From an uncultured Candidatus Saccharibacteria bacterium (GTDB lineage Bacteria; Patescibacteriota; Minisyncoccia; Phycocordibacterales; CAIZLB01): 54,273 nucleotides of DNA. The notes under the pieces are model-generated. The model ran no database searches, was not told where the DNA came from, and saw nothing but the letters and a program-made list of their open reading frames with translations. A program made the position numbers and the translations under genes. This document shows positions 1 through 54,273 of this stretch, one piece after another. Location: contig CAYQJB010000001.1 in assembly GCA_964417855.1 (NCBI GenBank), forward strand, positions 358,709 through 412,981, written 5' to 3'. Within the stretch, counting starts at the first letter, position 1. The number at the start of each line of letters is the position of its first letter.

Positions 1-73
1 AACCTCTGTAGTATTGTTTTTCTAGAAAAATTTAGTACATTTGTAAAATTTTGTGATACTTCTTCTTTCATGT

Positions 74-994
74 TTATTTATTTAAAAATTTAATAATATT
101 CTCTATCGATTCTTTGTATGTGTATTTTTTTACAATTTCCTGCTGTTTCCTAATTATAGCAAAATAACTCTCTTTTGAAAGCTCTAGACTATTTTGTATC
201 AATTCTGCTATTGTTTCTCCTTGAACATAGCTATCTCCCAGTATATCCATAAATTTTTTAACATTGGTTATTCCGAGTTGTCCATAAGATATGTTTTTAA
301 ACATTCGGCAGGGGAGATAATCTGTATCAACTTGATATTTGCCAGCAATAGCTGGCGCAATTCTGGAAACCCTCACTAAAAATCTATTAAATAAATCAGG
401 AATAAATCTAACCTTGATAAAACTAATTTTGTTTGCCTTAAGTGTTCTTTTTAGCTCATCAATTTCTCTTAGGTTACCCTGGTCTAATTTATTATTCCAT
501 ATGCTTCCGACCCAAAAAACAAATTTATTTTTATTAAATACAGGTTTCATAAATTCCTCAGCCAAGAGATCTGTACCCCACGGCTGGTACAAAGTCCTTG
601 TTTTTGAGTCAAAATATCTTGCTGTATCTATTTTAATGTCTGATTCCTCAGCTCCTTTTGAATATACGGCCAAATTAATGAAGTTTTCTCTTTTAAGTTG
701 TTTTGTAAATATCTCCTTAAGGTTATGAAGACAATAGAAAATATCTTCTCGTATAGGTAGGTTGTAATCTTCAATTTTAAACTTTTCAGGAACCATTCTG
801 CCTACAGGGTCTGCTGTAATAATTAAATCTCCTGGCTGTATATATTTTTGACTTTCCTTTTCATCCTCGACCCAAATGGTTTCATAACTAAGTTTCTTTG
901 CATTTTTGTAGAAGGCTTGATGTATATGACGATGGGTATGGTATTTCTTTCTCAACCCCCATATTACTATTCTTTTGATTTTATTTGTTTCCAT
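74..994 (-). CDS. hypothetical protein, distal gene of the polysaccharide-biosynthesis operon (possible glycan-modifying enzyme)
   Basis: 306-aa ORF whose start overlaps the end of the upstream FkbM gene (981-994), suggesting co-transcription; no motif I can name with certainty. Confidence 0.5.
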   Translation of the reverse strand: METNKIKRIVIWGLRKKYHTHRHIHQAFYKNAKKLSYETIWVEDEKESQKYIQPGDLIITADPVGRMVPEKFKIEDYNLPIREDIFYCLHNLKEIFTKQLKRENFINLAVYSKGAEESDIKIDTARYFDSKTRTLYQPWGTDLLAEEFMKPVFNKNKFVFWVGSIWNNKLDQGNLREIDELKRTLKANKISFIKVRFIPDLFNRFLVRVSRIAPAIAGKYQVDTDYLPCRMFKNISYGQLGITNVKKFMDILGDSYVQGETIAELIQNSLELSKESYFAIIRKQQEIVKKYTYKESIENIIKFLNK

Positions 995-1748
995 TTTTTG
1001 CGTATATATAACCTAAGGATATTTTCGTTAAAAAACCAGCAGACGATAGAGTCTTTAGTATTTCCTCGTGTGAATGTTTGTTGATAGTATCGTGATACTC
1101 CATTGATATTTTATTTACGGTTTTTTTAATAAATTCGATATTTTTTTTATTAATTATTTCATACTCCGCGCCTTCACAGTCCAGTTTAAGAAAGTCTATC
1201 TTTTTAATATTTTTGCTTTTACAATATTCTTCTAAATCTATAACTGAAATAGTTATTTCTTTCATTTCACCGGCTCGTTTATATAGGCTGTGACAACCAT
1301 TATGTATCTTAGACACATAGAAAGTACATTTAGAGTTACTATTGCCAACAGCAAGATTTTCTATAATAAGATTTTTAAAATTATTTAAGACTGAACTTTT
1401 CTTTATTTTATCCGACAAAAAGGGGACAGGTTCAAATGCATACACCTTACCTTTTTGTGCTTTGCTGGCTGCATAAATACTGAAAAATCCATTATTAGCA
1501 CCTATGTCAAAAACCGTATCATTTTCCTGTATCTCAAACCCTTTCGGGTTGTAGTATTTTTCATGCCAGATTTCTGCGAACATTGATAGATCAGCTCTAC
1601 CTATTTTATCTCCTACATATAGAATATTTCCATTTCTTAATATAATATTCTCCAGCTTTAAATCAAGTATTTTTGAAAAAATAACAGATGGCCAGTTTTT
1701 ACACTCGGATATGATCGCTTTTAGTACATTGTAGTAATTTCTAATCAT
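981..1748 (-). CDS. FkbM-family methyltransferase
   Basis: FDIGANNGFFS motif typical of FkbM/Methyltransf_21 SAM-binding site; 4-nt overlap (ATGA) with upstream gene. Confidence 0.7.
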   Translation of the reverse strand: MIRNYYNVLKAIISECKNWPSVIFSKILDLKLENIILRNGNILYVGDKIGRADLSMFAEIWHEKYYNPKGFEIQENDTVFDIGANNGFFSIYAASKAQKGKVYAFEPVPFLSDKIKKSSVLNNFKNLIIENLAVGNSNSKCTFYVSKIHNGCHSLYKRAGEMKEITISVIDLEEYCKSKNIKKIDFLKLDCEGAEYEIINKKNIEFIKKTVNKISMEYHDTINKHSHEEILKTLSSAGFLTKISLGYIYAKNGNK

Positions 1749-2722
1749 GATTTTTTTGCTCTTATTATGCCCCTTCGCAAATATGGCTCCTTTAGTATAT
1801 CATCCCAAATAGATAACATATATCCTTTTGAGTATCCTGTTTCAAAACCATATTTAATTAGTTCATCGCGTAAGGTTATTTCATCATTATGTCTATGGTA
1901 AGAAGCTGTAATAAATTTCATAGGGCTTTTGCTTGATAGTATTTTTTTTGCACCATGGAGTAAATCAAGTTCAGCGCCTTCAACGTCAACTTTTATGAAT
2001 GAGGGGTTTTCCTCAGCAAAGAAGTTGTCTAGAGTGGTGTGGCTATTACTTATATCATCTGACACATACTTACCAATAATTTGTACCTTATTCTTCCAAG
2101 GTTCAAATGTTGCTTTTAGCGCCTCTATGGATTCTGGGTCATATTCAAATAAATAGATTTTTTTTACCTTATCAACAACTCTCAAAGAAAACTCCCCCTC
2201 TGCGGCACCAATGTCTGCTAATATATCATCTTCTGACAGGTTAAAATCCTCTGTTAAATAAAGATGCGGAGATTCAGGGTCTTGTTCCATCAATAAGGCG
2301 GAAAAGACGCTTTTAATTTTTGCCTCATCGTAGCTCCTCTTAAAATATAATTTTTTTGCATCCAGATATACATATCTCAGTCCATTTTCCAGATCAGTTA
2401 ATACCTCTACATTTAATTTTGAATATTTTTTAGTAAACTCATAGGGGAATAATGATGACTTATTGTGTTTCAGAAATTCTACCACTTTTTTGATATCACT
2501 ATCAATCTGTGAACTAGACAGACCATTATAATATTTAAGCATGGTTCGCTTAAAGGTATAGCTACTAAAACTTGAGTTTACATAAAGAATTATATTTCGG
2601 ATCTTCTTGTTAGTGATTAGTTTGGCAATTGGTTTAAGTTTTGTTTTTAGCTGAAAAATTATCTTGTAGATTTCTGTAGACAGAGAACCTGTTTTAGTTT
2701 TTTTACACATTATATTAGACAT
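1745..2722 (-). CDS. FkbM-family methyltransferase-like protein (second copy)
   Basis: ADIGAAEGEFS motif in the C-terminal half; translationally coupled with its neighbours. Confidence 0.6.
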   Translation of the reverse strand: MSNIMCKKTKTGSLSTEIYKIIFQLKTKLKPIAKLITNKKIRNIILYVNSSFSSYTFKRTMLKYYNGLSSSQIDSDIKKVVEFLKHNKSSLFPYEFTKKYSKLNVEVLTDLENGLRYVYLDAKKLYFKRSYDEAKIKSVFSALLMEQDPESPHLYLTEDFNLSEDDILADIGAAEGEFSLRVVDKVKKIYLFEYDPESIEALKATFEPWKNKVQIIGKYVSDDISNSHTTLDNFFAEENPSFIKVDVEGAELDLLHGAKKILSSKSPMKFITASYHRHNDEITLRDELIKYGFETGYSKGYMLSIWDDILKEPYLRRGIIRAKKS

Positions 2723-3779
2723 TTGAGATTAGTTTGATAAGCCCTTTCTCCACAGATTGAATGGAATAATTTTGCTCTATCATATCTATGTTTTTTTGTC
2801 GATACACCGCAACAACACTTGGATTCTTTATATAATATTCTATATTCAGGGCAATTTGTTTATAACCATTTACTTCATGAATTAGCGATGAGTTTTTGAA
2901 TACATCCTTAAACGACATAATGTTAGGTAAACACAGTACGCACCCACACAGTGCAGCATCGTAAACCGCTACACACTGACCCTCATCAAAAGAGGAATTA
3001 ATATAAATCAGATTTTTGTTTAGAGACATAACAAGCTCTTTGTTTGGTAAAAAACCCTGTAGTATAAAATCCTTCTTAAATTCAGAGGCTTCAATAAAAT
3101 CAATAACTCTTGTATCAAAAATTTTTCCAATAATATTAATTTTTATTAAGGGATATTTTGATTTTATTAACTCAAAGGCTTTTAATACAGTCAAAATGTT
3201 TTTCTTTTCGGTTACATTTCCAAAGCAAACTAAATCCCTTCTCTCTACTCCTGTCTCTTCTAGTTTAAAAACATCTTGAGAAACAACCAGTGGTACTACA
3301 AATAATTTGATCCCTTTTGTTCCTTCCTTAAGTAAAAATTCTTTTTCAGTTTCATTGTTTAATCTAATTGCAGAATAAAAATTATATACAAAATTTTGAA
3401 TAAGTTGTTTTATTCTCGTCTGCCTTTTTGGTTGAGTGTGCGCCATAAAGATAGTTTTTCTTGCAAGAAATGGTACAACAAAAGATTGCCATTCGTAGCT
3501 GTTGACGTAAAAAACGCCCCCCTGGAAAGAAAACTTCAATATTTGATACAAGAAGTTTAAAAAATTTTTATATTCCAGAACCTCTGTGAGTTTATCAAAA
3601 TGAGGATCGTTTTCCATATCCAATCTACTGCCACCAACTATAGCATAGGTTTTAAAGCCCATATCCTTTGCGACCTTAATGGCATGAAGATGATAGTTCT
3701 CCTCAGGTGCAAAACTATACATGTGAGGTGAATAACCCCATATTATTGAAATGAATTTTTTAGTTTTTTCTTTTTTCAT
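2715..3779 (-). CDS. glycosyltransferase family 1 (GT4-like)
   Basis: C-terminal GT1 signature region (VCFGNVTEKKN...INIIGK), 354 aa. Confidence 0.7.
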   Translation of the reverse strand: MKKEKTKKFISIIWGYSPHMYSFAPEENYHLHAIKVAKDMGFKTYAIVGGSRLDMENDPHFDKLTEVLEYKNFLNFLYQILKFSFQGGVFYVNSYEWQSFVVPFLARKTIFMAHTQPKRQTRIKQLIQNFVYNFYSAIRLNNETEKEFLLKEGTKGIKLFVVPLVVSQDVFKLEETGVERRDLVCFGNVTEKKNILTVLKAFELIKSKYPLIKINIIGKIFDTRVIDFIEASEFKKDFILQGFLPNKELVMSLNKNLIYINSSFDEGQCVAVYDAALCGCVLCLPNIMSFKDVFKNSSLIHEVNGYKQIALNIEYYIKNPSVVAVYRQKNIDMIEQNYSIQSVEKGLIKLISNV

Positions 3780-5083
3780 GATAATGGTTTAAAGATTGCT
3801 GAAACGAAAGCTTTGCGTTGGTCCTTCATTCCACGTAATGAAATAGTTATTAAAAAAGGTAGGGTATAGGCAATTATGTTTGCCATAGCAGCGCCCTTGA
3901 TTCCCCAAATCGGAATAAGAATATAGTTCAACGAAAGGCTGATAATCATGCCTATTGTATTTAAAAATAATATGGTTTTAAATTTATTTTGAGCAAGCAG
4001 AAATTGCTGTAGGGCTGTTCCAATAAATACTCCGATAATTGACCATATGTAAATTCTTAGTATTAATATACTTGGAAAATAAGCGGGTCCGTATAATGTA
4101 TTAATTATTAACGGAGAAGATATGTAAATAAAAATAGATATTGCAAAGGCAGAGTAAAATAATAAAGTATATAGTCTTTTACTTCTAGATAAAAATAGAT
4201 CATGATTCGTTTTTTGAGCATTTAATATTGCTGGAAGAAGTGATGCGCAGACTACACTAGAGATGAAAAACCATACTTCAGAAAATCTAACGGCAATTAC
4301 GTATAAACCAACTGATTCTGATCCCATAAGGACCTTTATAAACACTTGATCTATTCTTACATAGACTGAAGAGGCTATTGCGGCCAGAGTAAAAGGCCAA
4401 GAGTTTGTAATAAAGTAATAAACTAATTTTTTCTTTAGTACCCAAGAAAAAATAGACCCCACGTATTTTTTATAGAGATAGGTGTATCCTATAACACTCA
4501 TTATATTGTCAAACACATATGATAGTAAAAGGAATATAATTGGTAGGCCTAGGAATACCATTATAAGTTTGATTATTGAGGAGATAAAGCTAATACACAT
4601 ACCTAGTATGGATACAGGTTTATTGTTCGCGTGTGATTGAAAATAATAGTCTATGACATTAAAGGATTGAAATATAGCAAATGTCGAATATGCTAATACT
4701 AAAAGCGTTGTTGATTGGTTGTGGGCAAAAAATAAAGCTGAGACTGTTGACGCAATTATTATAAAGAAACTATTTATAAATTTTATAAATATGGCTGAAC
4801 CTAATATTTTATTAGTATTTTCTGGCTCGTGATTTAGTTTTTTGATAACCAAAGAATCAATGGCAAATAAAGTAATGCCAGCAATACTTACAAAACTTAT
4901 AATAAAATTCAACGTACCATATTGTTCTGGACCTAGCTGTCTAGCAATATAAATACTTACGAATAACGATATAACCAAAGAGAATATCCTGCCAAAAAAC
5001 ATCCACCCTGTATTCTTCAAATACTTCTGAAAACCCGCATGCTGCCATTTTTCTTTTATGTAAGATAGGGGAATCGTAGGCAT
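3776..5083 (-). CDS. polysaccharide flippase (Wzx/MOP-superfamily) membrane protein
   Basis: 435 aa, about 12 hydrophobic segments, position in a glycan operon. Confidence 0.65.
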   Translation of the reverse strand: MPTIPLSYIKEKWQHAGFQKYLKNTGWMFFGRIFSLVISLFVSIYIARQLGPEQYGTLNFIISFVSIAGITLFAIDSLVIKKLNHEPENTNKILGSAIFIKFINSFFIIIASTVSALFFAHNQSTTLLVLAYSTFAIFQSFNVIDYYFQSHANNKPVSILGMCISFISSIIKLIMVFLGLPIIFLLLSYVFDNIMSVIGYTYLYKKYVGSIFSWVLKKKLVYYFITNSWPFTLAAIASSVYVRIDQVFIKVLMGSESVGLYVIAVRFSEVWFFISSVVCASLLPAILNAQKTNHDLFLSRSKRLYTLLFYSAFAISIFIYISSPLIINTLYGPAYFPSILILRIYIWSIIGVFIGTALQQFLLAQNKFKTILFLNTIGMIISLSLNYILIPIWGIKGAAMANIIAYTLPFLITISLRGMKDQRKAFVSAIFKPLS

Positions 5084-5176
5084 GATAGTGTTTGATATTG
5101 TATCACAGGGGTATATTTAAAATGATATTGAATTTTGTTGAATACGTGTTGATTTACTTCGAAATCTCATAATTAA

Positions 5177-6244
5177 CTACATTTTCACCAACCCCCAGCC
5201 TTTGGGTGCCTGATCTAAATAAACCTTAATCTGAGCCTCATTTAATAGACCTTTGTGGGAGCCTACATATTTACACACACTCATTGAATTAATGGAAGCC
5301 CATTTAAGACAATCTTCCAATGCCATCCCTCTCATGTGACAAGCTGAAAAGGTTGCAGAAAAGGCATCTCCAGCGCCGGTTCTTTCTAATGGGGGATTAA
5401 TATCGTTAAAAATTGGCATTCTGTAAAGGTCCTGTTCCTGTAAAACATACGCCCCATTTGGTCCGTCTGTGATTATTGGAAGACTAACACCAAGCGCTTG
5501 TATTCCAAGTAATAACCTTTTGATATTTTGTGAACGTTCTTTCGTATCTAAGCTCGTCTTGATGATTTCTAATTCTAATAACTTTTCAGCTTCCTCAATA
5601 TTACAGAAGAACAAATCTGTTCTTGCATAAATTTGCCTTAATGCAGCGCGACCCATCTTTAATTGAAATGTTCCAGGCTGAAAAATTAATTTTACATCCG
5701 TGTACTTTTCTAAATAGTTTATAAGTTCATTATGTACACCAACAGAGTGATCGCTTATTGAACTTAAATATATCCACTTGGTATTAATAATCTCAGGTAG
5801 TTTGTAGTCACAATCTTCATGTTTGGTTAAAATTGTTCTATCTGCCTTGTACCACAGAATGTAGTGATAATTTGTTTTACTTTCTTTGTTTACTGTTACG
5901 AATGATGTTTCAACATGCTCCTTATTTAATTTTTCGATTGCTTTCTGCCCATTAAGATCACCTCCAACTGTAGTTATTATCGCGGTACTTAGACCTAGTC
6001 TTGCTGAAGCTACTGCTGCATTTCCGCTATTTCCAACGGCAAAAATCTCTTCAGAGTATTTATAAGGAATCTTTTCTCCAAATGCTAGTCCTAATTCTCT
6101 GTGGCCGGTAATTGGATTAATCGACTCTCTAACCTGATTTCCAACTTGCTCCTGATTAATTTCTATAAAAGCATCAACAGCGACATCGCCAATAGTTACG
6201 ATGTCATATTTGTTATTAAAGATCTTTTTGAATAAGGAAGCCAT
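5177..6244 (-). CDS. PfkB-family carbohydrate kinase
   Basis: N-terminal GG motif region and C-terminal TGAGDAF..A PfkB signature 2. Confidence 0.8.
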   Translation of the reverse strand: MASLFKKIFNNKYDIVTIGDVAVDAFIEINQEQVGNQVRESINPITGHRELGLAFGEKIPYKYSEEIFAVGNSGNAAVASARLGLSTAIITTVGGDLNGQKAIEKLNKEHVETSFVTVNKESKTNYHYILWYKADRTILTKHEDCDYKLPEIINTKWIYLSSISDHSVGVHNELINYLEKYTDVKLIFQPGTFQLKMGRAALRQIYARTDLFFCNIEEAEKLLELEIIKTSLDTKERSQNIKRLLLGIQALGVSLPIITDGPNGAYVLQEQDLYRMPIFNDINPPLERTGAGDAFSATFSACHMRGMALEDCLKWASINSMSVCKYVGSHKGLLNEAQIKVYLDQAPKGWGLVKM

Positions 6245-6287
6245 ATTTATGGAAATATTATAACATATTTTTTATTTAATATTGCTG

Positions 6288-6315
6288 TTGACATGCGGCT
6301 TGATGTTGATAGAAT
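6288..6315 (+). promoter_or_regulatory. sigma70-like promoter (TTGACA, 16 nt, TGaTAGAAT) of mini-unit A
   Basis: perfect -35 hexamer at 6288-6293, 16-nt spacer, extended -10 at 6307-6315; the same architecture sits at the paralogous locus 42387-42414. Confidence 0.45.
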
Positions 6316-6321
6316 ATACAT

Positions 6322-6380
6322 GATCAGTAGAGATCATTAATCTATCGCTTAAGGGCTCCCAAAAGGAGTCCTTTTGGCTT
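6322..6380 (+). ncRNA. putative small RNA A, convergent with and abutting the 3' end of NYN gene A
   Basis: predicted start about 7 nt after the -10; two hairpins (ATGATC/GATCAT and GGGCTCC/GGAGTCC) then TTTT at 6372-6375; about 70% identical to 42421-42478 with compensatory changes in the terminal stem. Confidence 0.35.
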
Positions 6381-6381
6381 T

Positions 6382-7164
6382 CTAGAGTCTGTTGATTATA
6401 TCCTTTATTTCCTTGCTAATTTCTTTTGGCCAGCAGATAAATTCTCTTATTTTTCTTATATCAAATATGGTGACTGTGGTCTGGTTCAATTCGAATGAAA
6501 TGCATCCGGACATAGCAAAAATATATACTTTTCCTCCACCTTTTTCTATTTGTATTATAAGGTCTGCGAAATCACTATCCGTACTCCACAAGATGTAGTT
6601 TTTTGTGATTCCATTTTCGAAATCCCTTTGCATATCTCTGCTTATTTCAACATCAAAATTGCATTTTCTCTCCTCAATGTAAAGAACACCTTCTCTGTTG
6701 AGTTTTGTAAGTCTTCCGTTTAGGTGCTCAATAGACGCACTGTCCATTATGGAAATAAAATTTTTTTTGATAAAGTTACTTAAAATAACTGTAGAATTTG
6801 TAGATGTATTGGAGGTATCTATTGAAATTCTAATTAATTTCACAGCCTTTGTAGAGAGGGTATACCCTGAACTTCTAAGTTCGCTAATTTGTTTTATAGA
6901 CTCTTTGCTACTCTCCGATGTTCCAGTGTATATATTAACAGCTCTAATTGAGTCAAAGGAATCTAAAAATTGTTTAAGTCTTACAAAATGGATATGAAAT
7001 CCGAGTTTGTTTTGCCAGTGAATGACATTTTGCCAATCGATATAGATATTTGTTGAAGTGCTAAAAATTCTATTTAATTCGATTATTAGCTCGGGGAAAA
7101 GTTTTGCCAGCATTCTTATTCTATCGGTTTTGGGATTAAACATCTTTATTTTATACAGGATCAA
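6382..7164 (-). CDS. NYN-domain (PIN-like, LabA-like) putative ribonuclease, paralog A
   Basis: IYIDWQNV, CNFDVEI and ILWSTDSDF acidic motifs of the NYN fold; about 50% identical to the ORF at 42498-43271. Confidence 0.65.
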   Translation of the reverse strand: MILYKIKMFNPKTDRIRMLAKLFPELIIELNRIFSTSTNIYIDWQNVIHWQNKLGFHIHFVRLKQFLDSFDSIRAVNIYTGTSESSKESIKQISELRSSGYTLSTKAVKLIRISIDTSNTSTNSTVILSNFIKKNFISIMDSASIEHLNGRLTKLNREGVLYIEERKCNFDVEISRDMQRDFENGITKNYILWSTDSDFADLIIQIEKGGGKVYIFAMSGCISFELNQTTVTIFDIRKIREFICWPKEISKEIKDIINRL

Positions 7165-7250
7165 ATGAAAGAAATTATGAAGATTTATAAGTCCTCATGT
7201 GGATAACTTTTTGAATAACTTTATTAATTTGAATATGTTATTATGTCAGT

Positions 7251-8171
7251 ATGAAATTAAGCGAAGCAATAAATAAGGCAGAAAAAGAAGGAAAGGCTAT
7301 TGGCCATTTTAATATATCTAATTTGGAGGCATTTAATGCGATTGTTAAAACTGCAAAGAAACTAAATGTTCCAGTGATTATTGGAGTATCGGAAGGCGAG
7401 CGCGATTTTTTTGGAATTCAAAATGCTGTGGCGCTAGTTGATGCTGTAAAACGGTCATCTGTATCTAATGGTGGAGGTTTTGAGATATTCTTAAATGCTG
7501 ACCATACTTATTCATACGAAAGATCAGTTGAGGCAATTGAAGCTGGATTTGATGCTGTGATTATTGACTATGCCTCAAAGGATAATGAGGAAAGTATTGC
7601 TGTTACAAAAAAGGTTGTGGAGTACGCAAAAGATTATTCTCTGAAAACTGGCCGGGAAGTGCTTGTTGAGGGGGAATTAGGATACATTGGTCAATCATCA
7701 AAGGTCTGGGACAAACTTCCGGAAGGCGTGAATATTGCACCTGAATCTTTAACACAACCTGAAGAAGCCAAAAATTTCGTTGAAGCAACTGGTGTTAATC
7801 TATTAGCTCCTGCCGTTGGAAATGTTCATGGTGTTATTAAAGGTGGAAACCCAGCTCTTAACATTGAGAGGATTAGAGAGATAAAAGAGGTCTGCACTTT
7901 GATTGGAGAAAATGGAATGGAAGGAAAGAGTATTCCGCTAGTATTACATGGTGCATCTGGAATAACGGATGAAGAATTACATCAGGCAGTTCTTGCTGGT
8001 ATTAGTATCGTTCACTATAATACAGAGCTACGTGTTGCTTACAAAGAAGCTCTTGTAAAATCCATAGCCGAACTTAAAGATGAAGTTGCTCCATATAAAT
8101 ATCTAAAATCTGCAGAAGATGCTGTTGCTGAAGTTGTAGAGAAAAAATTGAGAATAATGAATGGTCTTTAG
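7251..8171 (+). CDS. fba: fructose-bisphosphate aldolase, class II
   Basis: class II FBA/tagatose-bisphosphate aldolase motifs (GHFNISN, LHGASG). Confidence 0.85.
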   Translation: MKLSEAINKAEKEGKAIGHFNISNLEAFNAIVKTAKKLNVPVIIGVSEGERDFFGIQNAVALVDAVKRSSVSNGGGFEIFLNADHTYSYERSVEAIEAGFDAVIIDYASKDNEESIAVTKKVVEYAKDYSLKTGREVLVEGELGYIGQSSKVWDKLPEGVNIAPESLTQPEEAKNFVEATGVNLLAPAVGNVHGVIKGGNPALNIERIREIKEVCTLIGENGMEGKSIPLVLHGASGITDEELHQAVLAGISIVHYNTELRVAYKEALVKSIAELKDEVAPYKYLKSAEDAVAEVVEKKLRIMNGL

Positions 8172-8373
8172 TTTTGCCAAAAACGGCCTGTTTCTAATAA
8201 TAGTTGATAATAGTCGGGCCTCCGCAGGCAGCAAAATACGAAAGCTTTTCAAATACCTTAAGAACTGCAGTGAGTAGAGCAAATTTCAGCATAAATTTGT
8301 GTGTATTTGAAAAGCTTGTGTGTTCTGTCTGCATGGTTGCAAATTCGTAAAAAGTATATATAATAACCCCACT

Positions 8374-8994
8374 ATGTTAAAGCTTATAACTGAAAAGCGT
8401 GAAGGCGGTAAAACAGTAAGTGATGCTAAAATCGCTGCTGTATTTTATGGTCCTAAGGCAGAATCAACACCAATCTGGGTTAATGAGGTTGAATTATTAA
8501 AGGTTTGGAAAGCAGCTGGAGAATCAACAGTTGTTACTCTTTCATATGAAGGAGTAGATCATGACACTCTTATACATGATGTAGACAGAGAGCCAGTTAG
8601 AGGTAAAATCAGACATGTAGACTTTTATGTACTAGAAAAAGGAAAGAAAGTTGAGATTGCTATTCCTCTTGAATTCGTTGGAGTATCTGAGGCTGTAAAG
8701 ACTCTAGGAGGAAACCTTGTTAAGGTTCTTCATGAAATTGAAATTGAGGCAATGCCAAAGGATCTTCCTCATGATATTGAAGTAGATATTTCATCACTTG
8801 TTGACTTTGATTCACAAATTCATGCTGGAGACATTAAGCTTCCAGCTGGAGTTACTCTTATAACAGATGCTGATGAGGTTATCGCACTTGTTGCAGAAGC
8901 AAAGGAAGAAGTAGAAGAGACTGCAACTGAAATTGACATGGATGCAATTGAAGTTACAGACAAGAAAGGAAAGAAGGAAGAGGACGCTGAATAA
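8374..8994 (+). CDS. rplY: 50S ribosomal protein L25 (general stress protein Ctc form)
   Basis: L25/Ctc N-terminal beta-barrel region plus acidic C-terminal tail; first ATG at 8374, the ORF-track start at 8320 is probably too early. Confidence 0.8.
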   Translation: MLKLITEKREGGKTVSDAKIAAVFYGPKAESTPIWVNEVELLKVWKAAGESTVVTLSYEGVDHDTLIHDVDREPVRGKIRHVDFYVLEKGKKVEIAIPLEFVGVSEAVKTLGGNLVKVLHEIEIEAMPKDLPHDIEVDISSLVDFDSQIHAGDIKLPAGVTLITDADEVIALVAEAKEEVEETATEIDMDAIEVTDKKGKKEEDAE

Positions 8995-9023
8995 TCTACT
9001 ATAGATCCTGATACATAAAGATA

Positions 9024-9046
9024 ACCCGCCTAATGGCGGGTTTTTC
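9024..9046 (+). terminator. rho-independent terminator after rplY
   Basis: ACCCGCC-taat-GGCGGGT stem followed by TTTTT. Confidence 0.7.
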
Positions 9047-9122
9047 TTATATCTAGTCAGAGGTGTATACCGACCTGACTAATGACTATACTTTTTAAAA
9101 ACAAAAGTGATATAATATTGGT

Positions 9123-9662
9123 ATGACAACAAATAATTCAATGAATAATTCAATGGATGCGTTTTCTACAAATCTTCCCCCAGATGAGGATGGGCGTTTA
9201 AAAAGAGTTATGGAAATGGGGATTCTTGATAACTTAGCGCCGGAAGCTCGTTTTGATATTTTTACTAAAAAAGCTACGGATGATTTACATGTACCAATTT
9301 CTACATTGACAATTTTGGATAAGAAAAAAGAATATTATAAGTCATGTCAAGGACTAGAAGGCAGAGAGGGGGATAGGGCAATTTCTTTCTGCGGGCAAGC
9401 ACTTCTTTCAAAAAATTTATTTATAATTCCAGATTGTTTGGAAGATAAACGTTTTGCTGAAAATCCAATGGTTACAGGAAGTCCATTTATTAGATTCTAC
9501 GCTGGTACTGCAATTTATGATTATGAAACCGGCTATCCAATAGCTGTTTTTTGTATTAAGGATACTAAACCAAGAAATCTAACAGCAGAAGAAATTGCAG
9601 ATTTTCTATCGATAGCTGATAGTGTAGAAAAAGAGATCAATAAAGATAAAAGTAATAATTAG
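9123..9662 (+). CDS. GAF-domain protein
   Basis: 179 aa; conserved GAF-like block (IIPDCLEDKRF...GSPFIRFYAG). Confidence 0.6.
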   Translation: MTTNNSMNNSMDAFSTNLPPDEDGRLKRVMEMGILDNLAPEARFDIFTKKATDDLHVPISTLTILDKKKEYYKSCQGLEGREGDRAISFCGQALLSKNLFIIPDCLEDKRFAENPMVTGSPFIRFYAGTAIYDYETGYPIAVFCIKDTKPRNLTAEEIADFLSIADSVEKEINKDKSNN

Positions 9663-19120: not shown

Positions 19121-20383
19121 TTAGCGCCAAGGAGCATCCTTTCTCCTTAATGTATTATAAATAGATGTGATTAGCCATAATGGAGAAATTAGAGAATAAA
19201 GAACAATAAAATAAACTATATCTATCATTTTCTTATCCTTAACTCCTGTAAGTTTCTTTCCATACCAGATTGCAAAAATAACAAGTACCAAGGTCACAAG
19301 TCCAACAATCGCTGTTGTTTGAATATTATAAAGCCACCAGTCTAGAGTGAACGCATTGATGTCAAAGTTCCAGCCCACTAGGTTTATTCTTTGATACGTT
19401 TCGAATATATTTTTAATCAACTTTATAAATGAATAACCTAGAAAAAAGACTGTAACGACAATTGAATACATAGCAACGGGAAGTATAAGCATTCCCAAAT
19501 TTCCATACTTGGGATTTAGAATCATTCTTCTGTAATCTATTGCATTCTGAATAAATCCACCAGTCCATCTAACACGTTGTTTATATAGCCTATACAGAGT
19601 TCTTGGTCCTATTGTATAAACAATGGCTTTATGCGCATTAACAATTTTAAAGTGGCTTTCCTGTAGTCTAAGTGCCATCTCTAGATCTTCTGTATTGTGC
19701 GCATGCTTGTAGTTTCCAACTTTTGAAAAGACCACTTTTCTGAATATCGAGAAAGGGCCTGGTGTAACATACTGTGCATCAAGGAATCCTAGAATTTTTC
19801 TAGTAAATACCCCCATGTTATATTCAGCGTTTTGCATTAGCCCCAAAATAGTATCTGGATTTTGTATCTTTAACGATGGAGTAACCGCTCCAACATTCTT
19901 GTCCTCAAAATAGGGAATAATATGAAGTAGAGCATTAGCGTCAACTTCTGAGTCGGCATCCAAACAGCCAATCATCTCAGTTGTTGAATTTGCTATACCA
20001 TAATTTAATGCTGTATATTTTCCACCATTTTCCTTTTGATGCAATAATATTTGTGGATAGTTATCATATTTCTTAACAACATTCCATGTATTGTCTGTTG
20101 AACCATCGTCAACAATCATTATTTTTAATTTTTCTGCAGGATAGTTTAATTTAAGTAATGACTCAATGGTTTTTTCAACAGTATTTTGTTCATTAAATAC
20201 AGGTACTAATATAGTTACAGATGGATAGTCTGATTCGCTTGCATGAGTTTCTGTATGGCTTGGCAGGGCAAACTCTCCACTAATTCTTTTTCTGTTTTCT
20301 ATAAGGGTCACCATTAGGAAAACGCTGTAAAAAACAATGAAAAACAGCGAGGAATAGTTGAATATTTCAATTATATATTGCAT
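19121..20383 (-). CDS. family 2 glycosyltransferase, processive type (membrane-integrated)
   Basis: DDGSTD, DAD and QRVRW (QxxRW) motifs plus C-terminal TM helices. Confidence 0.75.
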   Translation of the reverse strand: MQYIIEIFNYSSLFFIVFYSVFLMVTLIENRKRISGEFALPSHTETHASESDYPSVTILVPVFNEQNTVEKTIESLLKLNYPAEKLKIMIVDDGSTDNTWNVVKKYDNYPQILLHQKENGGKYTALNYGIANSTTEMIGCLDADSEVDANALLHIIPYFEDKNVGAVTPSLKIQNPDTILGLMQNAEYNMGVFTRKILGFLDAQYVTPGPFSIFRKVVFSKVGNYKHAHNTEDLEMALRLQESHFKIVNAHKAIVYTIGPRTLYRLYKQRVRWTGGFIQNAIDYRRMILNPKYGNLGMLILPVAMYSIVVTVFFLGYSFIKLIKNIFETYQRINLVGWNFDINAFTLDWWLYNIQTTAIVGLVTLVLVIFAIWYGKKLTGVKDKKMIDIVYFIVLYSLISPLWLITSIYNTLRRKDAPWR

Positions 20384-20450
20384 AAGTTGGCTAGTTCCTT
20401 ATAGTATATCGGATTTAACGTTTTTTTCAATATAAGCTATACTAGACGAC

Positions 20451-21230
20451 ATGACAGAATCAAATACAAATAAGGTGTCAGACGATGTATCAGAGGGTAT
20501 TGTTGATGGTGTTTTAGATCTTGATTTGGCTGGAAAGATTGGACACCTTCACCCGATGACACAAACTATTAATGAGATAACTAAAATCTTTGCAGAAATT
20601 GGTTTTCAGGTCGCAGAAGGGCCTGAGATTGAAACAGAGTTTAATAACTTTGACGCATTAAATGTTCCTAAAGATCACACTTCCCGTGATATGCAGGATA
20701 CTTTTTGGTTGAAAGATGTAGGACCTGCTGGCGAGCGTCTGCTTCCTCGTACCCACACTTCTCCTGTTCAAATTAGATTTATGCAATCACACACCCCTCC
20801 TTTTAGAATTATTGCTCCAGGAAAGGTTTTTAGAAATGAATCAACTGACGCTACACATGAAGCTGAGTTCTTTCAAGTTGAAGGAATGTACATTGATAAG
20901 AACGTATCATTAGCAAATTTAAAATTTGTTTTAGAGTCTTTTGTTAAGAAGTTTTTTGGGGAGGGAACAGAGATGCGTTTTAGACCATCATACTTTCCCT
21001 TTGTTGAACCAGGGTTTGAAATTGATATTAGATGGAAGGACAGATGGTTAGAAGTTTGTGGGGCGGGATTGGTAAGACCAGAGGTTATGAAGGCCGGAGG
21101 AATTAATCCTGAAGAATGGCAGGGCTTTGCTTTTGGAATGGGATTAGACAGAATGGTTATGCTTAAATATGGAATTGACGATATTAGAAACATGTATTCA
21201 GGGGACTTAAGGTTTGTTAATCAGTTTTAA
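20451..21230 (+). CDS. pheS: phenylalanine--tRNA ligase alpha subunit (short form)
   Basis: class II aaRS motifs (PKDHTSRDMQDTFW, PRTHTSPVQIR); 259 aa, lacks the N-terminal extension. Confidence 0.9.
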   Translation: MTESNTNKVSDDVSEGIVDGVLDLDLAGKIGHLHPMTQTINEITKIFAEIGFQVAEGPEIETEFNNFDALNVPKDHTSRDMQDTFWLKDVGPAGERLLPRTHTSPVQIRFMQSHTPPFRIIAPGKVFRNESTDATHEAEFFQVEGMYIDKNVSLANLKFVLESFVKKFFGEGTEMRFRPSYFPFVEPGFEIDIRWKDRWLEVCGAGLVRPEVMKAGGINPEEWQGFAFGMGLDRMVMLKYGIDDIRNMYSGDLRFVNQF

Positions 21231-21242
21231 AATACGAACAAA

Positions 21243-21288
21243 CGATTTTTAAGCGTAAAAATTGTGCCAAAATCAGCAGATTTTGGCC
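21243..21288. repeat. conserved tandem double-hairpin intergenic element, copy 2
   Basis: CGATTTTTA-agcg-TAAAAATTG (the G-to-A change keeps a G-U pair) followed by TGCCAAAATC-agca-GATTTTGGCC. Confidence 0.7.
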
Positions 21289-21329
21289 ATAAACACACAA
21301 AATAAGAAAAATAAAATTAAAATACTAAA

Positions 21330-23408
21330 ATGCTTATCTCACATAATTGGTTAAAAAAATATTTCACGGACAGCGCTCAAGCGTTGCCAGACATAAAAAC
21401 GATAGAAAATACTTTTACTATGGGTATTTTTGAAGTTGAGGGAGTGGAGTCTGCAAAAGCAGGAGACTTAAGCGATACTATTTTTGATGTAAAAGTTTTA
21501 CCTGATCGTGCACACTACTGTTATTCTCACAGATATGTTGCACAAGAGCTGGGGGCACTTCTGAATATTAGAGCAAACCTTCCTGTTTACGATTCTGCAA
21601 AAATTTCTAATCAAGTTAATGAAGAAAACACCAGTCTTTCTGTTGGTGTAAATGTTGTTGAAGAAAAAACTGGAGAAGGGAAGGATCGATTCGTTTGTCC
21701 AAGATATATGGCAAGACGAGTAGAAAATGTTGAAGCTGTTGCGTCACCACTGTGGCTAAAAGATCAATTGGAGTCTTTGGGACAGAGATCGATAAACGTT
21801 TTAGTTGATCTTACAAATTATACAATGATTGAAACAGGCCAACCTCTTCATGCTTTTGATGCCGATAAAGTGGATGGGCAAATAAATGTTAGATTTGCAA
21901 AAGAAGGAGAGATTATAATATTGCTTGATGGCACAGAGGTAAAATTATCAGCGGATATTCTTGTAATTGCCGATGATAAGGGTGCGCTTGCTATTGCTGG
22001 TGTTAAGGGGGGAAAGAAGGCTGAAGTTACAGCGGATACTAAAAAAATAATAATTGAATCTGCAAATTTTGATAGTGTATCTGTTAGAAAAACATCTCAA
22101 AAAGTTGGTATAAAAAATGAGTCATCAAAAAGATATGAAAACAAAGTGACACCAGAGAGAACTGCACTTGCCATGAATGCAATTTCAGAATCTTTAGCTT
22201 CAATTTTCCCGAATGCAAAATTTGGAAAAATTACAGATGTATTTTTGGGAAAAATGGAAGCGCAGGAAGTAAGAAGGCTTGATGTTTCTATTGATTTTAT
22301 CAATAGTTCAATTGGTCTAACAAATAAAATTTCAGCTGATAAAATTATTGAAATACTTGGAAGATGTGATATTAAGGCTGAATTAGTTGCAGGAGATAAC
22401 GATGGACTGACAATCCTAGTCCCAGAATATAGATTGGACTTAGAGATTGGATTAGATATTGTCGATGAAGTTGGACGCATTCTCAATTACATGAACCTTT
22501 CCCCAGTAGAATTACCTATTGAAAACAACAGACCTGTTTTAAAGAACTTTTATTACATGAATGCATTCAGAAAAGTGTTTCAAGAGCTAGGTTTTTCAGA
22601 GGTTTATACGCACTCGTTAAAAGAGCGTGGTGATGTTGAGATATTGAACCCTTTAAATATCGATAGGGGATTTATGAGAAATACTATTGGAGAGGGTCTT
22701 ATAAAAAATCTTGAACATAATTTAAGATATTCAGATTTATTAGGACTAGATTCAATTAAAATATATGAGTCCGGAAGTATATTTGGGGGAAAGAAAGAAA
22801 GACTTTCTCTTGCCTTTGGAATTGCTAATACGAAAAAGGTGAAGGGTTATAACTTTGAAGCAGAGGCAGAGAAGATCTTCGATCAAATTATAAAGAACGA
22901 TTTTTTTGCCAGTTCAGTTAGCCCAGAAAGTGCTGGTTTAAGTTTAGATATACTAAAGTCTTCTGTAAAATTTACTGAAGCAAATATTGGAACAGGAGGA
23001 GTAAGTGTCTTGGGAAATGTCTGTGAGATAGAATTACAAAATATCATAAATGTATTACCTGAGCCTAAAGAAGACATTGTATTTGAAACTCAAAAGGAGG
23101 TTAAATATAAAAAGTATTCTCAATACCCATTTATGTCTCGTGATATCTCAGTGTTCGTTCCAGGAGAAGCTGATCAAGCTGATGTTGTTAAGTCTATAAT
23201 TACAAAGAATGGTACAGATTTACTATCAAGTATCAGATTGTTTGATGTATATACAAAAAATAAAGAAGGTGAACCTGTAAAAACTTCTTATGCACTAAGG
23301 CTTGTTTTTCAATCGGATGATAGGACTTTAGTTGAAGAAGAAATCAATTTAATTATGCAAAACATTACTGGGGACATGAATGGAAGGGGAGGTTGGGAAG
23401 TTAGATAA
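21330..23408 (+). CDS. pheT: phenylalanine--tRNA ligase beta subunit (short form)
   Basis: MLISHNWLKKYF N-terminus typical of PheT; B3/B4, B5 and anticodon-binding regions; pheS-pheT synteny. Confidence 0.85.
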   Translation: MLISHNWLKKYFTDSAQALPDIKTIENTFTMGIFEVEGVESAKAGDLSDTIFDVKVLPDRAHYCYSHRYVAQELGALLNIRANLPVYDSAKISNQVNEENTSLSVGVNVVEEKTGEGKDRFVCPRYMARRVENVEAVASPLWLKDQLESLGQRSINVLVDLTNYTMIETGQPLHAFDADKVDGQINVRFAKEGEIIILLDGTEVKLSADILVIADDKGALAIAGVKGGKKAEVTADTKKIIIESANFDSVSVRKTSQKVGIKNESSKRYENKVTPERTALAMNAISESLASIFPNAKFGKITDVFLGKMEAQEVRRLDVSIDFINSSIGLTNKISADKIIEILGRCDIKAELVAGDNDGLTILVPEYRLDLEIGLDIVDEVGRILNYMNLSPVELPIENNRPVLKNFYYMNAFRKVFQELGFSEVYTHSLKERGDVEILNPLNIDRGFMRNTIGEGLIKNLEHNLRYSDLLGLDSIKIYESGSIFGGKKERLSLAFGIANTKKVKGYNFEAEAEKIFDQIIKNDFFASSVSPESAGLSLDILKSSVKFTEANIGTGGVSVLGNVCEIELQNIINVLPEPKEDIVFETQKEVKYKKYSQYPFMSRDISVFVPGEADQADVVKSIITKNGTDLLSSIRLFDVYTKNKEGEPVKTSYALRLVFQSDDRTLVEEEINLIMQNITGDMNGRGGWEVR

Positions 23409-23424
23409 AAAATATAATAAAACA

Positions 23425-23454
23425 CCCCTTCCGTCTGTCACACGGAAGGGGTTT
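23425..23454 (+). terminator. rho-independent terminator after pheT
   Basis: CCCCTTCCG...CGGAAGGGG 9-bp stem followed by TTTGTTGTT. Confidence 0.65.
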
Positions 23455-23480
23455 GTTGTTGGATGAAGTGCGTCTTGCCA

Positions 23481-24020
23481 TCAAGTGCCTTCTGGAAAAA
23501 TAGGGGTTAGTCTCCAGGCGATTTGCACAACCGGTCCATCATTGTGTGCAAACATAAATGAGCGCCGTTCTTCCTCATTCGTCTTGTAGTCCGTGTTGTA
23601 TTCACTTAGATGGATGAACGAACCATCTCCATCTGCGAGAAAAGCTATAAACAATTTTCCAAAATCCTCCTTGCTGTGTACGGTACACCCCAGATGCTCG
23701 GGCGCGTCATCCGGAAGAATGAGTTCAATTTGATCATCACCCCTCTTTAGGAAAGCATTTGACCCGTTGTTTTGTAGGCAGACATATTTCTGATTATCAA
23801 CAAGGAATCTAACTTCCTCCTGCAAGCCATTGTGGGAATGTCTGGCTATGTGTTCTGGTTTTGCCTCCACCCCAGCTGCGACAAAGATTGCCGTGAGGTC
23901 ACGCGTGAAGCGTGGAGCAATATATCTGATCATAATTATATTTTCTATTGCAAAAGAACGATACCTGCACCGTTCTCTCAGATTGAGTACTAGTTTTGTG
24001 TTGATTGTCCATGTGCCCAT
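23481..24020 (-). CDS. hypothetical protein, possibly cupin-fold; possible foreign origin
   Basis: HSHNGLQEE resembles cupin motif 1 (HxH...E); GC content visibly higher than neighbours; likely true start is M30 (23933), giving about 150 aa. Confidence 0.4.
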   Translation of the reverse strand: MGTWTINTKLVLNLRERCRYRSFAIENIIMIRYIAPRFTRDLTAIFVAAGVEAKPEHIARHSHNGLQEEVRFLVDNQKYVCLQNNGSNAFLKRGDDQIELILPDDAPEHLGCTVHSKEDFGKLFIAFLADGDGSFIHLSEYNTDYKTNEEERRSFMFAHNDGPVVQIAWRLTPIFPEGT

Positions 24021-24189
24021 AGGGGAAGTAGGACCTGTAACGCAGGTTGCAAAACTATATCACATATTAATAGATTGGCAATGAGTATGGAGGTCTATTT
24101 TTTGCTATAATTATTGCATTATTACGAATATCGCTATAATATATAATCTCAAAATGAGATGTATGTTTAATTAAAAACCACATTTTTAC

Positions 24190-26355
24190 ATGGCAAAAGA
24201 AGAAAAAAAACCTAAGAAGGAAGTTTATGATGCATCCAACATTCAAGTTCTTGAAGGGCTAGAGCCTGTAAGAAAGCGTCCTGGAATGTACATCGGAACA
24301 ACAGGACCTGAAGGTCTTCACCACTTGATTTGGGAAATTTTTGATAACTCAAGAGACGAGGCAATGGCTAATAGATGTAGTCGTATTGAGGTTGCTCTTT
24401 TGCCTGATGGATATGTGAGAGTGGTTGATGATGGTAATGGTATTCCTGTTGGAATCCACCCAAAGACAAAAGTTTCTGCACTTGAAACTATTATGACGGT
24501 TCTTCATGCTGGAGGTAAGTTTGATAATGAGGCGTATAAATTCTCTGGAGGGCTTCACGGAGTGGGGGCTTCTGTTGTGAACGCGCTTTCATTGCATACT
24601 GAAGTTATGGTTCATCAAGATGGTGGAATTCACATGCAGGCATACGATCAAGGAAAGCGTAGAGCTCCTGTAAAGAAGATTGGTACAACAAAGAATCACG
24701 GAACAATTGTAAAATTTAAGCCTGATGTTGAAATTTTTAAGGAGGGAATTGATTTTGATTGGAGTAAGGTTGTTAATCGTCTTAGACAACAAGCCTACCT
24801 AGTTAAGAAACTAGAAATTAATGTTATTGATGCCAGAGATTTTTCTGTAAAAGAAATAGATAGAGTTTTGGAAGATGCATTCTTTATTAAAGATCAAAAA
24901 TTAAATGTTCCTTCAATGTCATTTTATTTTGAAGGAGGACTTAGATCTCTTGTTGCATTTTATAATCATACTCAAAAGGCAATTCATAAGAATATTTTCT
25001 ATGCAGAAAAAGAGGTTGGTAATGTTCAGGTAGAAGTTGCTTTGCAATATATTGATGATATAGATTCAAAAATTGTTGCTTATGCAAACAATATTTTTAA
25101 CTCAGAAGGAGGAACTCATGTTGCTGGGTTTAAGATGGCTTTAACTCGTACAATAAACTCTTATGCAAAGAAGAATAATTTAATTAAGGATAATGATGAT
25201 TCATTAACTGGAGATGACCTGCAAGAAGGACTTGTTGCTGTGGTTTCAGTTAAGATGCAGGAGATTCAATTTGAAGGACAGACTAAGTCAAAACTAGGCT
25301 CTACGGAGGCACAGGGAGCTACGTCATCTGCATTTGCCGAAACATTCTCAATGTTCCTAGAGGAAAATCCTGATGATGCTAAACAAATCGTTCAAAAAGG
25401 AATTCTGGCTTTGCGTTCAAGAAAGGCCGCAAAGGCTGCTAAGGACTCTGTTCTAAGAAAGGGTGCGCTTGAGGGAATGACACTTCCTGGAAAATTGTCA
25501 GACTGTCAAAGTAGAAAAGCGGAAGAATCAGAACTGTTTATTGTAGAGGGAGATTCTGCTGGAGGAACAGCAAAAATGGGACGTGACCGTAAGACCCAAG
25601 CTGTACTTCCATTGCGTGGAAAGATCCTAAACATTGAGCGTGCTCGTCTTGATAAACTTCTTGCATCAGAACAGGTACGTAATCTGGTTATTGCAATTGG
25701 AGGAGGAATCGGAGATACATTTGATGTAGCTAAAATCAGATATCACAAAATTATTATCGCTACCGATGCCGACGTTGACGGTGCCCATATTCGTACACTT
25801 ATATTAACTTTGTTCTTTAGATATTTTAGAGCATTGATTGATGGAGGATATGTTTATATTGCTCAACCACCACTTTATAAAGTTAAGAAGGGAAAAGAAA
25901 TACATTATTTTTATGCACAAGAAGAATTAAATAATTTCCTTGCCAAAGAAGGTGTTGATCCAAGTGCTGTAGAGGTAAGTTCTGAATCATTGCCTGACGA
26001 TGATGTGGGGGTAGATGAGGTTGGAGGAAATTCTGAAGAGGATGACGCATTAGCAGTGGATGCAATGGGCATGGTTATTAATGGAAAAGGAGCCAAGGAT
26101 GCTAAGGGTAAGAAAGGAGTAGTAGAAAAAGCATTAGCAAAAATTTCTGTTCAGAGATATAAAGGTCTCGGAGAAATGAATGCTGAAGAGCTTGGAGAAA
26201 CTACTATGGATATTCATCAGAGAATTTTGAAAAGAGTTACCCTTGGCGACATTGATGAAGATAGTAGTACAATAGATACTTTGATGGGAAATGATGTTCC
26301 AGCAAGAAAGACATTCATTCAAACGAATGCAAAGATGGCTAACATTGATGTATAA
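24190..26355 (+). CDS. gyrB: DNA gyrase subunit B
   Basis: GHKL ATPase and TOPRIM motifs (LEGLEPVRKRPGMYIGTT, EGDSAGG, QPPLYK); acidic insertion near the C-terminus. Confidence 0.9.
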   Translation: MAKEEKKPKKEVYDASNIQVLEGLEPVRKRPGMYIGTTGPEGLHHLIWEIFDNSRDEAMANRCSRIEVALLPDGYVRVVDDGNGIPVGIHPKTKVSALETIMTVLHAGGKFDNEAYKFSGGLHGVGASVVNALSLHTEVMVHQDGGIHMQAYDQGKRRAPVKKIGTTKNHGTIVKFKPDVEIFKEGIDFDWSKVVNRLRQQAYLVKKLEINVIDARDFSVKEIDRVLEDAFFIKDQKLNVPSMSFYFEGGLRSLVAFYNHTQKAIHKNIFYAEKEVGNVQVEVALQYIDDIDSKIVAYANNIFNSEGGTHVAGFKMALTRTINSYAKKNNLIKDNDDSLTGDDLQEGLVAVVSVKMQEIQFEGQTKSKLGSTEAQGATSSAFAETFSMFLEENPDDAKQIVQKGILALRSRKAAKAAKDSVLRKGALEGMTLPGKLSDCQSRKAEESELFIVEGDSAGGTAKMGRDRKTQAVLPLRGKILNIERARLDKLLASEQVRNLVIAIGGGIGDTFDVAKIRYHKIIIATDADVDGAHIRTLILTLFFRYFRALIDGGYVYIAQPPLYKVKKGKEIHYFYAQEELNNFLAKEGVDPSAVEVSSESLPDDDVGVDEVGGNSEEDDALAVDAMGMVINGKGAKDAKGKKGVVEKALAKISVQRYKGLGEMNAEELGETTMDIHQRILKRVTLGDIDEDSSTIDTLMGNDVPARKTFIQTNAKMANIDV

Positions 26356-26390
26356 GGGTTTTGGAAAATGGTGGGGATTGTAAGACAAAC

Positions 26391-26418
26391 AAAAAAATCG
26401 CAGTGATGCGATTTTTTT
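26391..26418. terminator. bidirectional rho-independent terminator between convergent genes
   Basis: AAAAAAATCGCA-gtga-TGCGATTTTTTT. Confidence 0.75.
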
Positions 26419-26458
26419 GTTTACTTTGTTGTTGAGTGATGTTGTGTATGAACCTTGT

Positions 26459-27814
26459 TTAGTAGTTCACAAAGAATGACTGACTAATAGTATTGTCACC
26501 TTCATTGGACTCAGTAATATTATTTGATGAATCAACATTTATTGTTATATAGTTTGATCCATAAGTTAAACCATCAAATGTTGTTGTATAAGTTTTAGTT
26601 TCTCCAGGTGCTAGTCCACTTTCAGGGTTTGGTGTCGTGAATGATCTTGAGCCATCACTATTGTAGGTATAACCATTGTAATATGAATTATTATTATAAT
26701 AATTATTGTATGTGTTTGGTCCAACTAATTGAGATTTCCAGAACCAACTTGAAGTATAAGTAGAGCTATTATTAGTTACTTCAAACTTAACGGCAACCTT
26801 GTCTGATGTTCTTAAATATGAGTTTTGTGTAAATTGATTGTAAGTATCTATTTTTCCAACAGCTATCATCCTGATTGTTAGATTCGGTGTTCCGTTATTG
26901 TATCCATAATTGTTGTTGTAGTTACTGTTATAATTATAACTATTGTTGTAATTATTATTATAATTTACATTGTTATAGTTATTGATCTGATTTACGTTCA
27001 GAGCAACACTCGCTTGATTATTATTTTTACTAGTTTCGATTATTGAACCATTTGGATCAATTGAAACTGTAACCTGTTGATTAAGTCCAGCAGCAGGAGT
27101 ATTAAACACAGCCTGACCTGATACAGCAGCTCCTGCGGGTATTGATCCTGATGAGAGTGTTTTTACTTGGTCATTTGCATTTGAGGATGGCACATTAACT
27201 TTCATGCTCCATGGACCTGATGGTCCTTTTCCTTGGTTTTCAACTTTAAATTTTATTACAACGGTATTTGATGTTGTAAAATTATTTGTCGCAACAAAAG
27301 CTCCATTAGAATTATTTGTTCCAATAGATGTAATTTGAACTGCAAGATCTGGAGTTCCAGCTGTTCCTGCTATTTTTTGATTACTATTGTTTATTACAGC
27401 AGAATTATTAGATGTATTGTTTGTTTGAGTATTTGCTCCAGGTTTTGTTGAGGTTGATACTATAAACGTTGGTTGTGTCTCGCTAGCTTTCTTTCCTCCA
27501 AAAAGACTTGCAAAAAAACCTTCGCTCTTTGTTGGAGTAGGGGAATTGTCAGTGACTGGAGCAGTTTTATTATTTGTATTATCTAGAGTTATACCGCTAC
27601 TTGTTGAAGTATTTCCTGTAGAGGTAGTCACAGAATCCTTACCATCAGAAGGGAAGAATGCTGATGAAACTGATATTGTTGCATTTGCCATTGATGAAAG
27701 AACCTTTGGAACAACACTTACCATAAAGAAGCTCAAAAATACTAATACTAATATAATGAATGATATTACGAGTACTCTCGTAGATGATTTAATAGCTAAT
27801 TTTGCTTTTTCCAT
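26459..27814 (-). CDS. membrane-anchored surface protein with two CARDB-like domains
   Basis: N-terminal signal anchor; two beta-rich domains ending in SNEGDNT/ETSKNNN-type CARDB signatures; separated by an Asn/Tyr-rich low-complexity linker. Confidence 0.55.
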   Translation of the reverse strand: MEKAKLAIKSSTRVLVISFIILVLVFLSFFMVSVVPKVLSSMANATISVSSAFFPSDGKDSVTTSTGNTSTSSGITLDNTNNKTAPVTDNSPTPTKSEGFFASLFGGKKASETQPTFIVSTSTKPGANTQTNNTSNNSAVINNSNQKIAGTAGTPDLAVQITSIGTNNSNGAFVATNNFTTSNTVVIKFKVENQGKGPSGPWSMKVNVPSSNANDQVKTLSSGSIPAGAAVSGQAVFNTPAAGLNQQVTVSIDPNGSIIETSKNNNQASVALNVNQINNYNNVNYNNNYNNSYNYNSNYNNNYGYNNGTPNLTIRMIAVGKIDTYNQFTQNSYLRTSDKVAVKFEVTNNSSTYTSSWFWKSQLVGPNTYNNYYNNNSYYNGYTYNSDGSRSFTTPNPESGLAPGETKTYTTTFDGLTYGSNYITINVDSSNNITESNEGDNTISQSFFVNY

Positions 27815-27881
27815 AATCTGAATACTATATCATATAAACCAATATTGTCAATATTTATTATTTAATATATAATAGTCGTAT

Positions 27882-28622
27882 ATGGATCAATTTGAATTAA
27901 ATATAAATACGAGTGAGGCTAATAAAACCAGTAAAACCGCAAAGACAAAGACTGTGTCTAAAAAACTTATGGAGCGGTATGATGTGTTGTTCATAGTTGG
28001 ATTTGGATTGGCTTTTCTGACGACCTTGGTAGTATTTTCGATTTTTGGCCTAATTCCAAAGGAATTAGCTGTTTCACCCTCTGGTAATTCAAGCAACAAT
28101 TTGAGCCTAGAAAGTCAATCAAATACAAGTTTGTTTGGTGTTGATTTCACAAAAGGAACTGATAAAGTACAAAAAATAACCACAATTTCTAGTGATGATT
28201 TACCTGTTAGAATCGTAATTGAAAAGGCTGGAGTTGATACGAAAATAATGAATCCAGAGTCATCTAGCGTAACTTTTCTAGACAATGAACTATCAAAGGC
28301 CCCAGTTAGATACCCTGGGTCAGGGACTCTTTCCTCAGGAAATATCTTTGTATTCGGGCATTCTACAGGCTTTAAGGTGGTTCAAAATCAAGCCTTTAAG
28401 GTATTTAATAATATTAAGAATTTAAAGAATGGAGACCAAATAATGGTATATTCTCAAAGCGGAAAAAGTCATATTTATAGCGTTACTGATGTGAAAGAGG
28501 TGAGTAAAAATGACACATATATAAAATTTGACGCCAGCAAGCCAAGTATTACTTTATCTACCTGCGACAGCTTTGGGCAAGCGAGTGATCGATACGTGGT
28601 TAGTGCTGTTTCAAGTCAATAA
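27882..28622 (+). CDS. sortase (transpeptidase)
   Basis: N-terminal TM anchor; catalytic His (FGHSTG) and TLSTC active-site Cys motif. Confidence 0.8.
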   Translation: MDQFELNINTSEANKTSKTAKTKTVSKKLMERYDVLFIVGFGLAFLTTLVVFSIFGLIPKELAVSPSGNSSNNLSLESQSNTSLFGVDFTKGTDKVQKITTISSDDLPVRIVIEKAGVDTKIMNPESSSVTFLDNELSKAPVRYPGSGTLSSGNIFVFGHSTGFKVVQNQAFKVFNNIKNLKNGDQIMVYSQSGKSHIYSVTDVKEVSKNDTYIKFDASKPSITLSTCDSFGQASDRYVVSAVSSQ

Positions 28623-28748
28623 TTAGTGTTTTTTACACAAATAAGGCTTATAATATGGCTAATTTGACTTATCGGCCAAGGAGTAACGTATTTATGGAAG
28701 GCTAAAACTATTGACAATATAGTTATTTTGGTATATAATATAACTACT

Positions 28749-29954
28749 ATGTTTAAGATCAACAAAACAACAAAATACACAATTTTTGCATTAGCTGCAT
28801 TCGTAATGTTCACAGCAATGCCAATTACAGCTAAGGCTGGAGAGGATGATGGATATTATTATGGCTCAGGGTATGAAGATAGTTTTGCATGGGATAATAC
28901 TTCTTATAGTTCCGATCAATCAACTTCATATTATCCAAACTATGTAGACTATACTACACCGTCATACACATATTCAGAACCCTCAGTATCATACGTTCAA
29001 CCAACAACATATTATGATAATTCCTATTATCCATCATACTACTCAGATTATTCATACGGATATAGTTCAGGATGTTCATCATGTTCAACTGGAGGATATG
29101 TTTATACACCAGCACCTCAAATAGTTTACGTACCAAATACACCAGTAGTTCAACCTATAGTTACTCCAGTTTATAATAACTTAACTGCATCTTGTACTAT
29201 AAATCCAAATAATGTTTACCTAAATGATTCAGTTACACTTTCTGGAAATGCTGCCGGAGGTAATGGGTCATATTCATATTTTTGGTCAGGATCAGATGGT
29301 ATTTCAGGATCTTCACAAGTAATAACAGGTAGGTTTACAAGTATCGGATCAAAAACTGTTTCTCTAACAGTTACTTCAGGAAACCAATCGGTTACAAGAT
29401 CATGTAATGCATATGTAAACCAAAATACTAATTACAACTATAATAATAATTACAATTATAATAGTAATTATACAAATCTAACTGCAATATGTTCAGCGCT
29501 GCCAACAAATGCAAATGTTGGAGACAATGTTATATGGACAGTATACCCAAATGGTGGAAATGGTGCGTACACATATTCTTGGACAGGAACAGATAGTCTA
29601 AGTTATGGTAATGCATATCAAATTCAACAAAGATATACAACTCCTGGGACAAAGACTGCAAATGTTACTGTTTACACAAATAATGGCCAATCAGTTACAG
29701 TTTCATGTAATGTTAATGTAACTGGATCAGTAGTTGCAGGAACTCCAATTTCAGGAATTTATCTAAATGAAGTACCAGCGACTGGAATTGATTTCAACAT
29801 GAAGGTTGCTCTGTATGTTATTGGATTAACACTTTGGTCAGCCTTTGTAGGATTCATGCTAGTTTCAAAAAGAAAAACGAAGCTTGCTCTTGCAAACAGA
29901 TCAAAGATAGAAGACTTCAAACAAGAAAATCTTAGAAAGAAAGGATTACTGTAA
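28749..29954 (+). CDS. sortase-substrate surface protein with two PKD-like repeats and a VPATG sorting signal
   Basis: signal peptide; two about 85-aa repeats (Y-Y-WSGSDG / YTYSWTGTD) resembling PKD domains; C-terminal VPATG, hydrophobic stretch and KRKTK tail (tripartite cell-wall sorting signal). Confidence 0.7.
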   Translation: MFKINKTTKYTIFALAAFVMFTAMPITAKAGEDDGYYYGSGYEDSFAWDNTSYSSDQSTSYYPNYVDYTTPSYTYSEPSVSYVQPTTYYDNSYYPSYYSDYSYGYSSGCSSCSTGGYVYTPAPQIVYVPNTPVVQPIVTPVYNNLTASCTINPNNVYLNDSVTLSGNAAGGNGSYSYFWSGSDGISGSSQVITGRFTSIGSKTVSLTVTSGNQSVTRSCNAYVNQNTNYNYNNNYNYNSNYTNLTAICSALPTNANVGDNVIWTVYPNGGNGAYTYSWTGTDSLSYGNAYQIQQRYTTPGTKTANVTVYTNNGQSVTVSCNVNVTGSVVAGTPISGIYLNEVPATGIDFNMKVALYVIGLTLWSAFVGFMLVSKRKTKLALANRSKIEDFKQENLRKKGLL

Positions 29955-30034
29955 GATTAAAAGTCTGTCCGATTGGTAGGTTGGGGGAATGACCCATAGA
30001 AAAACTTTGACTTAAACATCTTACATAGAAAATA

Positions 30035-30066
30035 AAAATACCACGCAGTAATGTGTGGTATTTTTA
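30035..30066 (+). terminator. rho-independent terminator
   Basis: AAAATACCACGCA-gtaa-TGTGTGGTATTTT (13 bp with G-U, GUAA tetraloop) followed by TTTTATTTG. Confidence 0.7.
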
Positions 30067-30210
30067 TTTGTCTACCTGTACATAGGTAAAATAACGAGCT
30101 ATATAGTCTCAACTATAGATTTAAGGCTGTTGACTATATCCTCTATGGGTGTATTATTTTCCTGAATTCGCTCATTGAATCTGAAATAAAAACAAACAAT
30201 ATTCATTAAG

Positions 30211-30846
30211 ATGAAAAACATTTCATATAACCCATCTGTTTTTTTTATAGCTTCCTTCGTACTCGCTACGGGGGCAGTATTCATTGCTTTGCTTGTGTAT
30301 ATGATAAGGCTAAGTAATAGGTGTGCTCACTCTAGAAGAGCTGTTAAGTTTACCCTGGATCGTCTCAAGTCAGATAATAAGGAGGCTTACAACCTGGAAA
30401 TTTCAGGAGTAGGAAATTGGGGCGACTGGGATGCTAAAATTGTACAAATACAAGAGCTCATGGAAAAATCATTGCGTACAAATCTTCTTCTAGGTAAAGG
30501 GGGAGAAGCTTATACTGTTATGTGTATTTTTCAGGAACTTGAAAAGGAGAACTGTGGAAGTCTTATTGCGGATAGGCTCAGTCTTCAGCTTGCCTGGAGT
30601 GATGAAGATGACGAATCAACGCTCGCTTGGTTTAAAAAAGTTGTACAGTTCTATGTAGATACGGTTGCCTCAAAAGTAAGACATCACTCAAAGGTTGATG
30701 GTCCGGATGATGCTGGTGATAAGCCTATTGAATCTATATCAAAGAACCCGTCTTATATTCTCTACAATCACATATTGCATGGATTTAGATTTCTCATAGC
30801 AGATTGTCCCACGGGGGTACATGCCCTAGATGACAAGGGGGACTGA
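30211..30846 (+). CDS. hypothetical membrane-anchored orphan protein
   Basis: 211-aa ORF with an N-terminal TM helix; somewhat higher GC than neighbours; bracketed by strong terminators; TGA stop. Confidence 0.45.
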   Translation: MKNISYNPSVFFIASFVLATGAVFIALLVYMIRLSNRCAHSRRAVKFTLDRLKSDNKEAYNLEISGVGNWGDWDAKIVQIQELMEKSLRTNLLLGKGGEAYTVMCIFQELEKENCGSLIADRLSLQLAWSDEDDESTLAWFKKVVQFYVDTVASKVRHHSKVDGPDDAGDKPIESISKNPSYILYNHILHGFRFLIADCPTGVHALDDKGD

Positions 30847-30891
30847 TTGGATGTTCCAAGTTTTTATGATTATGAAACCACTATGTGGCAA

Positions 30892-30925
30892 AATACCCCG
30901 GGCGCGCTAGCGCGCCCGGGGTATT
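30892..30925. terminator. GC-only perfect palindrome / bidirectional terminator
   Basis: AAAT-ACCCCGGGCGCGC-TA-GCGCGCCCGGGGT-ATTT; 12 bp of pure G/C stem in an AT-rich genome; lies between convergent genes. Confidence 0.7.
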
Positions 30926-30976
30926 ATTCTGTCCTATTAATATCGTCGAAAAGCTACAGTGCAAATCCAATATAAA

Positions 30977-32776
30977 CTAGTCTAGTTTTCTATCAGATTT
31001 TTCTGTACTTATCTTTTCTATGAAAGCATCAACACTCATTTGTCCAAGTTTTGCATCATTTCTTCCTTCAACAGTTACTGCTTTTGCTTCAATTTCTTTA
31101 TCACCAATGACTAGTACATAAGGAATCTTTTCTGTTTTAGCATTTCTAATTTTCTTACCCAGACTTTCATTTGATTCATCAAGTTCAACTCGTATATCTG
31201 CTTTTTTAAGTGCGGTATAAACTTCTTTTGCATACTCAAATTGTCTCTCACCAATTGGAACAACTTTAACTTGAACAGGGGATATCCATACTGGAAATGA
31301 TCCAGCAAAGTGCTCAATCATAACTCCCAAAAATCTCTCAAGTGATCCAGCAATAGCACGATGAATAACCACTGGTGTTTCTTTTTCACCCTTCTCATTG
31401 ATGAAACTTAATTCAAATCTTTTTGGCATATTAAAGTCACATTGAATTGTTGCAAGTTGCCATTCACGACCAATCGCATCCTTAAACATAAAGTCTAATT
31501 TTGGTCCATAGAAAGCTGCCTCACCTTTACCTTCAAAGTATGGAAGTTTTTCTTCCTCACAAACTTGTCTAAGAGCTCCTTCTGCTGTATCCCAGATTTC
31601 ATCTCCACCTAGATAACTCTCTCTGTCAGTATCACCTCTAAGTGAAAGACGAACCTTGTATCCATCGATCATCCCCATTGTAATGTAGAAGCTTTTGATT
31701 ATTTCAACAATTGTTTTAACCTCTTGCTGAATTTGATTTGCTCTACAGAAAAGGTGTCCATCATCTTGTGTAATAGCGCGAACTCTAGTTAATCCACCCA
31801 ATTGTCCAGTCTTTTCATCTCTATAAACTGTTGCCGGTTCAAAGTATCTAATTGGCATATCCCTATATGAGAACTGATTATCAGCAAATAATTGCATGTG
31901 ATGAGGGCAGTTCATTGGCTTCATGTAAAAGTCTTCCTTACTTGTTCCACCGTGTACTGCAAACATATCTGCTAAGTAGTGAGCGCCGTGTCCTGATACT
32001 TCATATAATTCTGCCTTAGCAAGGTGTGGAGTCCAAACTCTGTCATATCCGTTATCTTTGTGAAGTTCCCAAAGATATTCTTCTACCATCTTTCTTAAAA
32101 TCATTCCTTTTGGTTGGAATAGAGGAAGACCTGAGCCAACAAGATCTGAAATTGTGAAAAGTTTTAATTCTTTTCCTAATTTTCTGTGATCACGTTTTTT
32201 TGCTTCTTCTTGTTGATTAAGAAAAATATCAAGTTCTGCTTTTGATGGAAATGCAAAACCGTAGACACGAGTTAACATTTTATTCTTTTCGTCTCCTCTC
32301 CAATAAGCACCAGCAATTTTATTCAATTTAAATGATAGTGGATCAATAGTTGAAAGATCTTTTGCGTGACCACCACGACAAAGGTCTGTAAACTTACCTG
32401 AAGTATAAAGTGTAATTTGCTCTCCTTTTTTGGCGATTTCTTCAATCAACTCTAGTTTGAAAGGATTACCTTTAAAAAATTCTCTGGCCTCTTCTGGTGT
32501 AACATCTTTGTGTGTAAATTCTCCTTTCCATGTTGGAAGAATTTCACGCATCTTATCCTCTATTGGTTGCAAGTCTTCATCTTTAATTGCTGTCTCAAAA
32601 TCCATATCATAGTAGAATCCATTTTCAATTGAGGGTCCCAAGGTAACTTTGGTTGTTGGATATAACTCTAGGGTGGCAGCCGCTAGAAGGTGAGAGAGGG
32701 AGTGTCTAATTGCCTCTATGGAATTATTATCTGCACCGTTTACGGCGCTGTTTTGAACATCGTTTATATCTTTCAT
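30977..32776 (-). CDS. thrS: threonine--tRNA ligase (short form)
   Basis: class II core and ThrRS zinc-site region (MNCPHHMQLF, FYGPKLDF); lacks the full N-terminal TGS extension. Confidence 0.9.
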   Translation of the reverse strand: MKDINDVQNSAVNGADNNSIEAIRHSLSHLLAAATLELYPTTKVTLGPSIENGFYYDMDFETAIKDEDLQPIEDKMREILPTWKGEFTHKDVTPEEAREFFKGNPFKLELIEEIAKKGEQITLYTSGKFTDLCRGGHAKDLSTIDPLSFKLNKIAGAYWRGDEKNKMLTRVYGFAFPSKAELDIFLNQQEEAKKRDHRKLGKELKLFTISDLVGSGLPLFQPKGMILRKMVEEYLWELHKDNGYDRVWTPHLAKAELYEVSGHGAHYLADMFAVHGGTSKEDFYMKPMNCPHHMQLFADNQFSYRDMPIRYFEPATVYRDEKTGQLGGLTRVRAITQDDGHLFCRANQIQQEVKTIVEIIKSFYITMGMIDGYKVRLSLRGDTDRESYLGGDEIWDTAEGALRQVCEEEKLPYFEGKGEAAFYGPKLDFMFKDAIGREWQLATIQCDFNMPKRFELSFINEKGEKETPVVIHRAIAGSLERFLGVMIEHFAGSFPVWISPVQVKVVPIGERQFEYAKEVYTALKKADIRVELDESNESLGKKIRNAKTEKIPYVLVIGDKEIEAKAVTVEGRNDAKLGQMSVDAFIEKISTEKSDRKLD

Positions 32777-32977
32777 AAGTTACAGAATAGCAGTATTTTG
32801 GGGAATTTGGAAGGGTTCCATTTTTGTTGCAACTCACCTTTATAATAACTATATTATGGATGCCTTATTGACATTACTACATAATAAATTCAGCTTTTCT
32901 TTAGGATTTATTTATTAAAATTTTAACTCTATTGTGTAGTATAGATAATATTAATGCCTCTACAGTCAAGAATAAAC

Positions 32978-33451
32978 ATGTACATTGATAGTGCTAATTT
33001 ACATAAATCCGCCAAAGGACTGGGTTTTGAAATCGACTATAAGAGATTAAGAATCTGGCTTAGCCAGAAATATAATATAAATAAATTTTACCTCTTTATT
33101 GGATACATGGAACAGAATCTGAAAACATATGAATATCTAAAGGGGTGCGGTTTTAATATAATATTCAAACATACATTATTTATTGGAAACAGTACAAAAG
33201 GTAATTGTGATGCTGAACTAGTTTTAAAAATAGTATCCGATTATTATGAGAAGTCTTTTAGTAAATGTTTCCTAATTACCGGCGACGGTGATTTTGGCTG
33301 TGTTGTGGAATTCCTACGAGACAGAGGTGTTTTTAGTGCACTAATTTCACCAGATGAAAGAAATTGCTCGTTTTTGCTTAAAAATAAAAATATTGAAATA
33401 ACATTTTTAAATCATCATTATTCTAAATTTTCTATAAAGTCCAAGTTGTAA
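32978..33451 (+). CDS. NYN-domain putative ribonuclease, paralog D
   Basis: MYIDSANL, GNCDAELV and LITGDGDF motifs; first ATG consistent with the NYN N-terminus is 32978. Confidence 0.7.
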   Translation: MYIDSANLHKSAKGLGFEIDYKRLRIWLSQKYNINKFYLFIGYMEQNLKTYEYLKGCGFNIIFKHTLFIGNSTKGNCDAELVLKIVSDYYEKSFSKCFLITGDGDFGCVVEFLRDRGVFSALISPDERNCSFLLKNKNIEITFLNHHYSKFSIKSKL

Positions 33452-33454
33452 AAA

Positions 33455-33506
33455 TAAAAAGGCCCTCGATGCAGACGCATCTGCATAAAGGTCCCTTTCT
33501 TCATAT
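33455..33506 (-). ncRNA. putative small RNA D, convergent with NYN gene D and reaching its stop codon
   Basis: minus-strand TTGACA (33537-33542), 18 nt, TATAAT (33513-33518); transcript contains AUGCAGA-ugcg-UCUGCAU hairpin and ends in a U-tract (plus-strand A-tract 33452-33462) next to the NYN stop at 33449-33451. Confidence 0.25.
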
Positions 33507-33641
33507 GCTCATATTATATAAAAAGGGAGGGTGTGTTGTCAAGCAAAAGCTTTGAAAAACTGGCGTTTTAGGGTAAGCTATAGACCTGTTGCTAAATACG
33601 TGTCACTAAATTCGCGATAAAAGGCATCCAGCTTACATTAT

Positions 33642-35099
33642 ATGGCTCAAAATGAAATAATAATTAGATTTGATAAAGTGTCTTTTGAATATGGACACAA
33701 TAAACCAATCCTTGAAGAGGCTAGTTTTTCTGTTGCCGGAGGTGCAAAAATAACTTTCATGGGCCAAAATGGTGCTGGTAAAACTACAATATTTAAGTTA
33801 ATAACTGGGGATTTTGCACCCGAGTCTGGAAATGTTCACATCGGACATGGTCTAACTATAGCAATTTCAAAACAGGTTATTCCAAAGGCTGATATGGAAT
33901 TGAATGTTAGAGAATATTTTGAAAAGTGTTTTGATAAGAAGGTTTATGACATTGATCCAAGGATTGAGGATATTTTAGAAGTTGTTAACCTACATGCTCC
34001 ACATGATAGAATTGTAAAATCTTTCTCAGGGGGTCAACAAGCTAGACTGCTATTGGCGTCTGCATTAATTCAAGATCCAGATATTCTTCTTTTGGATGAG
34101 CCTACAAACAACTTGGATAAGGAGGGAATCGCACATCTTACAAGTTTCATTAAAAATTATAAAAAAACAGTTATAGTTATCTCCCACGATGCTGATTTCT
34201 TAAATGCATTTACAGATGGAGTTTTGTACTTGGATATTTTTACAAGAAAAGTTGAACAATATGTTGGTGACTACTTTAGTCTTTTGAAAGAAATTAAAGC
34301 AAGAATCGAAAAAGAGAACAGAAAGAACGCCATGCTTGCAAAAGAGATTCAGGAAAATAAAGACAAGGCCAACTTCTTTGCAAACAAAGGAGGTCAAATG
34401 CGTCTTGTAGCAAAGCGTATGCGCGATAGAGCAGAGGAGCTTGAAGAAGAAAAGGTGGATACGAGAAGAGAAGATAAAACTATTAGACCTTTTATTATTC
34501 CATCACAACCTGATATTGCAGGAGAGCTTTTGCATATTAGTTCTTTTAAAACCTTTAATCCAAAGACTCACAAGGTTCAAGAAAGAAAAGTAAATATTGA
34601 ATTAAGAAAAAAACAACACATGCTTTTGGTTGGTCCTAATGGAATTGGAAAAAGTACACTTTTGGAGTCTCTTGCTTCAATGACAAATCCAGATGCAAAA
34701 ATTGCAGATGGTGTTCGTGTTGGATACTACAGACAAGACTTCTCTACATTGAACTTCTCAGATACTGTCTATGAATCTCTAAATGGTGTAATGCAAAAGA
34801 AGAGTGAAGAGGTACTTCGCTCTACTGCAGCTGGATTTTTAATTAATGGAGAAATGATGAAGACAAAGATCGAGTCTCTTTCTGAAGGTCAAAAAGGTTT
34901 AGTTGCTTTCTGTAGGCTTATGTTACAAGAGCCTGGTCTTCTTATTTTGGATGAGCCAACAAACCATATTAACTTTAGACACCTTCCTGTGATTGCAGCT
35001 GCTCTTGATAAGTATGAGGGTGCAATGATACTTGTTTCTCACGTTCCAGAATTTGTTAAGCAAATTAGAATTGATGAGATATTGAATTTGGAGAAGTAG
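33642..35099 (+). CDS. ABC-F family ATPase (tandem ABC domains, no TM domain)
   Basis: two Walker A sites (GQNGAGKTT, GPNGIGKST) and two signature motifs (LSGGQQ, LSEGQKG) with a charged linker. Confidence 0.8.
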   Translation: MAQNEIIIRFDKVSFEYGHNKPILEEASFSVAGGAKITFMGQNGAGKTTIFKLITGDFAPESGNVHIGHGLTIAISKQVIPKADMELNVREYFEKCFDKKVYDIDPRIEDILEVVNLHAPHDRIVKSFSGGQQARLLLASALIQDPDILLLDEPTNNLDKEGIAHLTSFIKNYKKTVIVISHDADFLNAFTDGVLYLDIFTRKVEQYVGDYFSLLKEIKARIEKENRKNAMLAKEIQENKDKANFFANKGGQMRLVAKRMRDRAEELEEEKVDTRREDKTIRPFIIPSQPDIAGELLHISSFKTFNPKTHKVQERKVNIELRKKQHMLLVGPNGIGKSTLLESLASMTNPDAKIADGVRVGYYRQDFSTLNFSDTVYESLNGVMQKKSEEVLRSTAAGFLINGEMMKTKIESLSEGQKGLVAFCRLMLQEPGLLILDEPTNHINFRHLPVIAAALDKYEGAMILVSHVPEFVKQIRIDEILNLEK

Positions 35100-35120
35100 T
35101 TGAAAATATCAAGTTACGGT

Positions 35121-38100
35121 TTAGTTCAGCTCCTTCACCGTATCTATAATAATAGAAGGTGTTCCATTTCTGTTGGAGGTTTTACCTTTTACAATTACAC
35201 ATTTTTCTTGCACTAAACTACTCTTTAGAAGTTCATAGGTTTTTGGGAATACCACAGCCTCAATCACTCCTGTAAAGTCTGCAATTCTCAGGAACATCAT
35301 TTTCACTGTAGGATCTTTTTTTGTTGCAATTTCTTTTGCATCTTCAATAATGCCGGCAATAATTACAGGCGTACCTTCATCGTCAAACTTTTTTTTGTTT
35401 TTATCGTATGGTTGTTTTCCACTCCATCCACTTCCTTTATTTGCGCTTTGTGATTTTTTTGCTTTCTCCGCAGCTAGTCTTTCTTTTTCTGCTTTTTCAG
35501 CTTTGAATGCATCACTCATCATTGCATCCAGTGCCTCCTGTGCGCTTCTTGCTTCAATCTCCAATCTTTCTTTTTCCTCTTCCTCGGCAATTATCTCCAG
35601 AACTTTAGCGATGTTCATTTCTCGCTTATCAAGTATTTCTCTATATTTATCAAGCGGATGGCCAGACAGATATAATCCAAGTAACTCTTTTTCCCATGCT
35701 AATTTTTCTGTTTGGGTAGCATGTCCAAGTTCTTGAAGTTTCAAATGTGGCCCGTACCCGCCAATTTTATTTCCTTCAGATTCTTTGGTTACCGTTTCAA
35801 ACATTGAAAATAATGACTCCTGATTCTCAGGTCTAGATTGTTGTTCCTTATTGTATTCAAGTAAGTCCTGTGTATTTGCAATCATTACTCCACGGTCGCC
35901 AAAAATATCCATCGCTCCAGACTTAACCAATGCTTCCAGAGATTTCTTGTTTAGATTTTTATTCTTAATTCTATTTAGAAAATCTTCAAGGGTTTTAAAT
36001 TTACCGCCACTTTTTCTTTCTTCAATAATTACATCGCCAATACCTTCACCAAAGTTTTTAATACTATATAGTCCAAATCTAATTGAGTCAGGAGTTTGAT
36101 TTCCATCACCGTCCATTCCACCACCTTTAATAACAGTAAAGTTTCCAAAACTCTCATTTATGTCAGGTGGAAGAGTTGGAATATTCATTCTTTTACACTC
36201 ATCGACGAAGGTTGAAATTTCAGCAACATCTCCACGTGCACCAGTTAGAATGGCTGCCATATAAATTGCAGGGAAGTTGGCCTTCATGTATGCCGTTTGA
36301 TATGCGAGTCTTCCATAACTTGCGGCATGAGCTTTATTGAATCCATAAGCTTGAAACGGTTCAAATAATTTCCAAAGTCTTTCAGCAAAACCTTTTGTCT
36401 GACCACGCTTAATAATACCTTCAGTTAATTTTATTTTCTGATTGGCCATTTCCTCTCTATTTTTCTTTCCAACAGCCTTTCTGAATTTATCAGCTTCAAG
36501 CCATGAATATCCAGCAAGCTCAATCGCAGAGAACAGCAAGTCATCCTGATAAACAATAAGACCAAAGGATTCTTTCAAATACTTCTCCATTCTTGGATCC
36601 TCATATTTTGTAAGGCGAGGGTCATTTTTTCTTCTAATGTATTCAGGAATAGTTTCCATTGGACCTGGACGATATAAAGCAACCATGGCGTTGATGTCAT
36701 GAATTGATGTAGGCTTCAATTCCTTTAGGAACCTTGTCATTCCGGATCCATTTAATTGGAATAGTCCAATTGTTTCTCCACGAGCAAGCATGTCAAAAGA
36801 TTTCTGATCATCCAGTGGAATGTTTTCTAGATCAACTTTTATTCCTTCAATTTTTTCCGCTAGTATAATTGCATCAGCAAGTTGTGAAAGATTTTTAATT
36901 CCAAGGAAGTCAAATTTCATAAGACCGGCATTGTTCTCATCAACAGAACGCATGTCGTACTGTGTAATAATTCTGTCTCCTCCTTTTGGATCAAGTTGTA
37001 AGGGTACAACATCGGTTAATGTAATAGGGGAGACCACAACTCCAGCGGCATGAACAGAAATGTGTCTAGCGTTTCCCTCAAGTCTCTGTGCCATGTCAAT
37101 TATTATTCTGACTTCACCGTCTCTTTTATAAAGCTCAGCAAGTTCTGGGGTTTCTAGGATTGCACGTTCAATTGTCATGGCAAAACCCTGTTGACCCATG
37201 GGAATTAGTTTTGATATTTTATCTCCTAATGTATATGGGTATCCAAGTGCGCGTGCAACATCTTTAACAGCACCGCGGGCCATCATCGTTCCAAATGTTC
37301 CAATTTGAGCAACTTTATCAGCACCGTATTTATCACGAGTATATCCAATCATTTGATCACGCCTATTGTCGGCAAAGTCCATGTCGATATCCGGTGCAGA
37401 AGGTCTCTCTGGGTTTAGAAATCTTTCAAATGGAAGTTTGTAGGCTAGGGGATCTACGTTTGTAATACCTGTTAAATATGTTGTTATGGAGCCAGCAACG
37501 GAACCTCTAATGTTAGTTAGAATTCCATTCTCATGAGCATATCTTAGAAGGTCCGCAACCACCAAGAAGTATGCCGAATATCCTTTTGTTTTAATAACCG
37601 AGAGTTCAAATTCTATTCTTTCTTTTGCTTCATCTGTCATTTCCAATCTTCTTCTTTTGATTCCTTCGTATGTTAAGTAACTAAGCTCATCATCAGCGGA
37701 TCTTCCTGATTCAACAACGTATTCTGGAAACAGCCATTTTCCTAATGTAATTTCTAGATTACATTTATCCATTATTTCTTTGCAATTTAAAATTGCTTCT
37801 GGTTCATCTTTAAATAGTTCATCAGCTTCTGCTTGATTGATGAAGGAAAAATCCGCCTCATCATCTCTGTTTCTTTCTCCAAATTGGTCTGCAATCTTCA
37901 TCAAGACATCACGAGTTTTACTGTCCTCCTTTTTTATATAGTAGGTGTCATGTGCTGCAACAAGTTTGATATTTTCTTGTCTTGCAAATTCAATAAGTTG
38001 ACGCATCTTTTCCTCATGACCCTCGATTTCTTCGTGATGAGTAATTTCAATATAGAAATCATCGCCAAAATGTTTTTTATAAAAATCTGCTGTTTCTTTT

Positions 38101-38609
38101 GCGTGTTCGCTATTGTGTCCAACTAGAGCTTGGGACAATTCACCGCTAAATGACGGCATAATGCAAACTAAGTTTTCCTTATATTTTTCTACAAGCTCGC
38201 GGTCAATTCTTGGTTTATAATAAAAACCCTCAAAGTTTGCTGCTGTTGTCAGTCTAATTAAATTTCTGTAACCGTCCTCATTTTTTGCGAGTAGTATAAG
38301 CCTACTTCTTTTGTTATCTATTCTTGGCTCTTTGTCATGTCTTGTTCTCGCTGCAACGAAAAAATCTACACCAATGATTGGCTTAATATTTGCGTCTTTA
38401 CATTTCTTGAAGAACTCAATAACCCCGTACATGTTTCCAGCATCGGTTAATGCAACGGCTGGCATATTATTTGCAACAGCAGCTTTAATTAGGTCTTTAA
38501 CTTTTGGTACCGCCTGAAGGAGACTGAAGTGTGAGTGATTATGAAGGTGAATGAATGGGTGCTTTGGTGTGTTGTCTTCTATTTTTGTTTCGATTTTTGC
38601 GTCTGCCAT
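35121..38609 (-). CDS. dnaE: DNA polymerase III alpha subunit
   Basis: N-terminal PHP domain (HLHNHSHFSLL), polymerase core, 1162 aa. Confidence 0.9.
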   Translation of the reverse strand: MADAKIETKIEDNTPKHPFIHLHNHSHFSLLQAVPKVKDLIKAAVANNMPAVALTDAGNMYGVIEFFKKCKDANIKPIIGVDFFVAARTRHDKEPRIDNKRSRLILLAKNEDGYRNLIRLTTAANFEGFYYKPRIDRELVEKYKENLVCIMPSFSGELSQALVGHNSEHAKETADFYKKHFGDDFYIEITHHEEIEGHEEKMRQLIEFARQENIKLVAAHDTYYIKKEDSKTRDVLMKIADQFGERNRDDEADFSFINQAEADELFKDEPEAILNCKEIMDKCNLEITLGKWLFPEYVVESGRSADDELSYLTYEGIKRRRLEMTDEAKERIEFELSVIKTKGYSAYFLVVADLLRYAHENGILTNIRGSVAGSITTYLTGITNVDPLAYKLPFERFLNPERPSAPDIDMDFADNRRDQMIGYTRDKYGADKVAQIGTFGTMMARGAVKDVARALGYPYTLGDKISKLIPMGQQGFAMTIERAILETPELAELYKRDGEVRIIIDMAQRLEGNARHISVHAAGVVVSPITLTDVVPLQLDPKGGDRIITQYDMRSVDENNAGLMKFDFLGIKNLSQLADAIILAEKIEGIKVDLENIPLDDQKSFDMLARGETIGLFQLNGSGMTRFLKELKPTSIHDINAMVALYRPGPMETIPEYIRRKNDPRLTKYEDPRMEKYLKESFGLIVYQDDLLFSAIELAGYSWLEADKFRKAVGKKNREEMANQKIKLTEGIIKRGQTKGFAERLWKLFEPFQAYGFNKAHAASYGRLAYQTAYMKANFPAIYMAAILTGARGDVAEISTFVDECKRMNIPTLPPDINESFGNFTVIKGGGMDGDGNQTPDSIRFGLYSIKNFGEGIGDVIIEERKSGGKFKTLEDFLNRIKNKNLNKKSLEALVKSGAMDIFGDRGVMIANTQDLLEYNKEQQSRPENQESLFSMFETVTKESEGNKIGGYGPHLKLQELGHATQTEKLAWEKELLGLYLSGHPLDKYREILDKREMNIAKVLEIIAEEEEKERLEIEARSAQEALDAMMSDAFKAEKAEKERLAAEKAKKSQSANKGSGWSGKQPYDKNKKKFDDEGTPVIIAGIIEDAKEIATKKDPTVKMMFLRIADFTGVIEAVVFPKTYELLKSSLVQEKCVIVKGKTSNRNGTPSIIIDTVKELN

Positions 38610-38722
38610 ATTATATATTTGTTTTACGTCGGTCAGGAGGTGTCCTAAGACTCGCCTCCGTTTGGTATGACGTTTTTTGTGTTTTTAAAGGTATCGAAGT
38701 AACATATGTAGTATAAGCTTTT

Positions 38723-39433
38723 ATGAAGAAAATCCAAAGCCCTGAAATACCAATAAAAAAAGGTCTTAAAAAGAGTAAACTCTGGCTTATTGGAATTGAT
38801 GAAGTTGGACGGGGTCCTTTAGCAGGTCCAGTTACCTTGTGCGCTTTTGGTATTCAGACATCGGATTCTGATTTCAGAAAAAATTTTTCCACAAAATATC
38901 CAAATTTAATACTAAATGATTCCAAAAAAATAACAGAAAAAAAGAGAGAGCAAATAGATAAGGCTTTGAGAAATGAAATTAATAAGAATAAAACTAATGA
39001 GCCTTATAAATTTTTAATAAAAAGTAAGAGTGCAAAGGATATTGATAAACTCGGTATCTCTATTTGTATACACGAAATCATAAAAAATCTTCTGAAAAAC
39101 TTTATAAAATCTTTAGGTATTTCAGAGGGTCAAGTTTGTATACTATTAGATGGAGGGCTCAAAGCTCCTCCTGAATTTGTAGATCAAGAAACCCACATTA
39201 AAGGTGATGTAAAATTTGCCGTTATCTCAGCTGCTTCAATTTTAGCAAAAGTGCACAGAGATAGATATATGCGAAACTTATTAAATAAAGATAAAAATCT
39301 AGCAAAATATGGTTTTGATATTCACAAAGGTTATGGAACAAAAAAACACATAGAATCTATAAAGAAAAACGGCTTAAGCAAGGAACACAGAATAACATTT
39401 CTAAAAAAACTGATAACATTTAATAAAATATAA
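38723..39433 (+). CDS. rnhB: ribonuclease HII
   Basis: LIGIDEVGRGPLAGPV catalytic N-terminus; K-rich insertion/extension. Confidence 0.8.
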   Translation: MKKIQSPEIPIKKGLKKSKLWLIGIDEVGRGPLAGPVTLCAFGIQTSDSDFRKNFSTKYPNLILNDSKKITEKKREQIDKALRNEINKNKTNEPYKFLIKSKSAKDIDKLGISICIHEIIKNLLKNFIKSLGISEGQVCILLDGGLKAPPEFVDQETHIKGDVKFAVISAASILAKVHRDRYMRNLLNKDKNLAKYGFDIHKGYGTKKHIESIKKNGLSKEHRITFLKKLITFNKI

Positions 39434-39436
39434 AAT

Positions 39437-40252
39437 ATGGAAACAACAAAAATCTCTTTATTTAAAGGCAAGAAAATAAGAAAAACACTATTTCAAAATG
39501 AGTGGTGGTTTTCTGTTACGGATGTAATTCTGGCTCTTACTGATAGTGCAGATTCCCGTGATTATTGGTATAGAATGAAAATAAGGGTTAAAGAAGAAGG
39601 CGGTTTTCAACTGTCGACAATTTGTCGACAGTTGAAATTACCAGCCGAAGATGGAAGGATGCGAGAAACCGATTGTACTGATACTGAAGGTATTTTTCGT
39701 ATTATTCAATCAATTCCATCAATAAAAGCTGAGCCATTTAAGCGGTGGCTTGCAAAAGTTGGTTATGAGCGAATACAAGAAATAGAAAATCCTGAATTGG
39801 CAACTAAAAGAACGAGAACACTTTACAAACTAAAGGGATACTCAGAGGATTGGATAGAAAAAAGAATGCGAGGGATTGCTATTCGAGGAGAACTGACAGA
39901 CGAATGGAAAAATAGAGGGGCAAATGAGCAAAAGGATTATGAAATCTTGACCGCTGAAATATCTAAAGCTACTTTTGGTGTTACGCCAAATGAATACAAA
40001 AAAGTAAAAGGGCTTAAGCGAGAAAATCTGCGTGATCATATGGATGATTTTGAGTTGATTTTTACAATGCTGGGTGAACGTTCAACCACAGAAATTCATA
40101 AAATTGAAAATTCAAAAGGAGTTTTAAAACTAGCAAAAGATGCCAAACGGGGTGGGGGAATTGCTGGTGTTGCTAAGAAACAATTAGAAAAAGAAATTGG
40201 TAGATCTGTAGTATCAAAAGACAATTTCCTACCAAAGAAAAAAACACCATAA
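39437..40252 (+). CDS. Bro-N domain protein (DinD / phage-antirepressor-like)
   Basis: N-terminal Bro-N signature (F...EWWFSVTDVILAL); start 4 nt after the rnhB stop; contains a 33-bp perfect palindrome at 39605-39637. Confidence 0.55.
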   Translation: METTKISLFKGKKIRKTLFQNEWWFSVTDVILALTDSADSRDYWYRMKIRVKEEGGFQLSTICRQLKLPAEDGRMRETDCTDTEGIFRIIQSIPSIKAEPFKRWLAKVGYERIQEIENPELATKRTRTLYKLKGYSEDWIEKRMRGIAIRGELTDEWKNRGANEQKDYEILTAEISKATFGVTPNEYKKVKGLKRENLRDHMDDFELIFTMLGERSTTEIHKIENSKGVLKLAKDAKRGGGIAGVAKKQLEKEIGRSVVSKDNFLPKKKTP

Positions 40253-40294
40253 ATTCTTGCAAAAACTCCAATAATAGGATATTATTCGGTTTAT

Positions 40295-40609
40295 ATGGTA
40301 AATCACATGAGACACACACCCGGTCACACTGGGAACAGAAGAAGTCACCACGCTCTAACAGCAGTGGTAGCAACGCTGTGCAAGGATTGCGGAGCTCCAA
40401 ACAGAAAGCATACAGCTTGCTCAAATTGCGGTAAGTACAAAGGAAGAGATGTACTAGGAAAGAAAATCAAAGCTGCAAAACTTACAAAAAAGGAGAAAAA
40501 GGCAGCAGCCGCAGTAAAAGCAAAGGCAAAACCTGCAAAAGTAGTTAAGGCAAAAGTAGCAAAAGTAAAGGCCGTAAAGCCAGCAAAAGCAGTCAAAGCA
40601 AAGAAATAA
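40295..40609 (+). CDS. rpmF: 50S ribosomal protein L32 with lysine/alanine-rich C-terminal extension
   Basis: RRSHHALTA and CxxC...CGxYKGR zinc-ribbon of L32, followed by about 45 aa of [11 protein letters not shown] histone-H1-like repeats. Confidence 0.75.
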
Positions 40610-40665
40610 TTTATAAACAGTCTCGGCAACAGCACCTTAGCACCTTCATCAACAAATAATACCTT

Positions 40666-41580
40666 ATGGCAAACAGACATTTATTAAGGTCAGTCGTACT
40701 ACAATCACTCTTTGAGTGGGATTTTAGAAACGTCGACAATAATTTAATCGGCGACATAGTGGTCAGAAATGCAGAAGAATTCGCTCCGGGAATGACGGAT
40801 TTTACATTCGCTAAGAAATTAGCTGATGGTGTTGTAAAAAAGAAGGCAGATTTAGATATGATTATTGAAAAAGCTGCTCCAGAGTGGCCTATTGATAAAA
40901 TCGCAAATGTAGACAGAAATGTACTTCGTTTAGGTCTTTATGAGTTGATTTTTGCTGATAGATCAGAAGTTCCAGCAAAGGTTGCAATCAATGAATCTAT
41001 TGAGCTTGCAAAGACTTATGGAGGAGAGACGTCTGGAAAGTTTGTTAACGGGGTACTTGGTGCTGTTTATAAAGAACTTGGAGAGCCTGGAAAGGATGAT
41101 GTTAGAGCTCCAAAAAAGAATAAGGATATTCCGTATGAGGAAATGCCTATCAAAACTCTGGCTGGTGGTGTGGTTTACTCAAGACATGAAGGAGAAATTT
41201 ATCTTGCATTAGTGCATGATGTTTTTGGACACTGGACATTATCAAAGGGCGGAATTGATTCATCAAAGGATATAAAGATTGCAGCAGCAGAAAAGATTGA
41301 GGAAGAGATTGGTGTTCCTGTAACTGTAATGGATGAGCTTGCAAGCAATGAATATATTGCATCTCATCCTGAGGATGGAAAGATAAGAAAGCAGGTCGTG
41401 TATTTTTTGGCTGAAGCTGAATACAAACCACTGAAACTTGAAGAAGGAAAAGGGGGGTTGGACAAAGTTCAATGGTTTAATGTAAAGGAAATTTTATCCC
41501 TGAATTTCTATAACGATATTATGCCAATAATCGTTAAGGCCCTGGGTAAGCTTTCCAATAAAGGGGAAGTTGTGGAATAA
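40666..41580 (+). CDS. nusB: transcription antitermination factor NusB fused to a C-terminal Nudix-fold domain
   Basis: residues 1-140 are NusB-like (RSVVLQSLFEWDF...KFVNGVLGAV); residues 160-300 carry a Nudix-fold pattern (GHWTLSKGG...AAAEKIEEEIGV) with a degenerate Nudix box. Confidence 0.6.
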   Translation: MANRHLLRSVVLQSLFEWDFRNVDNNLIGDIVVRNAEEFAPGMTDFTFAKKLADGVVKKKADLDMIIEKAAPEWPIDKIANVDRNVLRLGLYELIFADRSEVPAKVAINESIELAKTYGGETSGKFVNGVLGAVYKELGEPGKDDVRAPKKNKDIPYEEMPIKTLAGGVVYSRHEGEIYLALVHDVFGHWTLSKGGIDSSKDIKIAAAEKIEEEIGVPVTVMDELASNEYIASHPEDGKIRKQVVYFLAEAEYKPLKLEEGKGGLDKVQWFNVKEILSLNFYNDIMPIIVKALGKLSNKGEVVE

Positions 41581-41591
41581 ACTAATAAATA

Positions 41592-41625
41592 TTTGGGGTC
41601 AGGCACCATGGTGCCTGACCCCAAA
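41592..41625. promoter_or_regulatory. 34-bp GC-rich perfect palindrome in the rnc 5' region
   Basis: TTTGGGGTCAGGCACCA|TGGTGCCTGACCCCAAA; lies between the nusB-Nudix stop (41580) and the rnc ATG (41635). Confidence 0.5.
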
Positions 41626-41634
41626 CAAACAAAA

Positions 41635-42330
41635 ATGACTAATGCAAATATTTCAGAATTTGAAGAATCGATAGGGATTTCTTTTATCGATAAAAATTTA
41701 ATAAAAAAGGCTTTTACACACAGATCTTATTTGAATGAAAATAAAAGCCTAAAATTGGGACACAATGAAAGATTGGAGTTCTTGGGTGATGCTGTGCTTG
41801 AGCTTGTTGTTACAGACTTTTTATATAAAAAATTTCCTCAGAAAAATGAGGGAGAATTAACTGCACTTCGCTCAGCTCTTGTTAAAGCAGAGACCTTGGC
41901 AGCTGCTGCTGAACTTGCTGGAATGAACGCATATTTATTGCTTTCAAAAGGTGAATCAAAGGATACAGGACGAGCTAGACAGTATATTCTAGCAAACACT
42001 TTTGAATCAGTGGTTGGAGCAATTTACCTAGATCAGGGATATGACATCGTTGCAAAATTTATTGCAGATCAACTATTTGCACAAATTGACGATATTATTG
42101 AGAATAAAACTTTTATCGATTCAAAAAGTAGATTCCAAGAAATGGCGCAAGAAAAAACTGGTTTTACACCATCATACAAATTAATTAAAGAAGTTGGTCC
42201 GGATCACAACAAAATTTTCACAGTCGCAGTTACTGTTGGTGAAGAAACTATTACAGAAGGTGAGGGCAAGTCAAAACAAGAAGCCGAACAAATGGCTGCA
42301 GAGAAGGCTCTTGAGATTAAGGCTTGGTAG
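41635..42330 (+). CDS. rnc: ribonuclease III
   Basis: ERLEFLGDAVLELVVTDFLY RNase III signature plus C-terminal dsRBD; first ATG after the palindrome is 41635, and the ORF-track start at 41593 is a TTG inside the palindrome. Confidence 0.85.
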   Translation: MTNANISEFEESIGISFIDKNLIKKAFTHRSYLNENKSLKLGHNERLEFLGDAVLELVVTDFLYKKFPQKNEGELTALRSALVKAETLAAAAELAGMNAYLLLSKGESKDTGRARQYILANTFESVVGAIYLDQGYDIVAKFIADQLFAQIDDIIENKTFIDSKSRFQEMAQEKTGFTPSYKLIKEVGPDHNKIFTVAVTVGEETITEGEGKSKQEAEQMAAEKALEIKAW

Positions 42331-42386
42331 TTTAGCTGTTTTGGTTGGTTCTTGTGTCGATTTAATACTTATATAACCACATAAAT

Positions 42387-42414
42387 TTGACATTTCTTTT
42401 GCATTTGGTAAAAT
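42387..42414 (+). promoter_or_regulatory. sigma70-like promoter (TTGACA, 16 nt, TGgTAAAAT) of mini-unit B
   Basis: same -35 hexamer, same spacer length and same TG-extended -10 as 6288-6315. Confidence 0.45.
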
Positions 42415-42420
42415 TACTGT

Positions 42421-42478
42421 GATCATAAGATCGTTATAACGCTGGCTTAGGGGCTCCTGTAAGGAGCCCCTTTGGCTG
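42421..42478 (+). ncRNA. putative small RNA B, convergent with NYN gene B
   Basis: GATCATAAGATCG... then GGGGCTCC-tgtaa-GGAGCCCC hairpin and TTT; about 70% identical to RNA A, with compensatory stem changes (GGGCTCC/GGAGTCC versus GGGGCTCC/GGAGCCCC). Confidence 0.35.
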
Positions 42479-42497
42479 TCTGTATATTTTCATGCAA

Positions 42498-43271
42498 TCA
42501 AAGCAGATTACTAGGTTCATCAATTATATCTTTTATTGAGCTGTAAATTTCCCTTGGCCAGCAAATAAATTCCTTAATCTTCTTTATTTCAAAAACCCCA
42601 ATATTTAGTTTAACCAGTTCTCTGGAGGTCCTACCGGCTGTTGAAAATATAAAAATACCCTTATTTTCTTTTGTTATAGCGTTTATCGGGTCAACAAAAT
42701 CACTGTCTCCGCTCCATAGGATGAAGTTATTAATATTATTTTTATATAAATCAAGAAACATGTCTCTAGCTATCTCCACATCAAAATTACATTTTTTATC
42801 TTTCAGGTAAAAAACTCCCTTGTCATTTAAATCTTTAAAGAGATTATTTATTGATTCTATTGCCTTAACGTCGAGAACAGATAATAATGGTTTTTTAACA
42901 AAAGGTTGTAAAAGTAAGGTAGAGTTTTTGGATATATTTAAAAAATTAATAGGGTATAACATTATTTTTACCAATTTTGTTTCAACCTTATACCCGAGAT
43001 TTGTAAATTCAGTTATTGATTCTTGTGATCCCTCATCATTAGTAAGAGTTCCTGTATAAATATATACAATCTTAATTGTGTTGAAAGAATCAAAAAAATG
43101 CTTCAACCTCCTTGGGTTTATATGCCAACCAAGTTTGTCTTGCCAATGTATTACGTTTTGCCAGTCTAGATAGATATTTGAAGTCGTGGCAAAAATCTTT
43201 TCGAGTTCAATAATTACTTCTGGAAAAAGTCTTGCAAGATTTTGTATTCTTTTTGTCTTAGGGATAAACAT
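42498..43271 (-). CDS. NYN-domain putative ribonuclease, paralog B
   Basis: IYLDWQNV, CNFDVEI and ILWSGDSDF motifs; paralog of 6382-7164; TGA stop. Confidence 0.65.
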   Translation of the reverse strand: MFIPKTKRIQNLARLFPEVIIELEKIFATTSNIYLDWQNVIHWQDKLGWHINPRRLKHFFDSFNTIKIVYIYTGTLTNDEGSQESITEFTNLGYKVETKLVKIMLYPINFLNISKNSTLLLQPFVKKPLLSVLDVKAIESINNLFKDLNDKGVFYLKDKKCNFDVEIARDMFLDLYKNNINNFILWSGDSDFVDPINAITKENKGIFIFSTAGRTSRELVKLNIGVFEIKKIKEFICWPREIYSSIKDIIDEPSNLL

Positions 43272-43458
43272 ATATAGTGTTGCATATAATATAAAAAGGT
43301 AGATAAATAAAATCCAAAGATTATATATGGTACCTGTGGATAACTTCTACAGATGAAATTGAGTTGAACCTGTTATGCATTTAATGTTTGTGGAGGCATA
43401 CTAATTTAGTATATTATATGTTATATTATATGAACTTGAGTACATATTGATAATAATA

Positions 43459-45819
43459 ATGCATTTAAAATCGCTAGAAATTAATGGTTTCAAATCTTTT
43501 GCTAAAAAAGCGAATCTAGTTTTTAATACACCAATTACGTCTATTGTGGGTCCAAATGGTTCCGGAAAATCAAACGCTGCTGAGGCTTTTAAATTTGTTC
43601 TAGGAGAGCAATCTATTAAATCAATGCGTGGAAAGAAAGGTGAGGACATGATTTTTAATGGGGGAAAAGATATTCCTCGTGCAAACAGAGCTTCTGTTAA
43701 ACTTGTTTTTAGTAACCTTCCAAATGGAGCTAAGGGACGTGGAATTGCCAGGGCGACTGATTCATCTAGTTTGGGAATTATTTCAGGAAATGAAGGTCGT
43801 CTTTTTAGTATAGATTTTGATGAAGTTTCAATTGAGCGTGTAGTTCACAGAGATGGTGTCAATGAATATTTTTTAAATGGCACACAGGTTAGGCTTAAAG
43901 ACATTTTAGAATTACTTGCAAATGCAAATATTGGTTCATCGGGACATCATATAATTTCACAGGGTGAAGCTGATAGATTACTTTCTTCACTTCCTCGTGA
44001 AAGAAAAGATATGATAGAGGATGCTCTTGGTCTAAAAATATATCAATATAAGAAAGAAGAAAGCCAAAAGAGATTAGAGAAGACTGCAATTCATATGAAG
44101 GAAGTTGAATCATTGCGCCGTGAAATTGCACCGCACATTAGATTTTTGAAGAAACAGGTAGAGAAAGTTGAAAGAGCTGTTGCTTTGCGTGAAGAGTTAG
44201 CTGAAAAGTATAAGGAATATTTTGCATACGAGACAGAATATTTGAAGAAAGAAAAAGAGCAAATTTCAAGGGATGTTAATGAACCGTCTGCTGAGCTTGA
44301 AGATTTGAAGAAAGACCTAGAAAAACATAGAGCAATTTTGGATTTGGTGGAAAAACAGAATAAAGAAAATAGTAAGACATCAGAACTATTGGAGTTGGAT
44401 GCTGAAATGAGAAAAACTCGTGCAGAAAAAGACTCTTGCATGCGTGAGATTGGAAGACTGGAAGGCGAGATGTCGTATTTGAAGAGGACAATTGAGAAGA
44501 AAATTAGGGATGCAAATGAGTCCAATACTAAACAAATTTATTTAAGAGAAGTTGAGCAATTGAGTAAAGGTATTGATTCTAAGATTTCAGTAGCGATGGA
44601 GGCTGTTTCTTCTGAGAATTTTAACGATGTTAAGTCAGCGCTTGCAGAAATTAGAAAAGATTTTACAGAATTTTTGGAGCATCATAAAAATACAGAATCA
44701 TTAAATATTGAAAATGAGGAAGCTGAAATTTTAAAAATCACAGATACTGTAAAGGATTTTGAATTTAGATTAACTACTTTTGCAGAAGTTGAATCTGGGC
44801 AAAATTCTAGATACATAGAAATAAAAGCAGAAATTGAAAAGGACAAAGATAAAAACGTAGAAAGTGAAAAGGCCGTCCTTGTTATAATGTCACGCCAAAA
44901 TGAACTGCATACTCAAATAGAGGCTGTTAGATCAAGAGAAAGCAGGCTTAAAATTGAGCAAGATGACTACAATAGAGATATTCAGGAAGCTATTGCTTTG
45001 ATTGGGCGTTCGGCCGTTTCTTATGATGATTTTCCTTTACCAATGGAATCTGCTATTGAGAATAGACATGTTCAGGTTGAGAGAAGACGCGCACTGGAGA
45101 AAATAAAAATAAGACTTGAGGAAGCGGGGGGAGCAGGGGGGAATGAAATAATACAAGAATATAAGGAAGCAGAGGAAAGAGATGCTTTTTTTGTAAAAGA
45201 ATTGGAGGATTTAGAGAAGTCTATTGTCGCACTTAATATGATAATTGATGAGTTGAATGACAAGTTAAATAAGCTATTTAAGGATGGAATAAGTAAGATA
45301 AATCAGGAATTTAATAGATTTTTTATGTTGATGTTTGGTGGTGGCTCAGCATCACTTGAAGTAGTTAAGGAGGTAAAGAAAAAGAGAAGAAAGATTGCGG
45401 ATGATGAGTTGTCATCATTGGCTGAAATAGTTGGCGAGGAGTCTGAAGAAGAGCCAGAAGTTGAAGAGGGAATTGATATTAGCGTTGCTTTGCCACATAA
45501 ACGCACAAAAGGTTTAATGATGCTCTCTGGAGGAGAGCGTGCACTAACCTCCATTGCACTTTTGTTTGCAATGTCACAGGTTAATCCACCTCCGTTTATT
45601 ATTCTAGATGAAACAGACGCTGCGCTTGATGAGGCTAATTCAAGAAAATACGGAGATATGATTGAAGCGCTTTCTGAGCATTCGCAATTGATTTTAATTA
45701 CCCATAACAGAGAGACAATGTCACGTGCCGGTGTTATTTATGGAGTTACTATGGATTCTGGGGGATATTCTAAATTACTTTCAATTGCATTTGATGTGGC
45801 ACAGGAGATGGCAAAATAA
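43459..45819 (+). CDS. smc: SMC-family chromosome segregation ATPase (short form)
   Basis: N-terminal FKSF...GPNGSGKSN Walker A; long coiled-coil; C-terminal LSGGERALTSIALLFA signature and D-loop (ILDETDAALD); 786 aa from the first ATG. Confidence 0.75.
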   Translation: MHLKSLEINGFKSFAKKANLVFNTPITSIVGPNGSGKSNAAEAFKFVLGEQSIKSMRGKKGEDMIFNGGKDIPRANRASVKLVFSNLPNGAKGRGIARATDSSSLGIISGNEGRLFSIDFDEVSIERVVHRDGVNEYFLNGTQVRLKDILELLANANIGSSGHHIISQGEADRLLSSLPRERKDMIEDALGLKIYQYKKEESQKRLEKTAIHMKEVESLRREIAPHIRFLKKQVEKVERAVALREELAEKYKEYFAYETEYLKKEKEQISRDVNEPSAELEDLKKDLEKHRAILDLVEKQNKENSKTSELLELDAEMRKTRAEKDSCMREIGRLEGEMSYLKRTIEKKIRDANESNTKQIYLREVEQLSKGIDSKISVAMEAVSSENFNDVKSALAEIRKDFTEFLEHHKNTESLNIENEEAEILKITDTVKDFEFRLTTFAEVESGQNSRYIEIKAEIEKDKDKNVESEKAVLVIMSRQNELHTQIEAVRSRESRLKIEQDDYNRDIQEAIALIGRSAVSYDDFPLPMESAIENRHVQVERRRALEKIKIRLEEAGGAGGNEIIQEYKEAEERDAFFVKELEDLEKSIVALNMIIDELNDKLNKLFKDGISKINQEFNRFFMLMFGGGSASLEVVKEVKKKRRKIADDELSSLAEIVGEESEEEPEVEEGIDISVALPHKRTKGLMMLSGGERALTSIALLFAMSQVNPPPFIILDETDAALDEANSRKYGDMIEALSEHSQLILITHNRETMSRAGVIYGVTMDSGGYSKLLSIAFDVAQEMAK

Positions 45820-45840
45820 TGACTAAATAATAAGATAATA

Positions 45841-45867
45841 AAAAACCGATTTCGAAATCGGTTTTTT
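45841..45867. terminator. bidirectional rho-independent terminator
   Basis: AAAAACCGATTTC|GAAATCGGTTTTT perfect palindrome flanked by A- and T-tracts, between convergent genes. Confidence 0.75.
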
Positions 45868-45897
45868 ATTATCTTTGTCAGCACGGAACGGAAAGGG

Positions 45898-46215
45898 CTA
45901 TTTCTTAATAACTTTTGGTGCGGCAGGGGCTGTTGGTGCAGGTGCTACTGTATTTACAGGCGCTGTACTACTTGCTTGTTGATTTAACAAAGCTCTTTGC
46001 TGTTGCTGTTGTTGCATCATTTGTATTTGTTGAGGTGTAAGCGCGTTTTGTTGAGGATTTTTGTTCATCGCTGGACTTGAGATAGACAACTTCTGTCTGT
46101 TATTATCACCACCAAAGAATATCCAGGTAGTCAGGAAGACAGAAAGACCTATTATTAAGCCTGATAATACAATTGCTCCGGGTACACTCATTTGATTAAT
46201 TTTGGGAAGTCTCAT
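45898..46215 (-). CDS. small membrane protein with Gln-rich low-complexity tail
   Basis: 105 aa; one TM helix; poly-Q and Ala/Pro-rich C-terminus. Confidence 0.45.
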   Translation of the reverse strand: MRLPKINQMSVPGAIVLSGLIIGLSVFLTTWIFFGGDNNRQKLSISSPAMNKNPQQNALTPQQIQMMQQQQQQRALLNQQASSTAPVNTVAPAPTAPAAPKVIKK

Positions 46216-46412
46216 TTTTGTATGTTTAAATTATATTTTTTAATTAATTGCTCATGTATTATACATTCTAAAGATAAAATATTCAAAATGTTTATGAACA
46301 TATTTTTGGGGATATTTTAAATAGATTAAAAGATTGCTGTTTGATGTAGTTATCCCCATTATCCGATTGGTTCAATGTGTATATATTGTATTTACATGAT
46401 AAAATATATGGT

Positions 46413-47237
46413 ATGAACGCAAGAAAACTATTTTCAACTAAGACCTTTGCAGTCTTTCTTCTTTTTTGGGTATTGTTAAGCTGGGGCATCTCCCACGCTG
46501 TCAACAATGACATCAAATCTGCAACCACAAACTTCAGTGCAACAGGTATTGTGTCTGATGTTTCTGAATTTTCTATGACAATAGAAAATGCAAAAGGATC
46601 TACTCAATCATCAGATGGAACATACAATCTAAATCTAGATTATCTTAAGAAAGTAGAAACAAGTGATTATGGTCCACTTGCATTAACTGATATCAAAGCG
46701 GGGGATAAGGTTGTTGTACAAGGATTAACTAATGGATATGCATTCTACATCAAGAGAATTGTTTCCTTTACATCTGTTGCTACCAAGGCTGATGATGAGA
46801 ACGCAACAAGTACAGCCACAACAACTACATCAACAACAACTGAAGTTGTGTCACCTGTGATTCCAGCTGAATCGACAAGTACAGCCACAACAACTACATC
46901 AACAACAACTGAAGTTGTGTCACCTGTGATTCCAGCTGAATCGACAAGTACAGCAACAACAGCTCCAGCTGCAACCGAAGAGACAGCATCGTCTACTCCG
47001 ACGATTATTGAAACAATAACCAATACTGTTGGAGGGGCAGTTGGTGATGTTATTGATAAAGTAACAGAAGCAGTTCAAAATGTGGTGGATATATTAAATG
47101 GACCGGATGCACCCGATGCAACCTTGCCTAAGGAAAATATTGTACCAGCTGTAAGTACTTCACCATCAGTTGAGCCGCCAACACAATCTACAGATTCAGG
47201 AGCGATCATTAATTCTGAAGCTGTCCCTGTAAACTAG
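46413..47237 (+). CDS. secreted Thr/Ser-rich repeat protein
   Basis: signal peptide from the ATG at 46413 (MNARKLFSTK...SHA); contains a perfect 69-bp tandem repeat encoding TSTATTTTSTTTEVVSPVIPAES twice; ORF-track start at 46377 is a GTG. Confidence 0.6.
   Translation: MNARKLFSTKTFAVFLLFWVLLSWGISHAVNNDIKSATTNFSATGIVSDVSEFSMTIENAKGSTQSSDGTYNLNLDYLKKVETSDYGPLALTDIKAGDKVVVQGLTNGYAFYIKRIVSFTSVATKADDENATSTATTTTSTTTEVVSPVIPAESTSTATTTTSTTTEVVSPVIPAESTSTATTAPAATEETASSTPTIIETITNTVGGAVGDVIDKVTEAVQNVVDILNGPDAPDATLPKENIVPAVSTSPSVEPPTQSTDSGAIINSEAVPVN
46806..46961 (+). repeat. perfect 69-bp tandem repeat (2 full copies plus 18-nt partial third) inside a CDS
   Basis: 46806-46874 and 46875-46943 are identical; 46944-46961 restarts the unit with one substitution. 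Confidence 0.9.
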
Positions 47238-47267
47238 GTATTAATTTATATTATAATAATGCAAAAT

Positions 47268-50200
47268 AAATTCATAAACAGAGCTCGCAATAAAAAAAAT
47301 ATATTCCTACTCGGGATATTTTTTATGTTTGCAATAGTTCTAATCCCCAGCGTTTCAGAAGCATCAATGTTGCTTCCTAAAGATATTGGAACTGGAGCAA
47401 CTGGAGAAATCAATACTTGTGGCGAATTGATTTCTGGTGAATATACACTAACTTCAAATGTTACAGCAGAAGGTACATCCTCTTGTTTTATCATCAGTGG
47501 AGATAATGTGAAAATAAACGGCGGAGCGTTTACAATATCGGGAACAGGAGAAGTTGCGATTGATGCAAGAGTACGAGATGTTGTTGCAACAAGTTCTCTT
47601 GTAAAAGGTGCAAATGGATATACAAACATAATTATCAACGACCTTAACATCACAGGTTTTACTGTAGGTATTAATGCAAGTGGTAATAGTGATGACGGTG
47701 TCATTGGAGTAGATGAATCACCAAGATCGGGGAACGGTGGAACTGGAGGTGATGTCTTAATATCATACTCGTCAATAGGTAGTATTTTTACAAATGGAGG
47801 TGATAGTACGACAGCCTCTGCTGGCGCAGGAGGAAGTCTTTATGTATTGGACACGGATTTAGATATTTCAAATAGAACAATATCTCTTTTAGGGGGTACA
47901 GGGACAAACGGAAAGGAACCTGATGGAGGTTTGACTCTCAAGTACACTGGCGCACTAACAAAGACAAATCTTACCCTAAGTTCCCTGAACTTCTTCAATA
48001 TATTTATTAGTAACGATACCCAAACTCCAACCACATCTTTTGGAATATATGCTGGAGGTACCTGGCCAATTTTACCAGGGGCAGTGTCCTCTTGTGGAAC
48101 CCTGCTTGGGCCTGGAATATTCACACTGTCAGGAAATGTAACTTCTACCTCATCTACTTGTTTTTTGATTTCTTCAAATAATGTAACAATCGACGGCGTT
48201 GGACATTCTGTCATTGCAAGTGATGCTTCTACTACTGCGTACGCAATAGTGGCGGGGAATTATGATTCAACAACAATTGCTTCAACTACAGTTTTGGGGT
48301 TTGTAAAATACATTAACTCAAGTAGTTCAGTTACAATTTCGGGTGGTAATGTCGATCTATCAAATAAATACATAAAAGCTGATACCCTTACTGTTTTGGC
48401 AGGGACTCTTGATGTTACAAATACAATTTTTGCAGTACGTATTTTAAATCTTAACTACGGCGCTTCAATTACAGGGGACTCTACAGCAACCACAGAAGGT
48501 CCTACTTCTCTCAAAATAAATAATTTTGATTACGGATTAAAGAATACGGAGTCTTTAGTTACTAATGGTTGGGTAGCTAGAAGTTCGGTAAAAAATTGGT
48601 ACTCAATTACTTCGTCTTTAGATGGAAAAAAACTAGCGGCTGTTGAATACGGAGGTTACATTTACACCTCCACGGACTCTGGTCTAACTTGGGCTTCGAA
48701 TAATAATTCATCAGGAAGTCATAACTGGTCTTCGATTACGTCTGATGCCTCTGGAACAAAACTCGCTGCTACTGAATTTAGTGGTTATGTCTATACCTCA
48801 ACAGACTCAGGCCTAACATGGTCTTCACATAATAATAACAATAATTCTAGCCCTAAATCTTGGACTTCAATAACATCCTCAATTGACGGAACAAAACTAG
48901 CGGCTGTTGAATACGGAGGTTACATTTACACCTCCATGGACTCTGGTCTAACTTGGTCTAGTCGTGCAAGTGATTATCCAACAAGAGATTGGGTGTCAAT
49001 CACCTCATCTACCGATGGTTCAAAACTTGCTGCTGTTGAAAGTAATGGCTCTCTTTATTTTTCTGCAGACTCTGGTCTGACATGGTCTACAAATAATGAG
49101 TCTTCTGGTATTAGACATTGGACTTCAATAGCTTCATCTGCTGATGGTTTAAAATTGGTTGCAGCTGGATTAGAGCCTGTTGCAGGTAATTATACAGGAT
49201 ACATTTACACTTCAACAGACTCAGGCCTAACATGGTCTACAAATAATAATTCTTCTGGATTACACAAATGGCTTTCTGTAACTTCTGACTCATCTGGTGC
49301 AAAGCTTGTTGCTGTGGAAGAAGATGGTTATAGATATACTTCCATAGACTCTGGTCTAACATGGTCTGCAAGTAGTGATTTTGCATCATCAACTCGTGCT
49401 ACTTTGAGTTCATCATTAGACGGATCAAAAGTGGTGGAGGCTGTATATGGTAAAAATATTTACACACACACCGTAGTTCATCCAGACTTTTCAATAAATA
49501 TTTTAACTCCTAATGCTGGAGATAACATTCAGTACTGGCAGTCACCATATATACTATGGGGATCAGCACAAACCTGTTATTATTCATATGATAATTTTTT
49601 ATCAAGTAATAGCGTAAATTGTTTACTTAACGGATCTGATATTCTCAAACCTGCAAGTGCGGGAGATAAAACTTTGTATGTTAGGGGTGTGGATAATCTA
49701 GGTGTTGTAATAAATCGACAGGTAAACTTTCATTATAATAATAAGGATATATTAATTAATGAACCTGCTTTAAGTTCTGAAAAATCAGCTACAATATGGT
49801 TTCCAAACATTAATTACAGTATTTCAAATAAAAGCCTTAAATCATGTTCTTATTCATATAATAATTTTGCTTCAACTACATCCTCAGATTGTTCATTGAA
49901 TGGTTCAGATATTTTACCTCCTACTTCACACGGTTCCAGTACTTTATATATTAAAACTGTTGACCAAAATGATAATGAAAGTTTGGAAAATGTACAGTTT
50001 ATGTATTATTTTGGTTATAGTACAAATATTTCTGCCGATTTTAGCTATTGGAATTCTGTTGCTACATCCTTGGATGGAACAAGGATTGCGGCGATTAGTG
50101 CGGGACTTTACATAAGAATTTCCTCTGACTCTGGGTTGACGTGGAAAAATATTGATGGAAGTAATGGGACAACTAATATGAATGGTCGTGGTTGGTCTAA

Positions 50201-53200
50201 AATTACAGAGTCTTCTGATGGCCAAAAGTTAGCTGTAATTGAAAATAATAATGGTAGTTCTGAAAATGGTTATATATGGACCTCTGCTGACTATGGACAA
50301 ACATGGGTGAAAACCTCCGCAGGTCCACGTAATTGGCAATCAATTGCTTACGACGCACAGGGAGATAAAATTATAGCCAGCACCAATCCAACAAATATAA
50401 ATAATTATTATTTACAATATGTTGGGGCTGGTAATGGACCGTATAATTCGAACGGAGATTATGTTGGGGCTTACGCTTATATGAATTATCTATCTTATGT
50501 AGGTGGTGGCTATGGAGATTTTGACTCATCTGGAAACTATGTTGGATATGGATACTATAGTAGCCAACTTTCTTATGTGGGAGAGAGTGGTCCGTATGAC
50601 TACCAAGGAAATTATATTGGATACGGTGGCATATATAGCTTTGTTGGTTTGGGAGCTGGAGGAGAGTACGATTCATCAGGGGCTTATGTTGGTCCTGATA
50701 CGGGAGACTATGTTTATGTTCCCGCAAACTATAACTATGTGGATGTCTGGGTGCCAGGTGGTGATTACGTAATGTATGGAGATTATTTTGCCGTAGGTGA
50801 TTATGACTATTTTAGTTACAGTGATTATTACGGACCATCAATCTTTGTTTCAACAGACAGTGGTTCGTCATGGACTGAAAATAATACGCTGAGTTCGATG
50901 GATAACTATAGTGGTGTGGCGTTGTCCTCTGATGGACAATTTATGTCGGTAACATCTTCAGGTGGTTATATATGGACCTCAAATGATTATGGGTCAACAT
51001 GGCGTCCTGCTGATGGAAATTCTGGAGGTGCTAATAGTATGTCTGGGAGTAGTTGGGGACAAATAGCCCTTTCTTCAGATGGCTCAATACAGGTTGCAGT
51101 TCCTATGTATGGTGGTTATATCTATGTATCTACAGATTTTGGTATAACATGGATGATGGCAGATGGGTTAAACGGAACGACGGATACGTCTGGACATGAA
51201 TGGAGTTCTGTAACTTCTGACGCTTCTGGAAAAGAAATTACAGCGATAGATTCCCTTAGTGGTTATATTTATTCGTCGCATGACTTTGGTCATACCTGGT
51301 CTGCCGACGGGGGTTCTTCAGGAAAAAAGAACTGGCAGTCTATCGCTTCTTCAGCTGATGGTAAAAAGATTATTGCAGGCACTAACGGTGGTTATATATA
51401 TATACTTGATAAAAGTTCGTCATATGATCCGTCTCTTGTAATTAAAAACCCTATTTCAGACTCTCTTGTGAATAGCTCTAGCTGGACCCCTTCCGTTTTT
51501 TGGGGTTTCAGGAAGACCTTGTGTCAATATTCGTATAATTATTTCGCCTCTACGACAAACGCAGACTGTTCTTTGGGTGGTTCAGACATATTGCCTCCAC
51601 CAACATTGAATTCGAACACTTTGATGGTTAGGACGTACGATTCTTCTAATAATACAAATGTGGTGAAGGCAGCGTTTAATTATTATATTTCAAGCGTCTG
51701 GACATCAAGAGGCTCTGTTGGTTCATGGAGGTCCATTGCCACCTCCGCCGATGGAAAAAAACTAGCGGCATTACAAAATTTTTCTAATCTCGTTTATATC
51801 TCGACAGACTCAGGAATAACTTGGAGTACCGCTGGTCCATATAAGAATTGGGGTTATGTGACAATGTCTGCGGATGGAACAAAAATGGCCGCTACTACTA
51901 TTACCGATGGTTATATCTATACTTCAGCAGACTCTGGTCTGACATGGTCTTCAAATAAAAACTCTTCAGGAGCAGGATCAAATAGGTGGTCAGGCATTGC
52001 CTCCTCCGCTGACGGAACAAAACTTGTTGCGTCTGTAGATGATGGTTGGATTTATACATCAACAGACTCTGGTCTAACATGGTCTACAAATGAAAATTCT
52101 TCAGGTGATAGACGCTACTGGGTAGGCGTTAGTTCTTCAGCTGATGGAACAAAACTTGCAGCTGTTGATGCAAGATTTGACGGTCGTATTTGGATCTCTT
52201 CTGATGCAGGTCTTCATTGGGTACTTAGTAATTCTTCACCGTCAGACTATTGGACTTCAATAGCTTCATCTGCTGATGGAACAAAACTTGTTGCTGCTAT
52301 GCGTTGGGGTTATATTTATACTTCCACAAACTCTGGTGTTCAGTGGTCTTCACATGCTGGCTCCTCAGGCTATCGTCAGTGGAAAAGCGTTGTCTCTTCA
52401 GCTGATGGGATGAATATTGCCGCTACTGCTACTGGAGGATATATTTATATTTCTAATGATGGGGGAGCTACATGGAGCTTGCAAGAATCATCTAGGAGTT
52501 GGTCTGGTGTTTCTATTTCTGCTGATGGAACAAAATTTGCCGCCCTTGCAGAAGGTACAAATATCCTTACATACCAAAGACCCTCTCTCGTGCTTGCTGT
52601 TGACGTACTCCTTCCACAAGCTAGTAATAGTTCGGTCTGGAATTCTATAGTGTCATGGGGAACAGCTAAGTCTTGTTATTATTCATATAATAATTTTACT
52701 TCTACCTCAACAGCAAATTGTTCACTATTAGGATCTGATATTTTACCTCCATCTACTTCTGGAACAAGTACTTTGTACATAAAAGGTGTGGACGCTGGAA
52801 GTACTGTAAAAACAAACTCAGTTACATTTTCATATTCTCCATATTACTGGTGTGGAACTGCTGATTCAATTTGGGCTAACCCAAATAACTGGTACACCAG
52901 TAGTAGTTGTTCTATACGTATCGGCGGAATTCCAGGTCCAAAAAACACTGCAATGCTTGTTGGAAGTATTTCTCCTATAATTAGCAACTCCGCAACTCCA
53001 CTTCCTGCTGTGATAAACTCAACTGGACTGACGGGTGCAGCTAATACACCCGGCGTGGTTTTTTCAGGAAATGCATTTAATACAGCTAAAATAGTTGGTA
53101 ACGCTACATTCAATAGTACTTCATATAACATGGGAGCAGTAAATGGTAATGCAATATTCAATGCGGCCTCAGCCGGTGCATACAATCTTACCGGTTCAAT

Positions 53201-54272
53201 GAAATGGGGAGGAACAGTTTCAGGTTCAATTAAAGGATCCGACGGAATTGATATTATTCACTTAATATTCAATAATTCTTCGACAAACGAAACTACAATT
53301 GAAAATAATATATCCGCTGTATTTAATAATGCCGCATCAAACAATGGAGTAATTAATGGTAATGTAACATTTAATAACAACTCACCGTTCCGTATGGGTA
53401 CAGTAAATGGTACATCAACTCTTAACGGAATGAGTCAAACATTAAATGGAATAAATAATGTACTTAACTTCTTTAAACAAGTTGTGGGTTCTGTTCGCGA
53501 TACTTTGTATTTTGCATCAGGTTCCACACTTAATGTATCAGGTCTGACAACAATTCTTGGAGGAGATGCAAATAGTTTGCTTACATTAAGATCTACAACT
53601 CCAGGAAGTTCAGCAAATATTAGTTTGGGCGCATCTTCAACTTTGAATTACTTACGTATTAAAGATATACACAACACTGGGGTCAATGTAAATGTATCAA
53701 GTCTTACAGTTTATGACGATGGAGGAAACTCCGGTATTACTTTCCCAGTTAATTCATCGATAAGTCAAAGAGGTGGAATCACATCAAGTTATACTCCACC
53801 ATCAATTCCTGTTTCTCACCAACCATACATTCCACCTGTTGTACCCCCAGTAGTTCCACCGATAAATAATAACCCAGCAAATGCCAACGCAGGAGGAGGT
53901 TCAATGTTCTTTGGAAACATAAACGCAACTAACGTAGGAAAGCTTAATCTTGGAAATATCCCCACAGTTAACTTCGGCGGAATTGGAAACAATTTTGGAG
54001 TTTCAACCTTTGTGAACCCTCTTGCGGATTTATTGCAATTGAAGCCGATGGGTACATTCGCACCGCTTCCAAAACTTGACTGGTCAATCAATGTTGACAA
54101 CTTCCTAAACAACTCACTTCCAAAATCATTGGTTGATCTATCTGGCGCTGTTCCATCAATTAGAAAGGAACTATCATCAGCAGACATCAGAAGTGGATAT
54201 GACTTGTATTCAATGAAAGAAAGTCCAATTGATACTCCAACATTGTCTGATCTTGCAAAAGACAAAACAAAA
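47268..54272 (+). CDS. giant secreted beta-helix / BNR(Asp-box)-repeat surface protein, 3'-truncated by the window edge
   Basis: my manual translation from the ATG at 47268 found no in-frame stop through 54272 (at least 2335 codons); absent from the ORF track presumably because it has no stop; signal peptide MQNKFINRARNKKNIFLLGIFFMFAIVLIPSVSEA; N-terminal parallel beta-helix-like repeats; at least 20 repeats of W.SI.SS.DG.KLAAVE.GGYIYTSTDSGLTWS (S-x-D-x-G-x-T-W Asp-box); four Cys modules; Tyr/Gly-rich segment; C-terminal Asn-rich repeats. Confidence 0.8.
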
Positions 54273-54273
54273 C

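Follow-up and report, generated by a model that had tools for sequence, protein, structure and literature searches.

Convergent genes for structured small RNAs accompany NYN-family nuclease genes in Patescibacteria: a candidate RNA–nuclease module

What stands opposite the 3′ ends of the NYN nuclease genes in this stretch of DNA, and how might it act on them? NYN/LabA-like proteins rank among the commonest proteins of Patescibacteria that are annotated without a function, and we know of neither a function nor a partner for them there. Uncultivated Patescibacteria have small genomes and, to our knowledge, almost no known regulatory RNAs. Within the window, i.e., the whole stretch of 54,273 nucleotides analysed here, each of four NYN genes converges on a unit made up of a near-consensus sigma-70 promoter and, behind it, a hairpin and a U-tract (Table 1). 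The first-pass annotation had described such a unit at every NYN locus, with the terminator within a few nucleotides of the stop codon; the unit is present at 4/4 loci, and the close spacing fails at locus D, where about 18–20 nt separate the end of sRNA-D from the NYN-D stop codon.

Table 1. Positions of the NYN genes, predicted small RNAs, promoters and DnaA boxes in the window
Feature	Position	Strand	Details
sRNA-A sigma-70 promoter	6288..6315	+	TTGACA, 16 nt, TG-n-TAGAAT; 11/12 consensus + extended -10 TG
sRNA-A (A-type RNA)	6320..6381	+	covariance-model match 6311-6387, 71 bits, E 1e-14
sRNA-A P1 hairpin	6320-6337	+	
sRNA-A single-stranded linker	6338-6346	+	
sRNA-A P2 hairpin	6347-6378	+	GC clamp, internal loop, 9-bp stem with conserved G·U; U tail after
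NYN-A nuclease gene	6382..7143	-	253 aa; Pfam PF01936; annotated 253 aa in MAG GCA_037127815.1
Perfect DnaA box (TTATCCACA)	7198..7206	-	55 nt upstream of NYN-A start codon
sRNA-B sigma-70 promoter	11199..11226	+	TTGACG, 16 nt, TG-n-TATAAT; 11/12 + TG
sRNA-B (B-type RNA)	11233..11269	+	single hairpin GGCAUCC/GGGUGC with conserved U·G, then U-tract
NYN-B nuclease gene	11268..11921	-	217 aa; Pfam PF01936, E 4e-18
NYN-C nuclease gene (ORF)	32954..33451	+	Pfam PF01936
sRNA-C (C-type RNA)	33452..33508	-	long two-part hairpin, UNCG loop; U-tract reaching NYN-C stop
sRNA-C sigma-70 promoter	33513..33542	-	TTGACA, 18 nt, TATAAT; 12/12 consensus
sRNA-D sigma-70 promoter	42387..42414	+	TTGACA, 16 nt, TG-n-TAAAAT; 11/12 + TG
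sRNA-D (second A-type RNA)	42419..42480	+	covariance-model match 42410-42485, 57 bits, E 5e-11
NYN-D nuclease gene	42498..43271	-	257 aa; NYN-A identity 51%
Perfect DnaA box	43335..43343	-	64 nt upstream of NYN-D start codon

Results

NYN nuclease genes of the window

The four NYN genes that had been claimed for the window are borne out by Pfam PF01936 (LabA/DUF88-like; E 1e-10 to 4e-18; 42.6–66.6 bits against a gathering score of 24.2), and they are the only NYN ORFs there. Their 3′ ends had been placed correctly, and two of the starts need correction: gene annotation gives 6382–7143 for NYN-A, whose longest ORF begins at a TTG at 7164, and 11268–11921 for NYN-B, which is P0121 of GCA_037127815.1 at 100% identity. 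NYN-C likely starts at 32963 or 32978, giving 157–162 amino acids. GC skew and gene orientation switch at locus A. Searches with three NYN subfamilies returned 702, 711, and 2,821 homologues, of which NYN-A accounts for more than 700 and NYN-C for 702, the latter of about 160 amino acids.

Five catalytic Asp and Asn residues (D43, N46, D171, D196, and D198 in NYN-A numbering) do not vary among the four paralogues or in 19 members of the family, and the AlphaFold2 model of NYN-A (pLDDT 89) has an NYN fold whose best PDB matches are 2qip and, after it, the Marf1 NYN domain (5yaa). By sequence comparison, the predicted active site of NYN-family (PIN-like) nucleases is intact. The NYN proteins of the modules considered here are soluble nucleases of 157–260 amino acids.

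Promoters and predicted small RNAs

At locus A, the positions first assigned to the promoter (6288–6315), the hairpin GGGCTCC-caaaa-GGAGTCC with its TTTT (6353–6375), and the NYN stop codon (6382–6384) are exact. Only eight sites on both strands of the 54 kb match the promoter consensus at 11/12 or better; four adjoin NYN genes, three directly precede start codons (27845+, 27851-, and 28711+), and the eighth (14289-) lies within a coding region. The proposal had been made to depend on whether the hexamers persist in related genomes. They do: a promoter is kept at the sRNA-A position with at least 9/12 matches in 73/79 related loci, and with at least 10/12 in 50/79 (0.7% in random windows), and homologous B-type loci carry promoters as well. 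With hexamer spacings of 16–18 nt and a conserved position, the sequence has the elements of a sigma-70 promoter and terminator unit.

Folding z-scores lie between −3.4 and −3.8 for all four predicted RNAs; sRNA-A has a minimum free energy of −22.1 kcal/mol (z −3.7), sRNA-C of −21.6 kcal/mol (z −3.8), and sRNA-D of −27.6 kcal/mol (z −3.8). Loci A, B, and C show a clear hairpin and a clear U-tract; at D the U-tract is weak, and a G-C pair replaces the G·U usual for the family in the P2 hairpin. A terminator signature was called at loci A and B on the RNA strand only. The single-stranded 5′ part of sRNA-B contains a conserved ACCAGAC, and the final two bases of this RNA overlap the NYN-B stop codon; the corresponding part of sRNA-C is purine-rich (UAUGAAGAAAG). 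Scanning the window with the A-type covariance model yielded copies at loci A and D only. A small peptide gene was considered in place of an RNA and rejected, since no other locus has the 6-codon ATG/GTG ORFs of loci A and D, the loops differ in length by non-multiples of three, and the stems change in a compensatory manner.

Rfam 15 reported only a tRNA-Thr across the whole window at gathering threshold, and with permissive E-value settings the best matches had E values of 7.8 at locus A, 0.14 at B, and 0.078 at C, all scoring far below the gathering thresholds. No NYN-associated RNA was found in full-text literature searches or by term look-up in Weinberg et al. 2017 (PMC5737381). The first-pass annotation knew of no established system that combines NYN proteins with such an RNA, and neither Rfam nor the literature searched provided one; the combination appears to be undescribed. 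As for known defence systems, PADLOC gave weak, partial matches to the NYN domain only and NCBIfam none, and this identity was set aside.

Conservation and folding strand of the A-type RNA

Loci A and D share a single RNA family, about 62 nt in length, in which a 5′ hairpin closed by a GNRA loop (P1) is joined through a single-stranded linker to a long second hairpin (P2). The search of related genomes that had been called for, i.e., for the same promoter–hairpin unit beside NYN genes, found this RNA at 79/79 related loci with enough flanking sequence, exactly one per NYN gene (one covariance-model match per locus), with no further copy in 460 kb. It is always convergent with the NYN gene and overlaps the stop codon or lies within about 40 nt of it: the stop codon falls in the U-tract in 40/79 loci, within the RNA gene in 28/79, and 1–40 nt past it in 11/79, so that in 68/79 it is within or abuts the RNA gene.

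The alignment of 80 sequences contains 15 base pairs, 11 of them with compensatory changes, and its covariation, another check that had been proposed, is strong: 190 double changes were counted against 38 in shuffles. Pairing is kept in 99.2% of cells; shuffled alignments reach 85%, and slid registers do not exceed 60%. P1 covaries at all four modelled pairs. Read on the NYN strand, only 89.3% of the pairs form (99.2% on the RNA strand, with 121 G·U cells), and P2, with a mean energy of −16.6 kcal/mol, is more stable on the RNA strand by 6.8 kcal/mol, a preference found in 62/63 distinct sequences. From the G·U pairs, the GNRA loops, and the folding energies, the predicted folding strand is the one opposite NYN. 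Between them, the covarying P1 and the asymmetric P2 make the hairpins more than bidirectional terminators, the reading against which the first-pass annotation had to be weighed. The clamp pairs G-C and C-G are invariant in 80/80 sequences and the G·U pair is retained in 76/80; some unpaired and clamp nucleotides are invariant, with partner proteins that are only 44–58% identical. Stem sequences differ between paralogous modules of one genome.

Other RNA types, orphan genes, and distribution

The association also holds in the other direction. When the RNA pattern by itself was used as the query, an adjacent NYN gene was found at 70/75 testable loci from metagenomes. Subfamilies NYN-B and NYN-C each have their own conserved convergent RNA at every homologous locus fetched via the protein; the B-type RNA is kept in seven distinct loci, its lower stem showing two compensatory changes, and the C-type RNA in seven distinct sequences, again with compensatory changes. 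Single-stranded motifs are conserved in both, ACCAGACC in the B-type and UAUGAAGAAG in the C-type. A fourth NYN subfamily likewise has a convergent RNA of its own, and at one C-like NYN gene met by chance (L112) a promoter and a leader-like start overlap the 3′ end of the gene, with no match to the C profile.

RNA genes also occur on their own. Four independent orphan A-type genes (five loci, two of them nearly identical) lie with their promoters in neighbourhoods without NYN, and one orphan C-type gene has a promoter and no adjacent NYN gene; one orphan RNA is convergent with another nuclease, a MutH-like protein. Given these orphans, the RNA does not depend strictly on a target in cis. The pairing recurs in hundreds of other genomes; the modules occur in several copies per genome, are scattered over phyla, and sometimes stand beside restriction-modification, HEPN-MNT, or phage genes, and the A-type RNA sequence is highly conserved between phyla. 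Viral contigs of IMG/VR carry three A-type and two B-type loci; no B-type gene was found in deposited phage genomes, and relatives of the C-type on rhizobial plasmids reach only about 32% identity.

On this comparative evidence the predicted RNA genes are real, their structure is selected on the strand opposite NYN, and they are subfamily-specific and essentially always adjacent to NYN. The claim that non-coding small RNA genes with their own promoters converge on NYN genes as a recurrent module, beyond chance, stands up to the comparative data.

DnaA boxes and neighbouring genes

In the window, perfect DnaA boxes stand upstream of NYN-A and NYN-D, where they align as equivalents, and not at the RNA promoters. 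Among A-type promoter regions the arrangement is a different one: 16/78 have a perfect box (TTATCCACA) no more than 90 nt upstream of where the model begins, where 0.4 would be expected, and these boxes mostly abut the −35 hexamer as TGTGGATAAC-TTGACA. Such boxes also occur in a B-type locus (L221) and at loci L139 and L154. This recurrence suggests, from sequence, that RNA turnover may be linked to replication status. A replication origin at locus A was considered and rejected: there is one box and no box cluster, the same box is found at D, 36 kb off, and the annotated stretch of the GCA_037127815.1 contig contains no dnaA. The RNase III gene (rnc) lies in the window next to sRNA-D; functional synteny with it was also discarded, as rnc is adjacent at no other locus.

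Discussion

Proposed module and its possible mechanism

Our main reading, to which we give a probability of roughly one half, is that the locus would be an obligate two-gene module of an NYN nuclease and a dedicated structured small RNA of about 40–65 nt; at about the same odds, the RNA would be an antitoxin-like regulator of the nuclease, by cis-antisense action, by protein binding, or by both. It would act as a negative regulator as follows. The P2 hairpin is predicted to be weaker on the NYN strand, where a C·A mismatch takes the place of each conserved G·U, so that the NYN mRNA, lacking a good terminator, should read into the RNA gene. An abundant small RNA could then form a perfect duplex with the 3′ end of the NYN mRNA, including the region of the stop codon, the pairing probably nucleating at the single-stranded linker, and the duplex might be cut by the genome-encoded RNase III, or translation termination might be hindered. 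Convergent transcription may contribute interference. Another route, in which the RNA would pair with the start codon or the 5′ region of NYN, was considered and dropped, because cognate pairs (−7.25 kcal/mol) are no better than non-cognate ones (−7.76 kcal/mol). A protein, most plausibly NYN itself, may also recognise the RNA, as the unusually strong sequence conservation suggests. The DnaA box, which lies at the RNA promoter in many genomes and ahead of NYN-A and NYN-D in the window, suggests that the balance may be tied to replication status.

Several observations speak against this reading: the unpaired nucleotides, the GC clamp, and the GNRA loops of the predicted RNA are conserved beyond what cis-antisense action needs, orphan RNA genes have promoters and no adjacent NYN gene, type I toxins are typically small membrane peptides, and cognate-specific pairing with the NYN 5′ region was not found. 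Excess conservation, orphan genes, and partner proteins that are nucleases of 157–260 amino acids together imply that the RNA may also, or instead, be a protein-bound partner. We consider it unlikely on balance, and still a serious contender, that the RNA is mainly such a partner of NYN (as a type III-like antitoxin that sequesters the enzyme, as a decoy for its substrate, or as a guide or cofactor setting its specificity) and that its position only links the two genes for joint inheritance. Conservation of the RNA in excess of pairing needs next to proteins merely 44–58% identical, RNA types and single-stranded motifs specific to each NYN subfamily, stems that differ between paralogous modules of a genome, and intact orphan genes distant from NYN, one of them facing a MutH-like nuclease, would all suit this explanation. 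Known type III RNA antitoxins, however, are tandem repeats upstream on the same strand, unlike these RNAs, and the precise abutment on the stop codon with a strand-asymmetric hairpin is more naturally explained by RNA–RNA or transcriptional interplay. A broader picture, speculative and rather doubtful in our view, is that NYN nucleases of Patescibacteria and other phyla are RNA-partnered enzymes, each paralogue having its own small RNA that inhibits it, acts as its decoy, or sets its specificity, with expression of the module wired to DnaA and thereby tied to replication status.

It is improbable that the unit is a conditional terminator, with the short RNA as its terminated product, and that regulated read-through would give a long antisense RNA over the entire NYN gene, silencing NYN through transcriptional interference or driving a co-directional gene beyond it. 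At each of the four loci in the window the gene past NYN does lie on the RNA strand, U-tracts are short or broken up, above all at locus D, and P1 with the linker could act as a sensor; yet the orientation of the flanking genes varies among other loci, an alternative anti-terminator pairing is not evident, P2 is very stable (mean −16.6 kcal/mol), and B-type RNAs have no upstream hairpin. Orphan copies and the high conservation of the RNA sequence between phyla would be expected of an independent trans-acting or housekeeping small RNA, merely syntenic with NYN (e.g., through a shared terminator) and functionally unlinked. This is very improbable given the near 1:1 association in both directions (79/79 and 70/75), the several copies per genome each with a paralogous NYN gene, the three or four unrelated RNA types each bound to its own NYN subfamily, and flanking genes that are otherwise unconserved. 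That no functional RNA is made at all, and that ordinary bidirectional terminators merely coincide with chance promoter-like hexamers in AT-rich DNA, we regard as extremely improbable: the genome has 35% G+C and 9/12 sites are no commoner in the window than in shuffled sequence, but the promoter is kept in 73/79 related loci, P1, which lies outside the terminator, covaries in four of four modelled pairs, the hairpin is strongly strand-asymmetric, and half of the best promoter matches of the window sit at NYN loci.

What the modules would mean is considered here with these odds in mind. The data define three or four new RNA families, deeply conserved, structured, and each dedicated to an NYN gene, and give a handle on the function of a protein family so abundant in Patescibacteria that a 54-kb window holds four of its genes. 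The main reading would extend RNA-antitoxin logic to PIN-like nucleases; if the broader picture of RNA-partnered enzymes is true, the modules would form a new class of RNA–nuclease module, distinct from toxin–antitoxin types I and III, and their RNAs would be among the earliest function-linked small RNAs proposed in the candidate phyla radiation.

Comparison with known systems

In the Bacillus subtilis type I pairs txpA/RatA, bsrG/SR4, and yonT/SR6, an RNA duplex is expected and is cleaved by RNase III. The NYN modules resemble these pairs in that protein and small RNA genes are convergent, with a predicted overlap at their 3′ ends and a strong promoter for the RNA (for yonT/SR6, see PMC5848175). 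Type I toxins are usually hydrophobic or membrane peptides of fewer than 60 amino acids, whereas the module proteins are soluble nucleases of 157–260 amino acids, and the RNA, which also has orphan genes, far exceeds known type I antitoxins in the conservation of its sequence and structure. The type I likeness that the first-pass annotation saw is one of convergent geometry; the nature of the proteins, the orphans, and the excess conservation do not go with it.

In Escherichia coli, the gene for the small RNA GadY faces the 3′ untranslated region of its neighbour gadX, and pairing directs processing by RNase III. The RNA of the NYN module is likewise encoded opposite the 3′ region of a neighbouring gene, and a stabilising role like that of GadY would fit the same convergent geometry; GadY, however, stabilises its target at a single enterobacterial locus, and the NYN module is mobile, multi-copy, and linked to a nuclease family. 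Nuclease-type toxins under a cis-encoded antisense small RNA have precedents in SymE/SymR (see PMC1891008) and in RalR/RalA. SymR covers the 5′ end and the ribosome-binding site of symE, in contrast to the predicted 3′-only overlap of the NYN module, for which 5′ pairing was not found; RalA requires Hfq, and the protein families of SymE and RalR are unrelated to NYN.

Type III systems (ToxIN, CptIN, and TenpIN) share with the modules a nuclease beside a dedicated structured RNA gene, present in multiple copies and spread horizontally. Their antitoxins are tandem repeats, upstream on the same strand, co-transcribed and processed by the toxin, whereas the NYN RNA is single and non-repeated and faces the 3′ end of its gene from the other strand; the folds of ToxN and NYN also differ. 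Type III toxins bind their RNA in an inactive complex, a behaviour with which the conservation pattern of the NYN RNAs would be compatible. The VapBC and PIN-domain type II systems are similar in having a PIN-like metal-dependent nuclease, multi-copy and patchy in distribution, with a dedicated neutraliser gene (putative here); the neutraliser of VapBC is a protein of the same operon, whereas NYN genes have no such protein partner and, in its place, an RNA gene.

NYN genes of the window and the RNA units facing them

Four NYN-domain genes, each facing a promoter-hairpin unit on the opposite strand, were named in the first-pass annotation, which took the units as candidate cis-antisense sRNAs of a type I toxin-antitoxin-like kind. 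The NYN domain (PF01936) was found in all four ORFs (E-values 1e-10 to 4e-18; NYN-A to NYN-D), and profile searches of all window ORFs gave no fifth. The promoter, hairpin, and stop codon coordinates of locus A were exact on re-checking, and equivalent units were located at loci B, C, and D; the folding z-scores of the four predicted RNAs (sRNA-A to sRNA-D) are between -3.4 and -3.8. NYN-A and NYN-D are paralogues (51% identity) of a family of ~253 aa with >700 homologues, mostly in Parcubacteria and Paceibacteria; the B family (about 213 aa) has 2,821 homologues and the C family (about 160 aa) 702. No variation is seen in the catalytic Asp and Asn residues, and an AlphaFold2 model (pLDDT 89) has the NYN fold, with VPA0982 (2qip) and the Marf1 NYN domain as the nearest structures. 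PADLOC and NCBIfam searches of the NYN proteins returned nothing specific.

The window (35% G+C) is assigned to the Patescibacteria MAG GCA_037127815.1, contig JBAXXP010000001.1, and its NYN loci lie among ordinary housekeeping genes (pheST, tsf, rpsB, prfA, rpmE, fba, pfkB, rnc, and others). The same MAG holds at least a fifth module, of B-type, on contig JBAXXP010000004.1 (L091), whose NYN protein is 69% identical to NYN-B and whose gene adjoins mreB. The sRNA-D promoter begins 57 nt past the end of the RNase III gene, so that the RNase III transcript may use the sRNA-D hairpin as its terminator; this adjacency is not kept in other loci. Six-codon ORFs (ATG or GTG) start where sRNA-A and sRNA-D are predicted to begin (6320-6340 and 42419-42439) and are not conserved in other loci.

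Loose promoter-like sites (at least 9/12 matches) are no more frequent in the window than in shuffled sequence. Sites with at least 11/12 matches number only eight, four of them the NYN-adjacent ones; three others are directly upstream of start codons, which suggests that the organism uses near-consensus promoters with very short leaders, and the eighth (14289-) is within a coding region. At 27824-27882 and 28711-28752, near-consensus promoters lie 8-9 nt upstream of ATG without a Shine-Dalgarno sequence, suggestive of leaderless or near-leaderless mRNAs, and the NYN genes of related loci likewise have a promoter close to ATG and no Shine-Dalgarno sequence. Within ~1-7250, GC skew changes sign around 5-7 kb, at the NYN-A locus, where gene orientation also switches from all-minus to mostly-plus; a replication origin there is unsupported, since there is no DnaA box cluster and no dnaA gene in the annotated stretch of the source contig.

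Coordinates of the RNA units and associated features (L-numbers are comparison loci from genomes, metagenomes, or viral contigs; other positions are those of the window)
Feature	Position	Strand	Remarks
Locus A promoter	6288-6315		TTGACA, 16 nt, TG-n-TAGAAT
Locus A hairpin	6353-6375		GGGCTCC/GGAGTCC + TTTT
NYN-A stop codon	6382-6384
Locus B promoter-RNA unit	11199-11269	+	equivalent of locus A unit
Locus C promoter-RNA unit	33542-33452	-	equivalent of locus A unit
Locus D promoter-RNA unit	42387-42480	+	equivalent of locus A unit
RNase III gene	41593-42330	+	ERLEFLGDAVLE signature, dsRNA-binding domain
Perfect DnaA box	7198-7206		55 nt upstream of NYN-A start codon
Perfect DnaA box	43335-43343		64 nt upstream of NYN-D start codon
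DnaA box at A-type promoter	L001, L004, L006, L009, L017, L032, L037, L047, L048, L067, L070, L075, others
Orphan A-type RNAs	L115, L142, L151/L180, L107		intact promoter and hairpins, no adjacent NYN
Orphan C-type RNA	L164:3915-3965		intact promoter and hairpins, no adjacent NYN
Fourth-type NYN gene	L139:1079-1260	+	divergent NYN, convergent promoter-hairpin RNA
Fourth-type NYN gene	L154:4354-4535	-	divergent NYN, convergent promoter-hairpin RNA

Conservation of the A-type RNA

Eighty loci from species-representative genomes were fetched by NYN protein alone, and the A-type unit (that of loci A and D) is opposite the NYN gene in all 79 having enough 3' flank. From the promoter, it runs through a short hairpin P1 (mostly with GNRA tetraloops), a single-stranded linker of 12-14 nt (consensus AAUUCUAAA), and a long hairpin P2 to a short U-tract. 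The P2 hairpin is made up of a G-C/C-G clamp that never varies, an internal loop (UU/UUK), and a stem of 9 bp in which a G·U pair is kept in 76/80 sequences. RNAalifold gave 15 pairs, 11 with compensatory changes. In the model-based alignment, 99.2% of cells pair; column shuffles reach 85.4% and slid registers no more than 60%. Double-change cells number 190, versus 38 in shuffles. Searched with the covariance model, 460 kb gave a single copy for each NYN gene and no others; the window gave just two, at locus A (71 bits) and at locus D (57 bits).

The RNA folds on the strand opposite NYN, where pairing is 99.2%; on the NYN strand, 121 G·U cells turn into C·A mismatches, which lowers pairing to 89.3%. 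The stability of P2 favours the RNA strand by a mean of 6.8 kcal/mol (62 of 63 distinct sequences), and the GNRA loops and U-tract are on this strand as well. In the 58 nt upstream of P1, the promoter scores at least 9/12 in 73/79 loci and at least 10/12 in 50/79, a level that 0.7% of random windows reach. Promoter-like hexamers that were not conserved, or hairpins that were plain bidirectional terminators, would have spoken against the first-pass annotation; this strand asymmetry and promoter conservation point the other way on both counts.

Of the 79 loci, 40 have the NYN stop codon in the U-tract and 28 have it inside the RNA gene; in the other 11 it comes 1-40 nt after the RNA gene. As the terminator signature at loci A and B is called on the RNA strand only, the NYN mRNA should extend into the RNA gene. 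In a reverse test, a DNA pattern built from P2 alone was run over metagenome contigs: of the 80 loci examined, 70 have an A-type NYN gene convergent with the RNA and abutting it, five have too short a flank, and five have no NYN. These last five, which are four independent cases, retain P1 and a promoter that is still recognisable (near consensus in 4/5) beside MreC/MreB, a MutH-like endonuclease, phage-like genes with a methyltransferase, or a low-complexity ORF; the association is thus very strong, but not absolute. The convergent neighbour is MreC in L115 and the MutH-like endonuclease in L142, and L151 and L180 look phage-like, with a DNA methyltransferase.

Other RNA types

A convergent promoter and RNA were present at all seven distinct B-type loci examined, including two IMG/VR viral contigs and the second paralogue in GCA_037127815.1. 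The RNA after the promoter is ACCAGACCUGAAAGGCAUCC-loop-GGGUGCCUUUCGCUGUU, a hairpin of ~12 bp in which a U·G is conserved and the lower stem has two compensatory changes; its 3' end coincides with the NYN stop codon. All C-family loci fetched likewise have a convergent promoter and RNA; the RNA has a purine-rich leader (UAUGAAGAAG), and its hairpin is in two parts, carries a UNCG loop, and shows compensatory changes. When all collected DNA was searched with a profile, two further C-type RNAs came up, one abutting a C-type NYN gene (L040) and one orphan (L164). At L112, a C-like NYN gene encountered incidentally, a promoter and a leader-like start overlap the 3' end of the gene, but the C profile detected no C-type RNA there. 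Two divergent NYN genes (L139 and L154) face a fourth RNA type with the common linker motif GGGU(A/U)UACAUCC. A convergent small RNA thus accompanies NYN genes generally, whatever their subfamily, and every subfamily has an RNA type of its own.

Neighbours of B-type modules (in the range L084-L087, L092-L093, L221-L222) include a type I restriction-modification methylase (HsdM) and phage-like genes (Amidase_2, Collar), B-type modules are also on IMG/VR viral contigs, and one C-type module (L100) adjoins a HEPN/MNT pair; some modules may thus move together with mobile or defence DNA.

DnaA boxes

In 16/78 A-type promoter regions (~0.4 expected), a perfect DnaA box (TTATCCACA) occurs no more than 90 nt upstream of the model start, mostly directly upstream (2-4 nt) of the -35 hexamer, typically as TGTGGATAAC-N2-3-TTGAC; 398 kb contain 25 perfect boxes in all, most of them these 16. 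The arrangement recurs at a B-type viral locus (L221) and at both fourth-type loci, and the boxes at these sRNA promoters occur in either orientation (TTATCCACA or TGTGGATAA). The RNA promoters of the window have no perfect box. Of the three perfect boxes in the window, two are at aligned positions upstream of NYN genes, one between NYN-A and the divergent fba and the other between NYN-D and the divergent ORF 43447; the third (49688-49696), within a coding region, looks like chance. By sequence match, the boxes at NYN modules are candidate DnaA sites.

Possible mechanism

At the level of sequence, these comparisons establish RNA genes that are conserved, structured, served by their own promoters, and linked to NYN genes. 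We propose that the RNA would restrain the NYN nuclease. In a cis-antisense route, NYN transcripts would read through, the strand-asymmetric hairpin letting them pass, and pairing could be nucleated at the mirror-image single-stranded linkers. The convergent geometry, a hairpin that should allow NYN read-through, linkers that could nucleate pairing, and an RNase III encoded in the genome all support this route; pairing of the RNA with the NYN 5' region was excluded by computation. We put the probability at about 0.5 that the RNA is an antitoxin-like regulator working at least in part via antisense pairing. Sequence conservation beyond what antisense pairing needs, motifs specific to each NYN subfamily, and the orphan RNA genes suggest recognition by protein, and that the RNA is mainly a protein-bound partner is a tentative reading to which we give clearly less weight. 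An attenuator, an independent sRNA, and no function at all share the remaining probability.

Relation to known systems

The NYN-associated RNAs match no Rfam family, and none was found in a full-text literature search or under the terms looked up in the 224-motif paper (PMC5737381), so within these sources the combination is, as first supposed, not an established one. The nearest systems are 3'-overlap type I toxin-antitoxin pairs, SymE/SymR, GadY/gadX, type III systems, and VapBC. Of the likeness to type I pairs, the convergent arrangement of the genes holds, but the small hydrophobic toxin that defines them is lacking; the NYN modules also lack the tandem-repeat RNA on the same strand that marks type III. 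We therefore file them outside both types, as a new variant among RNA-controlled toxin-like modules.

Follow-up and report, generated by a model that had tools for sequence, protein, structure and literature searches.

A conserved NusB-Nudix fusion protein of Parcubacteria-type Patescibacteria and its degenerate Nudix box in one lineage

Introduction

NusB is a universal bacterial factor that binds, together with ribosomal protein S10, the BoxA signal of nascent rRNA. To our knowledge, the NusB proteins described so far are single-domain polypeptides of ~130–150 aa. Among Nudix proteins, enzymes with atypical boxes that display residual activity exist, and NrtR-type regulators employ a degenerate-box Nudix domain as an ADP-ribose sensor. 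Aquifex NusB reads U8 of BoxA through the stacking of F122 and a hydrogen bond established by E81, helix α7 makes up much of the BoxA site, and Tyr-18 of E. coli NusB is an aromatic residue positioned at the NusE interface (PMC3177189). Mutations in rnc suppress the defects of E. coli nus mutants, and the leader arm of the leader-trailer helix that RNase III processes is positioned through BoxA tethering (PMC4807359; PMC10250234). In Ap4A hydrolases the P1 phosphate is bound by the His and Lys of the HWxxxK motif, the loop-5 Tyr and a following Lys, and the adenine is sandwiched between the loop-5 Tyr and a second Tyr/Phe (PMC4734340). The catalytic metals of related Nudix enzymes are held by the ‘RE’ Glu, the second ‘EE’ Glu and one Glu outside the motif, the ‘RE’ Glu acting as ligand of two metals (PMC5526541). 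RppH-type enzymes, E. coli RppH among them, hydrolyse Np4A and also decap RNA or remove pyrophosphate from its 5' end (PMC13010140). Here we describe a gene in which NusB is joined to a Nudix domain, its conservation in related genomes and the state of its Nudix box.

Results

Organization of the nusB-nudix locus

The window, by which we mean the whole stretch of 54,273 nucleotides that was analysed, carries the fusion gene between rpmF and rnc. The main features of the locus, all on the plus strand and numbered from the first nucleotide of the window, are the following:

40295..40609, plus strand, rpmF (ribosomal protein L32), upstream neighbour (Pfam Ribosomal_L32p)
40666..41580, plus strand, nusB-nudix fusion gene, a single ORF with Pfam NusB and NUDIX matches, 304 codons and a stop
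40666..41085, plus strand, all-helical NusB domain, aa 1–140 (PF01029, TIGR01951, PDB sequence matches, Foldseek)
41086..41145, plus strand, linker, aa 141–160 (AlphaFold pLDDT and family conservation)
41146..41577, plus strand, Nudix-fold domain of the dinucleoside-polyphosphate hydrolase type, aa 161–304 (PF00293, PDB profile matches, Foldseek)
41248..41316, plus strand, degenerate Nudix box, aa 195–217, GGIDSSKDIKIAAAEKIEEEIGV, in which K201, E209 and K210 replace E, R and E (family alignment)
41590..41627, plus strand, perfect hairpin in the gap between nusB-nudix and rnc (RNA folding)
41635..42330, plus strand, rnc (RNase III), downstream neighbour (Pfam Ribonuclease_3 and dsrm)

The fusion gene starts with ATG and encodes 304 aa with zero internal stops, and its N-terminus, MANRHL, is common to the homologues. 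A previous reading of the same DNA from its sequence alone (the sequence-only reading) had taken the continuous ORF for a real fusion of a recognisable NusB, in the first ~140 aa, with a Nudix-fold pattern in the remaining ~160 aa, and had suggested profile searches of both halves and structure prediction. Each of these points was borne out. Both halves pass their Pfam gathering scores, NusB (PF01029) matching residues 8–136 with an E-value of 9.3e-33 and 113.9 bits against a cut-off of 23.1, and NUDIX (PF00293) matching residues 169–280 with an E-value of 9.4e-10 and 39.1 bits against a gathering score of 21.1. The strings GHWTLSKGG and AAAEKIEEEIGV, quoted for the Nudix pattern, are present at residues 188–217. 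The AlphaFold2 model of the window protein, computed from an input alignment of 86 sequences (mean pLDDT 85.7), displays two confident domains separated by a disordered segment of ~13 residues (141–153, pLDDT <50). No fixed mutual orientation of the NusB and Nudix domains is predicted, because the pTM of the two-domain model is only 0.49. The linker motif PYEEMPI (156–162) is conserved in the clade closest to the window protein, hereafter the close clade, and this segment of the protein is deleted in a second clade of fusions.

The order rpmF, nusB-nudix, rnc, smc is widely kept in relatives, with rpmF directly upstream in 77/80 loci, rnc directly downstream in 78/80 and smc retained in 70/80. 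The true start of rnc is likely the ATG at 41635, which gives a product of 231 aa, equal in length to that of relatives. The hairpin that precedes it has a perfect stem of 15 bp, or 17 pairs if G-U is included, with a ΔG of -29.1 kcal/mol and a z-score of -6.8; it is unique in the window and specific to the window genome, and a corresponding gap between nusB-nudix and rnc is absent in the relatives compared. That rnc is a conserved neighbour agrees, by analogy, with the E. coli observations on nus, rnc and BoxA tethering. A second NusB or Nudix gene was not found within the 54-kb window, no rRNA operon lies within it, and BoxA-like words occur in it at chance frequency only.

The NusB half

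The assignment of the N-terminal half is supported by NCBIfam TIGR01951 (nusB), with 118.2 bits against a cut-off of 88.35, and by PDB sequence matches of the N-terminal 149 residues to the NusB proteins of Aquifex (E 5e-22), Thermotoga (E 4.5e-20) and E. coli (E 2e-17). In the model this half consists of seven helices with pLDDT ~90 and superposes, in a Foldseek search against the PDB, on Aquifex NusB (3r2c/3r2d) with a TM-score of 0.86–0.87 and an rmsd of 1.8–1.9 Å. By sequence alignment F126 of the window protein corresponds to Aquifex F122, D83 to Aquifex E81 and F16 to E. coli Y18, and all three residues are invariant in the family (86-sequence alignment). The NusB half also scores against the N-terminal domain of RsmB models (E 1e-16). 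The window protein is nevertheless a NusB and not an RsmB, because RsmB scores fall far below the cut-offs (60.7 against 319 bits), and membership of that family was rejected.

Conservation of the fusion

The best 120 homologues, of 63–91% identity and ~300 aa, are all full length and 118/120 carry both Pfam domains; where named, they derive from Parcubacteria/Paceibacterota MAGs and are annotated as ‘NusB’ only. In a genome scan that used one genome per GTDB species, residues 1 to ~299 were covered in one ORF in 80/80 of the best species-level loci, the titles of which include Kaiser-, Nomura-, Adler-, Taylor-, Lloyd- and Zambryskibacteria. Full length was verified for these best 80 loci among 599 genome stretches, and the 599 are not countable as fusions because the pattern KVAINE[AS]IE also fits ordinary NusB. 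The Nudix half alone matched 717 clusters at E≤1e-3 among 50%-identity cluster representatives. Nearly all matches of at least 270 aa with the domain at ~150–300 have a NusB N-terminus, the exceptions being P0223 (291 aa) and three longer proteins in which the domain is placed elsewhere. P0255, which ranks among the most divergent of the fused representatives (29% identity in the Nudix half), leads to the second clade, composed of ~287-aa fusions from Komeili-, Uhr- and other ‘Patescibacteria group’ bacteria, with both domains present in 120/120 of the proteins listed.

Comparison with related genomes had been proposed as a check on the fusion, and separate genes for the two halves in relatives would have pointed to a local assembly or frameshift issue. 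Both halves are fused in 240/240 of the best homologues listed for the two divergent clades as well as in the 80/80 loci. Split genes in relatives were considered and rejected, since the two ‘Nudix-only’ close relatives inspected, P0121 and P0127, are artefacts, one a frameshifted 1-kb contig with the NusB part encoded in the upstream frame, and the other a contig-end fragment followed directly by rnc. As judged from the sequences compared, the NusB-Nudix fusion is old and conserved in Parcubacteria-type Patescibacteria.

Fold and nearest relatives of the Nudix half

The best Foldseek match of the Nudix half in the PDB is the Aquifex Ap4A hydrolase 3i7u (TM-score 0.87, rmsd 2.2 Å), followed by the T. 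thermophilus Ap6A hydrolase Ndx1 (1vc8, TM-score 0.85) and then by mycobacterial MutT1/Rv2985, Chlamydia CT771, the C. elegans and human Ap4A hydrolases and the Nudix domain of NrtR (3GZ8). Sequence and profile searches of the PDB retrieve CT771, the Aquifex Ap4A hydrolase, Rv2985, the C. elegans Ap4A hydrolase and Ndx1, and also Dcp2. The PF00293 score above gathering and the α/β/α sandwich place the domain in the Nudix superfamily. Features of the ApnA subgroup are likewise present, namely the HWTxxKG His/Lys loop, a Lys on the strand after the box and the Tyr/Phe adenine stackers, with approximate loop placement. Membership of three named families was rejected: the RppH models PRK00714.1-3 score 22.2 bits against a cut-off of 118, the NCBIfam NtrR model scores 14 against 400 bits and the wHTH domain of NrtR is absent, and MutT1 scores far under its curated cut-off.

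State of the Nudix box

In the register set by the family alignment, the box of the window protein reads G195 x5 K201 x7 E209 K210 I211 x E213 E214 x G216 V217. Compared with the canonical box GX5EX7REUXEEXGU, the box is incomplete: 6/9 defined positions are retained, and the three missing residues are E, R and E. Written as a box state, it is GKEKEEG in the window protein versus GEREEEG in canonical proteins. The sequence-only reading had reported substitutions at the catalytic positions. Its ‘EK in place of RE’ is correct, because the register is set by the family alignment, but the Ser/Asp that it gave for the Glu of GX5E was slightly off, the residue at this position being Lys201. K201 and E209 are not claimed here as a compensating swap of the E and R charges: the K/E pair is found in only two sublineages, and others carry L/N, K/I, L/K or V/A.

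A complete canonical box is present in 74/121 close-clade sequences; among the non-canonical boxes of this clade, RE has become RK or the like in ~20, and neither E201 nor R209 is left in 23. Of the 120 second-clade proteins, 102 have the canonical box and all 120 retain E210. E214 does not vary in any of the 241 sequences aligned from the two clades. Among the 50%-identity representatives, the fused proteins are mostly non-canonical (36–37/45) and the stand-alone relatives mostly canonical, without exception when they are ~140–150 aa long with E at the extra position discussed below. Parsimony on a box-masked NJ tree gave ~14 changes for the E201/R209 state and 17–19 overall, which, as the tree is rough, are to be read as ‘several independent events’. 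In these alignments box degeneracy is a trait of the window lineage and not of the fusion family, across which the canonical box appears to have been lost repeatedly.

ApnA hydrolases have an extra Glu beyond the box, placed six or seven residues ahead of a conserved Trp/Phe; the window protein lacks it. Six residues ahead of the conserved Trp270, the close clade has an invariant Gly264 (121/121), and the aligned position is occupied by Glu in 110/120 second-clade proteins, in CT771 and in the Aquifex enzyme. We take E103 of the C. elegans Ap4A hydrolase to be the extra Glu equated with position 264. By analogy with Glu117 of DHNTPase, the Glu at this position may act as an extra metal ligand or as a base.

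Selection and invariant residues of the Nudix half

The window gene was compared with the DNA of four relatives. Outside the box, pN is 0.05–0.06 for NusB and 0.085–0.11 for the Nudix domain; pS in the same comparisons is 0.6–0.77 and saturated, and the dN/dS values are for this reason approximate. A low pN is also observed inside the degenerate-box subclade (window gene against P0003 and P0004), and the constraint on the Nudix domain in this subclade is no weaker than that between two canonical-box relatives. Within the box, 15–16 of the 23 residues differ between the window protein and canonical relatives that are 81–86% identical overall. The low pN outside the box, set against the changes inside it, thus indicates that the Nudix domain is not decaying and that the catalytic loop-helix alone has been remodelled. 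A pseudogene, or a gene in decay, is rejected by the pN/pS pattern.

Across the close clade, most of the invariant residues of the Nudix half are located outside the catalytic helix; the motifs into which the invariant residues fall are HDxFGHWTLSKG, NEYxAxHPExGKxRKQVxYF, GGL..WF and LNFYxDIxP. Alignment of the family profile to the C. elegans Ap4A hydrolase pairs the following residues:

H189 of the window protein with H31 of the C. elegans enzyme
K194 with K36
F187 with Y27
K239 with K81
K242 with K83
Y282 with Y121
Y230, which adjoins Y76

In the close clade H189, K194, F187, K239/K242 and Y282 vary little or not at all. The alignments of the loops to Ap4A hydrolases, which carry Y230, K239/K242 and position 264, have ~20–25% identity with indels, and the individual equivalences are tentative because of this low identity. 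The retention of binding residues together with the loss of catalytic residues is, tentatively, the pattern expected of a ligand-binding pseudo-enzyme.

Discussion

Proposed function of the fusion protein

We propose that the fusion protein acts as the organism's working NusB and that the linker of ~20 residues, extending from the end of helix α7, would tether the Nudix module in the proximity of the BoxA-bound leader RNA. Ancestrally, and in most relatives today, the module has a canonical box and would probably be an active pyrophosphohydrolase located beside the BoxA-bearing nascent RNA; in these relatives it looks like an active enzyme for ApnA, NTP or RNA 5' ends. In the window lineage three charged residues of the box, one of them a direct metal ligand, were replaced through E201K, R209E and E210K. 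Because of these replacements we infer that the window copy is most likely catalytically dead or crippled. Hydrolysis would thus have been lost, and a nucleoside polyphosphate or the phosphorylated or capped 5' end of a transcript could still be bound. Since purifying selection maintains the domain and no change is seen in the residues that align with phosphate and base contacts, it is probably a non-hydrolysing binding module, and the contact residues that it keeps make it plausible that nucleotides, caps or alarmones are bound. The architecture, its conservation, the fold, the box and the selection pattern are direct results of the sequence and model analyses; the loss of activity, the class of ligand and a connection with the handling of the rRNA leader are inferred from them. 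The reading that we favour, with a probability of roughly 0.55, is therefore that of a functional NusB with a tethered, probably non-hydrolysing module for the binding of nucleotides or RNA 5' ends that derives from an active enzyme.

A more specific role can be suggested only speculatively, and we give it low odds. In most lineages of Parcubacteria-type Patescibacteria NusB's own module might act co-transcriptionally on the rRNA leader that carries BoxA, removing or sensing its 5' triphosphate or Np4 cap, or might read Ap4A-type alarmones, coupling 5'-end status or stress to antitermination and RNase III processing; in lineages such as that of the window it might serve as a non-cleaving clamp for 5' ends or nucleotides. 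If this is true, a 5'-end or alarmone module on NusB would add a hitherto unrecognized component to the rRNA transcription complexes of bacteria.

The Nudix domain of the window protein could still be an active hydrolase with a non-canonical site, formed for instance by E213, E214 and either D198 or D202, with Lys210 replacing a metal. Such a site would make use of E213 and the invariant E214, which are both kept, and of the acidic residues that persist at 198 and 202, and it would agree with the intact putative substrate-contact residues and with the purifying selection on the domain. We regard it as unlikely, since in related enzymes two catalytic metals are directly ligated by the ‘RE’ Glu that is missing here (PMC5526541), E201 and R209 disappeared along with it, and the local burst of substitutions in the box is typical of relaxed constraint; moreover, six residues before the Trp the close clade carries Gly where Ap4A hydrolases and the second clade carry Glu. 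Alternatively, the domain could be purely a protein-protein or protein-RNA scaffold of the antitermination complex, with no small-molecule or 5'-end ligand. In favour of this, the catalytic residues have decayed repeatedly in the family around other surface motifs that are invariant. SuhB provides a precedent, as its recruitment is NusB-dependent and its growth phenotype is independent of IMPase activity (PMC4807359). A pure scaffold is, however, difficult to reconcile with invariant residues that coincide with the phosphate- and base-contact positions of Ap4A hydrolases, with a metal-ligand position, E214, that is invariant even in degenerate lineages, and with the complete catalytic box kept by most relatives, and we consider it quite improbable.

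It is also conceivable that a house-cleaning Nudix gene was joined to nusB in a streamlined genome without any mechanistic significance and is now decaying in the window lineage. Patescibacteria have compact genomes in which numerous genes overlap or abut, and the model shows a flexible linker and predicts no fixed contact between the domains. This explanation is very improbable in view of the maintenance of the fusion in two divergent clades and of the conservation of the window-lineage domain beyond the box, which equals that in canonical relatives (pN ~0.09) and is unlike that of a domain in decay. An assembly or frameshift artefact, or a pseudogene, can be dismissed almost entirely, no observation having spoken in its favour: the ORF is continuous, one ORF is found in 80/80 independent loci and in 240/240 listed proteins from many samples, and both halves are under purifying selection. 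The reading of a working NusB that carries a probably non-hydrolysing binding module is thus the one that we retain.

Implications

In a large group of uncultivated bacteria with reduced genomes, a domain of the nucleotide-pyrophosphatase type is permanently carried by NusB, beside the RNase III gene. The fusion suggests an extra activity or sensor in the machinery of rRNA transcription and maturation that, in model organisms, would be missing or provided in trans (compare SuhB and RppH). The family further offers a natural series from enzyme to pseudo-enzyme on a fixed partner, from canonical boxes through the RE-to-RK change to fully degenerate boxes, and the repeated conversion of the tethered enzyme into a probable pseudo-enzyme is a notable finding in itself. 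The second domain of these fusion proteins is hidden by the database label ‘NusB’.

Comparison with known systems

The sequence-only reading had found the architecture unfamiliar, and in agreement with it a full-text literature search, with subscription journals mostly outside its coverage, returned no paper on a NusB-Nudix protein, common as this architecture is in sequence databases under the plain ‘NusB’ label. What appears to be new is the combination of NusB with Nudix; each of the two domain families is known, as are NusB-like domains fused to rRNA enzymes (RsmB). With the stand-alone NusB proteins of E. coli, Aquifex aeolicus (3R2C) and T. maritima (1TZT) the N-terminal 140 aa agree in profile matches, fold and contact residues; in contrast to these proteins, the window protein has ~165 extra C-terminal residues that form the linker and the Nudix domain. 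The 16S rRNA m5C967 methyltransferase RsmB/Sun likewise joins an RNA-binding module of the NusB fold to a domain acting on rRNA, although the partner is a SAM methyltransferase in RsmB/Sun and a Nudix domain in the window protein.

The Nudix half shares the HWTxxKG loop and the aligned Lys and Tyr contacts with the Ap4A/ApnA hydrolases (3I7U, 1VC8, CT771, the C. elegans and human enzymes and Rv2985). These hydrolases and RppH are stand-alone proteins, or are fused to other domains, and have a complete box, whereas the window copy is devoid of the E, R and E. In NrtR a catalytically impaired Nudix fold is similarly kept as a ligand binder on a nucleic-acid-binding module of transcription control. 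NrtR is a repressor that combines Nudix with a winged-helix DNA-binding domain, whereas the partner in the window protein is the RNA-binding NusB, and the resemblance is limited to the mode of working. SuhB is also a protein of enzyme fold; it joins the NusB/NusE/BoxA complex of E. coli and has a role in rRNA maturation that is independent of catalysis (PMC4807359). It differs from the window protein in that it has an inositol monophosphatase fold, is a separate polypeptide and binds NusA, and it is unrelated in sequence and structure to the Nudix domain that is joined here to NusB.

Genes in and around the conserved block

Three ORFs around the nusB-nudix fusion gene depart from the gene order or protein length found in related loci:
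39437-40252, + strand, Bro-N domain ORF, 271 aa (Bro-N domain E 5e-10)
40295-40609, + strand, ribosomal protein L32, 104 aa (Pfam L32 domain)
42498-43271, - strand, ORF with an NYN (PIN-like nuclease) domain, 257 aa (NYN domain E 6e-15)

The Bro-N ORF is positioned between rnhB and rpmF and, since a homologue occupies the same place in only one of the 80 related loci (L001), its distribution makes it look like a mobile or phage-derived insertion in the conserved gene block. The NYN ORF lies between rnc and smc on the opposite strand, and no NYN ORF was found at this position in the related loci examined. In L32 the Pfam domain spans residues 6-55 only and is followed by a long Lys/Ala-rich C-terminal tail (49 residues), the protein reaching 104 aa compared with 77-87 aa in relatives.

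Other relatives and contig ends

A larger relative from outside the window, P0204 (577 aa, on a 10-kb ENA contig), displays approximately 315 N-terminal residues without an assigned domain. Residues 317-417 then match part of a NusB domain and residues 423-545 a Nudix domain, so that the protein may represent either a further fusion or a gene-calling artefact. The first 40 positions of the Logan contig L086 translate like a Nextera adapter remnant (…VYKRQ…), and this contig end is thus an artefact, which bears only on the reading of the apparently Nudix-only protein P0127 as a fragment.

The nusB-nudix/rnc intergenic hairpin

The 54-nt gap separating the nusB-nudix stop from the likely rnc start, ATG 41635, holds a feature identified by RNA folding:
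41590-41627, perfect hairpin

Its perfect stem comprises 15 bp, or 17 pairs when G-U is counted, with a dG of -29.1 kcal/mol and a z of -6.8, and there is no second hairpin of its kind within the window. The automated ORF call places the rnc start inside the hairpin, at TTG 41593, and is probably wrong. Close relatives lack the gap because rnc overlaps or abuts nusB. The hairpin could be the remnant of an insertion; it could also be an RNase III autoregulatory stem, by analogy with the stem through which RNase III autoregulation operates in the E. coli rnc leader.

Follow-up and report, generated by a model that had tools for sequence, protein, structure and literature searches.

Among the closest described counterparts of the gene pair considered here are the type III toxin-antitoxin systems (i.e., ToxIN, CptIN and TenpIN), in which the gene of a small structured RNA is likewise closely linked to that of an endonuclease, the RNA is presumed to act as a direct inhibitor, and an association with mobile elements and defence is seen. 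Phages escape ToxIN by carrying mimics of the antitoxin RNA, which is paralleled here by RNA-only copies in phage contigs. The toxin fold is ToxN/AbiQ in type III systems, whereas the partner here is a LabA-like NYN protein. Additionally, ToxI-type RNAs consist of tandem direct repeats located upstream on the same strand, with a terminator in between, whereas the RNA described here is single, converges on the 3' end of its partner gene, has its own promoter and shows no evident processing sites.

The type I systems txpA/RatA and bsrG/SR4 of Bacillus subtilis are similar in that a convergent RNA with a strong constitutive promoter and an intrinsic terminator overlaps the partner's 3' end. However, their toxins are small hydrophobic membrane peptides and not a soluble NYN protein of 253-257 aa, their RNAs are not sequence-conserved over long distances, and the overlap in the present case often involves the stop codon only. 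GadY/gadX offers another parallel, as a small RNA opposite the 3' end of a gene that it possibly regulates, but GadY is lineage-restricted and has neither phylum-wide structural covariation nor orphan copies. The partner protein itself matches the LabA-like NYN group (PF01936, COG1432, 2qip) by sequence, fold and catalytic residues, and differs from it in two N-terminal helices, a ~75-residue insert and the pairing with an RNA. The 2017 classification of the PIN superfamily (PMC5499597) lists the function of LabA-like proteins as unknown, relays a proposed involvement of the bacterial LabA-like NYN proteins in tRNA/rRNA processing, and does not mention an RNA partner for them; the RNA is the first concrete, testable partner for this group. 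Our literature search found no paper on this RNA or on any NYN-RNA pair.

Two paralogous modules are present in the window, i.e., the whole stretch of 54,273 nucleotides that was analyzed. Their parts, listed below for locus B and then for locus A, include a predicted small RNA on the plus strand and an NYN gene on the minus strand.

42387..42414, plus strand: promoter of small RNA B (-35 TTGACA at 42387-42392, 16-nt spacer, extended -10 TGgTAAAAT at 42406-42414)
42416..42481, plus strand: small RNA B, ~60 nt (covariance model match 49.8 bits, E = 4.6e-8)
42421-42432, plus strand: RNA B hairpin 1 (GAUC-AUAA-GAUC)
42433-42444, plus strand: RNA B linker
42445-42476, plus strand: RNA B hairpin 2/terminator (GC...GC clamp, U-rich internal loop, 10-bp upper helix)
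42477-42481, plus strand: RNA B tail, UGUCUGUAUAUUUUC
42498..43271, minus strand: NYN-B gene, 257 aa, a LabA-like NYN nuclease by sequence and fold (ORF; Pfam NYN E = 6.4e-15)
43335..43343, plus strand: exact DnaA-box-like 9-mer TGTGGATAA (TTATCCACA on the NYN strand), 64 nt upstream of the NYN-B start
6288..6315, plus strand: promoter of small RNA A (TTGACA at 6288-6293, 16 nt, TGaTAGAAT)
6318..6383, plus strand: small RNA A (covariance model match 57 bits, E = 1.4e-9)
6321-6336, plus strand: RNA A hairpin 1 (loop AGUAGA)
6337-6346, plus strand: RNA A linker
6347-6378, plus strand: RNA A hairpin 2/terminator, with the conserved G.U pair
6379-6383, plus strand: RNA A U-rich tail, overlapping the NYN-A stop codon
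6382..7143, minus strand: NYN-A gene, 253 aa, paralogue of NYN-B (from the ATG at 7143)
7198..7206, plus strand: exact DnaA-box-like 9-mer, 55 nt upstream of the NYN-A start

The coordinates and sequence of locus B agreed with an earlier note on this DNA, which had presented it as a close repeat of locus A. Both RNA promoters match 11 of 12 consensus positions and carry the TG extension, that of locus B being the best in its region; the 16-nt spacer is the same in both, and GATCA begins 6 nt past the -10 in each, as had been claimed. The local alignment of the two flanks scored 50, compared with 16.0 +/- 2.4 (max 27) for shuffled sequences and 16.1 +/- 2.5 (max 29) for random segments of the window. 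The RNAs are 75% identical over 66 nt, where about 70% had been estimated, compared with 61% nucleotide identity between the NYN coding sequences; the NYN proteins share 51% identity over 252 aa (about 50% in the note). Both RNAs fold as predicted, with minimum free energies of -21.0 kcal/mol for RNA A (z = -3.4) and -27.8 kcal/mol for RNA B (z = -4.9).

The claim of paired stem changes between the two loci was borne out in part. One pair, at the base of the upper helix, is a true compensatory change (A-U in locus A, G-C in locus B); the other difference is one-sided, i.e., a G.U pair in locus A and a G-C pair in locus B, where the family usually has G.U. A stem one pair longer in locus B was not found, as the helix has equal length in both when placed in the family-wide register. 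Thus, the pairwise evidence of the earlier note was thin, consisting of one real compensatory pair, but its conclusion of selection on RNA structure is supported by the wider family described below. A covariance model built from other genomes found loci A and B as the only RNA copies in the 54-kb window, the next match reaching 15.7 bits. The NYN-B stop codon lies 16 nt past the predicted 3' end of RNA B.

The RNA-nuclease pair recurs in about 180 further loci; 80 loci were fetched by means of the NYN protein and 108 by means of the RNA pattern. The separately promoted convergent mini-unit that had been proposed was present at the 3' end of the NYN gene in all 80 protein-anchored loci and convergent in 79, with two RNA copies only in L071 and L079 and a single unit otherwise. 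The one exception in orientation is L080, in which the unit is complete but runs in the same direction as a disrupted NYN gene. In the reverse test, an adjacent convergent NYN gene was found in 101 of 108 RNA-anchored metagenome loci. The linkage between RNA and NYN gene is close to obligatory. At 68 of 79 loci, the tail or hairpin of the RNA reaches into the stop codon or coding sequence of NYN. A generic terminator scattered through the genome was considered and rejected, given just two copies in 54 kb and a position at an NYN gene for 94% of the RNA-anchored matches.

Members of the RNA family begin with a 5' hairpin, followed by a linker of 11-12 nt and a long 3' hairpin. The latter also acts as an intrinsic terminator; its GC clamp is invariant, its internal loop is U.U, and it has a conserved G.U pair. 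Over 16 modelled pairs, the additional loci kept the stem, with 98.4% of cells paired and compensatory changes at 12 of the 16 pairs, a result equalled by none of 500 shuffles; the same 3' helix was recovered from an alignment built without the structure model. Hairpin 1 folds in 170 of 170 copies, with a GNRA loop in 134, and together with the linker it is conserved with covariation. The linker is single-stranded between the helices, with two nearly invariant positions and the rest variable. The G.U pair is kept in 79 of 84 copies and the GC clamp and one G-C pair are invariant or nearly so, across lineages in which the NYN proteins share just 44-68% identity. In 170 of 171 copies the RNA strand folds more stably than the opposite strand, by a mean of 6.5 kcal/mol, and this advantage, the GNRA loops and the conserved G.U pair together show that the functional RNA is the strand opposite NYN. 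A tiny ORF within the RNA (the window copies could encode the peptides MISRDH and (V)IIRSL) was rejected as a candidate, as among 171 copies the start is absent in 49 and the lengths scatter.

Members were found in Parcubacteria, Microgenomates, Gracilibacteria and related groups of the Patescibacteria (CPR), as well as in a few mobile elements and phages. Patescibacteria constitute a large, poorly understood share of bacterial diversity; they have tiny genomes, few recognized regulatory RNAs and few known defence systems besides restriction-modification. With Rfam 15 at gathering level, only a tRNA-Thr passed in the whole window; permissive scans covering the two loci and one typical member (L010) yielded chance-level matches well below gathering scores. 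The small RNA is a real structured family conserved across Patescibacteria, and its absence from Rfam makes it a new one, which can immediately improve genome annotation.

NYN-A and NYN-B match PF01936 at 56.4 and 42.8 bits, respectively, against a gathering cut-off of 24.2. The AlphaFold2 model of NYN-B (pLDDT 91.4) has 2qip as its sole significant fold match in the PDB (Foldseek, E = 6.8e-7). Residues D36, D164, D189 and D191 are invariant across 29 homologues, and the invariant D36/N39, D164 and S-x-D189-x-D191 align with the corresponding motifs of 2qip. As the canonical acidic residues are invariant, the protein is likely an active nuclease. The subfamily is compact and well conserved, with ~30 full-length representatives at the 50% identity level, and is set apart by the two N-terminal helices and the insert (roughly residues 76-150). 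The insert has no significant structural match, and its sole sequence match in the PDB, ribosomal protein L23, was rejected as an identity for it (E = 0.085, not significant). No NCBIfam model matches the protein. In PADLOC-DB 2.0 there was no full-length match to any defence-system protein model, and the C-terminal, domain-level matches were weak (HEC-09 at 5.6e-8; an NYN model at 7e-6 and 4e-7).

The module moves from one genomic context to another. A 3-Mb Acidobacteriota contig has it flanked by a serine recombinase and a HerA/TrwB-like ATPase; on an IMG/VR contig its neighbour is an integrase, and L051, like this window, has two modules. All-against-all clustering of flanking ORFs revealed no conserved protein neighbour or operon beyond restriction-modification subunits. 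Type I and type III restriction-modification genes occur near the module in 22-32% of loci: within 3 kb in 18 of 80, and, among RNA-anchored loci for which 4 kb or more was fetched, anywhere on that stretch in 20 of 63. These are raw frequencies, and any enrichment is an estimate. Together with the contexts above, they speak for a mobile or defence character. The genes flanking the two window loci are housekeeping ones, pfkB and fba at locus A and rnc and smc at locus B, an observation that counts against a mobile toxin-antitoxin reading.

RNA copies were also found apart from NYN genes. Three closely related contigs forming one group (L127, L151 and L164) carry the RNA with its own promoter and no NYN gene, amongst phage replication and recombination genes. 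L203, which has tape-measure and tail-J genes, contains an RNA match of 42.7 bits and no NYN in the fetched stretch; by eye, its 3' helix alone is evident, the promoter and 5' hairpin not being seen. L204, an IMG/VR contig, has an RNA match of 54 bits, also with no NYN in the fetched stretch, and its two tested ORFs had no PHROG match. The phage matches are few, amounting to about three independent contig groups of which at least one perhaps has the 3' helix only, a point against the toxin-antitoxin reading. A strict RNA pattern scan of viral sequences gave no match, and a looser pattern combined with a protein scan gave three IMG/VR contigs.

The reading that we prefer, at roughly even confidence, is that the pair is a mobile toxin-antitoxin or defence-type element in which the RNA neutralizes the NYN nuclease. 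Each locus is a self-contained two-gene module consisting of a LabA-like NYN metallonuclease and a convergent, strongly promoted ~60-nt RNA; the latter would be a dedicated, antitoxin-like inhibitor made in excess from its near-consensus promoter. The likeliest mechanism would be type III-like, with the conserved 3' helix (GC clamp, U.U loop and G.U pair) binding NYN directly. Sequence-specific recognition is favoured over plain antisense pairing because the clamp, the G-C pair and the G.U pair are near-invariant across divergent lineages; type I-like antisense pairing may contribute in addition, since the RNA 3' end overlaps the NYN stop or last codons in most loci. A fall in RNA supply, or infection, would free the nuclease, so that the module could act as an addiction or abortive-infection-type defence element, and phages with RNA-only copies might use them as decoys. 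If this were true, the module would represent a new RNA antitoxin architecture; it would also point to CPR phages that counter the defence with RNA mimics, and to an unexpected role of DnaA in regulation. As a rule, RNA antitoxins diverge fast, and the phylum-wide conservation of this RNA counts against an antitoxin reading. The weak, domain-level PADLOC matches, and the co-directional arrangement with a disrupted NYN gene in L080, also count against the preferred reading.

A 9-mer that differs from TTATCCACA at one position at most stands directly beside the RNA -35 in 33 of 79 and 51 of 91 loci (42-56%), where the chance expectation is about 0.03-0.05. The DnaA-like box is located at the RNA promoter in other genomes and upstream of the NYN genes in this window (7198 and 43335), where loci A and B have in common a 12-mer, AAGTTATCCACA. 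The copy at 7198..7206 coincides in part with TCCACA, a weak -35 candidate for a promoter on the minus strand. A third exact DnaA-like box, at 49688, was taken, from a reading of the sequence, to fall within a coding region and to have no connection with the module. Within the preferred reading, the positions of the box, at the RNA promoter or in the window at the NYN promoters, suggest that expression of the module is tied to DnaA. A possible but doubtful variant goes further and sees a previously unrecognized, RNA-controlled NYN nuclease system that is widespread in Patescibacteria and wired to DnaA, with RNA decoys in phages. The box would then control transcription of one partner, the RNA in other genomes or NYN in this one, and if the RNA or the DnaA signal were lost, during phage infection or when the element itself is lost, the nuclease would be set free. 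Such a system would be a new class of RNA antitoxin, made up of an NYN toxin, a single convergent RNA and a DnaA input.

Unlikely, in our estimation, is that NYN is a housekeeping RNase (e.g., for RNA maturation or turnover) and the RNA its cis-antisense regulator, neither of them serving as toxin or defence. The RNA would then act on NYN expression in the manner of GadY/gadX, through transcriptional interference and by base-pairing to the NYN mRNA at its 3' end. The convergent layout, with the RNA over the stop or last codons in 68 of 79 loci, speaks for this, and the housekeeping genes flanking both window loci agree with it, as does the processing role proposed for LabA-like NYN proteins (PMC5499597). 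The compactness and good conservation of the NYN family point the same way. Typical toxins diversify faster than this subfamily, so a conserved cellular role fits at least as well on that count. However, complementarity to the opposite strand comes free of conservation, yet the clamp, the G.U pair, the U.U loop and the GNRA loop are kept phylum-wide, and RNA-only copies are found far from any NYN gene, phage contigs included. Synteny is also not conserved, restriction-modification genes are often nearby, and the module resides in integrative elements. Additionally, no extra pairing was seen between the 5' part of the RNA and the 5' region of its cognate NYN gene: pairing of the 5' half with the translation-initiation region was not supported, at -11.5 kcal/mol for cognate versus -11.4 kcal/mol for non-cognate regions (p = 0.34).

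We consider it improbable that the RNA is instead a cofactor, scaffold or guide that activates or targets NYN within a ribonucleoprotein. Such a role would account for a linkage that is near-obligatory in both directions and for a single-stranded linker with two nearly invariant and otherwise variable positions, and the inserted subdomain of NYN (~76-150), having no significant structural match, could bind RNA. But a linker of 11-12 nt that is semi-conserved between genomes is unlike a programmable guide, no target complementarity was found in the NYN 5' region, the one stretch examined, and an activator of a host nuclease would bring no gain to a phage carrying it.

That the element is simply the NYN 3' UTR or a shared bidirectional terminator, its promoter hexamers arising by chance in AT-rich DNA, is extremely improbable and already contradicted: although the hairpin is immediately next to the stop codon of NYN and locus A scores as a terminator, 154 of 169 copies, versus 23 of 169 shuffles, have a sigma-70-type promoter (TTGACA, 16-18 nt, TATAAT; at least 9/12) at a set distance from the RNA, the strand opposite NYN is the more stable by 6.5 kcal/mol (170/171, with its G.U, U.U and GNRA features), the NYN strand has no U-tract after the hairpin in either window locus or in the reverse-complement family consensus, hairpin 1 and the linker show both conservation and covariation, orphan copies retain the promoter without an NYN gene, and L080 retains the whole unit in the other orientation. 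On the RNA strand, the terminator scan made no call at locus B, where the U-tract is poor (tail UGUCUGUAUAUUUUC), and found a hairpin followed by a T-tract at locus A. The consensus 3' end of the RNA family, ...GGC/UGC UUUUU, is that of an intrinsic terminator, and the -10 of family copies ends 29-32 nt from the GCUU anchor.

Locus B, where the finding as a whole spans 42387-43271, carries a gene for an NYN-domain protein and, converging on it, a predicted small RNA with its own promoter; a paralogous module (NYN nuclease gene plus convergent small RNA) makes up locus A. The features of both loci are, in window coordinates:

42498-43271, minus strand: NYN-B gene, 257 aa (Pfam NYN PF01936, E = 6.4e-15)
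6382-7143, minus strand, convergent with the RNA: NYN-A gene, paralogue of NYN-B, 51% identical protein (pairwise comparison)
42387-42414, plus strand: predicted promoter B, TTGACA, 16 nt, TGgTAAAAT (11/12, extended -10)
6288-6315, plus strand: predicted promoter A, TTGACA, 16 nt, TGaTAGAAT (11/12, extended -10)
42416-42481, plus strand: small RNA B (covariance model, 49.8 bits)
6318-6383, plus strand: small RNA A (covariance model, 57 bits)

Both promoters lie on the plus strand, 3' of the NYN stop codon and convergent to NYN, and were the top-scoring matches within their own regions in a promoter scan. At each locus, the promoter leads, after 6 nt, to GATCA and a segment of about 60 nt. The two segments scored 50 when aligned to each other, whereas shuffled sequences scored 16 ± 2.4 and random pieces of the window 16 ± 2.5; they were 75% identical, with 61% identity between the NYN coding sequences at the nucleotide level. 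Both segments were predicted to fold into a short 5' hairpin (hairpin 1) and a long 3' hairpin (hairpin 2), with z = -3.4 for A and -4.9 for B. The matching promoters, the above-shuffle alignment of the flanks and the shared two-hairpin fold thus confirmed the claim of the earlier note that locus B repeats locus A. The paired stem changes it described held in part: one is compensatory, with A-U in A against G-C in B, and the other one-sided, with G.U in A against G-C in B; the stems are equally long in both copies.

A protein search with NYN-B returned over 1,100 clusters of close homologues, whose source labels read Parcubacteria, Paceibacterota, Nomurabacteria, Wolfebacteria and the like; organism labels of metagenome-assembled genomes are in many cases unreliable. 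Eighty loci were collected by protein alone, and inspection of the reverse complement of the DNA past each stop codon made a promoter and two-hairpin unit visible by reading in nearly all of them. The recurring elements were a TTGACA...TATAAT promoter, a hairpin 1 (e.g., GAUC-GNAA-GAUC, GUUC-GAAA-GAAC, AACC-GAAA-GGUU or GACC-GUAA-GGUC), an A/U-rich linker and the 3' block GCUU(R)(R)GGGCUCC-GCAA-GGAGUCC(Y)UUU(K)GC, then U's. A covariance model (R1) built on 34 diverse copies sharing one length, whose E-values are rough owing to shortened calibration, recovered the RNA in 80/80 of these loci and, in the window, found exactly two sites, loci A and B, the third-best match scoring 15.7 bits. In the reverse test, public metagenome contigs were scanned with an RNA-only pattern; among the 108 matches with at least 300 nt of 3' room, 101 had an NYN homologue convergent and directly adjacent. 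Given these two counts, the linkage between RNA and NYN is close to obligatory both ways.

A transcript of about 60-65 nt is predicted, opening with a few leader nucleotides. Hairpin 1 has 4-12 bp and is mostly GNRA-capped; in many family members it is formed by two GATC sites. Next come an 11-12-nt linker, nearly invariant at two positions, and the 3' helix, in which an invariant G-C/C-G clamp is followed by a U-rich internal loop and an upper helix of 9 bp, containing one invariant G-C pair and a conserved G.U pair and capped by a stable tetraloop. Because a U-tail follows, this helix is at the same time an intrinsic terminator. The U-tail lies over the NYN stop codon in 34/79 loci, including locus A, and the 3' helix falls partly or wholly within the last NYN codons in 34/79, with the RNA at least 6 nt from the stop codon in 11/79, including locus B (16-nt gap). 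Since the stop codon shifts against a fixed RNA, it is the protein's C-terminal tail that varies and the RNA that stays constant.

Conservation of the stem in further copies was borne out by covariation across related loci. In a model-based alignment, which is biased towards R1, 98.4% of cells were standard pairs, both sides changed in 12 of 16 pairs (307 cells), and pairing dropped to 40-69% in slid registers; the covariation score was 0.626 versus 0.245 in shuffles, none of 500 reaching the observed value. Plain MAFFT with RNAalifold independently recovered the 3' helix, with 11 pairs, seven showing compensatory changes and hardly any broken. In an alignment-free check, hairpin 1 folded in 170/170 unique copies and carried a GNRA tetraloop in 134 of them. 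Additionally, the 3' helix holds a G.U pair (79/84 sequences) and an internal loop, U.U/U.U(K); read on the NYN strand, both turn into mismatches, C.A and A.A, and the RNA strand was accordingly the more stable in 170/171 copies, by a mean of 6.5 kcal/mol. A correctly spaced promoter scoring 9/12 or better was present in 154/169 copies versus 23/169 shuffles, with 29-32 nt between the end of the -10 and the GCUU anchor of the 3' block. The predicted RNA is transcribed from the strand opposite NYN. A small ORF was rejected, as none is conserved across copies. No Rfam entry matched the family, and the literature search found no paper describing the RNA. These comparisons firmly establish a new family of structured small RNAs with a predicted promoter and terminator of their own; the family is genetically linked to a LabA-like NYN nuclease and spread through Patescibacteria, occasionally also on mobile elements elsewhere.

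The AlphaFold2 model of NYN was confident (pLDDT 91.4), and its only significant PDB match was the LabA-like NYN protein 2qip. Since 29 homologues all keep the canonical acidic residues D36 (with N39), D164, D189 and D191, which align with the corresponding 2qip motifs, NYN is likely an active nuclease. The subfamily is compact, with 58 matches at E <= 1e-30, about 30 of them full length, in an exhaustive search of 1.8 billion representatives; NCBIfam held no model for it, and PADLOC gave only weak, domain-level matches. In a classification of PIN-like nucleases (PMC5499597), the function of LabA-like NYN proteins is given as unknown, and PIN-like nucleases are noted that adjoin type I restriction-modification genes and lack a protein antitoxin.

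No conserved protein neighbour besides NYN was found among the flanking genes. The commonest neighbours were Pfam-confirmed restriction-modification subunits of type I (HsdS, HsdM, HsdR) and type III (Mod, Res), at 22-32% of loci as a raw proportion. Such genes lay within 3 kb in 18/80 protein-anchored loci (L001, L010, L023-L025, L032, L051, L052, L054-L057, L065, L070, L073-L076) and on the fetched stretch in 20/63 RNA-anchored loci of at least 4 kb. On a 3-Mb contig labelled Acidobacteriota the module has a large serine recombinase on one side and a HerA/TrwB-like ATPase on the other, and on an IMG/VR contig an integrase adjoins it. Besides the two paralogous modules of the window, L051 carries two full modules 3.7 kb apart (RNAs 47-112 and 3761-3824) flanking RadC and HsdM, and tandem RNA pairs follow a single NYN gene in L071 (817-981) and L079 (1389-1545). 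Altogether, the recombinase, integrase and paralogous or tandem-copy contexts point to mobility of the module. L080 (3001-3867) is the sole locus of 80 in which the RNA and its promoter are co-directional to NYN; its NYN is interrupted, the reading frame ending at 3129 and resuming at 3148.

NYN was absent from seven RNA-anchored loci. Three orphan RNAs, on one group of closely related contigs, kept their own promoter and both hairpins (43-47 bits by covariance model):

11302-11364, minus strand: orphan RNA of L127
1050-1112, plus strand: orphan RNA of L151
1003-1066, minus strand: orphan RNA of L164

L127, the member tested against PHROGs, has replication initiator, HNH, Erf-like and NinG genes. 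In L118, an orphan RNA (640-704, minus strand, 67.6 bits) is convergent to a MutH/Sau3AI-type nuclease gene (1-597, plus strand) in NYN's place, and further orphans lie opposite a RhuM gene (restriction-modification context) or mreC. Scanning with a looser pattern brought up two further IMG/VR contigs that carry the element and whose fetched stretches lack NYN:

10762-10818, plus strand: element of L203 (42.7 bits), with tape-measure and tail-J genes on the contig
682-743, minus strand: element of L204 (54 bits), where two tested ORFs had no PHROG match

By eye, L203 shows the 3' helix only, with no promoter or 5' hairpin; the phage examples are few, about three independent contig groups, at least one possibly with the 3' helix only.

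The variable neighbours, nearby restriction-modification genes, same-genome paralogues, integrative elements and RNA-only copies on phage contigs are in keeping with a toxin-antitoxin or defence-type module whose RNA restrains the nuclease. The main rival casts NYN as a housekeeping RNase and the RNA as its cis-antisense regulator; however, cis-antisense action alone does not require the observed conservation of sequence and G.U wobble, which makes a sequence-specific partner likely, and NYN would be the obvious candidate. The RNA more likely restrains the nuclease by binding NYN directly (type III-like), and the 3' overlap would add an antisense component (type I-like). Lacking the class-defining architecture of type III and of type I systems alike, the module would be a new variant belonging to neither.

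The linker and base of helix 2 contain 6-nt palindromes (CUUAAG, AAGCUU, GAAUUC, UUCGAA, UCUAGA; window 42433-42451 and 6337-6353), present in 100/171 copies versus 45 ± 6 in shuffles. This excess could hint at RNA dimerisation, or may merely reflect the conserved GCUUAAGGG block.

A DnaA-box-like 9-mer (TTATCCACA/TGTGGATAA, at most one mismatch, either orientation) abuts the RNA -35 in 33/79 loci (0.03 expected) and in 51/91 RNA-anchored copies (0.045 expected). RNA promoters A and B lack it; exact copies, of which the 54 kb hold only three, occur at 7198-7206 and 43335-43343 inside a common 12-mer, AAGTTATCCACA, 55 nt and 64 nt upstream of the NYN-A and NYN-B start codons, respectively. A weak candidate for the -35 of a minus-strand promoter overlaps the box at locus A.

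Near locus B, a perfect 28-nt palindrome, GGGGTCAGGCACCATGGTGCCTGACCCC (41595-41622), lies between the nusB-NUDIX gene and rnc, with TTT and AAA flanks and no U-tract after it on either strand. The nusB-NUDIX gene (40666-41580, plus strand) is an unusual fusion of NusB (residues 8-136) and a NUDIX hydrolase (169-280) in a single ORF, and a Bro-N domain protein of phage/mobile-element type is encoded at 39437-40252 (plus strand), 2 kb upstream of locus B.

Follow-up and report, generated by a model that had tools for sequence, protein, structure and literature searches.

In the final 7 kb of the window – the whole stretch of DNA analysed here, 54,273 nt in length – the open reading frames (ORFs) listed between 47.2 and 54.3 kb are all short (≤152 aa). 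Does this region encode anything larger and, if so, what is the product and how might it be held on the cell? The answer to the first part is plain: this region is one huge secreted gene of an ultra-small (Patescibacteria/CPR) bacterium. Its product is, for the most part, of an ordinary class – a beta-helix, BNR and Ig-like protein of the adhesin-type fibre kind – and its new part is the C-terminal tail module.

One long frame cut by the assembly

A sequence-only reading of this DNA had claimed a giant gene that starts at 47268, is absent from the ORF track, shows no in-frame stop up to the window edge and is truncated at its 3' end. Retranslation confirms the open frame, with zero stops in the 2335 codons of frame +1 between 47268 and 54272, and moves the start: the ATG (M-Q-N-K-F-I-N...) lies three codons further 5', at 47259, and is preceded by an in-frame TAG at 47235. 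The gene is missing from the list, which holds only the short ORFs mentioned above, because ORFs running off an end of the sequence go unlisted. An artefactual ORF is ruled out by the 7 kb of open frame, by collinear homologues of about 50% identity and by the identical sequence in independent assemblies.

The truncation is equally real at the level of the contig, and sequence past the window edge – which the earlier reading had proposed to inspect – supplies the remainder. A JGI contig matches the gene over 7015 nt with 0 mismatches and extends 72 nt beyond it; the continuation was located in contigs L007 and L017, with the stop codon on an overlapping contig. The break is an assembly artefact: an exact match of 127 nt between two giant paralogues forms a junction in the k=127 graph. 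The reconstructed protein of ~2465 aa takes its missing last 127 aa from L017, which is joined to both paralogues in the assembly graph, and these residues may thus be those of the other copy.

The host is a Paceibacteria-type Patescibacteria/CPR bacterium, which agrees with the small-celled, host-dependent kind of organism suggested earlier. The giant family is multicopy, with up to 4 loci per metagenome-assembled genome (MAG), and its members keep their ends and vary in their middles; the paralogue in L013, for example, combines a single propeller with a larger number of beta-helix units. Adjacent genes have housekeeping functions or encode a small secreted protein. In the window, this protein has a signal-like N-terminus, a ~100-aa conserved domain and a Ser/Thr/Pro-rich tail, and has no Pfam match. 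Its homologues lie directly upstream of the giant genes, on the same strand, in L013, L023, L026 and L027, are weakly matched in L037 and L042, and are absent from 7 other strong loci; this position suggests a link to the giant gene.

Table 1. Features of the giant gene and its upstream neighbour (nucleotide positions in the window; residues of the giant protein)
Feature	Residues (aa)	Position (nt)	Strand	Remarks
Candidate partner gene, upstream	274-286 in length	46377..47237	+	ends 21 nt before giant gene
Giant gene	2338 of ~2465 codons	47259..54273	+	5' complete, 3' truncated by contig/window end
Signal peptide, predicted site MQNKFINRARNKKNIFLLGIFFMFAIVLIPSVSEA/S	1-35	47259..47363	+	sole hydrophobic segment of protein
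N-terminal right-handed beta-helix module	36-437	47364..48569	+	
Asp-box (BNR) propeller block 1	441-735	48579..49463	+	7 blades, 6 Asp-boxes
Spacer domains 1 and 2, ~90 aa each	739-917	49473..50009	+	Cys pairs 773/788, 863/878
Asp-box propeller block 2	926-1385	50034..51413	+	7 blades, 6 Asp-boxes
Tyr/Gly/Asp-rich insert, ~156 aa	1040-1195	50376..50843	+	within blade 3 of block 2
Spacer domain 3	1390-1476	51426..51686	+	Cys 1422/1437
Asp-box propeller block 3	1485-1775	51711..52583	+	7 blades, 6 Asp-boxes
Spacer domain 4	1790-1861	52626..52841	+	Cys 1806/1821
C-terminal right-handed beta-helix	~1862-2172	52842..53774	+	Cys 1865/1884
Disordered Pro/Asn/Gly-rich linker (...PPSIPVSHQPYIPPVVPPVVPPINNNPANANAGGG...)	~2173-2247	53775..53999	+	
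Tail module, first 82 of ~208 positions, helical unit	2248-2338	54000..54272	+	rest beyond window

Modules from the signal peptide to the tail

At the N-terminus, the signal peptide claimed by the earlier reading is borne out by a single hydrophobic segment (aa 11–33), with a basic n-region before it and an S-E-A/S site after it, and by a predicted helix over residues 3–28. The residue at the −1 position, Ala35, is invariant in 20 homologues (alignment A2; the family alignments were built from the first homologue search), and by the −3/−1 rule the peptide is predicted to be cleaved after it. No transmembrane segment other than aa 11–33 was found in the protein.

The beta-helix-like repeats that had been noticed behind the signal peptide form a right-handed parallel beta-helix (a three-faced solenoid of short strands), and a second beta-helix lies near the C-terminus, the C-terminal fold having been modelled on homologue P0010, which is 56% identical, and not on the window protein. 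The N-terminal module is kept at the N-terminus in ~30 proteins, with 41–57% identity over 370–445 aa; it contains an internally duplicated Cys-pair cap unit (C54/C76 and C279/C301), and the charged residues E56, D102 and R104 (in 'AIDAR') are invariant. Across the whole protein, the 14 Cys residues fall into seven local pairs, close enough to be probable disulfides. Neither beta-helix module matches a PDB entry by sequence, and the sequence families of this fold (Pfam Beta_helix/PbH1, NosD, pectate lyase) give no Pfam or NCBIfam match at E up to 1–10, so that the suggested repeat-aware search for PbH1 came back empty in Pfam. By fold, adhesins are among the best matches of both modules (HMW1, EtpA, UpaB, SRRP, PfbA; Awp3b, tapirin). 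Polysaccharide lyases and hydrolases are just as typical bearers of the beta-helix and BNR folds.

The middle of the protein is dominated by a ~43-aa blade unit (W..I..S.DG..L.A....G.IY.S.D.G.TW) that occurs 21 times, as three blocks of seven. The Asp-box motif [ST]x[DN]xGxxW is found 18 times at a regular spacing of 41–50 aa, against a chance expectation of 0.22 and a maximum of 2 in 1000 shuffles, and 16 of these 18 also fit the strict form SxDxGx[TS]W. An earlier count of at least 20 units of ~40 aa ending in an Asp-box is therefore correct for the units and slightly too high for the motif, as the final blade of every block lacks it. Going by the repeat count, each block would fold into a seven-bladed propeller. 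The assignment to BNR/Asp-box families (PF02012, PF15899) exceeds the Pfam gathering score when the protein is scanned by segment – block 2 with 42.1 bits for BNR_6 (cut-off 27) and 28.7 bits for BNR (cut-off 27), block 3 with 31.2 bits for BNR (cut-off 27) – and the protein falls below the cut-off when it is scanned as a whole. Block 3, and no other, also exceeds the cut-off for Sortilin-Vps10 (PF15902), albeit marginally and in four short stretches (35.6 bits versus 33); together, these scores uphold the proposed Asp-box arrays. In the PDB, the best match of the block 3 profile is a GH74 xyloglucanase (E=2e-8), with sortilin at ~6e-5, while block 1 matches a sialidase (7mhu, E=6e-4) through its Asp-boxes.

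GH74 xyloglucanases, the sortilin Vps10 domain and Ycf48 carry S-x-D-x-G-x-T-W at the same position in each ~43-aa blade, whereas the giant protein differs from these BNR systems in having three separate seven-blade blocks embedded in what may be a fibre. A Sortilin-Vps10 domain proper, with ten blades and 10CC modules, can be rejected: each block comprises 7 blades, with ~90-aa two-Cys spacers behind it, and the PDB sortilin matches span only ~60 aa. Likewise rejected is Ycf48/PSII_BNR (PF14870), which is absent from the matches of every segment up to E=1. Some homologues have precomputed PF14870 matches and the JGI name 'photosystem II stability/assembly factor-like'; the host CPR lineage is non-photosynthetic, and CPR bacteria have no photosystem.

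The spacers appear at the DNA level as a four-copy repeat and have no Pfam match. Modelled in P0010, the spacer is a beta-sandwich (pLDDT ~88), for which Foldseek finds weak Ig/FN3-like matches in the PDB; the small domains give nothing significant in the same comparison. The insert in block 2 is rich in Tyr (34) and Gly (30 of 156 residues), consists of about four ~25-aa units 'SYVGxGxGxYDSSGNYVGYG' and has no counterpart in 56 homologues or in the PDB; it is identical in contig L009 from another sample. Diversification of the insert by a diversity-generating retroelement (DGR) finds no support, as there is no template-like repeat in 40–54 kb and no strain variation in L009 and L010. The stretch equivalent to the Pro/Asn/Gly-rich linker is modelled in P0010 with a pLDDT below 50.

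The tail that follows is ~210 aa long in the reconstructed protein. A small helical unit and then a beta-sandwich precede its last element, an amphipathic helix that is cationic and rich in Trp (...KLWSWFTK). Its profile, A5, matches the window protein over aa 2248–2333 (profile positions 2–82, E=1.7e-26) and the protein reconstructed via L007 and L017 over aa 2248–2464 (207.5 bits). The conserved terminal peptide comes after a short disordered stretch and is modelled as a helix with low confidence (pLDDT ~50); its helical hydrophobic moment is 0.58 versus 0.34 ± 0.12, and the last 12 aa of the tail hold 3.4 aromatic residues versus a background of 1.1, with a net charge of +1.7. No Pfam or NCBIfam model matches the tail, and no description of it, or of the giant-protein family, was found in the literature. 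Among 1.84 billion cluster representatives, the profile has 274 matches. The tail ends ≤5 aa from the C-terminus in 142 of 155 proteins, and it occurs in 29 of the 63 homologues of the giant protein, terminally in each. At least three Asp-boxes are present in only 31 of 96 complete carriers – hence one tail with different cargoes – and a crude hydrophobicity test finds a strongly hydrophobic N-terminus in only 64 of 97 complete tail-bearing proteins.

A candidate surface fibre and its alternatives

On balance, we lean towards the view that the giant gene encodes a Sec-exported, C-terminally tethered, adhesin-like modular surface fibre of ~2465 aa; judged from the architecture, attachment or cell–cell interaction is the functional reading with the best support. 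The protein would be exported by the Sec pathway via its cleavable N-terminal signal peptide, form disulfides from its seven close Cys pairs outside the cell and be retained on its own cell by the tail module, with the terminal Trp-rich helix most likely embedded in the membrane's outer face or bound to an envelope polymer. (The membrane-targeting helices of MinD and FtsA, with which it may be compared, act on the cytoplasmic face.) The disordered Pro/Asn-rich linker could then serve as a wall-spanning spacer, followed outwards by beta-helix 2, the three propeller-plus-spacer units and beta-helix 1 at the tip, the propellers and beta-helices presumably binding glycans or proteins of other cells or particles.

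Such a layout has precedents. Wall-anchored modular adhesins of monoderms (LPXTG/MSCRAMM-type, with L. reuteri SRRP and S. pneumoniae PfbA as examples) likewise begin with a Sec signal, carry Ig-like spacers in several copies and a Pro-rich spacer, and end in a cell-association element at the C-terminus; they, too, form multigene families. The giant protein differs from them in lacking an LPXTG motif, hydrophobic helix or charged tail, and in having the ~210-aa tail with its Trp-rich helix, three BNR propellers and a CPR host; its Pro-rich linker followed by a C-terminal module parallels the layout of wall-anchored Gram-positive adhesins (PMC5817068). Very large secreted multidomain proteins with beta-helix and beta-propeller parts, whose genes are likewise fragmented by repeat-driven assembly breaks, are known from predatory or episymbiotic bacteria, Omnitrophota among them (bioRxiv 10.1101/2023.11.21.568195); these belong to a different phylum, exceed 30 kaa compared with ~2.5 kaa here, and contain SecA-like, peptidase C39 or dockerin parts that the giant protein lacks. 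To the beta-helical passenger or secretion domains of adhesins from diderms (HMW1, EtpA, FHA, UpaB, pertactin) the identity is only 10–19%, and membership in the TpsA adhesins (HMW1/FHA/EtpA) is rejected, there being no NPNL/NPNGI TPS motifs and no TpsB or autotransporter barrel; a CPR host is expected to have no outer membrane.

Some of the same folds could also belong to a surface-displayed or secreted carbohydrate-active enzyme, a depolymerase that digests glycans from the environment or envelope polymers of a host or prey. Its beta-helices would be polysaccharide lyases or hydrolases, for which pectate lyases and phage tailspikes are the models, and its BNR propellers would be glycosidase or carbohydrate-binding modules. 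The GH74 match of the propeller profile is its top one in the PDB, the top NCBIfam match is a 'glycosylhydrolase' family, and the invariant E56, D102 and R104 could form a site. However, no enzyme model reaches its threshold: the F510_1955 family glycosylhydrolase model (NF045728) scores 75.9 bits, under its curated cut-off of 175, and there is no Pfam lyase or hydrolase match. The similarity to GH74 covers only 170 aa, and spacers part the propellers, in contrast to the two adjacent seven-bladed propellers of GH74, which form a catalytic cleft with two catalytic Asp. A GH33 exo-alpha-sialidase, with its six-bladed propeller, is rejected, as the FRIP motif is absent, the protein containing neither [FYW]R[IV]P nor RIP. 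As, in addition, the blades are minimal (~43 aa, near-consensus) with little space for active-site loops, we regard an enzyme as rather unlikely.

Less probable still is a structural envelope or S-layer-type protein that would form the outer coat of the CPR cell rather than mediate specific attachment. CPR cells do carry surface layers in cryo-EM, which fits, as do the location of the gene among housekeeping genes and the make-up of its product, a large secreted protein rich in Ser, Thr, Asn and Gly, poor in acidic residues and equipped with a cell-association module. Yet several paralogues per genome with different middles, and one tail on many unrelated cargoes, are unlike a single lattice-forming protein, and no SLH or other S-layer family model is matched.

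The tail as a possible retention signal

A C-terminal anchor such as VPATG, which the sequence-only reading had thought might be found past the window edge, is not there: the reconstructed protein lacks [LIV]Px[TSA]G, and every hydrophobic 19-mer in it lies within aa 11–33, which excludes an LPXTG-type sortase substrate, and it ends instead in the family-specific tail with the amphipathic Trp-rich helix. Two complete tails were compared with the NCBIfam models of sorting signals (PEP-CTERM, T9SS CTD, GlyGly-CTERM and others), and none gave a relevant match up to E=10. Some likeness exists to the WxL proteins of Lactobacillales and Bacillales (PF13731), a varied set of extracellular proteins that are bound to the cell non-covalently by a C-terminal module, 120–190 aa in length and with conserved Trp motifs, and whose genes cluster with that of a small partner, either membrane-bound or secreted (PMC5817068). 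Membership is rejected, as PF13731 is absent from the tail's matches up to E=10, and the motif differs – terminal W-x-W-F-x-K or Phi-W-x-x-Phi-x-x-W-F here, compared with YxxxLTWxLxxxP in WxL.

We tentatively suggest that the tail with its Trp-rich helix could be an unrecognised surface-retention (or sorting) signal of a Paceibacteria clade, a possible CPR counterpart of LPXTG, WxL and SLH, with the secreted protein of 286 aa encoded upstream as a potential partner. Very improbable, in our view, is that a dedicated machine recognises the tail as an export or sorting signal and removes it, whereupon the protein would be released or become covalently linked to something else. In favour of this, the tail is strictly terminal, as LPXTG, PEP-CTERM and T9SS C-terminal domains are, its conserved end peptide follows a short disordered stretch and the upstream gene is partly conserved, but no known sorting-signal model matches it, no LPXTG-like motif or hydrophobic helix after such a motif is present, and the loci examined contain no candidate processing enzyme nearby.

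CPR/Patescibacteria account for much of bacterial diversity, and the majority probably live attached to other cells; to our knowledge, next to nothing is known of the way in which they display surface proteins and of what these bind. Adhesin-like surface proteins are reported to be abundant and essential in CPR (PMC11665869). The family described here is a concrete example, mapped in full, of a multicopy giant-protein family of Paceibacteria that is probably displayed on the surface, of a kind that short-read assemblies systematically cut, because the paralogues share near-identical 3' ends. The tail profile, with its 274 cluster representatives, offers a handle for listing candidate surface proteins and for testing the anchoring mechanism; if the retention reading is true, the tail is a mark of the proteins on the surface of these ultra-small bacteria, with the giant gene among its cargoes.

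The giant gene and its 3′ end

The giant gene at the window edge is real, and the sequence-only reading that proposed it – a secreted beta-helix/Asp-box protein open from 47268 to the edge – was right in essence. Plus-strand translation from 47268 does yield 2335 stop-free codons, but the true start is an ATG three codons upstream, at 47259 (with an in-frame TAG at 47235), giving 2338 codons inside the window at a GC content of 37–40%, similar to the remaining window. Its absence from the ORF list, which holds only short ORFs (≤152 aa) between 47.2 and 54.3 kb, was also correctly noted, and arises because the ORF tool omits ORFs running off an end.

The same locus was traced in other assemblies via its neighbouring genes. 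JGI contig Ga0194052_1001636 (L007) carries all 7015 nt of the window's gene without a mismatch and extends 72 nt further, reading ...KDKTK-QPESLIFISIDGKEKQTKLSIDKK, which bears out the proposed 3′ truncation. Scanning metagenome contigs with the last 25 nt of L007 retrieved two more from the same sample: L017, which after an overlap of exactly 127 nt with L007 adds 111 residues up to the sought-for stop (...LSPIQKLWSWFTK-stop), and L013, the terminal part of a 53.7-kb contig with a different giant gene and different upstream genes, which terminates in the same exact 127 nt. That both join L017 by this overlap marks a k=127 assembly-graph junction, so the truncation is an assembly artefact of near-identical paralogue 3′ ends. 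The window, L007 and L017 together encode 2465 aa, where the L017 end could belong to the window copy or to the L013 copy; this length matches what homologues predict independently: in alignments with six full-length ones, the window's last 148 aa fall 123–137 aa short of the C-termini.

Modules of the protein

Features of the giant protein (residues numbered from 47259)
Feature	Position	Size	Remarks
Signal peptide	aa 1–35		5 basic residues; hydrophobic stretch aa 11–33
N-terminal right-handed beta-helix module	aa 36–437		
BNR blocks (3)	aa 441–735, 926–1385, 1485–1775		
Spacer domains (4)	between and after BNR blocks	~90 aa each	one Cys pair each, 15 residues apart
Tyr/Gly/Asp-rich insert	window 50376–50843	156 aa	blade 3 of BNR block 2
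Linker	aa ~2173–2247		Pro/Asn/Gly-rich; disordered in model
Tail module	aa 2248 onward		

The signal peptide predicted earlier is upheld by its basic residues, by the only hydrophobic stretch of the protein and by an S-E-A↓S site whose −1 Ala is invariant in 20 homologues. The N-terminal beta-helix has a Cys-pair cap unit of ~50–100 aa (CG.L...GTYTL...CF.I..NN.TIDG.GH.I), weak relatives of which stand at protein starts in many DPANN and haloarchaeal genomes (genome scan, L035–L072); this suggests a cap motif common to ultra-small archaea and CPR.

There are 18 copies of the Asp-box motif [ST]x[DN]xGxxW, where shuffled sequences would give 0.22. The ~43-aa blade unit is present in 21 copies, as three blocks of seven, each closing with a blade that lacks the Asp-box; the earlier figure of at least 20 Asp-box units thus holds for blades, not for motif-bearing units. 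The repeat-aware domain search advised at the outset, run by segment, placed the blocks above Pfam thresholds for BNR_6 (42.1, threshold 27), BNR (28.7 and 31.2; 27) and Sortilin-Vps10 (35.6; 33). In the PDB, the block profile matches a GH74 xyloglucanase (E=2e-8) and sortilin (~6e-5); the protein might accordingly be read as an enzyme, a depolymerase, which fits less well than a surface fibre.

The spacers repeat at the DNA level (61–73% identity), and that of a homologue is modelled as a beta-sandwich, with only weak Ig/FN3-like matches. All 14 Cys of the protein fall into seven local pairs. The insert, with 34 Tyr and 30 Gly, comprises about four ~25-aa units ('SYVGxGxGxYDSSGNYVGYG') and has no counterpart among 56 homologues or in the PDB; in composition it is reminiscent of binding loops, either engineered or from antibodies.

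The C-terminal tail

The tail module is the new element. In the model it starts with a small helical unit, followed by a beta-sandwich (pLDDT 80–89), a brief disordered segment and, at the very end, a helix. A profile from 14 tails detects the module in 29 of the 63 proteins collected, in every case 0–31 aa from the end. A second, A5, built from 21 sequences, finds only 274 proteins among 1.84 billion cluster representatives at E≤1e-3 (147 at E≤1e-30), its match stopping ≤5 aa from the C-terminus in 142 of 155 proteins; it aligns with the window protein over profile positions 2–82 (E=1.7e-26) and with the reconstructed one over 2–208 (207.5 bits, the L017 part perhaps being the other copy's). 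The last 12 residues of tails carry a mean of 3.4 aromatics (background 1.1) and a net charge of +1.7, and the hydrophobic moment calculated for the terminal peptide in helical form is 0.58, compared with 0.34 ± 0.12 in random windows of the same proteins. As the N-terminal beta-helix module accompanies it in 46 of 96 complete carriers, and at least three Asp-boxes in 31, the tail is a general C-terminal module with varied cargoes.

Tethering through the tail is a better fit than its being a cleaved sorting signal: no model in Pfam or NCBIfam, including WxL and curated sorting signals, matches it, and the extended protein lacks both a C-terminal transmembrane helix and any LPXTG-like motif, contrary to the VPATG-type anchor envisaged earlier.

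Family, neighbours and probable role

Housekeeping genes (DnaE, RNase HII, L32, NusB-NUDIX, RNase III, SMC, one tRNA) make up the window. All named relatives of its DnaE (58–74% identity), like those of the giant protein, are from Patescibacteria, Parcubacteria or Paceibacterota MAGs. Pfam matches show NusB fused to a NUDIX domain (40666–41580), L32 (40295–40609) has a ~55-aa Lys/Ala-rich C-terminal extension, and the SMC homologue (43447–45819, +) has only 786–790 aa, against ~1180 positions in TIGR02168, and matches its head domains (positions 2–489 and the C-terminal end), implying that its coiled coil is greatly reduced in length. A Bro-N domain protein (39437–40252, +), whose family is characteristic of phages and mobile elements, is encoded between RNase HII and L32, in otherwise housekeeping surroundings. 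A palindrome at 41591–41642, between NusB-NUDIX and RNase III, has a perfect GC-rich 14-bp core (GGGGTCAGGCACCA/TGGTGCCTGACCCC, about 41595–41622) flanked by A/T runs, and recurs in the same population at L013:961–1011 and L017:3950–3996 (95–97% identity). A REP-like element is one possible identity, a terminator-like hairpin acting in both directions another; its position makes it probable that RNase III begins further downstream, at an ATG, rather than at the listed TTG (41593).

The giant gene is preceded, at a distance of 21 nt, by a 286-aa gene. Homologues of the latter directly precede giant genes at L013 and three other loci (L023, L026, L027), and weakly at L037 and L042; none is present at seven further giant-gene loci. 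Within it, a perfect 69-nt tandem duplication (46806–46943) doubles the peptide TSTATTTTSTTTEVVSPVIPAES in the Ser/Thr-rich tail of its product; a 263-aa version in another sample (L010) fits copy-number variation of this unit.

Collinear relatives of 2000–3700 aa share the N-module, propellers, spacers, a C-terminal beta-helix and the tail. About eight species-representative MAGs encode full N-modules, at up to four loci per genome; in the L013 paralogue, four partial beta-helix units accompany a single propeller, and its tail shows 88% identity across the final 121 aa. The family thus has conserved ends and variable middles.

These features are best fitted by a putative surface fibre, which would be exported by the Sec pathway, stabilised by disulfides and tethered by its C-terminus to the cell surface; an S-layer component fits them less well. 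Such a fibre parallels the layout of monoderm wall-anchored adhesins – signal, distal binding domains, Ig-like spacers, Pro-rich spacer and C-terminal association module – and, functionally, WxL proteins (PMC5817068). No description of the family or its tail was found in the literature; in cultivated Patescibacteria, surface adhesin-like proteins are reported to be abundant and essential (PMC11665869). The giant protein belongs to an ordinary giant adhesin-type class, in an uncharacterised, clade-restricted family whose beta-helix and propeller modules may bind other cells or polymers.
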